Notes: generated by a model not told the origin, from the letters alone. A stretch of DNA of 64,000 bases from Zhongshania sp. (GCF_029212375.1 NZ_JARGNU010000005.1:161532-225531); one strand, 5' to 3'. Shown: positions 1 through 64,000, counted from the stretch's first letter. Translations and numbers: made by a program.

Positions 1-269
1 CGGCTAACGCCTTTGCGTTTGGCAAACAGCGCGTGCAAGACCAGCCCGCAAAGCAAGCCGCCAAAGGGAATAAAAATGAGCGAGTGCGTGAACTGGCGGT
101 GAAATTCTAAAAACAGCAATGGGTCGCTAGACGAGCGAATCAGCACATCCAAGTCGGCGGCCATGCCGCCCAAAAAACCAAGGCCGAGTGCCGCGGCGCG
201 AGGGGCTTTGCCTATTCGGCTATTGGCGACGGCAGTCGCACCGAGTAGGCCTTGGGTGAGTGGATCCAT
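1..269 (-). CDS. Membrane-bound metal-dependent hydrolase, YdjM/DUF457-like (5' part only; rest lies left of the window)
   Basis: Own minus-strand translation from ATG at 267-269: MDPLTQGLLGATAVANSRIGKAPRAAALGLGFLGGMAADLDVLIRSSSDPLLFLEFHRQFTHSLIFIPFGG..., open to the window edge. The N-terminal MDxLTQ..LLGA, DLDVL and HRxFTHSL pattern is what I associate with the YdjM/DUF457 family. Absent from the ORF track because it is truncated. Confidence 0.55.
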   Translation of the reverse strand, partial: MDPLTQGLLGATAVANSRIGKAPRAAALGLGFLGGMAADLDVLIRSSSDPLLFLEFHRQFTHSLIFIPFGGLLCGLVLHALFAKRKGVS

Positions 270-285
270 GTTACCTTGCGAGTGG

Positions 286-537
286 CTAGGCTGGCTCTTG
301 GTCTTTGCAGCTCAATACCGTCATCAGGCTGTCGAGGTGGCGAATAACTTCTAGGCCACTGCTGGTGAGATAGCCGCCATCGGCTTGGCTAATGAGTTCT
401 TTTGCAAACAGTCGCTCGGTGGCCGCGATAGTTGCTGGCTCGGCGGTGTGGTGGACCTTAATGCCCTCAAGTGCAGAGGCGGGGTTGAATTGGGTTAATA
501 CGCGAATTTCGTCAAGAATGTCTTTCGATAACGGCAT
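286..537 (-). CDS. Small hypothetical protein (83 aa)
   Basis: ORF track only. Compact ORF in an otherwise empty gap between the ydjM-like gene and the amidase. No motif I can name with confidence. Confidence 0.4.
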   Translation of the reverse strand: MPLSKDILDEIRVLTQFNPASALEGIKVHHTAEPATIAATERLFAKELISQADGGYLTSSGLEVIRHLDSLMTVLSCKDQEPA

Positions 538-720
538 ATCTGCAACCTTGTATTGTTATGAGATGGGTGTGTTGCTTGCAAACAGTGTGTCGGCGTTTGT
601 TTTGCTACTGTAGCGCGTATTGCACCGTGCTGCCAAAGGCATTTTTGCTTGTGGGGATATTCCTTGGTTTAGGTAACAGCTCTGTTACTATTCTTAATAA
701 AATAATAGGGGTGGCTGCGA

Positions 721-2184
721 ATGTTTAAAGAATACGGCGAATACGATGCTCTCGGTTTAGGCGAGCTAATTCGCAAGGGCGACGTAAGTCCCAAAGATGT
801 GCTTGACGCGGCACTGGCAGTCGCCAACGAGCGCAACCCCGAGATAAATGCCCTTATTCATCGCTTTGACGAGCGCGCCTATCGCCAAATTGAACAGGGG
901 CTGCCAGATGGCCCGTTTAAAGGTGTGCCCTTTGTTTTAAAAGACTTGCTCGCGTGCTTTGCCGGCGAGCCGCTGCGTATGGGCAGCCGCGGTATTTGTG
1001 TTACACCGGACTACGACAGCGAACTGGTGCGGCGCTACAAAGCCAGCGGGGTGAATATTTTTGCAAAAACCAACACCCCAGAGTTTGGCTTAATTATTAC
1101 TACCGAGCCTAAATCTTTTGGCCCTAGCCACAATCCCCATAAGCACGGTTACAGCACGGGAGGCTCCTCGGGCGGCAGCGCGGCGGCGGTCGCGGCGGGC
1201 ATTGTGCCCATGGCCCATGGTGGTGACGGCGGTGGTTCAATTCGCCTTCCCGCATCGTGGTGTGGGGTGTTTGGTTTAAAACCTTCGCGGGGGCGCAATC
1301 CACTGGGCCCCGATAATGGCGAAGATTGGCAGGGCGCGGTTGCCGAGCATGTACTCACCCGCAGTGTGCGCGACAGCGCGGCAATGTTGGATTGCAGCAG
1401 CGGCGTTGAGTTGGGCGCGCCATATAATATTGCCCCGTCCAAAGAACGTTTTTTGGCGGCGACCCAGCGCGAAGCCCAGCCGCTGCGCATTGCAGTGAGT
1501 AAGAGGCCAATGGTAAAAACCGTGGTCGACGCCGACGTGCTCGCCGCAGTAGACCTTACCGTCCATCAATTGCGCAAGCTTGGCCACCATGTGGAAGAGA
1601 CTGATCCACAGATTGATGCGGACCAATTGTGGCGAGATTTCTTTGTGGTGGTCTGCGCCGAGGTGGCGAGCATGGTTGAGCGCTATCGGCGTTTGTATGG
1701 CGCCGCTGGTGTCGCTAAATTTGAACCGGCAACCAAAAATATGGCCATGCTGGGCCGCTCCTTTAGCGCCGCCGACCTAGTAACGGCCAAGCGCGGTTGG
1801 CACGATGTGCAGCTGGCGATGGGGCGCTTATTGGCCGATTTTGACGTGATGCTTTGCCCCACGGTGCCCACGCCGGCCGAGCCCCACGGCGTGCTGCCTA
1901 ATACTCAGTTTGAAGCGTTTTTGATGCTGGCTAGCCACCGTTTCAATATTGGCAAATTGCTGTTGCGAAGCGGATTGGTGGAGCAAATGGCGGGGCCGCT
2001 TTTGGCGAAAATGGCATTTACTATTATGGGCAATGTTACCGGTTTACCCGCTATGTCGGTGCCCTTATACCTTAGTAAGAATGGTCTGCCGATTGGTATG
2101 CAGTTTACTGGCCGCATGGCCGACGAGGCAACGCTGTTCAATTTAGCGGCGCAGTTAGAGCGGGAGTTGGGATTCACCTGTTAA
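721..2184 (+). CDS. Amidase (amidase-signature family)
   Basis: 487 aa with the Gly/Ser-rich amidase signature GGSSGGSAAAVAAG...GGDGGGSIRLPAS. Confidence 0.9.
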   Translation: MFKEYGEYDALGLGELIRKGDVSPKDVLDAALAVANERNPEINALIHRFDERAYRQIEQGLPDGPFKGVPFVLKDLLACFAGEPLRMGSRGICVTPDYDSELVRRYKASGVNIFAKTNTPEFGLIITTEPKSFGPSHNPHKHGYSTGGSSGGSAAAVAAGIVPMAHGGDGGGSIRLPASWCGVFGLKPSRGRNPLGPDNGEDWQGAVAEHVLTRSVRDSAAMLDCSSGVELGAPYNIAPSKERFLAATQREAQPLRIAVSKRPMVKTVVDADVLAAVDLTVHQLRKLGHHVEETDPQIDADQLWRDFFVVVCAEVASMVERYRRLYGAAGVAKFEPATKNMAMLGRSFSAADLVTAKRGWHDVQLAMGRLLADFDVMLCPTVPTPAEPHGVLPNTQFEAFLMLASHRFNIGKLLLRSGLVEQMAGPLLAKMAFTIMGNVTGLPAMSVPLYLSKNGLPIGMQFTGRMADEATLFNLAAQLERELGFTC

Positions 2185-2206
2185 ATTGGCGAGGCCAAAA
2201 TGCAAA

Positions 2207-2227
2207 GCCCCGCAGGGTATGCGGGGC
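2207..2227. terminator. GC-rich hairpin between convergent genes (possible bidirectional terminator)
   Basis: GCCCCGCA-gggta-TGCGGGGC, an 8-bp perfect stem, lies between the amidase stop (2184) and the stop of the minus-strand gene (2266). The T-tract is weak. Confidence 0.45.
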
Positions 2228-2265
2228 GGGGGTTTAACTGGCCTTAGTCGGAGGAGCGAAAGCGC

Positions 2266-3714
2266 TTATTCGGGGTGCTCTTCTAGCTCGTCATTGGGCC
2301 GGTTGGAAACCGCGGGCGCTGGGCTGTTGCCGTTGTTGGTGTGGTCGCCAGGTACATTTTCTTTAGGCGGCTCATCGACTAGCTGCGAGGCGTTTTTGGC
2401 GTTGTCTTTAATTGCCTTGCGCACGGCGGCATCTACTGTGGCGGGGTCATTGCTGGTTTTAGCCGCTTTTTGCGCCGCTTCTCTGGCCACTTCTTTCATG
2501 TTTTCAGCCACCGGCTCCAGCGCTTCGGCAACCACGCTGTCGGCGACTTTATCGGCGGTCACTTCTTTTACATTGGCGGCAATACCCACGTGGTAAGCAG
2601 CAAAGCCGGGCATTACCATTTGGTTTAAGGCTAAGCCAATAATTTGGCCGGCAACATTGGAGCGTATTACCGAGCTGCGGTTGGTGATGGGGTCGGTAAC
2701 CGAGCCAAGAATATCGCCCTTTTTAACAGTTTGCCCCAGCTTAGCTTCGGTCAGAAAAACGCCGCTCTGGTCGGCGCGCAGCCAAGTGGATTTATAAAAC
2801 ACATTTTGCTTGGGCGCGCGCTGGGGTTTTTGGTCAATCATATTGAGATGATGCATAACCGCTTTAATGCCGTTAACACTCTGCTTTACTTCTTTTAATT
2901 GCAGGCGCAGAGGCTCGCCAGCCTCTAGGGTAACCGCGGGAATGCCGGCATCTACCGCTGCGCGGCGCAGGGTGCCGGGCGCGCCGCCACCGTCGAGCAC
3001 AGTCACATCGTGGAACATACGGCTAAATTGCAGCACGCTTTCCTTACCCAAATTACCGCGCAGCTGGGTGAGGTTGGTGCGGTGGAACGAGCCAGTGTGA
3101 ATGTCGATTAGGCGGTCGCAGTGGGAGATTACTTCGTTAAAAAAGCTATAGGCAATGCGGCCTGCTGAGCTGCCTTTGGGGTCGCCAGGAAAATAGCGGT
3201 TTAAGTCGCGGCGGTCGGGCAAATAGCGCGAGGTGCGGCGAAAGCCATGCATATTTACAATGGGTACACCAATCACCACACCGTTTAGTTTGTCGCTTTC
3301 TAAGCTGAACATTACGCGGCGAATGGTTTCTACGCCATTAAGCTCGTCGCCGTGTACGGCGGCGGTTAGGCAAAGTGTTGGGCCAGGTTTGGTGCCGGCA
3401 GCAACCAAAATGGGGGTGGGCATGGCTAAGCCCGCCACCGCTTGGCCGGCGGTCCAGTACAGGCGCTCAAAACTGCCGCGCAGCACATCTTGCCCGAGCA
3501 GGGTTAAGGCGACCTCGGTATTACCCGCGGCGCTGCCATTTTTGTCAAAGTCGATATTGAGCGCTGCATTTCTGCGGCGGCTTGGCGTGAACGTAGGATC
3601 GGCATCGACGCTAGTTGACTCGTCAAGTGACGCAGGCGTTTGCTCATTGGCCATTGCTGGATTAATTACGCACAACAGGCTGAGTGCTACGCTAAAAACG
3701 AAAGTGCTTCGCAT
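2266..3714 (-). CDS. Succinylglutamate desuccinylase/aspartoacylase-family (M14-like) zinc hydrolase, secreted, with a low-complexity C-terminal tail
   Basis: AAVHGDELNG zinc-ligand region typical of the AstE/AspA family. Start moved to Met115 of the 596-aa ORF (ATG at 3712-3714) because it opens a signal peptide, MRSTFVFSVALSLLCVINPAMA. The upstream 114 codons look non-coding. Confidence 0.75.
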   Translation of the reverse strand: MRSTFVFSVALSLLCVINPAMANEQTPASLDESTSVDADPTFTPSRRRNAALNIDFDKNGSAAGNTEVALTLLGQDVLRGSFERLYWTAGQAVAGLAMPTPILVAAGTKPGPTLCLTAAVHGDELNGVETIRRVMFSLESDKLNGVVIGVPIVNMHGFRRTSRYLPDRRDLNRYFPGDPKGSSAGRIAYSFFNEVISHCDRLIDIHTGSFHRTNLTQLRGNLGKESVLQFSRMFHDVTVLDGGGAPGTLRRAAVDAGIPAVTLEAGEPLRLQLKEVKQSVNGIKAVMHHLNMIDQKPQRAPKQNVFYKSTWLRADQSGVFLTEAKLGQTVKKGDILGSVTDPITNRSSVIRSNVAGQIIGLALNQMVMPGFAAYHVGIAANVKEVTADKVADSVVAEALEPVAENMKEVAREAAQKAAKTSNDPATVDAAVRKAIKDNAKNASQLVDEPPKENVPGDHTNNGNSPAPAVSNRPNDELEEHPE

Positions 3715-4078
3715 GATAATGCGGCTTGCTCCCTTGAGTATTCGCATCGGCCAGTGGGCTGCGATGCCGTATTTTGACAATAAGTTGATTTGGGCCAAAT
3801 TGTATACAAATTCACCAACATAAACGCCCAAAACTTGGTAATTGCCCCAAATTCTATTTACCTTGCTGGGGCTTTGACGGTATACGCTGGCGAAGTTCAG
3901 TCTGTAGCGCTGGCATTTTTGCCAATTGCAGAGGCTGGTAAACGCATATTTCCTAAAAATCGGGGCCTTTGGCGATAAAAGAGCCAAGAAGTCTGGGGCG
4001 TGTCCGACTATAATTGCCGCCAGAGTTTTGCAACACCTCGGTTTGTTGCCCCGCATAACGATAAATTAGGAGTTTGTC

Positions 4079-5626
4079 ATGGCTAAAGATCGCCTGATTA
4101 TTTTTGATACCACCCTGCGCGATGGCGAGCAGAGCCCCGGCGCGTCTATGACCCGCGACGAAAAAGTCCGCATTGCCAAAATGCTGGAGAAAATGGGGGT
4201 GGATGTTATTGAAGCCGGCTTTGCGATTGCCAGCGTTGGCGACTTCGAATCGGTGCGGGCTGTGGCCGAAGCAGTAAAAGACAGCACGGTGTGTAGCTTG
4301 GCAAGAACCGGCGCAGAAGATATAGATCGCGCCGCCGAGGCGCTTAAGCCTGCCGCCGCCGGCCGTATTCACACCTTTATCGCCACCTCGCCTATTCATA
4401 TGGAATACAAGCTGCGCATGGCCCCAGACAACGTGCTGGAGCGCGCGGTGGCGGCTGTTAAACACGCCCGCAATCTCGTTGGCGATGTTGAGTTCTCCTG
4501 CGAAGATGCCTCGCGGTCTGAATACGACTTTATGTGCCGGATTATTGAACAAGTAATCAAAGCCGGCGCCCGCACCATTAATTTGCCCGACACCGTCGGC
4601 TACGGCGAGCCAGGTGAATACGGCGCCATGGTAGCGCGCATCATGAACGGCGTGCCCAATGCCGATCAGGCCATCTTCTCAGTGCACTGCCATAACGACC
4701 TTGGCCTTGCGGTGGCCAACTCCTTGTCGGCAGTAATGCACGGCGCACGGCAAGTAGAGTGCACAATCAATGGTCTGGGCGAGCGGGCGGGTAATGCCTC
4801 ACTCGAAGAGTTGGTAATGGCCATTCGCACCCGCAGCGATATCTTCCCAGTTGAAGTCAGTGTTGACGCCACTCAAATAGTGCCCACCTCGCGGCTGGTT
4901 TCGTCTATTACGGGTTTTCCGGTGCAACCTAACAAAGCCATTGTGGGTGCCAATGCCTTTGCGCACGAGTCGGGTATTCATCAAGACGGCGTGCTGAAAT
5001 ACCGCGAAACCTACGAAATTATGCGCGCCGAAGACGTTGGCTGGAACGCCAATAAATTGGTGTTGGGCAAGCACTCAGGCCGCGCGGCGTTTAAAGCCCG
5101 CTTAGCAGATTTGGGTATTACCCTTGCCCACCAGGCGGCGGTAGATTTGGCCTTTACCCGCTTTAAAGAGCTGGCAGACAAAAAACATGAAATCTTCGAC
5201 GAAGATTTGCAGGCATTAATGAGCGATGTGCAGCCTAGCGAGCGCCATAACCGCTACAGCTATGTGGCATTGGAAGCCGTATCGCGCAGCGGTTTCAAAC
5301 CTCGTGCCGATATTCAGCTCTTGGTTGACGGCGAGGCCAAGCAAGCCGCAGCCGAAGGCGATGGCCCAGTCGATGCCGCGTTTAAAGCGGTGGAACAGTT
5401 AGTTAATAGCGGCGCCAATTTACTCCTTTACTCTGTAAACGCCATTACCAAGGGCACCGACTCCCAGGGGGAAGTGCAAGTAAGATTGGAAAAAGACGGC
5501 AGCATTGTGAATGGCAATGGCGCCGACACCGATATTATTGTGGCCTCGGTAAAAGCCTATCTGGACGCGCTTAACTTACTGGATGCCGGATTAATTAAGG
5601 CGCATCCACAACGCGAGGGCGTATAA
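4079..5626 (+). CDS. leuA: 2-isopropylmalate synthase
   Basis: 515 aa. N-terminus [18 protein letters not shown] and [13 protein letters not shown] motifs are characteristic of LeuA/HMGL-like enzymes. A C-terminal LeuA dimerisation/regulatory region is present. Confidence 0.95.
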
Positions 5627-5627
5627 G

Positions 5628-6476
5628 GTGAATGAAGCGCTGCGCTTAGATTATCTCCACGCCATGGGGATAGCGAGCTATGTGCCGCGCTTTGAATTAG
5701 AGGGTGCTGCACCGTCTCCGCTCTGTGACTTAAACCTTGTGGTTGCAGATGTGCCCGCTACCACCCCTGCCAACGATTACAACGAAGAGTCTAATCGCGA
5801 GGAACACGCCACTGAGACAGGGCACTTCGACAGCGACGCCGAATACCAGCAGATGGCTGAGGCGGCGGAGCGCAACAACCGCGACGCGTCAAATGCACCG
5901 CTCAGCGCAGGCTCGCGGCTAGCCTCAACAATGCAGGAATTGGGCTTGGCGAGTTCTGCCCAAGCAGGCCAGAATCCAGCCGCGGCAACGGAGCAAATTG
6001 TCGGCGACGGGGCGCAAGCGGCAGCGGCTAATCCAGAATTTACTGTAGAGCTGGTGGCCACAGGAATCGGCTTATTAATGATTGTAGACACCACCGCAGG
6101 GCCACCCAGCCCCGCCGAAAAACGCTTAATGGCCAATATTGCGGTGGCGGTAAGTCGCCATCACAAGCTTGCTAAGGCGCCAGAGTTCGCCACCTCGCGC
6201 TTTAAATGGCCGGTGTTAAAAGCGCCTGGCTTGTCATTGGGCCGCGACGCGGCTAAAGAAGCACTGCAAGCCAATATCATGGCACAGGCTGAACGCCAGC
6301 AAGCCCATTGCGTAATATTGTTTGGCAGTAGCCTACAGCCGTTTATTGACGTGGCGACCCTGCAAACCGCAGCAGTACAATTACTCTACGCCGCTGAGCC
6401 AGCGGCAATGCTTAGCGATGGCAGCTTAAAAGCCCCGCTGTGGCAGAATTTACGTAAGGTTTTATTCAGTTCATGA
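5628..6476 (+). CDS. Hypothetical protein, possibly a DNA polymerase III psi-subunit (HolD)-like protein with a long low-complexity insert
   Basis: GTG start 1 nt after the leuA stop. Its TGA overlaps the rimI ATG (ATGA). The N-terminus LRLDYLHAMGIASYVPR resembles the HolD N-terminus (RRDWLLQQLGITQW, from memory), and holD-rimI adjacency is known from E. coli. The middle about 100 aa is Ala/Glu/Asn-rich. Confidence 0.4.
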   Translation: MNEALRLDYLHAMGIASYVPRFELEGAAPSPLCDLNLVVADVPATTPANDYNEESNREEHATETGHFDSDAEYQQMAEAAERNNRDASNAPLSAGSRLASTMQELGLASSAQAGQNPAAATEQIVGDGAQAAAANPEFTVELVATGIGLLMIVDTTAGPPSPAEKRLMANIAVAVSRHHKLAKAPEFATSRFKWPVLKAPGLSLGRDAAKEALQANIMAQAERQQAHCVILFGSSLQPFIDVATLQTAAVQLLYAAEPAAMLSDGSLKAPLWQNLRKVLFSS

Positions 6477-6922
6477 TGCGCGTCGCGATGCTTGGCATTA
6501 AACACCTAGAGCAATGTCTGCTACTAGAAAGCCGTTCTGACCCCCATCCCTGGGGGCGAGAAAATTGGTTGCGCAGTTTGCGCGACGACCACTGCCTAGG
6601 TTTGTGGAAGGGCACCGAGCTGCTGGCCATTAGTTGTTACTGCTTGGTGCTAGACGACGTAAGTTTGTTAAACATTGTGGTGGATGCCGACAGCCGTGGC
6701 CAAGGTGCAGGTCGGCGCTTATTAACCGAGGGGCTGGAGTGGATGCAGCAATTTGGTGGCGCCCGCTGTTTACTTGAGGTGCGACTATCCAATACAGTAG
6801 CGCGCTCTTTATACAGCGACCTTGGGTTTGCTGAAGACGGTATTCGCAAGAACTATTACCCCCTTGGCGATGGTTATGAACATGCGGTTTTAATGTCGGC
6901 AGACTTACCGCTAGGTGGATAG
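6473..6922 (+). CDS. rimI: Ribosomal-protein-alanine N-acetyltransferase (GNAT)
   Basis: 149 aa with the GNAT acetyl-CoA motif VVDADSRGQGAGRRLL. Size and position after the holD-like gene fit rimI. Confidence 0.8.
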   Translation: MMRVAMLGIKHLEQCLLLESRSDPHPWGRENWLRSLRDDHCLGLWKGTELLAISCYCLVLDDVSLLNIVVDADSRGQGAGRRLLTEGLEWMQQFGGARCLLEVRLSNTVARSLYSDLGFAEDGIRKNYYPLGDGYEHAVLMSADLPLGG

Positions 6923-6976
6923 CGTTTAGCTGTCAGTAAGCACTAATATCAATGCAAATTACGCAGGTTATAGCCA

Positions 6977-7405
6977 ATGTCAGATCTTGAAATGCAGGAA
7001 GTTGAATCAGATTGGTGGTTTATCGGGCTGCCCGAAGAGTGGCATACCGAGCAGGATGAAGACAGCATACTCATCTTCGACCAAGACGAGCTTGGCTGTA
7101 TAAGCTTGAGCACGTTGCAGGCCAAACACGGTAAACCGACGACTGCCGACGACGTGCGCGAGCTGATAAAAGAAGTGGGTATGCGTCTCGAAGAAGGCAA
7201 AATCTGTAAAATCGGCGACGATTACCAAGGCTGGGAATTTGAAACTGTCGAAGAAGGGGATTATATTCGGGAATGGTTTTTACACGCTGGTGACCATTTG
7301 TTACTTATTAGCTATGCCTGCGCGGAAGACGACCGCGATATGGATCGCGCCGCAGTAGATCAAATTTTAGATACGCTGCGTTTAAAAGACGATGAGCAAG
7401 ATTGA
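6977..7405 (+). CDS. Hypothetical acidic protein (142 aa)
   Basis: ORF track only. Clean ORF with no competing frame and no recognisable motif. Confidence 0.5.
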   Translation: MSDLEMQEVESDWWFIGLPEEWHTEQDEDSILIFDQDELGCISLSTLQAKHGKPTTADDVRELIKEVGMRLEEGKICKIGDDYQGWEFETVEEGDYIREWFLHAGDHLLLISYACAEDDRDMDRAAVDQILDTLRLKDDEQD

Positions 7406-7524
7406 GCGGTAGAGACTGGCGAGTTTTGAATGAAAATTGAACAGAGTCGGCATTTTGGCCGTTTTGGCTGTGATAATCTCAGCTTAGTTTTTGTGTTAGA
7501 GCCTATTTGGCCAATGGTATTGTA

Positions 7525-8442
7525 ATGACAAAAATAATGATTAGCCTGTTTTTAGCCCTTTTTCTCGCGCCAGCAATGGCGGCAGACAAGAGTGGTGCAC
7601 ATAATCCCGCCAATTTGCAGCTAGCCTCGGTAAGTGCTGTGGTAATGGATGCGAGCAGCGGAGAAGTGCTCTACCAGAAATACGCCAATATGGTGAAACC
7701 CATCGCCTCGCTAACCAAGGTGATGACCGCCATGGTAGTGCTAGACGCCAAACTGCCCTTGAATGAGACGATTCGGTTTAGCCAAGACGACCGCAAGGCC
7801 ATCAATTACTATCATTCGCGTATTCGGGTCGACTCTGAGCTAGATCGTGGCGAAGTGCTGCGTTTAGCCCTAATGTCATCAGAAAACTTGGCGGCGGCGG
7901 CCTTGGGTCGTAATTTTCCAGGTGGCCTACCTGCTTTCGTTGCTAAAATGAATGCCAAGGCGCGCGCCTTGGGCATGAAAAACACCCGTTATGTAGACAG
8001 CAGTGGCCTGTCGCACGAAAACGTCTCAACCGCTGCCGATTTAGCCAAGCTGGTTGCCGCGGCCGCTAAATATAAAGAAATCACCAATTACTCAACCACC
8101 CCAATATACACCGCTAATTTTAGCCGCCCACGTTATCGTCTCGACTATGTAAACACCAATCCGCTGGTTCGCTACCAGCGCTGGGACGTAGCCATGAGTA
8201 AAACCGGCTACCTAGACGAAGCTGGCCGCTGCTTAGTGATGAAGGCGAAAGTCGATGGCAAAGACCTATTGATTGTAATGCTCGACTCCTTTGGCAAAAC
8301 CAGCCCGATGGGTGACGCCGGTCGGATCAAACGCTGGCTGGCCTCCGGCAATGGCGGCACCGTCGCCAGCGCCGCTAAAGAATACCAAAAGCGCAAAATT
8401 GCTACGCATCTTGCCAGCCGCGCTACGGCCAGTATTCGCTAA
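7525..8442 (+). CDS. pbpG: D-alanyl-D-alanine endopeptidase/carboxypeptidase (PBP7-like, S11 family)
   Basis: SxxK (ASLTKVMT), SxN (SSEN) and KTG (SKTGY) motifs. Start set at Met7 of the ORF (7525), which gives the signal peptide MTKIMISLFLALFLAPAMA. Confidence 0.85.
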   Translation: MTKIMISLFLALFLAPAMAADKSGAHNPANLQLASVSAVVMDASSGEVLYQKYANMVKPIASLTKVMTAMVVLDAKLPLNETIRFSQDDRKAINYYHSRIRVDSELDRGEVLRLALMSSENLAAAALGRNFPGGLPAFVAKMNAKARALGMKNTRYVDSSGLSHENVSTAADLAKLVAAAAKYKEITNYSTTPIYTANFSRPRYRLDYVNTNPLVRYQRWDVAMSKTGYLDEAGRCLVMKAKVDGKDLLIVMLDSFGKTSPMGDAGRIKRWLASGNGGTVASAAKEYQKRKIATHLASRATASIR

Positions 8443-8484
8443 AGTTTTACTCTTTGCTTAGCTGCGGCTAAGTAAGTTGGTTTT

Positions 8485-8516
8485 GGGCTGTTCCGCTATG
8501 CGGGTCAGCCTTTTTT
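8485..8516 (+). terminator. Rho-independent terminator after pbpG
   Basis: GGGCTGttCCGC-tat-GCGGgtCAGCC followed by TTTTTT, about 45 nt after the pbpG stop. Confidence 0.6.
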
Positions 8517-8532
8517 ATTTAAGGGGTTTCAT

Positions 8533-9015
8533 TTGTATAATCCACAGCAATATGGCGAGCAGACGCTGGCATGGTCGGATTCGGTACTGATAGAAAACGG
8601 CGAAGAGAATATGCTCTATAGCGCCGCGGTTAGCGACCCAGATAAGTGGCAAATAGAAGCGCTATTGGCAAATTGCGTTGAGCGCGCGGTGGACCTGCTT
8701 GCCGTTAATATTGAAGACGACTCTCTCTATCTCATGTTCGAGTGGAATACAAACGCATCGGTGTTAACCGTGGTGGTTTGTGACGACAGCAAACGCCGCG
8801 ACGCAAAGCATCGCGTTCGCTGCGATATGTCAGCTATGAATGCCAAAATCAAACAGCTTTCTGAATCTGAACAGTGGAAATATAAAGGCGAGTCATTTGC
8901 CGATATCGTCAAACACGGCCTTCACGATTACCTCACCACCTGCACCGGCTTTATGCGTTACTCCCTCGTTGCCGTTTTCCATCAAGGCTCGCGTCAGCAT
9001 ACCGAGCTCCTCTAA
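8533..9015 (+). CDS. Hypothetical protein (160 aa)
   Basis: ORF track with a TTG start preceded by AAGGGG. No recognisable motif. First ORF of a slightly AT-richer islet. Confidence 0.45.
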   Translation: MYNPQQYGEQTLAWSDSVLIENGEENMLYSAAVSDPDKWQIEALLANCVERAVDLLAVNIEDDSLYLMFEWNTNASVLTVVVCDDSKRRDAKHRVRCDMSAMNAKIKQLSESEQWKYKGESFADIVKHGLHDYLTTCTGFMRYSLVAVFHQGSRQHTELL

Positions 9016-9069
9016 ATAACTCGTCTTCCCGCATTATGAGCTGGGCTGGAAGCGGTAAGTCGAGATACC

Positions 9070-9447
9070 GTGATCTTCCGCTACAAAGATTACGCGATAG
9101 GTCGCGCAAAGAAATCGTTGGAAAGCGCGAGGAGTTTGTTCGCCGTTTGCTACATTATCGTAGAGTCAGATGATTGCAGAATGCCCCTAGAAGCTGAAGG
9201 AAATTTTATTAGCTACGTTGAGGTTGATCTTAAAGCAGCGGCTCCACACAGCCAAAATCAAGAGTTTGATTTAGAGCCAATTCTTGGTGCTTTACGTATT
9301 GGGCTAACGGAACTCGATTTAGAGAGAAAGAAAACTCATTACCATGCTTGCTATGATCATAGAAGAAAGCTCAAGGTTGGTGTGTTTTGCTTTTATGATG
9401 GCGCACCGTTGACGGTGGCATTTAGCTCAAAATACTATGGAGTGTAA
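9070..9447 (+). CDS. Hypothetical protein (125 aa)
   Basis: ORF track with a GTG start (alternative Met38 at 9181). AT-richer than its surroundings and without a motif. Confidence 0.35.
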   Translation: MIFRYKDYAIGRAKKSLESARSLFAVCYIIVESDDCRMPLEAEGNFISYVEVDLKAAAPHSQNQEFDLEPILGALRIGLTELDLERKKTHYHACYDHRRKLKVGVFCFYDGAPLTVAFSSKYYGV

Positions 9448-9569
9448 ATCGCATAACAAACGGCTGAACCGGACAAATTTTTGCTGCCACCTTATGTGCA
9501 AAGCAACGCACAAAAGCCGCCATTAAGAATTATCTCGGTGAGCTGAGCGTTAAATTACAAGGAGAGTTC

Positions 9570-9965
9570 ATGATCGACCACATTAGCACATATACAACAA
9601 AGTATTTGGTTACAAAATCATTTTACGCGGCGGCGTTTTTGCCGTTGGGCTATTCACTGCAAACGGAGTTTGTTGCAGAGTGGAATCAGGAATTTCCTAC
9701 ACAAAGAATGTGTGCGTTTGGCGTAGAAGGTAAGTCTTCGTTCTGGATAATTGAAACTAAGGAAATTTCTACATCAAGGCACATTGCCTTTTCTGCTGCT
9801 TCCCGTAGCGCGGTCGATAGTTTCTATTATCAGGCAATTAGGAATGGCGGCAAAGATAATGGCAAACCCGGGTTGCGTCCTATGTATCATGAAAATTACT
9901 ATGGCGCCTTCGCCATTGATCCAGATGGGAATAATGTAGAGGCCGTATGTCATGCGCCGGAGTAA
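9570..9965 (+). CDS. VOC/glyoxalase-bleomycin-resistance-family protein
   Basis: 131 aa. N-terminus MIDHISTYTTKY...SFYAAAFLPLGY and the C-terminal DPDGNNVEAV strand are typical of the glyoxalase/VOC fold. A GGAGAG RBS lies 6 nt upstream. Confidence 0.75.
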   Translation: MIDHISTYTTKYLVTKSFYAAAFLPLGYSLQTEFVAEWNQEFPTQRMCAFGVEGKSSFWIIETKEISTSRHIAFSAASRSAVDSFYYQAIRNGGKDNGKPGLRPMYHENYYGAFAIDPDGNNVEAVCHAPE

Positions 9966-10095
9966 ACGCCATGTAATAAGTTGTTCAAGCACCGTTACCG
10001 CCAAAGCCGGTCTCCATTGAGCGTGCTAACGGGCGTTATCTGTTTCGCTTCTAAAAAAGAAGTGTGCATCAGTTTAAAACGTTTAAGTGACATAA

Positions 10096-11529
10096 ATGAA
10101 TGATCAAGCGGCTAGTTGGGCTATTTGTCCGGATTGTCAGGGACGCGGAAAACGAAGCAGACGGATTCGCAAAAAAGTACGGCTGCTTTATCAGCAGCAG
10201 TTGGGCGAATTTGAACAATCAAACGGAGAGGGGCACGCGCCAGTTCGCCCTAAGGGCCACCTTGAACTATGCCTTAAATGTGCCGGCTCGGGTTTGATTG
10301 CAGCGGTTTGTGGTGCTACTGCACACAATGAAAATTACCCTCAGGTGGCCATTATTGGCGGCGGAATAGGCGGTGTTGCGCTGGCGGTGGCGTGTTTGCA
10401 CCGCGGTATTCCGTTTACGCTTTTTGAACGCGACAGCGGCTTTGGTGTTCGCTCTCAGGGTTATGGGCTCACTTTGCAGCAAGCGAGCAAGGCGATTGAA
10501 GGATTTGGTATTTTCGGTTTAAAAGACGGCGTTATTTCCACAAGGCATGTGGTTCATACCACCACAGGGAAAGTGGTCGCCGAATGGGGAATGAGAAAGT
10601 GGGTGCACTCAGGTAGCAAAAAGGCACCCAAGCGCACCAATGTGCATATTGCGCGGCAGTCATTGCGCTTAGCATTGCTTGATCAGCTTGGCGGCAACGA
10701 CGCGGTGCAGTGGGGGCATCAGTTAGTCGATTTAAAGGAATGCGAGGGTGACGGTGTTGATTTGAGTTTTGAGGTTAACGGCGAGATACAACACGCCAAG
10801 GCCGATCTAGTGGTGGGCGCAGATGGTATTCGCAGCACAGTGCGTCGTCTGCTAATTGGCGAAGACACACCGCTGCGTTACTTAGGCTGTATTGTGATTT
10901 TGGGTATTTGCCCGTTGGCGGATTTAGACGGTATTGAAAGCGATTTATTAGACTCGGCGACGGTGTTTCAAACCGCCAATGGCAATGAACGAATTTATAT
11001 TATGCCTTACGCGGCAGACTCGGTGATGTGGCAGCTCAGTTTTCCACTGTCAGAGGGCGAAGCCAAGGCCTTAAGTGCCCAAGGTGCGCAGGCCCTTAAA
11101 GAGGAAGCCTGCCGACGAACTCAGTGGCACGAGCCCATTCCCCAGATTTTAGCGGCGACTCGGCTAGCACAGGTGTCTGGCTACCCTGTGTATGACCGCG
11201 AATTGCTCACGGCAGAGTTATTGGAAAAAGGCGCTAAAGTGACCCTGATTGGCGATGCGGCTCATCCGATGAGCCCGTTCAAAGGCCAGGGCGCCAATCA
11301 AGCGCTGTTAGATGCGCTGGCACTGGCGCGAGGAATCGCAAAAGGCTGCCGGTTGTCTGCTCAATGGCGAAAAACTGGCGTGCGGGAGAGTGTGTTAAGG
11401 GAGTTTGAAACAGAGATGCTAGCGCGCAGTGCAATTAAGGTGGAAGGCTCAGCCGAGGCTGCGGAATTTTTGCATTCTGATATTGTGCTCTATGAGGGTG
11501 ATGAGCCGCGCGGACGGAGTCGAAATTAA
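10096..11529 (+). CDS. FAD-dependent monooxygenase with an N-terminal DnaJ-type CxxCxGxG zinc-finger extension
   Basis: CPDCQGRG and CLKCAGSG motifs at aa 11-18 and 59-66. These are followed by the dinucleotide fold VAIIGGGIGGVALA and the C-terminal GDAAHPMSPFKGQGANQALLDA motif of aromatic-ring hydroxylase-type flavoproteins. Confidence 0.85.
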   Translation: MNDQAASWAICPDCQGRGKRSRRIRKKVRLLYQQQLGEFEQSNGEGHAPVRPKGHLELCLKCAGSGLIAAVCGATAHNENYPQVAIIGGGIGGVALAVACLHRGIPFTLFERDSGFGVRSQGYGLTLQQASKAIEGFGIFGLKDGVISTRHVVHTTTGKVVAEWGMRKWVHSGSKKAPKRTNVHIARQSLRLALLDQLGGNDAVQWGHQLVDLKECEGDGVDLSFEVNGEIQHAKADLVVGADGIRSTVRRLLIGEDTPLRYLGCIVILGICPLADLDGIESDLLDSATVFQTANGNERIYIMPYAADSVMWQLSFPLSEGEAKALSAQGAQALKEEACRRTQWHEPIPQILAATRLAQVSGYPVYDRELLTAELLEKGAKVTLIGDAAHPMSPFKGQGANQALLDALALARGIAKGCRLSAQWRKTGVRESVLREFETEMLARSAIKVEGSAEAAEFLHSDIVLYEGDEPRGRSRN

Positions 11530-11694
11530 ATTGCTTAGGCGCCAAACCCAATTTATGCCTTACACAGATTTTCGTCAGTTTGGATGGCGAGTTGGGTAAG
11601 GTAAGGCTCGAATGGTTGGACATTGACATCATGTTTGATGAGCGAGCCTAATGGGTACTTGTCTCTTGTGCGCCGTGTTGAGGAATATTGACAA

Positions 11695-13050
11695 ATGATG
11701 ACTAATTTTCCGCTGAGCTTGGATGAATTTATGGCGGGAGTTGTACGCCGCAATCCTGGTGAATTGGAGTTCCATCAAGCCGTTTTTGAGGTTGTACAGG
11801 ATATTTATGTGTACATCCGCGACAAGCCGGTTTACCACTCGGCACAAATACTGCGGCGTTTGGCTGAGCCAGATAGGGTTATTTCGTTTCGCGTGTGCTG
11901 GGAGGATGACGGCGGCAACATTCGGGTTCAGCGTGGCTATCGTGTTCAGAATAGTAATGCTATTGGGCCTTATAAAGGCGGTTTGCGTTTTCACCGCAGT
12001 GTTAATCAAAGTATTCTCAAATTTCTTGCCTTTGAACAGACGTTTAAAAATAGTTTAACGGGTTTGCCGATGGGCGGCGGCAAAGGTGGTAGTGACTTTA
12101 ACCCCAAAGGTAAAAGTGAGCGTGAAATTATGCGCTTTTGCCAATCGTTTATGACCGAGCTTTATCGGCATGTTGGCGAAGACACCGACGTACCCGCTGG
12201 CGATATTGGTGTGGGCGCTCGGGAAATTGGCTATATGTTTGGCCAATACAAGCGTATTACCAACCGTTATGTGGGGGTGTTGACGGGCAAGGGCGTGGAT
12301 TGGGGTGGCAGTTTGGTGCGCACCGAGGCGACCGGTTACGGTTTGCTGTATTTTGTTGAGGAAATGCTCAAATACCGTACCGAGCGCCTAGAGGGTAAAC
12401 GCGTTGTTATTTCTGGGGCCGGTAATGTTGCCCTGCACGCCGCCGAAAAGGCGATTGCGCTGGGTGCGGTGGTGTTAACCGTGTCTGACTCAGGCGGTTT
12501 TCTGCACGACCCAGCGGGTATTGATAGCGAGAAGATCAAATGGCTTAAAGCCTGTAAATTTCAGGGTGACGGTGATTTGGCGGCTTACTGCGAGGTGTTT
12601 GCCGGTGCGGCGTATTATGCAGAAAAGCGTCCGTGGGTAATTCCCTGTGATATTGCGCTGCCCTGCGCGACCCAAAATGAGATTAGTTTAACTGATGCTC
12701 GCACGCTTATCGCCAATGGCGTTAGCTTGGTGGCGGAAGGCGCAAATATGCCCACCCACAATGACGCCGTGCACTTGTTTCGCGACGCCAAAATTTTATT
12801 TGGTCCAGCTAAGGCCGCTAATGCTGGCGGTGTTGCCGTGTCGGGTTTGGAGATGAGCCAGAACAGCCAGCGGCTGTATTGGAAAGAAGAGCAGTTGCAT
12901 AGCTTGTTGCGGGAAGTGATGCAAGATATCCATAGCCGCTGTTTGCGCTATGGCCTGCAAGACGACGGCCACGTGGACTATTCACGTGGCGCCAATATCG
13001 CTGGCTTTAAAAAAGTGGCCGATGCAATGCTGGCCTTTGGGGTGGTGTAA
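11695..13050 (+). CDS. gdhA: NADP-specific glutamate dehydrogenase
   Basis: 451 aa with the GLPMGGGKGGSDFNPKGKS catalytic-lysine motif and the GAGNVA NAD(P) fold. Confidence 0.95.
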   Translation: MMTNFPLSLDEFMAGVVRRNPGELEFHQAVFEVVQDIYVYIRDKPVYHSAQILRRLAEPDRVISFRVCWEDDGGNIRVQRGYRVQNSNAIGPYKGGLRFHRSVNQSILKFLAFEQTFKNSLTGLPMGGGKGGSDFNPKGKSEREIMRFCQSFMTELYRHVGEDTDVPAGDIGVGAREIGYMFGQYKRITNRYVGVLTGKGVDWGGSLVRTEATGYGLLYFVEEMLKYRTERLEGKRVVISGAGNVALHAAEKAIALGAVVLTVSDSGGFLHDPAGIDSEKIKWLKACKFQGDGDLAAYCEVFAGAAYYAEKRPWVIPCDIALPCATQNEISLTDARTLIANGVSLVAEGANMPTHNDAVHLFRDAKILFGPAKAANAGGVAVSGLEMSQNSQRLYWKEEQLHSLLREVMQDIHSRCLRYGLQDDGHVDYSRGANIAGFKKVADAMLAFGVV

Positions 13051-13061
13051 ATAACCGATGG

Positions 13062-13811
13062 TTAATCTGGTGCTTGTTCAGCTTGCTTCTTTTTGACTAG
13101 TCGGCCAAACACAATCCCTACTTCAAACAGCAACCACATCGGCACCGCGAGTAGGGCTTGAGAGATAACATCGGGTGGGGTGAGCAGCATGCCAAATACA
13201 AAGCAGCCGATGATTACATAGGGGCGCTTTTCGGCTAAATCGTTGGCGGTGGTTACCCCCGACGCGATTAGCAGCACTGTGGCAATGGGAATTTCAAAGG
13301 CGATGCCAAAGGCCAAAAATAGCTTTAATGCGGTGTCGAGAAAGCGCGCGATGTCGGGAGTGTAATTGACGCCTTCGGGGGTGATGCCGCTAAAAAAGCC
13401 AAAGACCAGTGGAAATACCACATAGTAGGCAAAGGCGAGGCCTGCGTAAAACAAGATAACGCTCGAGGCCAGTAGCGGCGCAGCAATGCGTTTTTCGTGG
13501 CGGTACATACCTGGTGCAACAAACTGCCATATTTGGTGAAGGATTACCGGCATGGCCATGCAAAATGCTGAGACTAGCACCAGTTTAAATGGGGTTAAAA
13601 ACGTCGAGGCTATTTCGGTGGCGATCATGCTGGTGCCTTCCGGTAAATAGCGACGCAGTGGCTCAGCAACAAAAGAATATATGGTGTTGGCAAAGGGCAT
13701 AAGGCCCACGGTGCAGACGAGCACGGCGAGAACGATACGCAGCAGGCGATCACGTAATTCCGTTAGGTGGGCAACCAGCGGTTGGCCTTGATCCTGGTCG
13801 GCATCGGTCAT
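13062..13811 (-). CDS. tatC: Twin-arginine translocase subunit TatC
   Basis: 249 aa polytopic membrane protein. N-terminus [14 protein letters not shown] is TatC-typical. It is last in the tatABC order. Confidence 0.95.
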
Positions 13812-14239
13812 GATTTAGGGTCTTGTGGTGAGGGTTTGCTTGCTTGTTCGTCAGCGATTGCGGCGGGCTCGGCTTCTGTTGTTGAGCCTGTCGTTGAATC
13901 TGGAGTTGAACTCGGGTTTGAGCTTTGGCTTAAGTTAGGCTTGGCCGCGATACTGTTCTCAATATTACTGAGCTCTTTGCCGGCTTTGTCTATTTCTTTA
14001 TTAATCTGGTCTTTGCTTTCTTTTAACGATGCCATAATTGATTCGTTGTGAAGTTGACGACGAATTTCGTCGGCGCCAACCTCGCGCTCGATCTCGCTGC
14101 GAATGTCGCTAAAGCTGCGCCGCAAACGGCCAATCCACAGGGCAAGCGTGCGCACCGTACCCGGCAGACGCTCGGGGCCAATTACCAGCAGACCGAGTAC
14201 GCCAATAACCAAGAGTTCTGCAAAGCCGATATCGAACAT
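13808..14239 (-). CDS. tatB: Twin-arginine translocase subunit TatB
   Basis: [27 protein letters not shown]-terminus. Its stop overlaps the tatC start. Confidence 0.9.
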
Positions 14240-14470
14240 TTACAGTTTGGTCTCTTCTTTGCTCTCGGTTTTTGTGCTGCTGTCTTGGGGCTTTTTGCCT
14301 TCGAGGTTTTTGGCCTCGTCGTCTTCGTCGCCTTTCATACTGTCTTTAAAGCCTTTAAGCGCGCCGCCAAGGTCGGTGCCCATGCCTTTAAGCTTTTTGG
14401 TGCCAAAAAGTAAGACCACAATGGCGAGAATGATTAAGAGTTGCCAAATACTGATGCCGCCTAAGCCCAT
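14240..14470 (-). CDS. tatA: Twin-arginine translocase subunit TatA
   Basis: 76 aa. [27 protein letters not shown] is the canonical TatA/E N-terminus. Confidence 0.9.
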
Positions 14471-14506
14471 GAGTTTGTCCTTTTTACTAAGTGTGAATAA
14501 AAGTTA

Positions 14507-14836
14507 TTATTTGCGCGCTGCTTTTTCATCGAGGCCAGATAAGCCAAAGCGTCGCGCCAGTTCGTCTAGTACCGGCTGGTGATTTTCGCCGAGTTGAGAG
14601 AGCATCACCAAGCTGTGAAACCACAGGTCGGCGGTTTCATAAATGAGTTTGCTATTATCGCCGCTGATTTCTGCGTCTTTGGCGGCGAGCACAGTTTCTA
14701 TCGCTTCTTCGCCAACTTTCTCTAATATTTTGTTCAGCCCTTTGTGGTGAAGACTGGCCACGTAGGAACTGTCGGGGCTGGCGTCTTTGCGGGCCGCGAG
14801 TACCACGTCGAGCTGGGCTAAAATGGATTCTGCCAT
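14507..14836 (-). CDS. hisE: Phosphoribosyl-ATP pyrophosphatase
   Basis: 109 aa with the SYVASL...[15 protein letters not shown]...[11 protein letters not shown] pattern of HisE. It is adjacent to hisI. Confidence 0.9.
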
Positions 14837-14837
14837 A

Positions 14838-15251
14838 CTATTGGTCCACGCTTTTATACATTGTTGCTGGGTCTTTTAAGACGGCTTCGGTGCTCTGCCA
14901 GTCGCGCTCCTGAAGTTGGCGATAAAAGCAGCTCTGGCGGCCAGTATGGCAGGCAATGCCGCCGATTTGTTCAACTTGCAACAAGAGGGCGTCGCCGTCG
15001 CAGTCTAGCGACATGCTGTGAATTTTTTGAACGTGGCCGGAGCTTTCGCCCTTGCGCCACAGCTTACTGCGTGAGCGCGACCAGTACACAGCATCGCCAC
15101 TGGCAATGCTCAGCAGCAGTGATTCTTGATTCATCCACGCCATCATCAATACGCGGCCGCTGGCGGCGTCTTGGGCAATGGCGGCCACAAGGCCGTCGCT
15201 GTTCCACTTTACTTGATCTAGCCAAGTGCTGTCTTTGGGTTTGCTGCTCAT
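14838..15251 (-). CDS. hisI: Phosphoribosyl-AMP cyclohydrolase
   Basis: [19 protein letters not shown]...MMAWMN...[17 protein letters not shown]...[14 protein letters not shown]. Start set at Met40 of the 176-aa ORF (15249-15251), because the upstream codons overlap the ubiB 3' end and do not resemble HisI. Confidence 0.9.
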
Positions 15252-15321
15252 GTGCGTTCCGTTGGGCATAACTGCGACATGCTTATATCTGCGCCCGTAT
15301 TTACAAGGGCCATACTTTACC

Positions 15322-16959
15322 TCAGCGGCTGCGGATAAAGAAATATAAAGCGATACTAAAAAGGCCAATACTGATATTGGGTAGGCTTTGCAGGCCGTGC
15401 CTTATGCTTGGGTCGGCGATTAGGGCGGCGGCCAGCGCGGCCATAATGGCAATGCGTTGATTGCGGGCGCGGGCGGATTGCTGGCGTAGCTGGGCGCTAA
15501 GCTCGCCTTGCGGCTGCGGGGCATTGCCATTGCCGGTCGCAGGATGCTTAGTGGTATTGCCGCGCTCAAGCAGGGCCTCGGGTAAGTTGGGCAATTGCTC
15601 TAACCAGCCGGGCAGGCGATGACTGACCTTTTTAAGCATGCTTTGCGGTGAGTAGCGGTCGCGCACCCAGCGCTCTAGAAACGGCATGGCGGTAGACCAT
15701 AAATCGAGCTGGGGGTAGAGCTGGCGACCCAAGCCTTCAATGTTGAGCAGGGTTTTTTGCAGCAGTACCAGTGAGGGCTGCACTTCCATGTCAAAGCGGC
15801 GGGCGGTTTGGAACAGTTGCAAGAGCAATAAACCGAAGGATATCTCTGACAGTGGCTTTTCAAAAATTGGTTCGCTCACGGTGCGAATTGCGGCTTCAAA
15901 CTCATGCACGCGGGTTTCTGGCGGCACCCAGCCACACTCTACATGCAGCTCGGCCACTTCGCGGTAATTGCGTTGGAATATCGCCAGTAAATTACGCGCT
16001 AAATAATACTGATCGAAATCGCTGAGGCTGCCAATAATGGCGCAGTCGATGGCGATGTACTGCGACGAATTGGGGCGGTTGTGGGCAATAAAAATATTGC
16101 CGGGGTGCATGTCGGCGTGAAAAAAACTGTCGCGAAATACTTGGGTAAAGAAAATCTCTACGCCGCGCTCGGCGAGTTTTTTCATGTCGGTGCCCTGTTC
16201 GCGCAGGGTGTCTAAATCGGTGACGGGAATGCCGTGAATCCGTTCCATCACCAAAACATTGCGGCGGGTGTAATCCCAGTAGACCTCCGGCACATACAGA
16301 ATGTCGGAATCTTTAAAGTTGCGGCGCAATTGCGAGGTATTGGCGCCTTCGCGTTGCAGGTCTAGCTCGTCGAGAATGGTGTGGCGGTAATCGTCGACGA
16401 TCTCGGTGGGGCGCAAGCGGCGGCCGTCGGGAATATAGCGGGCAATCAACACGGCAATGGTTTGCAGCAGTTTTAAGTCGGCGTTAATAGTGTGTTCAAT
16501 GCCTGGGCGCACTACTTTAACGACCACGTCGATGTTGCCGTCGAGGGTGGCGGTGTGCACTTGGGCGATAGAGGCCGAGGCGAGGGGTTGGCGGTCGAAG
16601 GCAACGAAAAGCTCGTCTATTGGCTTGCCGAGTGCAGCCTCAATAACCGCCACGGCTTGGTCGCTGGGGAACGGCGGCACTTGATCTTGGAGTTTGGCCA
16701 GTTCCATGGCGACATCGTCGGCGAGCAGGTCGCGGCGGGTAGAGAGAATTTGACCAAATTTAATAAATATTGGGCCGAGTTGCTCCAGTGCAAGACGCAG
16801 GCGTTCGCCGCGACTGTATTCGCCCTTGGGAAAGAGGCGCCATGGCCCGCAGCGCAGCAACAAACGGGCGCGCAGTGGTAGGCGCTCAGCGGGAATTAGC
16901 GTGTCGAGGCGGTAGTGACAAATAATCCAGCAAATAGCGAGCAGGCGGCGCAGCCCCAT
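15322..16959 (-). CDS. ubiB: Ubiquinone biosynthesis regulatory kinase-like protein UbiB (ABC1 family)
   Basis: 545 aa with [30 protein letters not shown] and [10 protein letters not shown] motifs plus C-terminal TM segments. It follows ubiE-ubiJ. Confidence 0.95.
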
Positions 16960-16970
16960 AGCGTGTTTCC

Positions 16971-17609
16971 TTAGTTTTTATTGGTTTGGGGCGTTAGGCG
17001 CTGCTGCAGGCGGCGCATTTTGGCTTCAAGGCGTTCACTGCGGGTTTTGAGTTCGTCAATTTCTTGGTAGAACGCATCTGCCTGGCAGGGGTGGGGAACC
17101 AGCTGACTTTCTTCTAGTAAAAACTCTTCGAGCTGGCGGTGTAAATTTTTGCGGGTGCTGCTCAGCCAGTGGTGGCCAGCGCGCAGCCCTGTGCCAATTT
17201 GGTGGGCGGCAACATCGCCAAAGGAGTCGGCCAGGGGTTGTTCCCAGTCGATGTCTAATTCGGCGAGAATTTTGCGCAGTGCGAGCAGCGGCGCGGTGTC
17301 GCCGCTGATTTGAATATTGCCATTAATCAGCGCTCCGGCGGGGTCGGCGGCGGTGGCCACACTGGCAAATTCGCGCCAGGTGCCGCTGAGCCGAGTGCTA
17401 ATGCCGTCGTTGAGCTTGCCCAGCAGGCGCAGGCGACTGCCGCTCACACCAATACCTAAATTCACATCGGGATCTTTTAGCTCAAGGGCAAAGCGCTGAC
17501 CGTCTAGCTCGCGCAGTTTGGCGCGGGCGGCGGGGTCGAGGTGCAGAGCCTTGTTAATTAGGTTTTCGAGGCCGGAAATCGCGGCACCTTGCAGTACCGG
17601 CGGAATCAC
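16971..17609 (-). CDS. ubiJ: Ubiquinone biosynthesis accessory factor UbiJ (SCP2 domain)
   Basis: 212 aa lying between ubiE and ubiB, as in Pseudomonas and E. coli. The N-terminal [19 protein letters not shown]...G pattern matches the SCP2-like UbiJ family as I remember it. Confidence 0.7.
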
Positions 17610-18355
17610 GGTTTGACACCTCGGTGTACGGCAACCACTCCAGCGGTCATATTGTGGTAGCGCACATCGACAAAGCCGGCGTCGCTCATCATGCCCTTGA
17701 GGGTTTCTTGGTCGGGGTGCATGCGAATGCTCTCGGCCAAGTAGCGGTAGCTGTCTTCGTCGCTGGCGACCAGTTGACCCATTTTGGGCAGAATGTCGAA
17801 GGAGTAGCGGTCGTAGAGTTTGGCCACCACGGGGTTAACCGGCTTAGAGAACTCCAACACCAGCAGTCGGCCGCCGGGTTTGAGTACGCGGTTCATGGAG
17901 CGCAGGGCAGCGTCTTTGTCGGTGACATTGCGCAGACCAAAGGCGATGGTGATGCAGTCGAAATAATTGTCGGGAAAGGGCAGGCACTCGGCATTGGCCT
18001 GAACGTATTCGATATTGCCAACAATACCTTTGTTGGTGAGTTTTTCGCGGCCAACGGTGAGCATGGAATCGTTGATGTCGGCCAGTACCACTTTGCCATC
18101 GCTGCCGACTAAGCGGCTAAATTTTGCGGCGAGGTCGCCGGTGCCGCCAGCAATATCGAGGACTTTATTGCCTGGCCGCACTCCAGATAATTCAATGGTG
18201 AAGCGCTTCCACAAACGATGAACCCCGCCAGACATTAGGTCATTCATAATGTCGTATTTGGCTGCAACCGAGTGAAAGACACCTGCGACCATTTTGACCT
18301 TGTCTTTGCTGTCGACGGTTTTGTAGCCGAAGTGGGTGGTTTTGTCGTCTGCCAT
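17606..18355 (-). CDS. ubiE: Demethylmenaquinone/ubiquinone C-methyltransferase
   Basis: 249 aa. THFGYKTV N-terminus, [16 protein letters not shown] motif [12 protein letters not shown] and [13 protein letters not shown]. Confidence 0.95.
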
Positions 18356-18471
18356 AAATTCTGCCTGCTTGGTATGGTCTTGGCGGGGCGGCCCGCGTAG
18401 TTAGGCCGCTATTGTAGCGTTTGCGTGGGCGCCCTGCACGATAGGATTTTGTGGGATCTTATACGCGCAGC

Positions 18472-19140
18472 TCAGATATCCAGTTCATCGCGAAGCTGTT
18501 GCATGCGCTGACGCTGCTCGTCGGGGCTGAGGGGCTTGCTAATGGTTTCTGGTAGGGCGATTTGCGCTGGTAAGCTCAGGGTTTCGCCATTAATTACGCG
18601 CTGGCAAATGTCTTCGTAGTGGCGCTTAAAAACAGGGTAAGCCGCGTGTTCGGTATTGCCGGCCAAAAAAAACCAGTCGCAGGCGCGGCCAGCGTGGTAA
18701 ACCGCAGGGTGCGACCAAGAGTACTCTGCCTTGGGTTGCGGTGCGCGGCAGGCTTCGAGATAGGCGCTATGACTATCGGGCAGGCCGAGTTCGCGTAGGT
18801 CGGGCTCGCAGTATTTTAAAATGCCTTTTACGGTGGGCAAAAATTCAGACTCGCGAATGGCGCGGTGGGTTGCGGCAATAATACGCTCAGGGCTGATGTG
18901 GCGCAGATTGCTAAACCAGATTTTTTTGGCGTAAGAGAGCTTTTCGGCATTGGAAAAGGCCTTGTTGTACTGGTTGTGGTAAACCAGTTCAAACTCGGCA
19001 AACATTTGATTGAGTGCGTCAATTACCGCGTCTCGATCGGGCAGTGGCTCAGAGTTCGTCGGCCCAGCTGCGGTCGGTGTGCTTGGCGATGAAGCCAGTT
19101 GCCGATTTGCTTGCTCCAGAAGCTTGTTGCTGTCTTGCAT
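18472..19140 (-). CDS. Phage lambda replication protein P-like protein (chromosomal)
   Basis: 222 aa. The segment VIDALNQMFAEFELVY...KIWFSNLRHISPERIIAATHRAIRESEFLPTVKGILKYCE...YSWSHPAVYHAGRA parallels my memory of lambda P (INGVFSQLLATFPA...RRQWVLAFRENGIT..RQNRPFLPSPGQFVAWCRE..YPWKSNAHYWL). As drawn, the 5' end overlaps the upstream gene by 92 nt. An alternative start is Met46 at 19005. Confidence 0.5.
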   Translation of the reverse strand: MQDSNKLLEQANRQLASSPSTPTAAGPTNSEPLPDRDAVIDALNQMFAEFELVYHNQYNKAFSNAEKLSYAKKIWFSNLRHISPERIIAATHRAIRESEFLPTVKGILKYCEPDLRELGLPDSHSAYLEACRAPQPKAEYSWSHPAVYHAGRACDWFFLAGNTEHAAYPVFKRHYEDICQRVINGETLSLPAQIALPETISKPLSPDEQRQRMQQLRDELDI

Positions 19141-20299
19141 CGCTCTGTCCCAGTTGATGATTGTTTGCCCAACGGTATTTTACATGTTGGAGAAATTTTG
19201 TGTTCCATGAGCGGTGCGCCTGACCGCTGTCTTGCCAAAATAAAATGAATTCGGCAATTTGTGCTCTGGCAAATTCGGGGTCGATGCGGGCCATGCGCAA
19301 GATATCGAACACCGCGTCGTTGGGTTGCCAGTCGCCGCGAATTGGGGCTATTTCGTTTTCATTGCTGACGGTATTGGTGTAGCGCGCCCACTGCAAGCGA
19401 ATATGCTGTATAAAGCGCGAATTCCAGTTGCTGTCGGCGGTGCCGCGCTCTCGCCAGAATAGGGTGAACTCGGGAATCGCGTCTTCTATAAAATTGTGAC
19501 TGATGCCGTCGCGCTCTAAAATTTCGACGGCGTCGAGACTGGGTTTCCAGCTGTCGTTAATGGGCAGATTGCGCGACTCTTCGATTTTTTGGTACTGCTG
19601 CTTTTTCCAGCGCCGGCTTACATACTGGCTAAAGGCGCTGCTCCACGAGCTGCGGGTTTCGCCGGTTTCGCGATAGTGGGCAATAAACTCAGGTAGAACC
19701 GCGTTAATAAAAGCGGGATCGACTTGGTTGAAGCGCGTGAGATAGTCGATGCCGGCTTGATCCGGCAGCCAGTCGGCGGCAATGATACTATTGCCGGGCA
19801 CGGGGTGACGCGGGCTGGCAGTATTGGTGTGGCGGTTAATGCGCGTACTGTTGGCCACCAGCTGGCCGCTGCGGTCGGACTGCTGGGCCGGTAATGGTTG
19901 TTGAGGTTGCTGTGACACACGAGCAGTGGGCGCTTGGGTGTTGTTGGCTCGCGGCGGGGCAGATTTCGACTGCGCCGAGTTGGGCTGGGCTAATTTGGAC
20001 TGAGCCAAGGCGAGCCGAATATTTTGGGCATTGCTCATTAAGGCGGCGCCAATAATAATGACACCTTGGTCGCTGAGGGTGCGCAGCACTTCTTCAATTT
20101 TGTCCATGTCCCAAAAGGGCAGCTGTTTGTTGAGGCGTTGCTTGTCGATGATATACCAAGCAACACCTTGGCTTTCGCGACTGTCGAGCAGAGGCAGCCA
20201 GTCGGCCAGTAATTGGTATAGCAGTGCCGCCTCTAGGCCGAGGGTTGCGGCGAGGGACGGGGATACCAATAGTTGGCGTTCTACAAATGCAGCCGACAT
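19049..20299 (-). CDS. DnaT-domain protein: N-terminal wHTH-like region, Gln/Pro-rich linker, three tandem DnaT-like repeats
   Basis: 416 aa. Three clear internal repeats of about 57 aa (aa 176-232, 249-306, 322-379) share W-x-P...I-x-EF-x(3)-(W/Y)...W...F-x(2)-(H/Y)-(V/I)...W. I associate this pattern with the DnaT ssDNA-binding (DnaT_2) domain. Confidence 0.6.
   Translation of the reverse strand: MSAAFVERQLLVSPSLAATLGLEAALLYQLLADWLPLLDSRESQGVAWYIIDKQRLNKQLPFWDMDKIEEVLRTLSDQGVIIIGAALMSNAQNIRLALAQSKLAQPNSAQSKSAPPRANNTQAPTARVSQQPQQPLPAQQSDRSGQLVANSTRINRHTNTASPRHPVPGNSIIAADWLPDQAGIDYLTRFNQVDPAFINAVLPEFIAHYRETGETRSSWSSAFSQYVSRRWKKQQYQKIEESRNLPINDSWKPSLDAVEILERDGISHNFIEDAIPEFTLFWRERGTADSNWNSRFIQHIRLQWARYTNTVSNENEIAPIRGDWQPNDAVFDILRMARIDPEFARAQIAEFILFWQDSGQAHRSWNTKFLQHVKYRWANNHQLGQSDARQQQASGASKSATGFIAKHTDRSWADEL
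19163..19774 (-). repeat. Three tandem protein-level repeats (DnaT-like domains) inside CDS 19049-20299
   Basis: DWLPDQAGIDYLTRFNQVDPAFINAVLPEFIAHYRETGETRSSWSSAFSQYVSRRWK / DSWKPSLDAVEILERDGISHNFIEDAIPEFTLFWRERGTADSNWNSRFIQHIRLQWAR / GDWQPNDAVFDILRMARIDPEFARAQIAEFILFWQDSGQAHRSWNTKFLQHVKYRWAN. Confidence 0.8.
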
Positions 20300-20430
20300 T
20301 CAATTTACTCTGTGGATAGCGGGCCATTGTACGGCCTTGTATGGGCTGCTGTCAGCCCTGTCTTTAGCCCCAAGTTTTAGGTTTGTGTCGTCCATTATTA
20401 TTAGTGAGAGGGAGCGATTGCTTCAATATT

Positions 20431-21798
20431 ATGGCAAAGCAAAAAACCGCGTATGTGTGTGTTGACTGTGGCTCAGATCACAATAAATGGCAGGGTCAGT
20501 GTCAGGACTGCGGTGCCTGGAATACGCTGTCGGAACTGCGGCTAGGGCCCGCGACTAGCGCCAAAGCCGCGCCGGTGCGCCAAGGTTACGCTGGCGAGGT
20601 GGGCGGCGAGGTGCAAATGCTGGCCAATGTAAGTATTGAGGCGCTGCCGCGACGCTCCACGGGTTTTGACGAGTTTGATCGAGTGCTGGGCGGCGGTTTG
20701 GTGGCGGGCTCCGCGGTGTTGATTGGTGGTCACCCCGGCGCCGGTAAAAGTACTTTGCTGTTGCAGGTGCTGTGTCGTTTGGCAGCTCAGTGTGAATGCC
20801 TGTATGTGACCGGGGAGGAGTCGCTGCCTCAAATTGCGATGCGGGCGCAGCGTTTAAATTTGAGCGCAGATACTTTAAAGCTGTGTGCAGAAACGAGTTT
20901 AGAGCTCATTTTGGCTCAAGCGGTGGCGAATAAGCCGGCGATATTGGTGGTCGATTCCATTCAGGTTTTGCACAGTGAGCAAGTCAGCTCGGCGCCGGGC
21001 AGTGTGTCTCAAGTGCGCGAGTGTGCGGCGGCCCTGACTCGCTTTGCCAAACAGAGTGGTACGGTATTGCTTATGGTTGGCCACGTTACCAAGGATGGCG
21101 GCTTGGCTGGCCCCAAGGTACTGGAGCATATAATCGATTGCTCCATCATGCTTGAAGGCAGCAGCGACAGCCGCTACCGGACCTTGCGCGGTAGTAAAAA
21201 CCGCTTTGGCGCGGTGAATGAGCTGGGCGTGTTTGCGATGACCGAACTCGGCTTGAAAGAGGTTAAAAATCCCTCGGCAATCTTTCTCAACCGCGGTGAA
21301 GTGGTGTCTTCGGGTAGCACGGTGATGGTGGTTTGGGAGGGTACGCGACCCTTGTTGGTGGAAATTCAGGCCCTAGTCGATAGTTCTGGTTTTGGCAATC
21401 CGCGCCGAGTAGCAGTGGGCTTGGAACAAAATCGTTTGGCGATGTTGCTGGCGGTGCTGCATCGTCACGGTGGCCTGCAGGTTGGCGATCAAGATGTGTT
21501 CGTAAATGTGGTGGGCGGCGTCAAGGTGTTGGAGACCGGCTCGGATCTGGCGCTGTTGTTTGCCATTGTGTCGAGCTTTCGGGATCGGCCCCTGCCGGAA
21601 GACTTGGTGGTGTTTGGTGAGGTGGGCTTGTCTGGCGAGATTCGCCCCGTGCCCAGTGGCCAAGAGCGTCTGCAAGAGGCCCGCAAGCACGGCTTTCGCC
21701 GCGCTATTGTGCCTCACGGCAATGCGCCAAGGGGAGCGCTGGCGGGGATGGAGGTGGTGGCAGTTAAAACCCTCGCCGAGGCGTTGGAGGCCATTTAG
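20431..21798 (+). CDS. radA: DNA repair protein RadA/Sms
   Basis: Start set at MAKQKTAYVCVDCG (Met17 of the ORF). Zinc finger CxxC...CxxC, Walker A GHPGAGKST, the KNRFG motif (GSKNRFG) and a Lon-like C-terminal domain. Confidence 0.95.
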   Translation: MAKQKTAYVCVDCGSDHNKWQGQCQDCGAWNTLSELRLGPATSAKAAPVRQGYAGEVGGEVQMLANVSIEALPRRSTGFDEFDRVLGGGLVAGSAVLIGGHPGAGKSTLLLQVLCRLAAQCECLYVTGEESLPQIAMRAQRLNLSADTLKLCAETSLELILAQAVANKPAILVVDSIQVLHSEQVSSAPGSVSQVRECAAALTRFAKQSGTVLLMVGHVTKDGGLAGPKVLEHIIDCSIMLEGSSDSRYRTLRGSKNRFGAVNELGVFAMTELGLKEVKNPSAIFLNRGEVVSSGSTVMVVWEGTRPLLVEIQALVDSSGFGNPRRVAVGLEQNRLAMLLAVLHRHGGLQVGDQDVFVNVVGGVKVLETGSDLALLFAIVSSFRDRPLPEDLVVFGEVGLSGEIRPVPSGQERLQEARKHGFRRAIVPHGNAPRGALAGMEVVAVKTLAEALEAI

Positions 21799-21828
21799 AC
21801 TGCCAGCGACTCCATTTCGAACTTAGCT

Positions 21829-24300
21829 TTAGAATATTTCGATTGGGTCGTCACCAGCACTGCCACCGTAGGGGCTTTGGGGTTGGTTGAAGCCTTCATT
21901 GGGCGCATTGTCACTGCGGAAGAATTCGAAGATGGCGTTCGCTTGCCCAGGGTGAGCAAGATTGCCGGTATCGGGATCAATCCGTACCGAAATGATGCTA
22001 TCTGGTTGTTTTAAGTGACGCACCGGCTTATTTTTAAGCGCTTCCTTCATGTAGTCAATCCAGATTGGTAGCGCCACCGAACCGCCGTATTCGCGGCGGC
22101 CCAAGTTGTGGTTTTGGTCAAAGCCGACCCATGTTGAGGTTACTACGCCGCCACTGTAGCCAGAGAACCACGCATCGGTGGGGCCGTTGGTGGTGCCGGT
22201 TTTACCCGCCGCATCGCTGCGGTTTAACACAAGTGCTTTGCGCCCAGTTCCCCGTGTAATGACATCTTGCAGAATACTGTCGATCAGAAACGCCACTTCT
22301 TCATTGAGCACTCGCTCGGCATAGTTGGCGTGGACCACTTCGTCGCCGCGATTGATGATGTCGTCGAGGGAGTCGGCCTCAATGCTGTGATGGGTGTTGT
22401 TGATATCGTCGTCATCGTTATCGTTGCCACAGCTGCGGCAGACAATTTCGGGTTCGGCACGATAGAGGGTGTTGCCGTCGCGGTCGATAATACGGTCAAT
22501 GAGGAAGGGTTTGACTTTGTAGCCGCCGTTGGCAAATACGGCGTAGCCGGTGACGATATCCAGCGGTGTCAGTGAATGGCTGCCTAGCGCTAGAGACAAG
22601 TCACGTGGCAATTTGTTGGGGTCAAAGCCGAAACGTGCAACATAGTCGATAGCCTTGCCGATGCCAAGGTCTCTTAGCACCCTAATGGATACTAAGTTGC
22701 GAGACATATACAGGGCTTTGCGCAGCCGCATGGGGCCGTTGAATGTGCCGTTGTCATTGCTGGGTCGCCAAGTGTTGCCAAGGCCCGCATCGTCGAACAC
22801 GATGGGGGCGTCATTGATAATGGTGGCGGGGGTAAAACCGTTGTCTAGGGCAGCGGTGTAAATAAAAGGTTTGAAGTTGGAGCCAGGCTGTCGCTCGGCT
22901 TGAGTAACGCGGTTAAAGGCGCTTTTTTGATAATCATAGCCGCCCACAAGGCTGATGATTGCGCCGCTATCGGCGTTTAATGAAACCAGTGCGCCTTGAA
23001 TTTTAGGCAGTTGTGACAACTCCCAGTGGCGGGGTTCGTCGTTACTCATGCGTAGGCGGATGACGTCGCCAATCTTGAGCAGATCACCTGCGGTTTCGGG
23101 GGCATAACTAACTCGGTCTTCGCTGATATAGCGCACCGTGCCCTTAAGGCCATGTTCCCAGTCTAAAGTGGTTTGCTGGCCGGTGGCGAGCAACACCGTT
23201 GCGCTTTGCTCTGCAACCGCGATTACCAGCGCCGGATACCACGCGCCAATACTGCCCACTTCCTCAAGTTTTTGGCTTAGGCGTTGGCGCTGCTCCTCGT
23301 CAATATCCTTGCTCAAGTTCCAGTGACGTTCTGGGCCGCGGTAGCCGTGACGGGTATCGTACTCAACGACGCCGTCGAGCAGGGCGTGATTGGCAACTTG
23401 CTGCAAATGGCTGTCAACCGTGGTGATGACCGTGTAGCCATCTTCGTAGGCGGTCTGGCCGTAGGTGCTGAGCATGTGCAGGCGAACCATTTCTGACACA
23501 TAGGGTGCGTCTACATCGAGCTGGGTACCGTAGGCTTTGGCGCTGATGGGTTCAACAATGGCGGCTTGGTAATCGTTTTGGGTGATATAGCCCAAACTGA
23601 GCATCCGGCCCAAAATCCAGTTGCGCCGTACTTTAGCGCGATTGGGGTTGGCGACGGGGTTGTAAGCAGAGGGGGCTTTGGGTAGGCCGGCGATCATTGC
23701 CATTTGGGCGAGATTGAGCTCTCTTATGGGTTTTCCGTAATAGACTTGGGCCGCGGCTTCGATACCATAGGCGTGGTTGCCAAGAAAAATTTTGTTTAAG
23801 TAGAGTTCAAGAATGTCGCCTTTACTCAGGGCGCGCTCTATTTCGATGGCGAGGAAAATTTCGGTAAATTTACGAGTAAAGGTGCGCTCTTGGCTGAGAA
23901 AGTAGTTTTTAGCAACTTGCATGGTGATGGTGGAACCACCTGATTGGATACTGCCGCTGGTGATTAATTGGGATGCGGCGCGCAGCAAGCTAGTAACGTC
24001 AACGCCATGGTGAACATAGAAACGGTCGTCTTCAGCGGCAAGAAAAGCTTTGATGAATAGCTCGGGTACTTCTTGGAAGCTGATAGGAGAGCGGCGTTTT
24101 TCGCCAAACTCCCCTAATAATTTACCATCGGCGCTATATATCCGCAGTGGGGTTTGTAGCTGAATATCTCTTAGCGCCTCGACGGACGGCAATTTAGGGC
24201 TAATATAGAGAAAGGCTGCGGCAAAAATCATGACGGCGCCACAACTGGCGAGAGCGCCTAGGCCGATGAAAAGACGGAAGAAGCTGGTCTTGCGTGACAT
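21829..24300 (-). CDS. mrcA: Penicillin-binding protein 1A (bifunctional transglycosylase/transpeptidase)
   Basis: 823 aa. GT51 motifs AAEDDRFYVHHG and GGSTITMQ, transpeptidase SxxK (GSNFKP) and KTGTT. It is divergent from pilM, as ponA is in Pseudomonas. Confidence 0.95.
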   Translation of the reverse strand: MSRKTSFFRLFIGLGALASCGAVMIFAAAFLYISPKLPSVEALRDIQLQTPLRIYSADGKLLGEFGEKRRSPISFQEVPELFIKAFLAAEDDRFYVHHGVDVTSLLRAASQLITSGSIQSGGSTITMQVAKNYFLSQERTFTRKFTEIFLAIEIERALSKGDILELYLNKIFLGNHAYGIEAAAQVYYGKPIRELNLAQMAMIAGLPKAPSAYNPVANPNRAKVRRNWILGRMLSLGYITQNDYQAAIVEPISAKAYGTQLDVDAPYVSEMVRLHMLSTYGQTAYEDGYTVITTVDSHLQQVANHALLDGVVEYDTRHGYRGPERHWNLSKDIDEEQRQRLSQKLEEVGSIGAWYPALVIAVAEQSATVLLATGQQTTLDWEHGLKGTVRYISEDRVSYAPETAGDLLKIGDVIRLRMSNDEPRHWELSQLPKIQGALVSLNADSGAIISLVGGYDYQKSAFNRVTQAERQPGSNFKPFIYTAALDNGFTPATIINDAPIVFDDAGLGNTWRPSNDNGTFNGPMRLRKALYMSRNLVSIRVLRDLGIGKAIDYVARFGFDPNKLPRDLSLALGSHSLTPLDIVTGYAVFANGGYKVKPFLIDRIIDRDGNTLYRAEPEIVCRSCGNDNDDDDINNTHHSIEADSLDDIINRGDEVVHANYAERVLNEEVAFLIDSILQDVITRGTGRKALVLNRSDAAGKTGTTNGPTDAWFSGYSGGVVTSTWVGFDQNHNLGRREYGGSVALPIWIDYMKEALKNKPVRHLKQPDSIISVRIDPDTGNLAHPGQANAIFEFFRSDNAPNEGFNQPQSPYGGSAGDDPIEIF

Positions 24301-24390
24301 ATTTTTCCTGTAAATCGAGAAGTCGGTGGAAATTCGAAGGCTAGGATAACTAAATCTGTGACATTATCGGTGTCTTTTTTTCATTACTAT

Positions 24391-24419
24391 TTGCGCATTG
24401 GTATACACTGGTATTTAAT
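24391..24419 (+). promoter_or_regulatory. Candidate sigma70-type promoter for pilM
   Basis: TTGCGC-N17-TTTAAT in the 170-bp ponA/pilM divergent intergenic region, about 50 nt upstream of the pilM GTG. A by-eye match only. Confidence 0.3.
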
Positions 24420-24443
24420 CTTGTATATAAAAGTGCGCCCTAA

Positions 24444-25537
<1,094 letters not shown>

Positions 25538-25538
<1 letters not shown>

Positions 25539-26098
25539 TGGCAACAATTAACTTATTGCCTTGGCGCGAGGAGCGCCGCGAGCTAATTAAGCAGCAGTTC
25601 CTTGTGGTGCTTGGCGGGGTGGCCGTGCTTGGTGGGCTGCTGGTAGTGCTGGCAATGTCTATTGTTAATGGTGCAATTAGCAGCCAAGAGGCCCGCAATA
25701 ATTACATGCAGGGCCAAATCACCAAAATTAATAAGGAAGTGGCGGAAATCCGCGACCTTGAAAAGCGGCGCCAACAGTTACTTGACCGAATGACAATTAT
25801 TCAAGACTTACAGGGCACCCGTCCGTTAATTGTGCGGGTGTTTGATGAAATGGTGAGAACCCTGCCGGATGGTTTGTTTTATACCTCGGTGGTTCGCAAT
25901 GAGAAACGCATTAATGTTGAAGGCATTGCTGAGTCGAATAATCGCGTATCAAGTTTGATGCGTAAGCTCGATGCCTCGCCGTGGTTTGCAGACCCCAACT
26001 TAACGGCAGTGAGCGCGGCCTCGGCGTATGGCGATCAAGCCAGCAGTTTCAAATTGTCTTTCCAAATCAGTGCGCCTGCGCCTGATGATGAGAAATAG
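25538..26098 (+). CDS. pilN: Type IV pilus assembly protein PilN
   Basis: 186 aa. INLLPWREERR N-terminus followed by one TM segment. Its ATG overlaps the pilM stop. Confidence 0.9.
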
Positions 26099-26110
26099 GG
26101 AGCGATAGCG

Positions 26111-26731
26111 GTGGCTGCGTGGCAGGAATTAGTTGACGAGCTGAAAAGCTTCGATCTCGGTGAACTTAATGTCGAGAACATTGGTGCTTGGCCTTTGCTG
26201 GTGCGGGTAGCAGCGTGGCTTGCGGTATTTGTTCTGTGTTTGGTGGGCGGTTATTTTTACTTGGTCGCCGATCTCAGAATTAAATTGTCTGGGGTTGAAG
26301 CTAAGGAAATACAGTTAAAGCAGGAGTTTGAGCAAAAGGCGTTCAAGGCGGCAAAGTTGATTCCCTTGAAAAAGCAAATGGAAGAGATGGAAGAGTCTTT
26401 TGGGATTTTGCTTAGTCAATTGCCTGTGGATACCGAAGTACCAGGTTTGCTTGAAGATATGACTGAGAAAGCGGTTTCCAATGGTTTGGAAATCAGCAGT
26501 ATTCAATTGCAAACCGAGCGAGTACAAGAGTTTTACGTTGAGCTGCCAATTGCGATTAAGGTTAGCGGCAGTTACCACGATTTAGCTGCGTTTGTGAGTG
26601 GCATAGCCGGCTTGCCGCGCATAGTAACCTTACATAATTACAGTATTAGCTCAAACAAAGACAGCAGTCAGCAGAGTATGTCGATAACCGCCAAGACCTA
26701 TCGCTATAAAGATACGGAGGCCGGATCATGA
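26111..26731 (+). CDS. pilO: Type IV pilus assembly protein PilO
   Basis: 206 aa with an N-terminal TM segment, a coiled coil, and then an SGSYHDLAAFVSGIAGLPRIVTL-type core. Position fits the operon order. Confidence 0.85.
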   Translation: MAAWQELVDELKSFDLGELNVENIGAWPLLVRVAAWLAVFVLCLVGGYFYLVADLRIKLSGVEAKEIQLKQEFEQKAFKAAKLIPLKKQMEEMEESFGILLSQLPVDTEVPGLLEDMTEKAVSNGLEISSIQLQTERVQEFYVELPIAIKVSGSYHDLAAFVSGIAGLPRIVTLHNYSISSNKDSSQQSMSITAKTYRYKDTEAGS

Positions 26732-27261
26732 TGAGGTTTTCTGGTATCTCGCTGGGCATATTGGCGTTGTTAGCACTGTCTGCATGTAGTGGTCACACCG
26801 AGTTTGCTGATCTCGATGCTTTTGTGGCTGAAAAGCGGGCCGCACCCTCGGGGCAGATTGCCCCAATTCCAGCATTAAAAGCCTACCGTGCTTTCAGTTA
26901 TACCGCATCTGGACTGCGCGGCCCTTTTAACCGCCCAGTTGACGTTAAAGAGATTGCTCGTCTTGAAGCGGCTAGCAGCGTTAAACCCGACACCAAACGC
27001 GAAAAAGAATATTTGGAACAATACTCACTCGATTCCTTGTCGGTAGTGGGCACTGTTCGGCTTAGCGGCAAATTGTGGGCGCTAGTGAAAGACGCTGATG
27101 GCGGCGTGCATCGGGTGAGTAAAAATAATTACCTAGGACGGAACTATGGCAAGATCATTGAGGTTGCAGAGAATTACCTGACGGTTATTGAGATTGTATC
27201 CACCGGCGGGGATGGTTGGGTTGAACGGCCGCGCTCCCTTGAACTGAAAGTCCGTAATTAA
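26728..27261 (+). CDS. pilP: Type IV pilus assembly lipoprotein PilP
   Basis: 177 aa with lipobox LALSAC. It overlaps the pilO stop and precedes pilQ. Confidence 0.85.
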   Translation: MMRFSGISLGILALLALSACSGHTEFADLDAFVAEKRAAPSGQIAPIPALKAYRAFSYTASGLRGPFNRPVDVKEIARLEAASSVKPDTKREKEYLEQYSLDSLSVVGTVRLSGKLWALVKDADGGVHRVSKNNYLGRNYGKIIEVAENYLTVIEIVSTGGDGWVERPRSLELKVRN

Positions 27262-27284
27262 GAATTCGATTGGCGGAGAAGTAA

Positions 27285-29471
27285 ATGAATACCCGAATGC
27301 AAATACAAGGCGCAGAGCAGTGCAAACGCGCTGGTGGCGCAACCACAAGTATGGGGCGACAGATCCTAAGTGGGGTGTGTTTGTTGTTGGCGTCGATTGC
27401 CGCCTCAGCAGCGAACCTGACCGACGTGCAATTTAACTCGCTGCAGGGCGGTAGCTTTGAAGCGCGCCTTAGTTTTGATGGGCCGGCCCCCGACGTGAAG
27501 GGCTATACCATTGAAAAGCCGGCGCGGATTGCGCTGGACTTAGTTGCTACCGGCAATAAGCTGTCCCAGAAGAAGTTTCCTCTGTCTTACGATAATGCCA
27601 GCAGCGCGGTGGTATTAGAGGGGAGAGATAGAACTCGTGTGGTATTTAATCTGATTAAGCTGGCGTCTTATCAGACGCGAGTTGAGGGTAATACACTGGT
27701 TGTTGAAGTGGGCAGCGGTGGTGGTCAAGCTTATCTCAAAGAGAAATATAATAGCCCGCTAGTTGCATCTTCAAAGCCTGCGATGGCAGCGGCTAATAAT
27801 ATTACCGATCTTGATTTTCGTCGTGGCGATAAAGGCGAAGGCCGCTTAGTGATTCAGTTGGCCGACGCCAAGGCAGACATCAATGTGTATGTTGAAGGCT
27901 CTAAGATAAAAGTTGATTTTGGCGGGGTTAACTTACCGAGTAATTTGCAGCGTCGCTTTGATGTAGCTGATTTCGCCACGCCGGTGAAATCGATTGAAGC
28001 CCGTATGGGTCAAAAAGGTGCGAAATTATCCTTAGAGGCCCAAGGTGAATACGACTACTTAGCCTATCAAACGGATACCGAATACGTGGTGAGTGTTAAA
28101 CCGCTCACGAAAAAAGAAGTGGCAGATCGCCGTCGTGAGTTTGCCTACGTGGGCGAAAAACTATCACTTAATTTCCAAGACATTGAAGTGCGCTCTGTAC
28201 TGCAGTTGATTGCTGACTTTACCGAGCTAAACTTGGTTGCTAGTGACACGGTGAAGGGCAATATTACCCTGCGCTTACAGAATGTACCTTGGGACCAAGC
28301 GCTGGAATTAGTATTGAAAACTAAGGGCTTGGACAAGCGTCAGATCGGTAATGTGCTAATGGTGGCGCCCGCGGCAGAAATTGCCGAGCGTGAACGTCAA
28401 GAAATTGAAGCGCAAAAGCAAGTTGAAGAATTGGCACCCTTGCAAAGCGAATTTATTCGGGTGCGTTACGCAGATGCAGCGGAATTGTTTAAGTTATTTG
28501 ATCGCAATGTTAATGATGAAGGTAATAATAACGGCCCATCAACCGGAAGTATTCTTTCCCCTCGGGGTTCGGTAATTGTTGACGAACGTACTAACTCTTT
28601 ATTGATTACCGAAACTGCCGAGCGCCTAGATGAATTTCGGCGTCTGATCTCGCTTATTGATGTGCCGGTTCGTCAGGTGCAGATAGAGGCGCGTATCGTT
28701 CGCGCAAGCTCTGATTTTGATCGTTCGCTCGGGGTTAAATGGGGCGGCGCCTACGTTAAACAAGATGGCGACAAGGTTTATTCTGCCAACGGTGATATCG
28801 CCAGCGATCAAGCCACTCAGAATAATTATTTGAGTGCATTAGCGGCGGGCTCGCCAACCTATACCGCAGTGCCAGGTTTGGTTACCGATTTGGGTGTTTC
28901 CGGCGCCGCGGGTTCATTTGCGCTCGGTTTTATCGGCCCTGATGTATTGTTGAATTTAGAGTTGTCGGCACTGGAGTCTAAAGGGCGGGGTGAGATTGTG
29001 TCGCAGCCTCGGGTTGTTACTGGCGATAAAGAGCCTGCCATTATCAAGTCGGGTACTGAAATTCCCTATCCTGAGTCTTCGGCTAACGGTAAAACAACCA
29101 TTGCCTTTAAAGAGGCGGTGCTTAAGCTGGATGTTACGCCAATTATCACCCCAGATGACCGGATTATTATGGATTTAACGATTAATCAGGACACCATCGG
29201 TTCACTTGTTATTTCCACTGGTTTAGGTGGTCAAGTGCCAACAATCGACACCACCGAGTTGAAAACCCGTGTTCTGGTAAGCAACGGAGAAACCGTGGTG
29301 CTGGGCGGGGTATACGATCAAATTGATGTGCAGTCAGAAACCAAAGTGCCGCTGCTTGGTGATATTCCATTCTTCGGACATTTGTTTAAGACCACAACGG
29401 TGACACGTGAGAAGCAAGAGACCTTGATTTTTATTACACCGCGAATTCTCGCCGACAGCTTGGTAGATTGA
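27285..29471 (+). CDS. pilQ: Type IV pilus secretin PilQ
   Basis: 728 aa. AMIN-like N-terminal repeats, then a secretin C-terminal domain (VLVSNGETVVLGGV...VPLLGDIPFFGHLF). The true start may be Met23 (27351). Confidence 0.95.
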   Translation: MNTRMQIQGAEQCKRAGGATTSMGRQILSGVCLLLASIAASAANLTDVQFNSLQGGSFEARLSFDGPAPDVKGYTIEKPARIALDLVATGNKLSQKKFPLSYDNASSAVVLEGRDRTRVVFNLIKLASYQTRVEGNTLVVEVGSGGGQAYLKEKYNSPLVASSKPAMAAANNITDLDFRRGDKGEGRLVIQLADAKADINVYVEGSKIKVDFGGVNLPSNLQRRFDVADFATPVKSIEARMGQKGAKLSLEAQGEYDYLAYQTDTEYVVSVKPLTKKEVADRRREFAYVGEKLSLNFQDIEVRSVLQLIADFTELNLVASDTVKGNITLRLQNVPWDQALELVLKTKGLDKRQIGNVLMVAPAAEIAERERQEIEAQKQVEELAPLQSEFIRVRYADAAELFKLFDRNVNDEGNNNGPSTGSILSPRGSVIVDERTNSLLITETAERLDEFRRLISLIDVPVRQVQIEARIVRASSDFDRSLGVKWGGAYVKQDGDKVYSANGDIASDQATQNNYLSALAAGSPTYTAVPGLVTDLGVSGAAGSFALGFIGPDVLLNLELSALESKGRGEIVSQPRVVTGDKEPAIIKSGTEIPYPESSANGKTTIAFKEAVLKLDVTPIITPDDRIIMDLTINQDTIGSLVISTGLGGQVPTIDTTELKTRVLVSNGETVVLGGVYDQIDVQSETKVPLLGDIPFFGHLFKTTTVTREKQETLIFITPRILADSLVD

Positions 29472-29477
29472 TTGGTG

Positions 29478-30014
29478 ATGTTGAAATCGGGTGCAATTTT
29501 TTTAGTGGGGCCAATGGGTGCAGGGAAAAGTACCATTGGGCGTTTGCTTGCAGAGACGCTACGTTTTGAGTTTTGCGATGTTGATCGCGAAATTGAAGAG
29601 CGCAGTGGTGTTGATATTCCTTGGATCTTCGATATGGAAGGTGAAGAGGGCTTTCGCGACCGCGAAGAAAGTATGTTGGCGGCATTAAGCGATGGCTCCC
29701 AAGTGGTTATTTCTACCGGTGGTGGCGCGGTTTTACGTAGCGTTAGCCGTAAATTAATGGTTGCTCGCGGTACGGTGATTTACCTTAAAACCTCGGTAGA
29801 AGAGCAGATTCGTCGCACCGCTCGAGACCGTAAGCGGCCCTTGTTGCAGAGCGGTGACCCCGGTACCACCTTGCGCAATTTAATGGCGCTGCGGGAGCCG
29901 CTATACGAAGAAATTGCCGATTACACAGTACTAACCGATAATCGCACGCCAAAGTCTGTTGTGCAGGAATTGTGTACTCAACTCGGCGCCGGCGACCCCA
30001 GCGCACAATATTGA
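29478..30014 (+). CDS. aroK: Shikimate kinase
   Basis: [19 protein letters not shown] Walker A, GGGAV, and RPLL. ATG taken at 29478 (third codon of the tracked ORF). Confidence 0.95.
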
Positions 30015-30068
30015 TATACTACGTATCCCGGTCTAGTGCCTCTTTCTCTTTTCCCGGATACGTCATTA

Positions 30069-31154
30069 ATGAAAAACCTCGAACTCGATCTGGGAGAGCG
30101 TAGCTATCCCATCTTTATCGCGCCCAGTATCCTTGCTGATGGCGCTCTGTGGCTGAAGTATATTGCGGGCAGTCAGGTATGTATTGTAAGTAACGACACC
30201 ATTGCGCCCCTGTATTTGGCTGGTCTGAAGGCGCAGCTGAGCGAGAAAAATGTTTGCGAAGTGATACTTCCAGATGGCGAAGCCCATAAAACCTTGGCCG
30301 TTCTAGAGCAGATTTTCGACACCTTGCTGGCCAATAACCACAATCGTAGCACCACATTGATCGCTTTAGGCGGTGGAGTGGTTGGCGATATGTGCGGTTT
30401 TGCTGCGGCTTGCTACCAGCGCGGGGTACAGTTTATCCAGATACCTACTACCTTGTTGGCGATGGTGGATTCTTCGGTTGGTGGTAAAACTGGGGTAAAC
30501 CATCCGCTTGGTAAAAATATGATTGGTGCGTTTCACCAGCCCAATTGCGTACTAGCTGATCTAAACGTGTTGAAAACCCTGTCGGATCGCGAATTTTCCG
30601 CAGGCATGGCAGAAGTCATTAAATACGGTTTGATCTGTGACGCCGAGTTTTTCGGGTGGTTAGAGCAAAACATAGCGGGTTTAATGGCCCGCGACGCCGA
30701 GTTATTGAGCGAAGCGGTATATCGCTGCTGCGAAAATAAAGCGACTGTCGTTGCTGAGGATGAGCGCGAAGGCGGGCGGCGCGCAATTTTAAATTTGGGT
30801 CACACCTTTGGTCATGCCATTGAAACCGCCGAAGGTTATGGCAATTGGCTGCACGGTGAGGCGGTTGCAGCAGGTACAGCGCTGGCCTTGGCGTTATCGG
30901 TTAGGTTGACTTGGCTAGCGCCAGATGTCGCTGCTCGCGGTGTGGCGCTGTTGGAACAGGCTGGGCTGCCCGTTGCGCCGCCTTCGAATATGAATGTGGA
31001 TCAATTTTTGCAGCTAATGGGGCGTGATAAGAAAGTTGTCGACGGCCGCTTACGCCTTGTTTTATTGATCGGCTTAGGCGAAGCAGTGGTGACAAGCGAG
31101 GCCCCTATCGAAATTATCACCGAGGTATTGCTTGCTGCGGGTGTCAGTGCTTAG
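30069..31154 (+). CDS. aroB: 3-dehydroquinate synthase
   Basis: [34 protein letters not shown] and GHTFGHAIE motifs. Start set at MKNLELDLG (Met12 of the ORF). Confidence 0.95.
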
Positions 31155-31328
31155 CTGTCGAAAATGGCGGTAATTGTTTAAAAATTGACCGCGGGGCGGG
31201 GCTAAGTTTGTCGCTTATGCTCTGTCCGTGTAGAATGTCACTCCTTTTTTCGGGTATGTGAAAAATCCTGAAACATTCTTTCCGACTATCTTTTTGTTTT
31301 TCTTAGTAAATTTTGCGAGAGTCGTTTT

Positions 31329-34300
31329 ATGAGTACAGGCCTGTACAGACCTGAAGATGTGCGCGACAACTGTGGCTTTGGCCTGATCGCTCACATGCAG
31401 GGCACCGCCAGTCACACTTTATTGCAGACTGCTATTGAGTCGCTGACCTGCATGACGCACCGCGGCGGCATTGCCGCCGACGGTAAAACCGGTGACGGCT
31501 GCGGCTTGCTGCTTAAAAAGCCCGATGCATTCCTGCGGACTATGGCCCGTGAGGCAAATGGCGTTGAATTAACGGCAACCTACGGTGTTGGCCAAATCTT
31601 TTTAAGCCGCGATCCACTGCGCGCTAAAGCGGCTCGGGATGCCTTTGAGACTGTCCTCAAAAACAACAACTTACAGCCTGCTGGCTGGCGTGAAGTTGCT
31701 ATCGATCCAACGGTGTGCGGCGAAATCGCCCTGTCTAGCCTGCCTCGTATTGAACAGTTGTTCATTAACGTTGAGGGCATGGATACCCAACAGCTGCGTA
31801 CTTGCCTTTTTGTGGTGCGCCGCGAAGTGGAAATTGCGACAAAAGATGATCCGGATTTTTATATCTGTAGCCTCTCGGCCGACGTAATTGCTTATAAAGG
31901 TTTGGTAATGCCGGTGGATTTGCCGCGTTTTTACCTAGACCTAGCGAATCCTGAGCTGGAAACGGCGATATGCGTATTCCATCAGCGCTTCTCAACCAAT
32001 ACCAGTCCACGTTGGCCGCTGGCTCAGCCATTCCGCATGCTGGCCCACAATGGTGAAATAAACACTATTGAAGGTAACCGCAACTGGGCTGAGGCGAGAA
32101 CCAAAAACTTCAGCAGCCCGCTGTTGCCTGACGTTGCAGGCTTAATGCCGCTAGTGAATCGCACTGGCTCTGACTCTTCAAGCTTGGATAATATGCTTGA
32201 ATTGCTGGTTGCTGGGGGCATGGATCTATTCCGCGCGGTGCGTATGTTAGTGCCGCCAGCTTGGCAAAATATTGAACACATGGATGCGGATTTAAAAGCA
32301 TTCTACGAATACAACTCCATGCATATGGAGCCGTGGGACGGCCCTGCTGGTTTGGTGCTTACCGACGGCCGTTACGCCGTATGTATGCTCGACCGCAACG
32401 GCTTGCGCCCGTCGCGCTGGGTGATTACCAAAGACGGTTTTATTACCGTGGCATCCGAAATTGGCACCTACGGTTATCAGCCAGACGACGTTGTCGCCAA
32501 GGGCCGAGTTGGGCCTGGGCAAATATTGGTTGTTGACACTGAAACCGGTGAAGTCCTGCACACCGAAGAAGTGGATAATCGCCTGAAGTCTGCACACCCC
32601 TATAAACAGTGGCTGCGCGAAAACGGCAATCGTCTGCAAGACCAATTGGCGCAGGGCAATCGCCCCGACCTGCCCGAGGGCGATACCCTCGTTGCCTTGC
32701 AAAAGTATTTCCAAGTCAGCTTTGAAGAGCGTGAGCAGGTGTTGTCTGCTTTGGCCGATAGCGGCAACGAAGCCGTTGGTTCGATGGGTGACGATACGCC
32801 GATGGCGGTTCTGAGCCGTCAGCAGCGCTCGCTATACGATTACTTCCGTCAAAAATTTGCGCAGGTTACCAATCCGCCAATCGACCCCCTGCGGGAGTCG
32901 ATTGTAATGAGTCTGGAAACGTTGCTCGGCGCTGAGCAAAATGTTTTTGAACAAACGGCTGACCACGCCGACCGTTTGATTCTGACTAGCCCAGTGTTAT
33001 CGCCAGATAAATTTGACCGGCTGATGCACGTTGATTCGCCGCGCTACCCGCTAGCGCGGATTGAACTGGCGTATGACCCAGCATTGACCTCCCTGCAAGA
33101 CGCAGTGACTGCTGTTGCCGAAGCGGCTGAAGCCGCCGTGCGCAGCGGTAAAGTTATTTTGTTATTAAGTGATCGTGGTATTGAACCTGGCATGTTGGTT
33201 GTTCACAGCTTGCTGGCAACGGGAGCCGTGCATCACCACTTGATAAAACAGGGTTTACGCTGCGATGCCAATATTGTTGTTGAAACTGGCAGCGGCCGCG
33301 ACTCTCATCAAATGGCCTGCTTGTTTGGTTTTGGTGCGACGGCGGTCTACCCTTATATGGCCTTCGCTGTTATTAGCGATATGTTGGAAGATGGCTCGAT
33401 TCTCGGCGACGAGCAGACTGCGCACACCAATTACTGCAAAGGCATTAATAAAGGTCTGCTCAAAATTATGTCCAAAATGGGCATATCGACTATCGCCTCT
33501 TACCGTGGCGCCCAGTTATTTGAGGCTATTGGTTTAGCTGACGAGATTGTAAACACATGCTTTAAGGGTGTTGCTAGCCGTATCGCCGGAGCAGGTTATG
33601 CCGAGTTGCAACGCGATCAAGAAGCCTTGGCGACCATCGCATGGCTGCCGCGTAAGCCGCTAGATCAGGGTGGCCTGCTGAAATACGTGCACGGCAAAGA
33701 ATATCATGCGTTTAACCCCGATGTGGTAATGACACTGCAAGACGCGGTTAAGAGCGGTGACTACGCGGTTTGGAAAAAATACGCGAATCTCGTGAATACC
33801 CGCCCAGTGGCGACTTTGCGCGACTTGCTTGGCATTAAAGGCGACGTTAAGCCTATTCCGCTTGATGAAGTCGAACCTATAGAGAGCGTGCTGCGCCGCT
33901 TCGACTCGGCAGGTATGTCGCTGGGTGCATTGAGCCCCGAGGCTCACGAGGCGCTGGCAACGGCGATGAACCGGCTTGGCGGTCGTTCAAACTCTGGTGA
34001 GGGCGGTGAAGATCCCGCGCGCTACGGCACTGAGCGGGTATCTAAAATTAAGCAGGTTGCCTCTGGCCGCTTTGGTGTTACCCCGCATTACTTGGTGAAT
34101 GCCGAAGTTCTGCAGATTAAAGTGGCTCAGGGTGCGAAACCTGGCGAAGGTGGCCAGTTGCCTGGCGGTAAAGTAAACGCCTTGATCGCGCGCTTGCGCT
34201 ATGCGGTGCCTGGCGTAACCTTGATTTCACCGCCGCCACACCACGATATTTATTCTATCGAGGATTTGGCCCAGCTGATTTTTGACCTTAAACAGGTTAA

Positions 34301-35777
34301 TCCCAGCGCGTTAGTGTCGGTTAAATTGGTGTCTGAGCCCGGCGTTGGCACTATCGCCGCGGGTGTTGCTAAAGCCTATGCCGATTTGATTACCATTTCT
34401 GGTTATGACGGTGGTACGGCGGCAAGCCCAATTACCTCAATCCGCTATGCTGGCTCGCCGTGGGAACTCGGTTTGTCCGAAGCCCAGCAAACTTTGCGCG
34501 GCAATGGCTTGCGCGGCAAAGTGCGGGTTCAGACCGACGGTGGCTTAAAAACCGGCCTCGACGTGGTTAAAGCGGCGATGCTCGGCGCTGAGAGCTTTGG
34601 CTTTGGTACCACGCCAATGGTGGCGTTAGGTTGTAAATACCTGCGTATCTGCCACTTGAATAACTGCGCAACGGGTGTGGCTACTCAAGATGAGCGCCTG
34701 CGCGATGAACACTTTATTGGCACTGTCGAAATGGTGATGAATTTCTTCACCTTTATCGCGATGGAAACCCGCGAGTGGATGGCCAGCATGGGCATTCGCA
34801 CTATGGCTGAGTTGATTGGCCGCACCGATTTAATGGAACAGAAACAGGGCCAGACTGACAAACACGGCTTGCTCGACTTGGCACCGATCTTGTACAAAGA
34901 TCCGGCAATGGCCGGTCAGCCTGAGTTCTGCGAAGTGGATCTAAACGCACCTTTCGACAAGGGCGAGAAAGCCGAGGCAATGGTTGCCGCGGCACTGCCG
35001 GCAATTGAAGCGAAAACCGGTATTGAATTAGATTTTGCTGTTACTAACTGCGATCGCTCTATTGGCGCACGTCTGTCCGGTGAGATTGCCAAGCGTTATG
35101 GCAATCTTGGGATGGAAGATGCACCGGTTATCCTCAACCTAAAAGGCACTGCGGGTCAGAGCTTTGGGGTGTGGAATGCGGGTGGCCTGAACATGCTCTT
35201 GGAAGGCGATGCTAACGACTATGTCGGTAAAGGCATGGCTGGCGGTAAATTAGTAATTTACCCACCCAAAGGTAGCGTGTTTGCTAGCCAGGATACCGCG
35301 ATTATTGGTAATACCTGTTTGTACGGTGCTACAGGCGGTAAATTGTTTGCCGCGGGTATTGCCGGCGAGCGCTTTGGCGTGCGTAACTCTGGCGCCCATG
35401 CGGTAGTAGAAGGCGCTGGTGATCACTGCTGTGAATACATGACTGGCGGTAATGTGACCGTATTGGGTCCTACAGGGGTCAATTTTGGTGCAGGTATGAC
35501 CGGTGGCTTCGCCTATGTGCTCGATGAAGCCAACCGCTTCGTCGATCGCTATAACAGTGAGCTAGTCGAAATGTGTCGGATTACCTCTGAGTCTATGGAG
35601 GCATATCGGGCACATCTGCGCGGCAATATTCAAGAGTTTGTGACTGAAACTGGATCGGCTTGGGGTCAGCATATACTTGATAATTTTGATGACTACATCG
35701 GTAAGTTCTGGATGATTAAGCCTAAGGCGGCGAGCCTCAGCCGTTTGCTTGACTCCACCAGAAGACGTCCGGAATAA
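31329..35777 (+). CDS. gltB: Glutamate synthase (NADPH) large subunit
   Basis: 1482 aa. N-terminal Ntn-amidotransferase CGFGLIAH, the FMN/3Fe-4S central domain, and a C-terminal GXGXG beta-helix domain. Confidence 0.97.
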
Positions 35778-35797
35778 GCTAAGCCGAGTAGCGATGA

Positions 35798-37228
<1,431 letters not shown>

Positions 37229-37321
37229 ATCGCAGGACGCTAGACGGGAGACGGAAAACGCAAAAACTGTGTGGCGTTCCATCCTAGCGTCTCCCGTTTA
37301 CCGTCTAGCATTGAGCGACTT

Positions 37322-38389
37322 ATGACTGAACTTAAAAACGATACCTTTCTCCGCGCCCTGCAGCGCGAACCGGTGGAATACACGCCGGTATGGATGATGC
37401 GCCAAGCTGGCCGTTATCTACCTGAATACCGTGCTACTCGGGGCAAGGCCGGCGATTTTATGTCGCTGTGCATGAATCCTGAGCTGGCCTGCGAGGTGAC
37501 TTTACAGCCGCTAGAGCGCTATCCGCTAGATGCCGCTATTCTGTTTTCAGATATTTTGACTATTCCCGATGCGATGGGTTTGGGCTTGTATTTTGAAACT
37601 GGCGAAGGCCCACGCTTTAAGAAAACCGTGCGCACCATGGCCGATGTTGACGCCTTGCCGATTGTCGATGGCGAGAATGACCTCACTTACGTTTGCGACG
37701 CGGTGCGTACTATCCGTCGTGAGCTCAATGGCCGCGTGCCGTTAATTGGTTTTTCTGGCAGCCCTTGGACTTTAGCTACCTATATGGTTGAGGGCGGTGG
37801 CTCAAAAGACCATGCCCGCTGCAAGGCCTTGGCTTTTGACCAGCCAGAATTGATGCACGCCTTATTAGATAAACTGGCTAAAAGCGTCACTGCCTATTTG
37901 AACGATCAAATTCGCGCTGGAGCTCAAGCGGTGCAAATCTTTGATACTTGGGGCGGGGCACTTAGTCACAATGCGTATCAAGAATTCAGCCTGCGTTATA
38001 TGCAGCAGATTGTTGATGGCCTGATTAAAGAAAATGATGGTCGCAAAGTGCCGGTTATATTGTTCACCAAAAACGGCGGGCAGTGGTTAGAGTTGATGGC
38101 GGCAACAGGTGCCTCGGCGCTGGGCCTAGACTGGACTACCGATATTGGTGCGGCGAGAGCTCGGGTTGGCGATAAAGTTGCCCTGCAGGGCAATATGGAT
38201 CCTTCTATGCTGCGGGCGTCGCCGGCGCGGATTCGCGAAGAAGTTGCGATAATCTTAGCCCGTTACGGCACTGGCCCTGGTCACGTATTTAATTTGGGTC
38301 ACGGGATTACCCCTGAGGTAGACCCAGCGCATGCTGGCGCATTCATCGAATGTGTTCGAGAGCTATCGGCGCCATATCACCGCAAGTAA
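37322..38389 (+). CDS. hemE: Uroporphyrinogen decarboxylase
   Basis: Start set at [14 protein letters not shown] (Met18 of the ORF). [15 protein letters not shown] and ILFSDIL motifs. Confidence 0.95.
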
Positions 38390-38407
38390 TTGCTAAGCTT
38401 TAATCGT

Positions 38408-38435
38408 AAAAAAGGCGGGTTATCCCGCCTTTTTT
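38408..38435. terminator. Bidirectional rho-independent terminator
   Basis: AAAAAAGGCGGG-ttat-CCCGCCTTTTTT between the convergent hemE (stop 38389) and the minus-strand gene (stop 38472). It has A- and T-tracts on both sides. Confidence 0.8.
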
Positions 38436-38471
38436 CGTAGCTTTATAGATACCTCAGTTAAAGTTTAAGGC

Positions 38472-39029
38472 CTAGGGCATAACCTCCACAAAATGCTTCC
38501 ATCTGTTTTGGAGGCTAATAAACCACTGGGGCGCGCCGTTGCCGGTGCCGGAAAATTCCAGTTCGGGGTAGTGCGCGGTCACACGATTGAGTATGCCGTG
38601 GTCTTTTTCGTTAATATCGATAAGTAATAAATGGCGACCGCTGGCCAAGGCCTGCTGGAAACGTTTGAACTCGTGGTGTGGTTCTTGAATACCAAAGAGG
38701 CCACCTTCCCAAGTGAAGAAGCCGAGCACCACAATGGCGAGGAAAATAAAGGGCATCCAGCCTGCCGCTGTGTCAGTCGCGCCAGAGTAATGCCCCACCG
38801 CAAGTACAACGGCTCCAGCCGCTGCACCAAGCAGTGCGCCGCGTTCCATTGAATGAACTACGTCTTTGCGTAACACGGCTTCCACATCATTGAGTTTGCG
38901 TACTGTCACGCCGCTGTCATCATTGCTTAAAATATGTATTTGCGGGGTGGAGATTCCGTTTGCTTCAAGGTCGTGTTCAACAGCTTCGAGTTTGTCGAGA
39001 TTATCAGCCAGAAAAAAATAGCGTTTCAT
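38472..39029 (-). CDS. Hypothetical membrane protein (185 aa, two central TM segments)
   Basis: ORF track. Hydrophobic stretches GALLGAAAGAVVLAV and WMPFIFLAIVVLGFF. No family recognised. Confidence 0.55.
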   Translation of the reverse strand: MKRYFFLADNLDKLEAVEHDLEANGISTPQIHILSNDDSGVTVRKLNDVEAVLRKDVVHSMERGALLGAAAGAVVLAVGHYSGATDTAAGWMPFIFLAIVVLGFFTWEGGLFGIQEPHHEFKRFQQALASGRHLLLIDINEKDHGILNRVTAHYPELEFSGTGNGAPQWFISLQNRWKHFVEVMP

Positions 39030-39236
39030 ATTATTGTGCTCCTAACCGTAGCTAGCTTATGGAGTAGCGCTGGGCCTAAGAGAGTGTGGCCATTACTGCT
39101 ACAATCCTCTGCTTCAGTCTATCAGTGTCTGGGCAGGCTGCCCCGTGCTTTATGGGGCTTTATTATTGTATTTTTGTCTAAGCGGCGTGACTGTGATTGC
39201 CGATAAATCTATTGCCAAGGTGATTTTGGGAGTTAA

Positions 39237-39809
39237 ATGAGCACTATAAACGGTGAAAAAGCTAGTATTGAGATTGTTGAGGGCGGTGTCCGCGCTTGGC
39301 TGGAGCAGGTTGTGGTGGGTTTGGGTTTGTGCCCCTTTGCCGCCAAACCCTTGCTGGAAGCGCGGGTGCGAATAGATGTTAGTTTGGCCCAAACCCCCGA
39401 AGAGTTGGCGGGTGATTTACATCTAGGGCTGTGCCGATTAGAGGAAACTCCCGCCGCCGAATTGGAAACCAGTCTTTTAGTTGTGCCCAATATGCTGGCT
39501 GATTTTTACGACTATAACGACTTTCTCGATATCGCCGATGCCATGGTGGAGGAAGGTGATTGGGAAGGGGTGATTCAAATTGCCAGCTTCCATCCCCATT
39601 ACCAGTTTGCTGGAACTGAGCTAAGTGATGCGGAAAACTTCACCAATCGGGCGCCTTACCCGATATTTCATCTACTGCGCGAGGCTAGTCTTGAGGCGGT
39701 ATTAGCGGTGTACCCTGATCCAGAGGCAATTCCGGAGCGAAATATTCAGCTGTTTCAGAATATGGATAAAGCCGCTATTAAGGCGTTATTCCCCTATTGT
39801 TTTCGCTGA
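39237..39809 (+). CDS. DUF1415-family protein
   Basis: 190 aa. WLEQVVVGLGLCPFA...IQIASFHPHYQFAG...NFTNRAPYPIFHLLRE matches my memory of the DUF1415 consensus. Confidence 0.7.
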   Translation: MSTINGEKASIEIVEGGVRAWLEQVVVGLGLCPFAAKPLLEARVRIDVSLAQTPEELAGDLHLGLCRLEETPAAELETSLLVVPNMLADFYDYNDFLDIADAMVEEGDWEGVIQIASFHPHYQFAGTELSDAENFTNRAPYPIFHLLREASLEAVLAVYPDPEAIPERNIQLFQNMDKAAIKALFPYCFR

Positions 39810-39980
39810 GCAGGCACTGCTATATAGTTGTCCGTTAAAAACTCACCAAAGCTTCCCTGCATGGTCTTGGTAAAAGTTCTAGCATTTCGAATAACACGCC
39901 TTTAGCCTTTGGGGTATACAAACCTTGATGACTACTCGTTCAGTTGAAATGACTTGAGGGGCGATTAGGCAATTTACTGT

Positions 39981-41264
39981 TTAAGGCAGCGGCAGCGAGA
40001 TACACACCTCCAGACCACCACCCTGACGATTACCTAGTTGCAGCTCGCCTTGCTCCATGCTGATAATCCGCCAGGCAATCGCTAGCCCCAATCCGGCTCC
40101 TAGCGGGCCACTACGGGCGCTGTTGCCACGGGTGAAGGGCTTTAGCAAGGCTTCCGCTTGGTCTTCGTCGATGCCATCGCCTCTATCTCTGACATATACC
40201 GCCACATGGTCTTGTTCACCACGCAAGACCACGCCAAACTCCGGCGCGCCGTAACGGTGGGCGTTTTCCAAAATATTCGAGAGTGCACGCTTAAATGCTC
40301 GGGGCCGCAGCCAGACGTAATGCCCCAGTTCCACTGATAGCGTAAAGTCAAGTTGGCTGTCTTCCACCACCTCGCGAATCAGTGCCGACAACTCCAACCG
40401 CGCTCTGGCTTCGCTGTTACCCACGCCAGCAAAATCAACAAACTGGTCGATAATGGCGTCAAGCTGTGTGCAGCTGCGAATAATACTGTCGCGGTTATCC
40501 TCATCGCTGCCACAACCTAACATTTCGGTGGCCAGGCGAATTTTGGTTAACGGTGTGCGCAGGTCGTGGGAAACACCGGCTAGCATTAGTGCGCGCTGGC
40601 GCTCCTGTTCCAGTAGTTCTCGCTGCATGAGGTTAAAGCGGCGGCAGACTTTGGCTATTTCGTCGGGGCCATCTTCGGGCAATGCGTCAATATGTTCATT
40701 TTTGGCGACTTGATCGGCGGCGATTGCCAATTGTCTCAGTGGCTTATTCAAACGACGCTGTATTAAATATGCGCCAGCTAAGGCTAGGCTAATACCCACC
40801 AACCAGGAAAATAGCGCTGCTCTGGGTAGCCGGTTGCCCCGCTGCATGCCGCTGGTAGACACCCAGTAACTGCTATTGGTGACACTGAATTGTGCAAAAT
40901 ACTGTTCTTCGGCTTCGCGCCGCCAGATAACCTTTATCCCTTTTTTCGCGAGTTTGGCTGACGTGCGGCGTATTAGCAGCTTCTCCGCTGGCAGGATGAT
41001 CTCTAGGTCAACCGTGTCGTCACGCAGCGCCCTGTCACGGATATTGTAAGCTTCAACAAAGGGCTGGCGTTGGGTCTCGGGCAGGGCGCTTAGACCCGCT
41101 TGCACGGCGATCAGGTCGTTGGCCAGTATCGTGGACAGACGTTCTACAAAAGGCTTTTGCACAAACTGCCGAAACAGCAGGCCAGCAAAGATCTGCCCAA
41201 GCAGAATCAGAGTAATTAGCAGCAGCGTGTTGCGGCCCAGCAGGCTGGCGGGAAACAATTTCAT
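39981..41264 (-). CDS. Sensor histidine kinase (EnvZ-like, HAMP + HisKA + HATPase)
   Basis: 427 aa with two TM segments. H-box AGVSHDLRTPLT, N-box LSNILENAHRY, G1 DRGDGI and G2 GAGLGLAI. Confidence 0.9.
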   Translation of the reverse strand: MKLFPASLLGRNTLLLITLILLGQIFAGLLFRQFVQKPFVERLSTILANDLIAVQAGLSALPETQRQPFVEAYNIRDRALRDDTVDLEIILPAEKLLIRRTSAKLAKKGIKVIWRREAEEQYFAQFSVTNSSYWVSTSGMQRGNRLPRAALFSWLVGISLALAGAYLIQRRLNKPLRQLAIAADQVAKNEHIDALPEDGPDEIAKVCRRFNLMQRELLEQERQRALMLAGVSHDLRTPLTKIRLATEMLGCGSDEDNRDSIIRSCTQLDAIIDQFVDFAGVGNSEARARLELSALIREVVEDSQLDFTLSVELGHYVWLRPRAFKRALSNILENAHRYGAPEFGVVLRGEQDHVAVYVRDRGDGIDEDQAEALLKPFTRGNSARSGPLGAGLGLAIAWRIISMEQGELQLGNRQGGGLEVCISLPLP

Positions 41265-41980
41265 GGCTTGATCTCATCCGCTAACATATAGCCTTTCCCG
41301 CGAACTGTCACAATGTATTTGGATCCGCTGGGGTCGTCTTCCAACAACCGGCGGATGCGCAGGATCTGTACATCGACACTGCGCTCGGTAAGATTCGCGC
41401 CTCGGCCACGGGTGAGGTCAAGCAAGCGCTCGCGACTGAGTGGCCGACCGCGATTGGCGACCAGTACCTGCAATAAATCGAATTCAGCACTGTGAATCGG
41501 CAGCTCGCGGTCACCGTGAAATAGGCGGCGGCCTGAGTAGTCTAAGCGGTAGTCGCCAAACCCTTCGCAGGCTTCGGCATGCTGTTTATGGTGAGCGCCC
41601 AGAATGCTTTGCCGCCGCAACATCGCGTCGAGCCGCGCCAGCAGCTCCCGCGGTTCGAATGGTTTGCCCAAATAATCGTCAGCCCCCATCTCCAAACCGA
41701 CAATGCGGTCGATAGTCTCTCTCCGCGCAGTCAACATGAGAATTGGAATGGTCTCACCCGCCAGCCGCAGCCGTTTACAAATCGACAAACCATCCTCGCC
41801 TGGCATCATCAGGTCAAGTATCAGCACATCGAAGCTTTCCCGCGCCAGCAATGTATCTAAGTGTCTGGCGTTTTCCGCTTGGCGTACTAGGTAGCCCCGA
41901 GAGCCCAGATAGTTACTGAGCAGTGCCCGAAGCTCCACCTCGTCGTCTAGCACCAGTAGTTTGCCTTTATAGTCGCTCAT
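41261..41980 (-). CDS. OmpR-family response regulator
   Basis: 239 aa. Receiver domain (LLVLDDE...LILDLMMPGEDG...K) and a winged-helix output domain (YIVTVRGKGYML). The stop overlaps the kinase start. Confidence 0.9.
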   Translation of the reverse strand: MSDYKGKLLVLDDEVELRALLSNYLGSRGYLVRQAENARHLDTLLARESFDVLILDLMMPGEDGLSICKRLRLAGETIPILMLTARRETIDRIVGLEMGADDYLGKPFEPRELLARLDAMLRRQSILGAHHKQHAEACEGFGDYRLDYSGRRLFHGDRELPIHSAEFDLLQVLVANRGRPLSRERLLDLTRGRGANLTERSVDVQILRIRRLLEDDPSGSKYIVTVRGKGYMLADEIKP

Positions 41981-42186
41981 GCTTTATCCGTTTCTGCTAT
42001 CACTGGTGCATCATAAAGCACTCTCGGCAAGTTACCTTCGGCCAGATTGTTGCAATGGGTTACAGCAGCCTCCTAGGTTATCTCTAGTCATACTTCAGCT
42101 CTTGCCTGTAACCCAGCAAGACCGCCATTCCCGTAAATTGGTCACTGTCGATAACACGCCTGCATAATCAATACGGAGAGCACACT

Positions 42187-42723
42187 ATGAAAACCTCAAT
42201 CACCACCATGGCCTTTTGTTTCGGTCTCAGCCTAGCCAGCTTGGCTGGTGCCAGCAGCGCGGCGGCCGATGGGCGACACGTTGATCGGGACAATATGAAG
42301 GGCGGCCGCACCGTTGGTGCCGGTCGGTATGTGGCGGCCGAAAACGGCGGTGTATTGGCGCAACGTCGGGTCGTTCGCAGCGATGATCAAGGCAATGTCA
42401 GCAAAACCAGCGGCGGTTTGTTCCGAACGCCCAATGGTGGCCAAGGCGGACGCTTTAGCAACACCGTGCACGGCGCGGATGGATCGGTGCAACATCAAAG
42501 CGGCTTGAAAGCCAGTGGCGAGAAAGGCGGCGTTGAAACAAACGGTGGTTATCAGCGCGATGCCAATGGCAATCTCACCCAGAACCGCGACACCGCTATC
42601 ACCAACGCGCAAACGGGAAATACTTATCAGGGCAACACCCAGTATAGTAAAGAAGCTGGCGTCAGCCATAGCGCAACCTGCTTTGATGGCAGCGGCAGTG
42701 AAATTGCCTGTCCATCGCGTTAG
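42187..42723 (+). CDS. Secreted Gly/Asn-rich hypothetical protein
   Basis: 178 aa. GGAGAG RBS and signal peptide MKTSITTMAFCFGLSLASLAGASSAAA. Preferred over the 173-aa antisense ORF, which has neither feature. Confidence 0.55.
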   Translation: MKTSITTMAFCFGLSLASLAGASSAAADGRHVDRDNMKGGRTVGAGRYVAAENGGVLAQRRVVRSDDQGNVSKTSGGLFRTPNGGQGGRFSNTVHGADGSVQHQSGLKASGEKGGVETNGGYQRDANGNLTQNRDTAITNAQTGNTYQGNTQYSKEAGVSHSATCFDGSGSEIACPSR

Positions 42724-42752
42724 AGCATCTACAACCTCAAAAGGAGTCAACA

Positions 42753-43043
42753 ATGAAAAAATACCATCAGGCGATCATCGCCGCGCTACTCAGCTGTGGT
42801 GTAATTGTGGCCGCACAGGCCGACGAGGAGCTGACACGGCAGGAAAAACTGGTGCAAAAACTGACCGAGCGCTTTAGCGAATCCGACAGCAACGGCGACG
42901 GTAAGCTTAGCCTCGAAGAAGCCAAGGCAGGCGGCATGCGTTTTGTCACCCGCAAATTTGACGATATTGACCAGACCCAGCGTGGTAGTGTGACCTTGGA
43001 TGAAATCAAAAGCTATCTTGCCTCACGCGCCGCTGAGCGCTAA
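42753..43043 (+). CDS. Secreted EF-hand calcium-binding protein
   Basis: 96 aa with a signal peptide. Canonical EF loop DSNGDGKLSLEE and a second degenerate loop DIDQTQRGSVTLDE. Confidence 0.7.
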   Translation: MKKYHQAIIAALLSCGVIVAAQADEELTRQEKLVQKLTERFSESDSNGDGKLSLEEAKAGGMRFVTRKFDDIDQTQRGSVTLDEIKSYLASRAAER

Positions 43044-43276
43044 AACCGCACCGCATGGCTGAGGGGACGCGGCGCTCGCGACGGAGCGCCGATTTCGTCT
43101 GCCGTTATTCTATCGCCTTGTCCACCGAGCGTGTGGTGATCTATTTGCTAGTTTTCTATGTGCCTCACGAGACAAAAGGACGGGGTATTGCTTGTGCGGC
43201 GCCATATGATTGGGCCATCGTAAGTGGCCAATTTTACAATCGAGCCTGTGTTTAAATTAGCGCTTTTAACGGACGA

Positions 43277-43828
43277 TTATTTAGTTGGTGGAAACTGATT
43301 CCATATCGCATCCACTGCCTGTTCAGTGATAGCGGCATTGGCTTTGGGGTCGTTGTTGTGCAGTTCGACAACGAGTGAACCCCGCCAGCTTAACTTCATG
43401 TCGGCGGAGCTTAGAAAATCAATAATAATTTGCACATTGCGGTTGACGGTGTCTTTGCCAAGTGGAACACCCACCGAGCTACTCATACCAAAATTGCCGC
43501 CAAAACTGCCAATCCCTAAGCCTAGGCGGGGGCTGCGGTCAATGGTGTCGGCGGCTTCGGCTAAATAGTATTGAACAATGAAGTCGGCCGTTTGGGGCGT
43601 TTTGGCTTTGGTAAACAGACGGTTATTGAGCTGAGTTTGCAGGGCAGTTTTAACATTGTCGATAATAAAGGGTGAGACGCTTTTATCTGCGCCGTTGTTT
43701 TCTGACCAAATGTAGCGTTGGTAGCGACTGAAATCGACGCTCGGGTTGTAGTCACTTACCACTTTGGTGGTGCTGCAAGCACTTAGCAGGGTGGCGAAGA
43801 TGAGCATTAATAGGCTGGTGGTTTTCAT
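43277..43828 (-). CDS. DUF4136-family lipoprotein
   Basis: 183 aa with lipobox LLSAC. The DYNPSVDFSRYQRYIW pattern is typical of DUF4136 as I remember it. Confidence 0.65.
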   Translation of the reverse strand: MKTTSLLMLIFATLLSACSTTKVVSDYNPSVDFSRYQRYIWSENNGADKSVSPFIIDNVKTALQTQLNNRLFTKAKTPQTADFIVQYYLAEAADTIDRSPRLGLGIGSFGGNFGMSSSVGVPLGKDTVNRNVQIIIDFLSSADMKLSWRGSLVVELHNNDPKANAAITEQAVDAIWNQFPPTK

Positions 43829-43838
43829 TTGTTTTTCC

Positions 43839-44435
43839 TTATTGCCAGTGTGGCTGGAAATTTTTGCCTAATTTGGCGCACGCTGCGTGTCTAGGACAGC
43901 TTAGCAGGTGATCGTTTACAAAGCCCAAGGCCTGCAAATTGGCGTAACAAATAGTGCTGCCAAAAAAACGAAAACCGCGCTTTTTAAGATCTTTGCTAAT
44001 CTGGTCAGATTCGGGGCTGGTAGCGGGGATTTCGGCCATACTTTGCCAGTGGTTTTGAATCGGCTTGTCGTTAAAGTAAGACCACATATAGCGGGCAAAG
44101 CTCCCGTATTCTTTTTGGATATCTAAAAATAGCCGAGCATTGCTAATCGCACTTTCAATTTTTAAACGATTGCGCACAATCGCTGGGTTTGCCTTTAAAA
44201 CCTCGACCATAGCCTCGTCAAATTTAGCGACTTTACGAGGGTTGAAATTGGCGAAGGCTTTTTTATAGCCTTCGCGTTTACGCAAAACGGTCAGCCAACT
44301 TAAACCTGCTTGGGCGGCTTCCAAGGTTAAAAACTCAAAATGCTTGGCGTCGTCGTCGCTGGGTACGCCCCACTCTTCGTTGTGATAGCGAATATACAGT
44401 GGGTCGCTTTGGCACCAGCTACAGACTTCAGACAC
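43839..44435 (-). CDS. tag: DNA-3-methyladenine glycosylase I
   Basis: 198 aa. CSWC...YHNEEWGVP, FEFLTLEAAQAGLSW and the C-terminal zinc ligands are Tag-typical. Confidence 0.9.
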   Translation of the reverse strand: MSEVCSWCQSDPLYIRYHNEEWGVPSDDDAKHFEFLTLEAAQAGLSWLTVLRKREGYKKAFANFNPRKVAKFDEAMVEVLKANPAIVRNRLKIESAISNARLFLDIQKEYGSFARYMWSYFNDKPIQNHWQSMAEIPATSPESDQISKDLKKRGFRFFGSTICYANLQALGFVNDHLLSCPRHAACAKLGKNFQPHWQ

Positions 44436-44545
44436 AGCTCACACTCCTTTTTCTAATTCTGGCAGATTACACCATTCACAGCGCTGGCGGCTATGCCATA
44501 ATGAAGGCCATTATTTCCTAATATACTAATTCAACAGGGAGTTCT

Positions 44546-45340
44546 ATGAAAATCATTAAGCCAGTTTTGGCCTTGTTATTGGCGGCAACGGTTGTCGCGT
44601 GCGCTGAGTCGCCTACGGGTCGTCGTCAAGTGCTGCTGTTTTCCGATAGTGAAATGTCGCAAATGGGCGGTACTGCATTTGATGAAATGAAAAAGAAAAT
44701 GACCATCAACAAAGACAGTGCCACCAATCGCTATGTTAGCTGCGTTGCTGATGCGATTACTGCTAGCTTGCCCTCTGAGTGGCGTGGCAGTTGGGAAGTT
44801 GTGGTGTTTGAAGAGGCGTCGGCCAACGCGTTTGCTTTGCCAGGCAAAAAAATTGGCGTGCACACCGGTATATTCGCCGTGGCTAAAAATGCCGATCAGC
44901 TCGCCACGGTTATTGGCCATGAAGTAGGTCATGTATTGGCCCACCACAGTGCAGAGCGCATGTCGGTGCAGAGTGTGGCGGGTACCGGTACTCAGCTGGT
45001 AGGCGTGTTATTGGGTGAGGGCGCCGGTAAAGAAACGGTGATGGGTTTGCTCGGTTTAGGTACCCAGTATGGCGTCGTACTGCCCTATGGCCGCGCTCAA
45101 GAATCAGAAGCGGATTTGGTGGGTTTGGACTTGATGGCCAAGTCTGGCTTTAATCCCGAAGCCAGTATTGCGCTCTGGCAGAATATGAGTGCAGTTGGCG
45201 GCGGACAGCCACCGGAGTTTATGTCTACTCACCCCTCGCATGCCTCGCGTATCAAAGATTTACAGAGGCAGCTAGTAACGGCAAAACCGCTGTATCAGCG
45301 TGCTCAGGCCAATGGCGTTAAGCCGGTATGCCGCCGCTAA
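44546..45340 (+). CDS. M48-family zinc metallopeptidase lipoprotein
   Basis: 264 aa with lipobox VVAC, HEVGHVLAHH (HExxH) and a downstream ESEAD. Confidence 0.85.
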   Translation: MKIIKPVLALLLAATVVACAESPTGRRQVLLFSDSEMSQMGGTAFDEMKKKMTINKDSATNRYVSCVADAITASLPSEWRGSWEVVVFEEASANAFALPGKKIGVHTGIFAVAKNADQLATVIGHEVGHVLAHHSAERMSVQSVAGTGTQLVGVLLGEGAGKETVMGLLGLGTQYGVVLPYGRAQESEADLVGLDLMAKSGFNPEASIALWQNMSAVGGGQPPEFMSTHPSHASRIKDLQRQLVTAKPLYQRAQANGVKPVCRR

Positions 45341-45375
45341 GAGAAGTTCACACGTGTTTTAAAACTAAGTGCGCT

Positions 45376-45404
45376 AGCGACGAGAGGAGGGTTGCCTCGT
45401 CGCT
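45376..45404. terminator. Hairpin between convergent genes (possible terminator)
   Basis: AGCGACGAG-(11 nt)-CTCGTCGCT, a 9-bp perfect stem, lies between the M48 stop (45340) and the cysE stop (45421). There is no clear U-tract. Confidence 0.35.
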
Positions 45405-45420
45405 GGTCTTGCGGCGGATA

Positions 45421-46245
45421 TTATTCGTCGCAACAGGCGCGGTGATTCATCGACAGCGCTGGGGCCAAGCAGTCTGGCTTGCCGATGACCTTGGCTGGTA
45501 CACCAGCGACCATGGTGTGAGCAGGTACGTCACGCAATACCACGCTACCCGCCATGACTTGTGCACCCTCACCAATATGGATATTACCCAATATTTTGGC
45601 GCCAGCGCTGAGTAATACTCCGTCAGCAACTTTCGGGTGGCGGTCGCCTTCCTCTTTGCCGGTACCGCCAAGGGTGACCGACTGCATAATGGAAACATTA
45701 TTGCCGACCACGGCGGTTTCACCAATGACGATCCCCGTGGCGTGGTCCATTAAAATACCGCGACCAATCTTGGCAGCAGGGTGAATATCCACGCCAAACT
45801 CACAGGAAATCCGGTTTTGAAAATACAGTGCCAGCGAGGTCCGACCTTGCAGCCACAGCGCGTGAGCTATGCGGTAGGACTGCAGGGCGTGGAAGCCTTT
45901 AAAGTATAAAAAGGGTATCGACAAGCTCGAGCATGCGGAGTCGCGCTCGAACACCGCGCAGATGTCGGCGCGTATGGCGCGGCCAATCTCTGGGTCGGTA
46001 AGAAATGCTTCTTCAATCACTTCTCGCACCAGTAGAGCAGACGCCGCTGGGCTGTTGAGAATATGCGCCAAGTGATAGCTCAGTGCGGTTTCCAAGGTGT
46101 CGTGGTTGAGAATAGTCGAATGCAGAAAACTGGCCAATACAGGCTCGCGCTCAACCTCGCAGGCGGTCTCCTTGCGGATGGTTTGCCATACGGGGTCGAG
46201 TTTGTCAGTTGTTTTGCTTGCGGCGTGAATAGTCATCGTCAACAC
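45421..46245 (-). CDS. cysE: Serine O-acetyltransferase
   Basis: 274 aa. SATase N-terminal helical domain and hexapeptide repeats (DIHPAAKIGRGILMDHATGIVIGETAVVGNNVSIMQSVTLGGTG). Confidence 0.9.
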   Translation of the reverse strand: MLTMTIHAASKTTDKLDPVWQTIRKETACEVEREPVLASFLHSTILNHDTLETALSYHLAHILNSPAASALLVREVIEEAFLTDPEIGRAIRADICAVFERDSACSSLSIPFLYFKGFHALQSYRIAHALWLQGRTSLALYFQNRISCEFGVDIHPAAKIGRGILMDHATGIVIGETAVVGNNVSIMQSVTLGGTGKEEGDRHPKVADGVLLSAGAKILGNIHIGEGAQVMAGSVVLRDVPAHTMVAGVPAKVIGKPDCLAPALSMNHRACCDE

Positions 46246-46369
46246 GGTAATAGAAAATGTTGCAATAGTATAGCGCTGGCGGCGGCGTCTGTAACGCGGG
46301 TGAGGCTTAGACTACACAACTGGATGTTGCCCTAATGGGTTGCGCCGACGATTCGCGCCCCGCGCTATA

Positions 46370-47308
46370 TTATTTTGCCTTTGGGCGCGGGATTACCTCA
46401 ATTTTGGCGGGCAAGCCTTCCGATCCAATCAATAGCTTTTTGCTGTCGCGACTAAATGTGCCAGCTTCAATCTGCGGCATTCTGTTCACATTTACCACTG
46501 TTGGCGTCTGGTTTAGCGCTTGTAGCCACGTTTGCGTTTTCTTGCGGGGAAAATAATAAGTTTTGCCCAAGGTTACAATGATCGCCGCATCGCCTGCGGG
46601 GCTGAACTCCATGGCGGTGGGCGAAAAGCGGGTGATGCGTCCGGCACCTTGGGCTTGGTGTTTGTCTGCGCTGGGAATACTGCGCACTTCGCCAAGATAG
46701 TTCAGCGGAATCGGCTGGCCGGTGAGTGCATCTAGCGAAAAGCGATAGAGGCGGGGGTGAATGTCGCGTTTGCTAAGGATGTAAACAAAGCGCTCGCGGC
46801 TGTCTACCGCCAGTGCTTCGGCATCGCGGGGGCCGTCTTCATTGACCAATAAAAAATGGCGGCTAATGGCCAATTCCATCTGTGGGCTAGTTAGCGTCTG
46901 GGGTTCCGCTAGCAAATAAACATCGGTGAAGGGCCGGAAGGATAAATTGTCGCCAATATCACCAATTAATAAATAGCTGCCACTGCTGTCGCTGAAGCTA
47001 CTCATGTCCTCCCAGTCAAAGGCTGTTGCGCCTTTGACCTTCAGTTCAGTTAGTAGCTTGCCTTGCTCGTCAAAGGCAAATAGGCGCGAGCTGTCGCCAC
47101 TGTCGTTGTGCGCCCAATAGCGATTGGCGCGACTGGGGCTGGCGCTGATGCCGCTCATTTCCTTGAGTTGGGGGGCATTCACTTGAAACTGCTCGCTAGC
47201 CGCTTCGCTCGCTTTGGCTGCTAAGCTGGGTTGCGGCCAAGCCGAAGCCAAAAGCAAACCCAGAACACAGAACAGTCCGGCAAGTGCGCTAAGTTTGGGG
47301 CGGGCCAT
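46370..47308 (-). CDS. Secreted hypothetical protein (312 aa; possibly beta-propeller-like)
   Basis: ORF track. Signal peptide MARPKLSALAGLFCVLGLLLASA. No family assigned with confidence. Confidence 0.55.
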   Translation of the reverse strand: MARPKLSALAGLFCVLGLLLASAWPQPSLAAKASEAASEQFQVNAPQLKEMSGISASPSRANRYWAHNDSGDSSRLFAFDEQGKLLTELKVKGATAFDWEDMSSFSDSSGSYLLIGDIGDNLSFRPFTDVYLLAEPQTLTSPQMELAISRHFLLVNEDGPRDAEALAVDSRERFVYILSKRDIHPRLYRFSLDALTGQPIPLNYLGEVRSIPSADKHQAQGAGRITRFSPTAMEFSPAGDAAIIVTLGKTYYFPRKKTQTWLQALNQTPTVVNVNRMPQIEAGTFSRDSKKLLIGSEGLPAKIEVIPRPKAK

Positions 47309-47479
47309 AATATTCCTATTGTTTCTGGTGGGGGCGAACGCAGGGGCTGAGCGCTAAGTACCGAGTATAGAGTGCGCTGATGACACTTTGTTCCTGATTT
47401 ATCACGCTAACGGAATGTTAGCTGAACTCTAACTGTGCTCTATATAGACGCCGTCAAGATTGCTTGATAGATTGCATGT

Positions 47480-48157
47480 ATGACTAATTTTATACCTGAC
47501 AATACCTTGTCTAGCAGTAAACCTTATCACCACGGCGACCTGCGGAGGCAATTGCTGGACGCCGCGGCAAGCATCATTCGCGACGAGGGCGAGGCCGCTT
47601 TGTCGATGCGCAAGCTTGCTCAGGAAGTAGGCGTATCGCGCACCGCTCCCTACCACCATTTTAGCGATAAACAGGCCCTGCTGTGCGCAGTGGCAGAAGA
47701 GGGTTTTCGGCGCTTTCGGGTGCAAGTCAGTTTTGGCCCGCAGGCGTATTCGGGCGGCGAAACAAACGCTGCGTTAAGTCCAGTACTCGACGAGGAGACT
47801 ATCCGTAATTTTATCCGCAACTATATCGATTTTGCAGTGAACAATGCCGAATATTACCGACTTATGTTTGGCGGCCATTTGTGGAAGTCGCAACAATTAA
47901 CGGCTTCATTAAAGGATGAGGCCCACGCCTCTTTTAAATTGTATGTTGATCAGGTTAGGGCTTGGCAGCAATTTGCCGCTAAAGAAACTGCGGTGGACGC
48001 ATTGCGCTATGCCCAAGTGAGTTGGTCTACTCTGCACGGCATGAGTTGTTTGTTAATTGACGGTATTTATCTCGACTCTGCGGCTGTGGCCGCCATGACC
48101 GACACCGCGGCGCGGATGTTCTGGCAGCAGCTACGTGGTAGTGAATCCTCGGGCTAG
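47480..48157 (+). CDS. TetR/AcrR-family transcriptional regulator
   Basis: 225 aa. N-terminal [24 protein letters not shown]. It lies upstream of an ABC exporter pair. Confidence 0.85.
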
Positions 48158-48258
48158 GCTATCTGGCGCTTCAGATAAAACTGCGCAAGCCTTGCCTCGC
48201 TGGTGTACTTGCTGGACACTTCTCAAGCTTATTGTCGGTTACTTACAAAGGAGCTGCT

Positions 48259-49221
48259 GTGTCGGCCATTATCAAGGTAACAAATTTAAATAAAGTGTAT
48301 GACACTGGCTTTCAGGCCTTAAAAAATGTCAATCTCGAGATCCGTCGCGGCGAAATTTTTGCCCTACTCGGCCCCAATGGCGCGGGCAAGACCACGCTAA
48401 TTAGTATTATTTGCGGCATCGTCAATCCCAGTAGCGGCAATATTAGCGCCGATGGCAGTGATATTGCTCGGGACTACCGCGCAGCGCGCAGCAAAATCGG
48501 ATTGGTTCCTCAGGAGCTATGCACCGATGGTTTTGAAAGTGTGCTGGCAACCGTGAAGTTCAGTCGCGGCCTATTTGGTAAGCCGCCGAATGCTGCGTAT
48601 ATCGAACAGATTTTGCGGCAGCTCTCGCTATGGGACAAAAAAGACTCGCGCATAATGGCTTTGTCTGGCGGTATGAAACGCCGCGTGATGATTGCTAAGG
48701 CGCTGTCTCATGAGCCCGACATTCTGTTTTTGGATGAACCCACCGCGGGGGTGGATGTAGAGCTGCGCCGCGATATGTGGGACATGGTGCGCGGCCTGCG
48801 CGAGCGCGGAGTAACCATTATATTGACCACTCACTATATTGAAGAGGCCGAGGAAATGGCCGATCGCATCGGCGTGATTAGTAAAGGAGAAATCATTCTC
48901 GTCGAAGACAAAAGCGCACTTATGGACAAGCTCGGCCAAAAACAACTGCGCTTACAGCTGCAACAGCCACTCACTGAAATTCCCCTAGAACTGAAGTCCT
49001 ACCCCCTGAGCTTGGGAAAAGAGGGGATGGAATTGATCTACCATTTTGACACCTTGGCGGAGCACACCGGTATCGCCGATTTGTTCCGACGTTTGGATGA
49101 GCATGGCATCGACTATAAAGACTTGCAGTCGCGACAGCGTTCCCTAGAGGAAATTTTTGTCAGCTTGGTGTCGGCGGCGCGGGAAAGTAGCGCAGCGCAA
49201 AATGCGGAGGCGGCACAATGA
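48259..49221 (+). CDS. ABC transporter ATP-binding protein (ABC-2 type exporter)
   Basis: Walker [10 protein letters not shown], signature LSGGMKRR and Walker B ILFLDEP. Start set at the GTG at 48259, which has an AGGAG RBS 6 nt upstream (codon 10 of the tracked ORF). Confidence 0.9.
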
Positions 49222-49979
49222 ATATGCACGCGATAAGAGCGATTTATAAATTTGAATTAGGCCGTACTTGGCGCACCTTGATGCAGAGTATTGCCTCGCC
49301 AGTCATCTCGACCTCACTGTATTTTGTGGTGTTTGGATCCGCGATTGGTTCGCGCATGGTGGAGATTGACGGCGTGAGTTACGGGGCGTTCATCATTCCC
49401 GGTTTGGTGATGTTGGCGCTATTGACCGAAAGTATTTCCAATGCCTCTTTTGGTATTTATTTTCCTAAATACAACGGCACCATATACGAGATTTTGTCAG
49501 CGCCGATTTCCATGCGCGAGATTGTAATTGGCTATGTGGGCGCAGCGGCGAGCAAGTCGGTTATTTTGGGTTTAATTATATTGCTCACCGCGCGCTTATT
49601 TGTGGACTACCATATCGCCCACCCGCTTTGGATGATTACCTTTTTGGTGTTAACGGCGATCACCTTTAGCTTGTTTGGTTTTATCATTGGTGTTTGGGCC
49701 GACGGTTTTGAAAAGCTGCAAGTGGTGCCAATGTTAATCGTAACTCCCTTAACCTTTCTTGGTGGGAGTTTCTATTCAATTAGCATGCTGCCGCCACTAT
49801 GGCAGACTATTACCTTGGCGAATCCGGTGGTGTATTTGATTAGCGCCTTTCGCTGGAGTTTTTACGATGTTGCAGATGTGAATGTCGGCGTCAGTGCGGC
49901 AATGATTTTGGTGTTTATGGTCACGTGTTTGGCCCTTATTTATTGGATATTTCGCACTGGCTATCGATTAAAGAATTAG
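49218..49979 (+). CDS. ABC-2 family transporter permease
   Basis: 253 aa with about six TM segments. Its ATG overlaps the ATPase stop. Confidence 0.85.
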
Positions 49980-50070
49980 TGGCGTCACACTGATAAATTG
50001 AACGTAGATTGGCAATTCAGTATTGCCTTGCCGATCTTCTGCGTCGCTCATTGCGCTAAGCTCACTGTTG

Positions 50071-50625
50071 CTAACATGGCCCGCCGGCATTTACCCAGCG
50101 TGTTAAGGCGTCAACAAATTCGCTTTGGCTAAGAGGTGGCGTGGTGCGGTTAGCGCCTGGGCTCCAGCCCCATAATACCAATTCGTCCTCGCTCATATGG
50201 CGCAGCAAGTCACTTAAGCTGCGGTTGCCGTTTTTGCTCAGATCCTTCAGCGCAATGCACAGCTTGCTGGCGTTTAGATCTTCCCATGCCATGCTGAGCG
50301 GGGCTAAACCCCAGTGTGGCGCGCCGGGCACGGCATCGTCAGCGACATTTTCATCCTGGTGACACGCGGCGCACTGCAGCGTTGGCGCGCCGTGATTGTC
50401 GGCGCCGCGCACCACTAATTGATCGTGGCGACGGCGCTCGTCACCCTGGCGGGGAAACTCGGTTTTGGTGTGGCAGTTTAGGCAGCGCGGATGGGTGAGC
50501 ACCTCGTACAGCGGTTGAAACAGGGGCGATTGGGCCATGGCAGTGCTGCTTAACAAGGCTAATAGCATTACACGCGCTGCGCAGATAAACAGGGCGTGTG
50601 GTTTGGTAAAGTGTGCAGTGATCAT
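50071..50625 (-). CDS. Dihaem c-type cytochrome (probable electron acceptor of the adjacent molybdo-hydroxylase)
   Basis: 184 aa with a signal peptide and two CxxCH motifs (CLNCH, CAACH). It starts 13 nt downstream of the Mo-subunit gene. Confidence 0.7.
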   Translation of the reverse strand: MITAHFTKPHALFICAARVMLLALLSSTAMAQSPLFQPLYEVLTHPRCLNCHTKTEFPRQGDERRRHDQLVVRGADNHGAPTLQCAACHQDENVADDAVPGAPHWGLAPLSMAWEDLNASKLCIALKDLSKNGNRSLSDLLRHMSEDELVLWGWSPGANRTTPPLSQSEFVDALTRWVNAGGPC

Positions 50626-50637
50626 TGGCGTCCCCGT

Positions 50638-52854
50638 TTAGGCAAGAATAAAGTTGCTATTACTCAGCGGCAGTTCGCGAATCCGCTCGCCGATGGCGCC
50701 GAAAATTGCGTTAGCGAGGGCGGGACCCACGCAGGGCACACCAATTTCGCCAACGCCGCCGACGGTATTTCCACTATTTACAATCACCGTCTCAATGCTG
50801 GGCGTTTGGTGCATGCGCAGTACGGGGTAGTCATCGAAATTACTCTGTTGGACTACGCCGTCGTCTAAAATGATTTCGCCAAATAACACGCTTGATAATG
50901 CAAAGATAACGGCTGATTCGACCTGGGCAATGACGAGGTCTGGGTTAATTGCGGTGCCGCAATCGACAGCACTGACGACACGATGGATAGTTAATTCACG
51001 GTTCGCCGAAACGGAAACCTCAACCACCTGTGCCACAAAACTATTCCAGTGACCCATTACGGCGATACCTTGGCTTACGCCAGAAGCGCTTTGCCCCCAG
51101 TTGGCCGCTTGGGCTACGGCGTCGAGAACGGCGCGGTGACGCGGCTTTTCGCTGAGCAGCGAGCGACGAAAGGCGTAGGGGTTTTGAGCAACGCGTAGGG
51201 CGAGCTCATCAATAAAGGTCTCTTGCGCGTAAACGTCCGAAAACTTATTTACCGAGCGCATCCACAACGCCGGCATATTTGGTAGCACGGTAAGGTGAAC
51301 GTCCATGCTGACATTGTCGATTTTATAGGGCATGCCGGTTTCAAAATCGGTTAGTTCGGCTAGCGGTGGTAGCTTCATGTCGTGAAGCGCATCTAGCGCA
51401 TTCTCGGCATATAGCGAAGCGGTAACGTCTTGGGTGACTGCGCGATGGGTCCAAGCAGTAATTTTATTTGCCTTGTTCAGCGAGGCGGATACCCGCACCG
51501 ATGCAGCGGGGCGGTAGTAGCCACCCTTCATATCATCTTCCCGCGTCCAAATAACTTTGACTGGTTGTTGTAAAGATTTAGCAACAAAGCAGGCATCGCG
51601 GACAAAATCGGCCAGTGGATTGCCGCGGCGACCAAAGCCGCCACCCGAGGGCATCATGTGGAAGTTTATTTGGTTGGGGAGTAGCCCTAGTACAACACCC
51701 GCAAAAATCTTGTCGAGGCTGGCCGACTGGGTGCCGGTCCAAATCTCTGCGCTGCTGCCGTCGTAATCCACCACCACGTTTAAGGGTTCCATGGCGGCGT
51801 GGGCCATAAACGGAAAATAGTAGTCTGCGCTTAGGGTTTCGCTACTCAAGGTTTGGGCGAGTAGGGTGGAGCCGTCGGAGCGAATAGGTACCCCTGGTAA
51901 ATTGAGTTTAAAGCTGTATTCGGCGCGCTGCTTGGCCGAGTCGGTGCGGCCAGCCAGCAATTCATTCCAGCTGACTTGCAGGGCTTTGCGTCCTTTTTCG
52001 GCTGACCAAAAATCGTCGGCGACGACCGCAACACCGCCAGGGATTCTGTGCACGCCGCGCACCCCAGAAACGGCGAGTGCGGCGTTGTCATCAATATTCA
52101 AGGCTTGGCCATTGAAGCGGGGCGGCCGAGCGATGAGTGCGGTGAGCATACCGGGAATATCCACGTCCATGCCGTACTTAAAGCTACCGTCGGTTTTGGC
52201 GCTGGCGTCGGTGCGCTCACGAGAGGTGCCGATAATGCGGTAGCTGGCGGGGTCTTTCAGGGCTGGATTGGCGGGCACATTTTGCTCAGCGGCAGCGCTG
52301 GCAAGTTCGCCGTAGCTGGCACTGCGGCCGCCAATGTCGTCAATGACATAGCTGGCTTCGGTGCGCAGACTGCTGGCACTTACCTCCCATCGCTCGGCGG
52401 CAGCACTGAGGAACATTTGTCTGATGGTGGCGCCAACACTGCGCTGGGTGTCGAAATAGCCGCGAATTGCCGAACTCGCCACCGTAAATTGCAATAGGTT
52501 TTGGAAATAGGGGTTGTTAAAGCGGGTGGCAACCGGTGACAGTTCAGCGCTGACTAGACTCCAGTCGGCGTCCAGTTCTTCGGCAACAATCATGGGAATC
52601 GCGGTGAGCGCACCTTGTCCAATTTCTGCTGCGCCAACAAGCACCGTAATTCGGTTGTCGGTGCCAATCCGCATAAATTCGCTGAGTTGGTATTCTTCGC
52701 TCGGTGACGCCGGCGTGTTGTCGCTAGGGGCGATGTTGGAATTGGCTGTTGTACCACCAGATGAGCTGCCGCCACAGGCAACAAGTAGGCCGCCACTTGC
52801 CATCACGCTGACTTTAATAAAATCTCGCCGATTAAATCCTGAATGCTTTTTCAT
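50638..52854 (-). CDS. Xanthine-dehydrogenase-family molybdopterin-binding subunit (IorB/aldehyde oxidoreductase-like), Tat-exported
   Basis: 738 aa. Twin-arginine signal FNRRDFIKVSVMASGGLLVA. Size and layout match the beta subunits of isoquinoline oxidoreductase/membrane aldehyde dehydrogenase. Confidence 0.85.
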   Translation of the reverse strand: MKKHSGFNRRDFIKVSVMASGGLLVACGGSSSGGTTANSNIAPSDNTPASPSEEYQLSEFMRIGTDNRITVLVGAAEIGQGALTAIPMIVAEELDADWSLVSAELSPVATRFNNPYFQNLLQFTVASSAIRGYFDTQRSVGATIRQMFLSAAAERWEVSASSLRTEASYVIDDIGGRSASYGELASAAAEQNVPANPALKDPASYRIIGTSRERTDASAKTDGSFKYGMDVDIPGMLTALIARPPRFNGQALNIDDNAALAVSGVRGVHRIPGGVAVVADDFWSAEKGRKALQVSWNELLAGRTDSAKQRAEYSFKLNLPGVPIRSDGSTLLAQTLSSETLSADYYFPFMAHAAMEPLNVVVDYDGSSAEIWTGTQSASLDKIFAGVVLGLLPNQINFHMMPSGGGFGRRGNPLADFVRDACFVAKSLQQPVKVIWTREDDMKGGYYRPAASVRVSASLNKANKITAWTHRAVTQDVTASLYAENALDALHDMKLPPLAELTDFETGMPYKIDNVSMDVHLTVLPNMPALWMRSVNKFSDVYAQETFIDELALRVAQNPYAFRRSLLSEKPRHRAVLDAVAQAANWGQSASGVSQGIAVMGHWNSFVAQVVEVSVSANRELTIHRVVSAVDCGTAINPDLVIAQVESAVIFALSSVLFGEIILDDGVVQQSNFDDYPVLRMHQTPSIETVIVNSGNTVGGVGEIGVPCVGPALANAIFGAIGERIRELPLSNSNFILA

Positions 52855-52863
52855 GGCCCGCTC

Positions 52864-53322
52864 CTACAGTTGCTCGCTAGCAATTTTGTGTATTGCCTTG
52901 CGAATACGTGGGTAGGTGCCGCAGCGGCAAATATTGCCCGACATGGCGCGGTCGATGTCTTGATCGCTGGGCGCGGAATTACTTTTGAGCAGAGCGGTGG
53001 CCGCCATAATCTGGCCAGACTGGCAGTAGCCGCATTGGGGCACGTTCAGCTCGCGCCAGGCATTTTGCACTAGGCTGCCGATATGCTCATTGCGAATGTC
53101 TTCAACGGTGCGCACGGCCTTATTGCCAATTGCGCCCACGGGTAACACACAGGAGCGAGTGGGTTGGCCGTCGATATGCACGGTGCAGGCGCCACAGAGC
53201 GCTTGACCGCAGCCGTATTTACTGCCAGTTAGCTTGAGGTTTTCACGTAATACCCACAACAAGGGTTTGTCTTCGGGGGCGTCCACGGTTTGGGCAACAC
53301 CGTTTACTTGGATTGTTAGCAT
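52864..53322 (-). CDS. (2Fe-2S)-binding small subunit of the molybdo-hydroxylase
   Basis: 152 aa with two [2Fe-2S] Cys clusters (CGQALCGAC...C; CGYCQSG...CRCG). Confidence 0.9.
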
Positions 53323-53565
53323 GCCTTAACTCCTAATCGAACCGTTGCGGCGGTTTGAGCTGATAGCGATGCACTGCGCCACTTTGGGTAAAAGGGGCTG
53401 GCCGGGTGAATACTGGCTGTGCTTACGACGTAGTTTTATTTTATTTTACAGTGGCCTAACGGCGGCACTGTGTGTGCCGCCGAAAGTAGCAGCGAATGTT
53501 ATACGTGTAAACACTGGGAGTGGATCATTGTGATGGGCATCTAAATTACTACTATTTAAAATTAC

Positions 53566-54444
53566 TCAGTAAGGCAGGCGCAGCGGCGCTTCTTGCATCA
53601 AGGCCAGCTGTTCCCGCAATTGTAAAATATGCTCGCCCCAGTAGCGCTCGGTGTTAAACCAAGGGAAGGCTTTGGGAAACGCTGGATCCTGCCAGCGGCG
53701 CGCTAGCCATGCGGCGTGGTGCATAATTCGCAGGCTGCGTAGCGCCTCGATGAGACCCAGTTCTTTGGGATTGAAATCGTAGAACTCATTGTAGCCTTCC
53801 ACTAACTCCATAATGGCGCGCTGTTGGGCGTCCTGCTCGCCAGAGAGGAACATCCATAAATCCTGTATGGCTGGAGCCATGCGGCTGTCGTCAAAGTCGA
53901 CCAGCCAGGTTTCGCCGTTGCGCGACAAAATATTGCCAACATGGCCGTCGCCGTGGGTGCGGATATACTGAGGTGCAATGTCTGTAAAGCGCTGGTGAAC
54001 GCGTTTTAACAAATCTGCGCTGAGGCTGGCGTAAGCATCGCTTAAATTGCTTGGAATTACCCCGTCGAGGATAAAACTGCGGCTTTCGTCGCCAAAACTG
54101 GTGGTATCTAAGGTCGGCCGATATTGAAAAGGCGTGCTGGCGCCAACCAGATGCAGGCGGCCAATGAGGCGGCCGAGTTGAAAGAGATTGTCCATATCGT
54201 CGAGGGCTGGGGCGTGCCCCCCGCGACGGGGGTAAAGTGCGAAGCGGTAGCCTTCGAAGCTGAATAAACTAGCGCCCGCTTCATTGCGCCAGGGCGCAAT
54301 GACAGGAATATCGGTATCAAAGAGTTGCTGGGTAAATTGGTGCTCCTCTAGAATCTGCTCGTCGCTCCAGCGTTCGGGGCGATAAAATTTCACTACTAGT
54401 GGTTCTTTGTCTTCCAACCCAAATTGGTACACTCGATTTTCGTA
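53566..54444 (-). pseudogene. srkA: 5'-truncated native stress-response kinase gene srkA/rdoA (yihE family)
   Basis: The reading frame matches SrkA from YENRVYQFG.. to the C-terminus (FYRPERW, HGDGHVGNIL, DFDD, PAFPKAFPWFNTERYW). An in-frame TAA at 54451-54453 replaces the first 35-40 codons. No ATG and no homologous N-terminus lie upstream. The tracked ORF uses an internal GTG. Confidence 0.75.
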
Positions 54445-54465
54445 GCAACCTTAATTGCCGCGTTT

Positions 54466-54607
54466 ATGTACATCGCTTGTAGCCCAGAAGACATGGCTAT
54501 TTAAGGACGGGGGGTGAAAATATATGTACAAGGAGGAATTGGCGGTTTTTATGTACAAAATTAGAAAATAATGTACATATTCAAATTCAAAAAATAATTA
54601 ATGTACA
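54466..54607 (+). repeat. Five direct copies of ATGTACA (two extended to palindromic ATGTACAT) in an AT-rich 142-bp tract at the island junction
   Basis: Copies start at 54466, 54524, 54551, 54571 and 54601, each preceded by T/A-rich bases (tt/at/tt/ta/ta). The tract lies between the truncated srkA and the stop of the island srkA-like gene. Confidence 0.8.
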
Positions 54608-54622
54608 CATGCGACCGGTGAG

Positions 54623-55615
54623 CTAAGAATTGCCATTCTGTCTGGATAACGGCTCTTCCTGGAGGATGCTGAATTGCTCTCTTAACTCAATAATGTGCTC
54701 CGCCCAATACCTCTCAGTATTGAACCATGGAAAGGCTGAAGGGAAAGCTGGATCGTTCCATCTTCTTGCTATCCAAGCTGCGTAATGCATCATCCTTAGT
54801 GTTCGCAGTGGTTCAACCAATATCAGTTCATCATCATTGAACTCGTGGAACATCTCATAGCCTTCTAGCAAGGCCTCCAGCTGATCTGTTTGATCCTGCC
54901 TGTCTCCGCTGAGCAGCATCCACAAATCCTGCACTGCGGGCCCCATTCGGCAATCATCAAAGTCCACGAAAACTGCACGCTCATCACGCCAAAGGATATT
55001 GCCTGGGTGGCAATCAGCATGAAGGCGAATTGCTGTGTATGGACATTGTTTAAAAAGTGCTTCTATTTGGATCAGAAGGTCTTTGCTTAGGGTTTCATAA
55101 GCCTCTCGGAGGCTATCCGGGATATAACCGCTAGATAGTAAATAATCGCGACTGTCGATACCATAAGACTGTATGTCGATAGTCGGACGGTATTTGAACG
55201 ATGATAGGGCACCTATTGCATGGAGTCGTCCTAAAGAGCGTCCTAGCAGCGCTATAGTGTCAAACTTATCCAGCTCTGGTGCGTGCCCTCCAAAGCGTGG
55301 AAATAGTGCAAAAGTAAAACCGTCAATCTGGTGCGTGGTTGTGCCTTCAGGCGAAACTAAAGGAGCAACGATTGGCCACTCGGCTGCTTCTAACTCACGA
55401 CTAAAAGAATGCTCCTCTGCAATCTGTTCGTGTGTCCAGCGCTCGGGACGATAGAATTTGGAGATTATAGGCTGGGTGTCCTCTATACCTATCTGAAATA
55501 CTCTGTTCTCATATGAGTTAAGGACTGTTAGACGGCCATCGCAGAGGTAGCCTTCGGCCTCAATAGCATCAAGGATGACGTCAGGTGTTAGCTTGCTGTA
55601 GGGATGTTGTTGCAT
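54623..55615 (-). CDS. srkA: Full-length SrkA/RdoA (YihE)-family stress-response kinase, island-borne xenolog
   Basis: 330 aa. LNSYENRVFQIG, KFYRPERW, HADCHPGNILW, VDFDD and PAFPSAFPWFNTERYW. By eye it is roughly half identical to the adjacent truncated copy, with clearly different codon usage. Confidence 0.85.
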   Translation of the reverse strand: MQQHPYSKLTPDVILDAIEAEGYLCDGRLTVLNSYENRVFQIGIEDTQPIISKFYRPERWTHEQIAEEHSFSRELEAAEWPIVAPLVSPEGTTTHQIDGFTFALFPRFGGHAPELDKFDTIALLGRSLGRLHAIGALSSFKYRPTIDIQSYGIDSRDYLLSSGYIPDSLREAYETLSKDLLIQIEALFKQCPYTAIRLHADCHPGNILWRDERAVFVDFDDCRMGPAVQDLWMLLSGDRQDQTDQLEALLEGYEMFHEFNDDELILVEPLRTLRMMHYAAWIARRWNDPAFPSAFPWFNTERYWAEHIIELREQFSILQEEPLSRQNGNS

Positions 55616-55940
55616 TGCCGGTACGCCTAGAAAATTAGGCTTTTAGTATACAGGACGCGGATTTCCTGCGGGAGAATGATTCGGCACCTAGAGGGCTGGC
55701 ATGGACGCCGATGTTGGGTTTCAATATTCGGCCGTTTATGCTCCTAAGTTGGGTAGGGTTCTACCCCGTATCTATGATCGCAGCTAAAAGTAAGGAACAT
55801 ATTCGTGTCGTACACTCCGGGCTCTATGGATGACAACAGCATGTTGTTGGTAGACAATAAAGTTGTAAAAAAATAATATAATTTACTCTACTTTTGTTCG
55901 TGCTCTTCATATTTTCGATCAGCGGCTGCATGTAGGCACA

Positions 55941-57377
55941 TTAACCGCCTTTAGCTATTGAAGAAATAGCTCCACAATCATTCGGTTTATCGAAACTAGA
56001 GCTACTTTTTACATAGTCATTAACCAGCTTTCCGAGCTTAGCAACCAGCTCTTTATTTGTTGTCATAAAGCCCAGGGGCATAGTCACCGGTAAAGTTTCT
56101 GGTTGCGAGAAATGGTAAATCACAACACCCACTTCATCCTCAAGATGCAGAATTTCAATATTCCCATCCAAGAAACCTTCCGCAAGTCCTCTTGCATAAT
56201 CATGAAACTGCCCAAGTTCATGCTTCCACTGCCTAGCTACTCTGAAATCCTTATCATCCGATACGGGTACATACAATATGGGGTCATATAGCTTCTTCTC
56301 CTTCGTGCTAGACCTTCGAATGAAATCGCTTAAGCTAGAACTAAAGCGACTACTCTTTGCCCAGTATGGATCCGAAGGCGCAATCCAAATAAATCGGCTG
56401 CCGCTGGTATCAGCTTTGCTTTTTATACGTTCATTGATCACTGAAACTAAAGACTTCTGAAACTGATCCCAGTTGCTTTTCGAGTATATCGGGCCAAGGA
56501 AAGTCGTCCTGCCAGAAGCAGTATGCTCCTCCAAAGCTCGTATATCCTCTAAATAGTTCGGATTAATCAGATTTGTATTTGAATCAAACAGCTTCAGAGT
56601 CTCTTCATCGCTTAGCGAAAGCATGGACTTAAAGATACTCATGGTATTGTTGAGCGTCGATAACCTAGATAGCTCAATGGCCATTAGTTCATGAACACAC
56701 TCCGAGCTATTTAGCTCTTCATAGTCTTCACGTTCAACAGCCTTACCGTCGTTATCCATCTGAAACGTTGTAGTCAAACGTAGCGGCAGCTGCCGCAGTT
56801 TATTGACAGAGTTCACGGTGTAGATAGAGGGTTGCTCTTTTCCATCCTGAGTCTGTATGTGAGATAGGTAGCCCTTATCTAGAATCTGGTTGAACTGATG
56901 CTGGAAGTGTTTCTCTACCAGCTTTTCGCTTTGAGAGGCGTTGCCATTATCGATATTGAGAGATATACCATCTTTCCACTTGTCTTGGTCATTCTGGTTG
57001 CTGAAGCAACTAAACGTAGCTAGATCAAATGACAGGGTAGCCCCACTATCTTGTACGGTAGAAAGCTGAGGGATTTCACCAATTTCAGAGAAGTACCCAC
57101 TTGATTTTTCAGTCAAGGTCAGGCGTCCTTCCGGTGAAAGTGTCAGTTCACCACGCTGAACCAAGTCTGAAATTGCTTCGTCAGTCTCACGGCGGCTAAG
57201 GCCAAAATAGGTCGAAATTTGTACTTTGCTCATAGGTGCGACATGCATAATCCTCAGCACAAACTCTCTGATAAATGGCAGCCCTCTCTGAGAGACATAT
57301 GAAAACTGAATGTTAAACCTCTGCGCAGGCAGTAGGAAGTCAACCTCGTGATACGTTACAGTGTTATCAGACATCAT
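55941..57377 (-). CDS. Hypothetical protein, N-terminal winged-helix-like region plus unassigned C-terminal about 380 aa; partner of the NERD-kinase-helicase gene
   Basis: 478 aa. Its ATG overlaps the upstream stop (ATGA at 57374-57377). Residues 33-92 (LPFIREFVLRIMHVAPMSKVQISTYFGLSRRETDEAISDLVQRGELTLSPEGRLTLTEKS) look like a MarR/wHTH unit. There is no HxKxxxxD, Walker or other motif that I can name. Confidence 0.7.
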   Translation of the reverse strand: MMSDNTVTYHEVDFLLPAQRFNIQFSYVSQRGLPFIREFVLRIMHVAPMSKVQISTYFGLSRRETDEAISDLVQRGELTLSPEGRLTLTEKSSGYFSEIGEIPQLSTVQDSGATLSFDLATFSCFSNQNDQDKWKDGISLNIDNGNASQSEKLVEKHFQHQFNQILDKGYLSHIQTQDGKEQPSIYTVNSVNKLRQLPLRLTTTFQMDNDGKAVEREDYEELNSSECVHELMAIELSRLSTLNNTMSIFKSMLSLSDEETLKLFDSNTNLINPNYLEDIRALEEHTASGRTTFLGPIYSKSNWDQFQKSLVSVINERIKSKADTSGSRFIWIAPSDPYWAKSSRFSSSLSDFIRRSSTKEKKLYDPILYVPVSDDKDFRVARQWKHELGQFHDYARGLAEGFLDGNIEILHLEDEVGVVIYHFSQPETLPVTMPLGFMTTNKELVAKLGKLVNDYVKSSSSFDKPNDCGAISSIAKGG

Positions 57378-60300
57378 TTCTGCTTCCCATCCTGCGTAGC
57401 TGAGGTAAATGCGTACCCAGCTTCCTGACCACGCTCAGTCATATAGCTAACAACGGAGCCCAATGGCAGCTCCTTGTTGATCCCCTTCCAAATATCCGCG
57501 TTACCAACAATCAACAAACGATCCATTGCACGGGACATCGCAACGTTGATCCGATTTGGTGCGCGCAGGAATCCTGGGCTATGCCGCTTATCAGAACGCG
57601 TTAAGGACAAAATGATGATCCTATTTTCTTTACCTTGATAGCTGTCTACCGTGTCAATTTTGACGATATCCTTGAAGCCATCACTCCAGATTTCCTGATT
57701 GAATTTCTGGCGAAGCAACCGCTTTTGCTCGGCGTACATACAGATCACACCGATTGCAGCTTCATCTTTGCTAGTGAGCTTTGAAAGCTCCACAACAAAA
57801 TCAGCATTCTCAGACACCTGTTTGAGCACAGATATAATCTGATCAGCTTCGCTGCGGTTGTAAATACTTGTCCCACGATCTTCCAAGTGATGCGCCCGCT
57901 GGCCCAAGTTAGAGGTATCTATCCAAGTCACCATACTACGCAAAGCTTGCGGTGCATGCTGATAGACGTCCGGAATTACTCGATCGCCATTACGAAGCTT
58001 GCCTTCATAGAAGGTCTTCGATACCAAATCACCAATAGGCGGAGCCATTCGATACTGAGTCAGCAGTGCAGCGCTAGCTTGATCACCATAGGTAGAGTTA
58101 AATGCGCGAGCAAAGTCACTTCGTAATACTTCGTCGATCTCAGTGCGCAAACTGTGGATTCCCAACTTCCTAGCCAACGCAGCCTTGTGCGCATCGGAGT
58201 ACAACGGAGGTAACTGCAGGTGGTCTCCCACTAGCAAAACACGTCTAGCAGATTGCATCGCGATGGCTAGTTCACTAGCAATTGACCGAGCAGCCTCATC
58301 GATAATCACCCAGTCGTAGATGTTTTCATGAATGCCAATGTGACCTTGACCGATACCTACACATGTTCCAGCCACCAACTGTCTGGAGCGCGCATAAAAC
58401 TCATCTAAGTTGACCCGCTCTCCAGATAAAGCATCCTGCATATCCCTCGATATTTTTGCTAGTGCTTTGACTCGACGTGCCTCATCAGGCCTAACACCGT
58501 ACTTCCTACATAACGTGGAAATCAGTATTTCTTTTGCGTCTGAGACCCTCGCTCCTGCTTCTAGGCTGATGCCATACTCTGTGCTTAGCTTGGAACGGAT
58601 TGAAAGATCCAGTTCTACTGATATATCTTTAAGCTCCTTTATGTCTTTCTCATCGCTTAAGTCATTGACTTGGTATAGCAATGTCTCAAGGTGATCAATT
58701 TGCTTGAACAGTTTAAGCTCTGCCAGCACAACACTGGAAATGAACTCAGGCTCCAAGCCAATGGCCTCACTCAAGGCTTCAACGCGATACTTACTCTCAG
58801 CATTGAAAAGTTCACGCTTCTCAGTTGTGATTGAGTTCGAATAGACATCTTTTAGACCTGGAGAAACAGCCCCTTCGCGATTACTAAACCTTACGACTTC
58901 CAGATCGGTATTGAGTCGGGCACAGTGCTTCCTGATCCGCTCAGCAGCTGTATTTACAGCCTCATGCGACTGGCTTACCAATAAGATGCGATTGGTGTTC
59001 TGCTTTTCAACCAAATAATGCACAAAGGCTGCAATAAACTCTGTTTTACCCGTCCCCGGAGGGCCCTGTAGCAGGGAAAGTGGCCCATTGTTGACCAACT
59101 TGGCGAAGGCCTCTCGCTGCTGTTCATTTAGGCTAATCTTGTTTCCGTGCTGGTCTTCACGATCATACCTGGCGAAGTCAGTGTCCCTTAACGATATGCC
59201 GTAGTTCGTTGCGGCTTTTTCGCAAGCTGGATCAAAGAGATCCATCAGGTCTGGCATCACACCTTCTCGATCCAGTAGTCGCTCCAAAGCTCGTTTACGT
59301 TTGCGATATGAAGCACGATCCTGTTTGGTACGGAAGAAGACGATATCAGAGTCGTTCAACTTGTATGCTGCCGCTCGTGTTTTGATCAGTCGAACTTCCT
59401 TGAGCGCTGATTTCTTAAGTGACACCTCACCAATGAACCTCTCTACACCCTCCTTATCAACCAATAATGCTTCGACTTCATCACTACTGCTGAATCCACC
59501 TAGAGGATCTACATCTGCAGAGTAAGGTATCAGAAGCTCTCCACGGACGTCTGCTACAGGAACAATTTCACCACTAACTTCAATATTGGGATACGACTCA
59601 GTCTCTGTATCTAGGATTGCCCTCCATAGCTTCGCTGTCGGTATTTCGAGGGTCTTTGCTGACGCTGGCGCAACAGCCTGTTCATCTAGCCTTGAGAAGG
59701 CTTCCTTCAGCTGAAGAGTTAGCGTGTCTACTTCAAGCTCTGTTTTTTCTTCAGGTGCTGTCGCCAACTCAATCGCACGAGCAAAAGACTCATCTTCATT
59801 AAGCAGCGCAGTCAAAGTAGACATGTCTTGCGGGCGACCAGGAATAACCCGTATACCAGTGCCAATCTCAAACTGGCTATCGTCAATATCCTGCTTGCGA
59901 ATAGATGTCCGTGGCCATGGTTTAAACCCAACAAGCAGAGCTTTCTGCTGTTTGCAAAACATTGCAGAAAAACTGCCACCAATCCCAATAAAGGTTACTT
60001 TGACCTCAGTTGGCTCTCTATGGTTAGGCTCTATTTTGACATACATATGCCCGTTATCGGGTAGGATGGTGATAGCTTCATCGGCGTCGCCTGCTGTAAT
60101 CTCAATCAGGCTTTGCGTCGACGATGCTTCATCGCTATCTATCGCCTTTTTAAAGCGACCTAAATCCTTAAACCCAAACTGAGAATCTTCTAACTCAGCG
60201 CGAATTGCATCTGCCAAGGCGGGGTAAGTCTCAGACTCATGCCCCCAAGACAAACCAAGCAACTCGCAGGACATCTTCATCACTGCAAAGTTGTCACGTT

Positions 60301-62347
60301 CAAAAGAAGTACACCCATCGATGTATTCAGGACTATAACTGTGGTTTTTGGGCTCTTCTCCTGACGGTGAAAAATCTGGGATATCGATTAAGTAGAGAGA
60401 GCAACTTTCAGTCTCCAGCATCACGTTGCCAGGATGAATATCGCCATGAGCAATGCCAAGGCCATGCAAATGCTCTACAGCAGCAACGAACTTACCAATT
60501 AGCTCTGTTTTCTCATCGTCCGCAATCAGCGCCTTGTCCCAGGTAGCACCTTGGACTTTATCTGTAACCATGTACAGACTCGATGACTTAGAGGCAATAC
60601 CAAACTCTCGTATTTCTGGTAGGTAAGTCGGTTTAACTAACGAAAGTTTATCTAGCTGTTTCAGAAAAGTAAGAACCCGGAAGTTTGCTGCCGAGTCATC
60701 TCCTTGTCCGCCTGCATTCAGCCAGGCTTTTACGAGTCTTCCGCCTGATACATAGACTTCTTTCTCAGCTGTCTCTACCAGAAAGTCATCATCTTCTCGA
60801 TACTGACGCGAGTGGTTGATAGCATGCCGGTAGGGATCAAGATCAGCGTCATCAAATGTTGGAATAGGCTCGCCTGCAGGTTCAGCTTGCTTCAATACAT
60901 CAAAAAATTCCGTAGCAGAAGCGAACCTTGCAGCAACAGCAGCCAATAAGACTTCTGAAAACCATTGATCACTATTGAGCATGTCATCCTGAACTGTTTC
61001 AAGGCTCTTAGGAGACATACGCGTGCCGCTAAGCAAATGCCAGGCAACAAGACCTAAGGCATGAATATCCTGCTGAAAAGGTGTCAAGTCGCCCCCATCT
61101 AACATGCCTTGAGCTTCAATCGGACCCACTGACAAGCTCTTGCGATAATCTCCAACCGTACCAGCAGGTTGGTGGTATGCTGAGATAAAGTTTGATAACG
61201 CGACCTCTTTTGATGGTGAGATCCAGAGACTGTGATCAGCAATATCCCTGTGAGCAATTTTCATCTCGTGCAAGTCGCCAAACTTAGCAATTAACAACTT
61301 AGCGACATTCAAGCGGTCTAGTTCTGAGAAAGCCTTGCCATACTTTCCTATAAATTCGTTAAACCGAACATGACCAGGTGGTAGCTCGTATACCTCACTG
61401 TATTCTGCTGTTACTTCGTCTTTTTGGAAACTCGTCAGAGATCTCAGGCAGTGGTTGTATAGATCCCGGTTTTGGTGGTTGATGTGCTGTAACACCTCAC
61501 GCTCTCGGGAAACAATTTCTGCTCTTCCTTCAGGAGTGTATGCCTTGCTACCCTCAACATTCTTAAACTTCCATACGCGAAGCAAGGCTTCTGCGTTACT
61601 CGATATTTCCGACTTAGCAATGTATTCCTTATATACCTTTTTCGGATGTTCGAAGATGATATCTATGGCTTCATAGCCATCTACCCGATGAGCTTTAGGG
61701 GCTGTTTGCGGCCCAATAAACAATTCATCAAACAAAGGAAAGTCTTGGTTTAAAACCTGCGCATTAGGGTGCGGCTTAAAGCGTGAGTTAAATAACTTTC
61801 GGTCTGCAAACTTAAGAAATTCTTCAAGCGATATAGTGTGAAGTAACTGATCTTCCCGCAGCTTGCTAAAATCAGCGTTCCCCGTCATAACTACGAAGAA
61901 ATGGACATGAGGTACAAATCCCTTGTTGGTAAAACGATGAGCAACTCTTAATAGTTTATTATCCAGAGTTTGTTTCTTTACTCTGGTAACGCTCACAGGC
62001 GAGCGTTTCATATTTTTGTTACCTTTGTACCAATTATCGCCTCTCGCCGTTACTGGTTGATGGTTCCAATCCTTCAGTTCGACAATGATCACAATGCAGT
62101 GAGTCACGATGATTAGGTCAAACTCCCCATCGTGATTCTTCGAGTCAACAAATCGAAAGCCTGCATAGCCTTTCCATGGGAACATACCTTTGTTGTTGCC
62201 ATAACTGCTTTGCAGCTGGTCGCGCAGAGTTCCTCCACGAACAGGAGCCTTAGGTGCATTAGTAGAACCCGAAAAGGCAGCCTTTATTTTCTCGATGGCT
62301 GCGACTTCCTGCTCTTGTAAGCCACCATCCCAAATTTCTACTTCCAT
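57374..62347 (-). CDS. 1657-aa multidomain protein: NERD nuclease-like domain, degenerate kinase-like module, intact APH/ePK-like kinase module, unassigned linker, Upf1/DNA2-like SF1B helicase
   Basis: NERD core FDLIIVTHCIVIIVELKDW (D77, E90, K92). Kinase-like module 1 has IAHRDIADHS but SNF in place of DFG. Kinase-like module 2 has IAHGDIHPGNVML...LIDIPDF. Helicase motifs: I GPPGTGKT (aa 1095-1102), II VIIDEAAR, III LVGDHLQLPP, IV QYRMAPPIG, V DSYQGKENRIIILS, VI RINVAMSRA. GGAAGGAAG RBS before the ATG. Confidence 0.9.
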   Translation of the reverse strand: MEVEIWDGGLQEQEVAAIEKIKAAFSGSTNAPKAPVRGGTLRDQLQSSYGNNKGMFPWKGYAGFRFVDSKNHDGEFDLIIVTHCIVIIVELKDWNHQPVTARGDNWYKGNKNMKRSPVSVTRVKKQTLDNKLLRVAHRFTNKGFVPHVHFFVVMTGNADFSKLREDQLLHTISLEEFLKFADRKLFNSRFKPHPNAQVLNQDFPLFDELFIGPQTAPKAHRVDGYEAIDIIFEHPKKVYKEYIAKSEISSNAEALLRVWKFKNVEGSKAYTPEGRAEIVSREREVLQHINHQNRDLYNHCLRSLTSFQKDEVTAEYSEVYELPPGHVRFNEFIGKYGKAFSELDRLNVAKLLIAKFGDLHEMKIAHRDIADHSLWISPSKEVALSNFISAYHQPAGTVGDYRKSLSVGPIEAQGMLDGGDLTPFQQDIHALGLVAWHLLSGTRMSPKSLETVQDDMLNSDQWFSEVLLAAVAARFASATEFFDVLKQAEPAGEPIPTFDDADLDPYRHAINHSRQYREDDDFLVETAEKEVYVSGGRLVKAWLNAGGQGDDSAANFRVLTFLKQLDKLSLVKPTYLPEIREFGIASKSSSLYMVTDKVQGATWDKALIADDEKTELIGKFVAAVEHLHGLGIAHGDIHPGNVMLETESCSLYLIDIPDFSPSGEEPKNHSYSPEYIDGCTSFERDNFAVMKMSCELLGLSWGHESETYPALADAIRAELEDSQFGFKDLGRFKKAIDSDEASSTQSLIEITAGDADEAITILPDNGHMYVKIEPNHREPTEVKVTFIGIGGSFSAMFCKQQKALLVGFKPWPRTSIRKQDIDDSQFEIGTGIRVIPGRPQDMSTLTALLNEDESFARAIELATAPEEKTELEVDTLTLQLKEAFSRLDEQAVAPASAKTLEIPTAKLWRAILDTETESYPNIEVSGEIVPVADVRGELLIPYSADVDPLGGFSSSDEVEALLVDKEGVERFIGEVSLKKSALKEVRLIKTRAAAYKLNDSDIVFFRTKQDRASYRKRKRALERLLDREGVMPDLMDLFDPACEKAATNYGISLRDTDFARYDREDQHGNKISLNEQQREAFAKLVNNGPLSLLQGPPGTGKTEFIAAFVHYLVEKQNTNRILLVSQSHEAVNTAAERIRKHCARLNTDLEVVRFSNREGAVSPGLKDVYSNSITTEKRELFNAESKYRVEALSEAIGLEPEFISSVVLAELKLFKQIDHLETLLYQVNDLSDEKDIKELKDISVELDLSIRSKLSTEYGISLEAGARVSDAKEILISTLCRKYGVRPDEARRVKALAKISRDMQDALSGERVNLDEFYARSRQLVAGTCVGIGQGHIGIHENIYDWVIIDEAARSIASELAIAMQSARRVLLVGDHLQLPPLYSDAHKAALARKLGIHSLRTEIDEVLRSDFARAFNSTYGDQASAALLTQYRMAPPIGDLVSKTFYEGKLRNGDRVIPDVYQHAPQALRSMVTWIDTSNLGQRAHHLEDRGTSIYNRSEADQIISVLKQVSENADFVVELSKLTSKDEAAIGVICMYAEQKRLLRQKFNQEIWSDGFKDIVKIDTVDSYQGKENRIIILSLTRSDKRHSPGFLRAPNRINVAMSRAMDRLLIVGNADIWKGINKELPLGSVVSYMTERGQEAGYAFTSATQDGKQK

Positions 62348-62470
62348 GCTTCCTTCCTAAATGAGGATAAATTAGGGTTGAGGATCTATCCTTTTATAAA
62401 TTCTTCTTAGCAACCATTTCTTTTACGGCACCACTCATCGAAAGATGATTGTACGTTGCGACCTTATTTA

Positions 62471-64000
62471 TCACTCCACAATCGCCTTCAACAGCGCATC
62501 TCTTGCGTCCTGGTAAAACTGGATGTCGATCTTGGTCGCCATATCATCCGATAGATCATACAGCTGCCTGCGACAGGTCACTGGCATCAACAATGATGAC
62601 GCTCCTTTCTCAACCGCCAGTTCAGTAATATTCACTGCACTATTTATCGGTTCAATTGAGCCACCCAGGTTAATTTCACCCACCACAATCAGGCCACCTT
62701 TAACAGGTTTTTTGAGCAGGCCGCTGCACATCGCAACCAGAGAGGCGATACCAAGCTTCGATCCACGCTTGGAGGCGTCAAACGCCCTGAGCTGTATCGT
62801 GAACTCATGCGCACGCGGGTCACGATCGCCAACCAGTTGCATAGCTCGAGAATAAAGGTTCTGCTCAGCGTAACGGACAGATTCACGGAACGCTGGCGGT
62901 ACTGGATTGTTGAGGATTTTGACTCCCGAGCCCGGACCTTCATTAACTTCAATACGATACAAGCCAGGGTTGTCGTCAATGTCCTGGCCACCCTCGCTTA
63001 CAGTCCAAATCTGACCTGGCTCTAGTGGGTCATCGCCAATTTCGTTATCTGATCGGAGCTCAGGCGTGGCAACAAACTTCTCGACACCGTCATCACCCAG
63101 GAAATAACTGAAATGGGTATTGCGGAACTCGGCGGCACCCACACGCTTTTGCTGCTCTTTGACGCGGCGACGTACTTCTAACCCCAGTCTTACCGCCCAT
63201 TCCAGATCTTTGTCGCTGATCTCCATGTCCTGTGAGGGATACATCAGTTTCAGCAAGCCAGATACGGTTTTGTTAACGGCATTTACATCACGACCACTCA
63301 ATGCCCCACCAAAGTGAACGCGATTTTGTAGTACGCTAACTCGGCTTTGGAAACGCAAACGACTTAAACATTCAGAGAAAAAGTCACTGACCAATCCAAA
63401 GTGATCGGTCGTGAGCTCTTTGTTCATTTTCGGCACATCCCAGCCGGGCAGATAACAATGGATACGATCCATCCAAGCGGTATCGTCACGCATTTCTTGA
63501 GGCAGTGGCCCGAATAAATGTCCAACCCGCTGCTGGTGCTCTACATCCACATCAAAGTTGCCGACAAACACCATCGAGCCGTCAGCGCGAATGCTTTCCT
63601 TGCCTCGTGAGAACTCGCCTGACTCCATGTAGCCCTTCATGATGTTGATCCCTTCTTTGGAATCGAAGGAAATGCCACTCACTTCGTCGAAGCAGACCAC
63701 ATCGTATTGGCATACTAAGCCGCGCGCTCCGGAGGCATTATTCACGAACATCTTGGCAATGGTCGCTTTACCACCGGAAATCAAATGCGCATAGGGGGAA
63801 ACCTGCTGGAAGAGATGGCTCTTGCCGGTACCGCGCGGCCCCAGCTCCACCAGGTTATAGTTACGCTCTACAAAGGGAACCATACGCAGCAAATTGGCAT
63901 CTTTGGCGCGGTCGCTCAACGCGTTTGCTTCGAGCCCAATACTGCGCAGAAGAAAGTCTTTCCACTGCTGGCTGGTAAACTGCTTTCTTGCTTCGGCTAA
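62471..64000 (-). CDS. brxL: BREX system Lon-protease-like protein BrxL (3' about 510 codons; 5' end beyond the window)
   Basis: The frame stays open through 63920-64000 upstream of the tracked TTG (own translation LAEARKQFTSQQWKDFLLRSIGLEANA-LSDRAK...). Long colinear matches to BrxL as I remember it: W.D.LLRS.G.EP, VPFVE.NYN..ELGPRGTGKSH, FDEV.GI.F, IPGW..PKM, RDV.AV..TVSGLLKLM.P, EVRRRVKEQ.K, and a C-terminal Lon-like domain. Confidence 0.9.
   Translation of the reverse strand, partial: LAEARKQFTSQQWKDFLLRSIGLEANALSDRAKDANLLRMVPFVERNYNLVELGPRGTGKSHLFQQVSPYAHLISGGKATIAKMFVNNASGARGLVCQYDVVCFDEVSGISFDSKEGINIMKGYMESGEFSRGKESIRADGSMVFVGNFDVDVEHQQRVGHLFGPLPQEMRDDTAWMDRIHCYLPGWDVPKMNKELTTDHFGLVSDFFSECLSRLRFQSRVSVLQNRVHFGGALSGRDVNAVNKTVSGLLKLMYPSQDMEISDKDLEWAVRLGLEVRRRVKEQQKRVGAAEFRNTHFSYFLGDDGVEKFVATPELRSDNEIGDDPLEPGQIWTVSEGGQDIDDNPGLYRIEVNEGPGSGVKILNNPVPPAFRESVRYAEQNLYSRAMQLVGDRDPRAHEFTIQLRAFDASKRGSKLGIASLVAMCSGLLKKPVKGGLIVVGEINLGGSIEPINSAVNITELAVEKGASSLLMPVTCRRQLYDLSDDMATKIDIQFYQDARDALLKAIVE

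Follow-up and report, generated by a model that had tools for sequence, protein, structure and literature searches.

Two overlapping genes lie on the minus strand of a 64,000-nucleotide stretch of Zhongshania sp. DNA (hereafter the window). The first, mkoA (57374–62347), is an open reading frame of 1657 amino acids (aa) that starts with ATG and encodes a NERD domain, two kinase-like modules, a middle region and an Upf1-like SF1B helicase on one chain. The second, mkoB (55941–57377), also starts with ATG and encodes a 478-aa protein that lacks an HKD motif. The gene names reflect the assignment argued below, by which these are very probably the large and small subunits of Mokosh type I. At the junction (...CAG AAA TGA TG...), the TGA of mkoA and the ATG of mkoB overlap as ATGA. 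Upstream on the same strand, and outside the Mokosh unit, is the 3′ part of brxL from a type 1 BREX system (62471–64000, cut by the window end). The brxL stop at 62471 and the mkoA ATG at 62347 leave a gap of exactly 123 nt (62348–62470, minus strand). This spacer places a ribosome-binding site, GGAAGGAAG, immediately 5′ of the mkoA ATG, and no terminator-like site was seen in it. A sequence-only reading had described this overlapping pair, 123 bp after brxL, as lying in an AT-richer island beside a brxL-type rather than a pglW-type BREX. The coordinates, junction and gap were all reproduced, the two genes have a GC content of 45.7% versus 52.4% for window positions 1–53000, and the neighbor matches the PADLOC BrxL model PDLC02506 (7.7e-217, model positions 202–677 of 680). 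In an identical contig from Logan, PglZ and a DUF4276 gene are found farther upstream of brxL.

The two genes stay paired, and their context is a defense island or mobile element. In each of 11 additional full-length loci, which come from 10 genera or metagenomes, a MkoA homolog of 1625–1667 aa sits immediately upstream of a MkoB homolog. The MkoA homolog is a NERD-helicase in the seven loci (of seven) with Pfam data, and the pairing is kept even at 22–25% MkoB identity. Neighbors of the homologous pairs include Dnd, restriction-modification systems of types I, II, IIG and III, an SLFN/AlbA gene, integrases, toxin-antitoxin genes and ICE tra genes. The original view of a defense module within a defense island is upheld. 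The Pseudidiomarina and Hahella copies are homologous at the nucleotide level only as far as the cassette edges; within the brxL–mkoA spacer, only the mkoA-proximal 37–61 nt are conserved.

Domain organization of MkoA and MkoB

The NERD domain of MkoA (aa 57–153; 61889–62179, minus strand; Pfam NERD, 9.3e-8) is of the PD-(D/E)xK type. Its candidate catalytic residues are D77, E90 and K92, the last two of which sit in VELKDW, C-terminal of D77. Residues E75, D77, E90 and K92 are invariant among 25 sequences, down to 41% identity, and likewise in two relatives of 28–30% identity (L014 and L015). Kinase-like module 1 (approximately aa 225–490; 60878–61675, minus strand) is PglW/MAD6-like, with partial matches in NCBIfam and PADLOC. 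The NCBIfam models for the MAD6 kinase (residues 69–487, 8e-33) and PglW (57–443, 8e-23) both score far under their cut-offs, and the PADLOC PglW match covers residues 57–450. The module has HRD at 366–368, SNF in place of DFG and no catalytic-loop Asn. Judging by these motifs, module 1 may be an atypical kinase or else a pseudokinase. H366, R367, D368, H372 and S385 are invariant in the same 25 sequences and in L014 and L015. Kinase module 2 (approximately aa 560–735; 60143–60670, minus strand) corresponds to the STK domain of canonical MkoA and matches Pfam Pkinase in two stretches (582–660, 7e-12). Its HGD...N...D set is intact, in HGDIHPGN (D636) and LIDIPDF, and the motif is kept in all checked relatives but L015.

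The middle region (approximately aa 736–1060; 59168–60142, minus strand) is predicted to form two small β-barrels linked by helices. No Pfam domain was found in it, and it is contained in the stretch matched by the short MkoA model PDLC03920. An AF2 model of aa 730–1075 (mean pLDDT 78.8, pTM 0.42) gave no Foldseek match at E ≤ 0.001; weak matches were to FNR/SIP-type barrels, Upf1 (9qdq, E = 0.017), Dna2 and nsp13. The Upf1/DNA2-like SF1B helicase core (aa 1073–1617; 57497–59131, minus strand) has Walker A K1101 and DEAA at 1350. It matches Pfam AAA_11 at 1073–1382 (6e-38, model 2–253 of 257) and AAA_12 at 1409–1617 (2e-43, model 3–194 of 195), and PDB sequence matches place it closest, among solved structures, to Upf1/NAM7, DNA2, IGHMBP2 and Sen1. 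The NERD triad, Walker A and the first two motif II residues, D1350 and E1351, show no variation in relatives as distant as 28% identity. Pfam and NCBIfam matches support the NERD, double-kinase and helicase string first read from the sequence. The residues then singled out were placed correctly, with K1101 in GPPGTGKT, and D636, E90 and K92 in the motifs given above.

The AF2 model of MkoB is confident (pLDDT 94.3). Its N-terminal half (approximately aa 1–285; 56523–57377, minus strand) is modeled with long β-hairpins, a winged helix-turn-helix (aa 35–88) and helices; Foldseek matches the winged helices of TrmB and DtxR, and Pfam wHTH-PRTase_assc weakly matches residues 45–88. The C-terminal α/β domain (approximately aa 286–478; 55944–56522, minus strand) has a PLD-like fold without HxK(x)4D. 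The best Foldseek matches belong to the PLD superfamily (F13, 8.7e-5; Nuc, 1byr; NucT, 6ehi; Zucchini, 4ggk; PLD3/4), with modest TM-scores of 0.46–0.51 to small nucleases, and the pseudo-PLDs FAM83 and MITD1 are also matched. The HxK tripeptide is absent from the entire MkoB sequence. None of 90 MkoB family members matches a PLD Pfam model, and a control, MkoB of ETEC H10407, matches PLDc_2 at 3e-9. E408 and G436 are invariant across the 90 members, and E408 could belong to an alternative site that has kept its activity. One distant relative has two dsRNA-binding motifs. The partner had been described as a winged helix protein with no HxKxxxxD PLD motif; both features are confirmed, and a PLD-like C-terminal fold is nevertheless modeled.

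Assignment to Mokosh type I

Both proteins match Mokosh type I models end to end. PADLOC MkoA (PDLC03921) aligns to residues 1–1652 over model positions 1–1602 of 1607 (E = 0, 2134 bits), and PADLOC MkoB (PDLC03923) to residues 2–472 over positions 3–452 of 454 (6.2e-141, 468 bits). The E. coli SEC470 pair, system SG199 (IMG genes 2720391838 and 2720391839), is listed as "Mokosh type I, Verified", with a 1652-aa MkoA ("Kinase-Helicase") and a 478-aa MkoB ("HTH"); it was cloned and defended alone (Millman et al., 2022, bioRxiv 10.1101/2022.05.11.491447, Table S8 and cloned-systems table). Window MkoA and MkoB are 79% and 73% identical to their SEC470 counterparts over the first 399 aa, the portion of each protein in print; full-length orthology is drawn from the PADLOC models and from other E. 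coli orthologs. One of these, from E. coli MDP9-27, is 80% identical to window MkoA across 1655 aligned positions, the full length. MkoA has the COG1112/Upf1-like SF1 helicase and Ser/Thr-kinase of Mokosh type I (AAA_11, AAA_12, Pkinase and PDLC03921), and mkoB lies beside it in one operon. The HxK(x)4D PLD nuclease that the general published description assigns to MkoB is not present. This difference had been taken as a mismatch to Mokosh. It is real, but it is not a sign of novelty, since the verified SEC470 MkoB is also labeled "HTH" rather than "HTH-PLD" (Millman et al., 2022), and because of that label the HKD motif does not define the subtype found here. We conclude that the gene pair is very probably an intact Mokosh type I system of the SEC470 kind, carried as a two-gene mobile cassette at the 3′ end of BREX in Zhongshania. 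Phage protection by the window copy can only be inferred from its SEC470 ortholog.

The window and SEC470 systems share gene order, lengths (1657/1652 aa for MkoA, 478/478 aa for MkoB) and collinear N-termini; each combines a kinase-helicase with an HTH-only partner, and both match PDLC03921/PDLC03923. They differ in host (Zhongshania, a marine gammaproteobacterium, versus E. coli), in approximately 20–27% of residues, and in insertion site, which is after brxL in the window and in an integrase island in E. coli. The canonical STK-helicase and HTH-PLD pair of ETEC H10407 is alike in part: window MkoA aa 560–1641 align to the short PDLC03920 (453 bits), and residues 12–249, in the N-terminal half of window MkoB, align to the HTH-PLD model PDLC03922 (2.4e-13). 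However, ETEC MkoA has 1215 aa, no NERD was detected in the 399 N-terminal residues that are in print, and ETEC MkoB carries PLDc_2 with GSHAK...D. Relative to that system, the window system gains approximately 550 aa of NERD and kinase-like module, and its HKD site is gone.

PglW of type 2 BREX/Pgl and the MAD6 kinase of MADS share an N-terminal NERD and kinase-like module with window MkoA (aa 57–490), but neither matches its Upf1-like helicase part, the partner genes differ, and the BREX here is of the brxL type. Scores are 80 bits against a cut-off of 990 for BREX_PglW (residues 57–443 only) and 114 bits against 460 for MAD6 (69–487 only). The likeness to PglW suggested by the sequence-only reading therefore holds as a partial match, homologous over aa 57–450. 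Mokosh type II (MkoC) and eukaryotic MOV10L1/Zucchini (PLD6) likewise join an Upf1-like helicase with a PLD-fold module. MkoC, unlike the two-gene window system, joins an N-terminal helicase to an active C-terminal HKD PLD in one polypeptide, without kinase or NERD, and its model matches only the helicase (1342–1640, 120 bits). Zucchini, unlike window MkoB, has a catalytic HKD site.

Proposed mode of action

In the literature consulted, no account of how Mokosh type I works biochemically was found, and purification by one group failed. Our working model, offered tentatively and as a whole possible rather than probable, comprises an Upf1-like helicase sensor, a NERD nuclease and a partner that binds nucleic acid and whose PLD is inactive. 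MkoA would act as sensor and effector in one. Its Upf1-like 5′–3′ helicase would engage phage RNA or replication/transcription intermediates, using ATP (K1101); mutations of the helicase ATP site abolish Mokosh defense (Millman et al., 2022). The kinase modules would regulate or signal, with kinase 2 appearing catalytically competent and kinase 1 atypical or inactive. Judged from its residues, the NERD site (D77/E90/K92) would stand in as nuclease for the MkoB PLD of the ETEC-type system, where a short MkoA, without NERD in its printed first 399 aa, is paired with a PLDc_2-positive MkoB. MkoB, which combines a winged helix with a PLD-like fold now devoid of the HKD site, would bind nucleic acid and target or gate MkoA. 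According to HIDEN-SEQ data, T-even phages escape a Mokosh type I_A with the help of DNA glucosylation; this argues for DNA rather than RNA being sensed or cut, in a system whose structural subtype may differ from that of the window.

The same genes could instead drive abortive infection through their kinases, phosphorylating host or phage proteins upon sensing of phage nucleic acid (compare Stk2), with the nuclease-like domains secondary. Both kinase-like modules are conserved, the kinase 1 HRD being invariant to 28% identity and the kinase 2 HGD...N...D set intact. Furthermore, T4 requires its ADP-ribosyltransferase Alt, an enzyme that modifies proteins, to escape a Mokosh type I. However, the kinase 2 motif has been lost in at least one relative, L015, that is otherwise intact, and kinase 1 has neither the DFG Asp nor the catalytic-loop Asn; we regard this reading as unlikely.

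Somewhat more doubtful still is a mechanism in which MkoB is the effector, its PLD-like fold harboring an active site of non-canonical type, and NERD serves solely to bind or sense nucleic acid. The published Mokosh model does put the nuclease in MkoB (Millman et al., 2022), the fold is retained and modeled with very high confidence, and the invariant E408 and G436 would suit such a site. Yet the His nucleophile and Lys of HKD are missing from the whole of MkoB, no family member matches a PLD model, FAM83 and MITD1, both known as pseudo-PLD modules, are among the structural neighbors, and the NERD catalytic triad is invariant.

Relationship to BREX and to described systems

The position of the cassette raises the question of whether it serves BREX. 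As an accessory, MkoA would be a PglW-like kinase/helicase arm that acts with BrxL and PglZ and not alone. Read-through transcription is possible, as brxL and mkoA share a strand and the 123 nt between them contain no terminator-like site, and the homology of MkoA aa 57–450 to PglW of type 2 BREX fits such a role. This reading is nonetheless very improbable. Homologous pairs exist without BREX, beside Dnd, restriction-modification, ICE and integrase islands; cross-genus nucleotide homology stops at the cassette borders; the cloned SEC470 pair defended unaided; and the PglW score is far below the NCBIfam cut-off.

The sequence-only reading had proposed an undescribed defense system, or a new subtype, that merely resembles Mokosh and PglW. 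The partner without the HKD motif of the published MkoB, and the RefSeq names that E. coli orthologs still bear ("AAA domain-containing protein" and "hypothetical protein"), speak for that proposal, but we give it almost no credence and consider it ruled out by the full-length PADLOC matches of both proteins and by orthology to the verified SEC470 pair with its "HTH"-only MkoB. The PADLOC search matched both proteins to a defined system from end to end, an outcome that the proposal itself had set against novelty. In addition, a 2023 review (PMC10952713) had already named a NERD domain among the components of Mokosh type I, and current DefenseFinder output uses the lettered name Mokosh_Type_I_A, which implies that type I has been subdivided. 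The gene pair is therefore real but not new: it belongs to an anti-phage system that was shown to work in 2022.

Locus layout and family identity

The two genes lie on the minus strand, mkoA at 57374–62347 (an ORF of 1657 aa) and mkoB at 55941–57377 (478 aa), and they meet at AAATGATG, in which the mkoA stop and the mkoB start form ATGA. mkoA begins exactly 123 nt past the stop of the upstream gene, brxL, which the end of the window truncates (PADLOC match to BrxL, 7.7e-217). The GC content of the pair is 45.7%, against 52.4% in window positions 1–53000. The sequence-only reading of this locus had reported the two ORFs on one strand, their overlap, the gap after brxL and the lower GC, and all are borne out; it had also placed its named MkoA residues correctly (K1101 in GPPGTGKT, D636 in HGDIHPGN and E90/K92 in VELKDW). 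Scanning the 123-nt spacer for promoters gave no sigma-70-like site in the coding orientation, and the window (1–64000) contains no tRNA genes. The product of gltB (31329–35777) clusters at at least 90% identity with Zhongshania proteins, which places the host in that genus.

Both proteins matched PADLOC models of Mokosh type I over nearly their entire length. The large protein aligned to the long MkoA model PDLC03921 with E = 0 and 2134 bits (residues 1–1652 on model positions 1–1602 of 1607), and the small protein to the MkoB model PDLC03923 at 6.2e-141 (residues 2–472 on positions 3–452 of 454). The pair had been proposed as an undescribed defence module. The reading as a defence module set among other defence genes is right; the claim of novelty falls because both genes give full-length, high-coverage matches to a defined system. 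In their supplement, Millman et al. (2022; bioRxiv 10.1101/2022.05.11.491447) list system SG199 from E. coli SEC470 as 'Mokosh type I', marked 'v', with a 1652-aa MkoA labelled 'Kinase-Helicase' and a 478-aa MkoB labelled 'HTH'; for the two remaining type I entries of the table, the MkoB label is 'HTH-PLD'. Table S8 of the same study enters the SEC470 pair as 'Type I ... Verified'.

Over the first 399 residues, the part printed for each SEC470 protein, the window MkoA and MkoB are 79% and 73% identical to the SEC470 pair and collinear from the N-terminus. Window MkoA is also 80% identical, over 1655 aligned positions, to a 1652-aa ortholog in E. coli MDP9-27, whose pair (12012–18403 of contig L002) lies in an integrase island and adjoins a degraded TOTE-system primase pseudogene. 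The pair is present in 326 of 5426 complete E. coli genomes at 75–77% nucleotide identity. RefSeq names the E. coli orthologs of the verified pair 'AAA domain-containing protein' and 'hypothetical protein', which explains why a reading made without database searches failed to place them. Judged by these alignments, the locus adds a copy from a marine gammaproteobacterium to the SEC470-type Mokosh type I systems, a kind already catalogued and verified by experiment.

Gene pairing, neighbourhood and mobility

The pairing of mkoA with mkoB is conserved. In all 11 further full-length loci (Hahella, Shewanella, Azonexus, Vibrio cholerae, E. coli, Pseudidiomarina, two Enterobacter, Klebsiella and two metagenome contigs), a 1625–1667-aa MkoA homolog lies directly 5′ of an MkoB homolog, and it is a NERD-helicase in every one of the seven loci with Pfam data. 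A scan of genome contigs with MkoB gave only six loci, too few for enrichment statistics, and diverse homologs were sampled instead. Where neighbours were examined, they included Dnd genes, a type IIG enzyme, type I, II and III restriction-modification systems, an SLFN/AlbA gene, HNH nucleases, integrases, a toxin-antitoxin pair and ICE tra genes.

Zhongshania, Pseudidiomarina and Hahella are gammaproteobacterial genera of different orders. Nucleotide homology to the Pseudidiomarina copy (89.7%) spans only 55846–62384 and that to the Hahella copy (88.6%) only 55939–62408, so that the shared stretch consists of the two genes and, beyond them, no more than about 60 nt on the upstream side and about 95 nt on the downstream side. 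That homology stops at these edges shows that the pair moves as a cassette between defence islands and does not depend on BREX. The identity of about 89% across the three genera indicates that the cassette was transferred horizontally, and recently, between them.

A Logan contig identical to the locus (L001) gives the gene order DUF4276 (PADLOC HEC-01B), PglZ, BrxL, MkoA, MkoB, two APH-family kinases and housekeeping genes. The DUF4276 gene, at 1–531 of that contig, beyond the window's right end and directly upstream of pglZ, matches the PADLOC candidate HEC-01B at 6.5e-58 and could represent a system nested within the BREX locus. The tandem APH-family phosphotransferase genes (53566–55615, minus strand; 330 and 288 aa; Pfam APH, 2e-32 and 5e-27) come immediately after mkoB and have an intermediate GC content of 0.495. 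They were rejected as part of the Mokosh system, having no PADLOC match and not being conserved with other copies of the cassette.

Domain anatomy of MkoA and MkoB

Pfam places NERD at MkoA residues 57–153, Pkinase at 582–660, AAA_11 at 1073–1382 and AAA_12 at 1409–1617, and NCBIfam and PADLOC identify a PglW/MAD6-like NERD-plus-kinase module at 57–490. These matches back the string of NERD, kinase-like and SF1B helicase modules first read from the sequence; in comparison with PDB sequences the helicase is Upf1/DNA2/IGHMBP2-like. NERD residues E75, D77, E90 and K92 are invariant among 25 sequences (down to 41% identity) and likewise unchanged in the distant relatives at loci L014 and L015 (28–30% overall identity). 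In the helicase, Walker A is invariant too, as are D1350 and E1351, the residues that open motif II. In the first kinase-like module (kinase 1), HRD (366–368), H372 and S385 are invariant; because SNF occupies the expected DFG position and the catalytic-loop Asn is absent, we infer that kinase 1 is atypical or inactive. The second module (kinase 2) looks catalytically competent, its motif set HGD...N...IDxxD being kept in all relatives checked except that at L015 (524–5410). This 1628-aa protein keeps the NERD, kinase-1 HRD and helicase motifs and has SGK...K in place of the kinase-2 HGD...N, which suggests that kinase 2 may be dispensable in some lineages. The middle region (730–1075) was modeled by AlphaFold as two β-barrels joined by helices (pLDDT 78.8, pTM 0.42) from an alignment that was shallow because homolog searches with MkoA sub-regions yielded mostly fragments. 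Foldseek matched it weakly at best, to the Upf1, Dna2 and nsp13 helicases among others (E about 0.02–0.1), and none of the matches was significant.

The short PADLOC MkoA model PDLC03920 aligns to residues 560–1641 and the PglW model to 57–450. Window MkoA is thus a canonical STK-helicase MkoA with an added N-terminal PglW/MAD6-like NERD-plus-kinase module of about 550 aa. The MkoA of ETEC H10407, used as a control for the canonical form, has no NERD in its first 399 aa. NERD (PF08378) is among the domains given for Mokosh type I in a 2023 review (PMC10952713), and the lettered name 'Mokosh_Type_I_A' implies that DefenseFinder subdivides type I.

MkoB has no Pfam domain above threshold. Its AlphaFold2 model, built from a 90-sequence alignment, has a mean pLDDT of 94.3 and a pTM of 0.89, and Foldseek matched it in the PDB almost exclusively to PLD-superfamily structures. 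These were vaccinia F13 (8.7e-5), a phospholipase D (7e0m), Nuc (1byr, target TM 0.47), NucT (6ehi, 0.51), Zucchini/PLD6 (4ggk), PLD3/4, phosphatidylserine synthase and the pseudo-PLD modules FAM83 and MITD1. The winged helix matched TrmB and DtxR. The protein contains no HxK tripeptide anywhere in its 478 residues, so the observation that it has no HKD motif was correct; the conclusion that it is therefore no MkoB fails. The model points to a winged-helix protein whose C-terminal domain is PLD-like in fold with the HKD site lost. Y186, G295, E408 and G436 are invariant among 90 diverse family members (down to 17% identity), none of which matches a PLD Pfam model, whereas the printed ETEC H10407 MkoB fragment, as a control, matches PLDc_2 (3e-9). 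The HTH-PLD MkoB model PDLC03922 matches the N-terminal half of window MkoB (12–249; 2.4e-13) but not the C-terminal half. Aligning the family profile to the ETEC fragment with hhalign gave only a non-significant N-terminal match, so the link between the two C-terminal domains is through Foldseek; querying PDB sequences with a profile of the MkoB family returned nothing useful. Two dsRNA-binding motifs (dsrm, 1e-22) are present in a 997-aa MkoB relative of 24% identity at L014 (8001–10994), a hint that MkoB may bind double-stranded RNA. This relative follows a 1625-aa NERD-helicase MkoA, and a type I restriction-modification system adjoins. The contrast is thus between a PLD-fold, HKD-less MkoB with a NERD-bearing MkoA and an HKD-positive MkoB with an MkoA in which NERD was not detected.

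A possible division of labor

[quoted passage not shown] Evasion of a 'Mokosh_Type_I_A' depends on T-even glucosyltransferases and on the ADP-ribosyltransferase Alt (HIDEN-SEQ preprint). Purification of Mokosh type I was reported as unsuccessful (2025 preprint on nuclease-NTPase systems). Among PDB sequences we found no solved structure of a Mokosh protein, nor did the papers examined include a study of how type I works.

Building on the established family identity, domain anatomy, catalytic-motif conservation and gene pairing, we propose that the Upf1-like helicase of MkoA would sense phage nucleic acid, the PD-(D/E)xK site of NERD would act as the nuclease effector and kinase 2 would signal or regulate. 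MkoB, a partner with a catalytically dead PLD fold, would bind nucleic acid and target or gate MkoA. As a whole the scheme is possible, with the balance somewhat against it. A rival reading is that MkoB retains a non-canonical active site. A kinase-driven abortive response is another, against which stands the loss of the kinase-2 motif in the L015 relative. Functional coupling to BREX fares worst, since homology with the Pseudidiomarina and Hahella copies is limited to the two-gene cassette.

In evolutionary terms, the sensor-and-NERD-effector scheme suggests an effector swap in the NERD-bearing (SEC470-like) branch, a proposal we advance tentatively and would not call probable. The MkoB PLD would have become a dead, nucleic-acid-binding pseudo-enzyme, with dsRNA-binding motifs fused in some relatives, and NERD, which MkoA acquired along with the PglW-like kinase module, would have taken over as the nuclease. 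We know of no prior statement or test of such a swap within Mokosh type I. The interest of the locus lies in how the NERD-bearing, HKD-less branch differs in mechanism from the canonical one, a difference that has received little attention. If true, the proposal would be a case of effector swapping within one named defence family, with a working mode unlike the textbook description.
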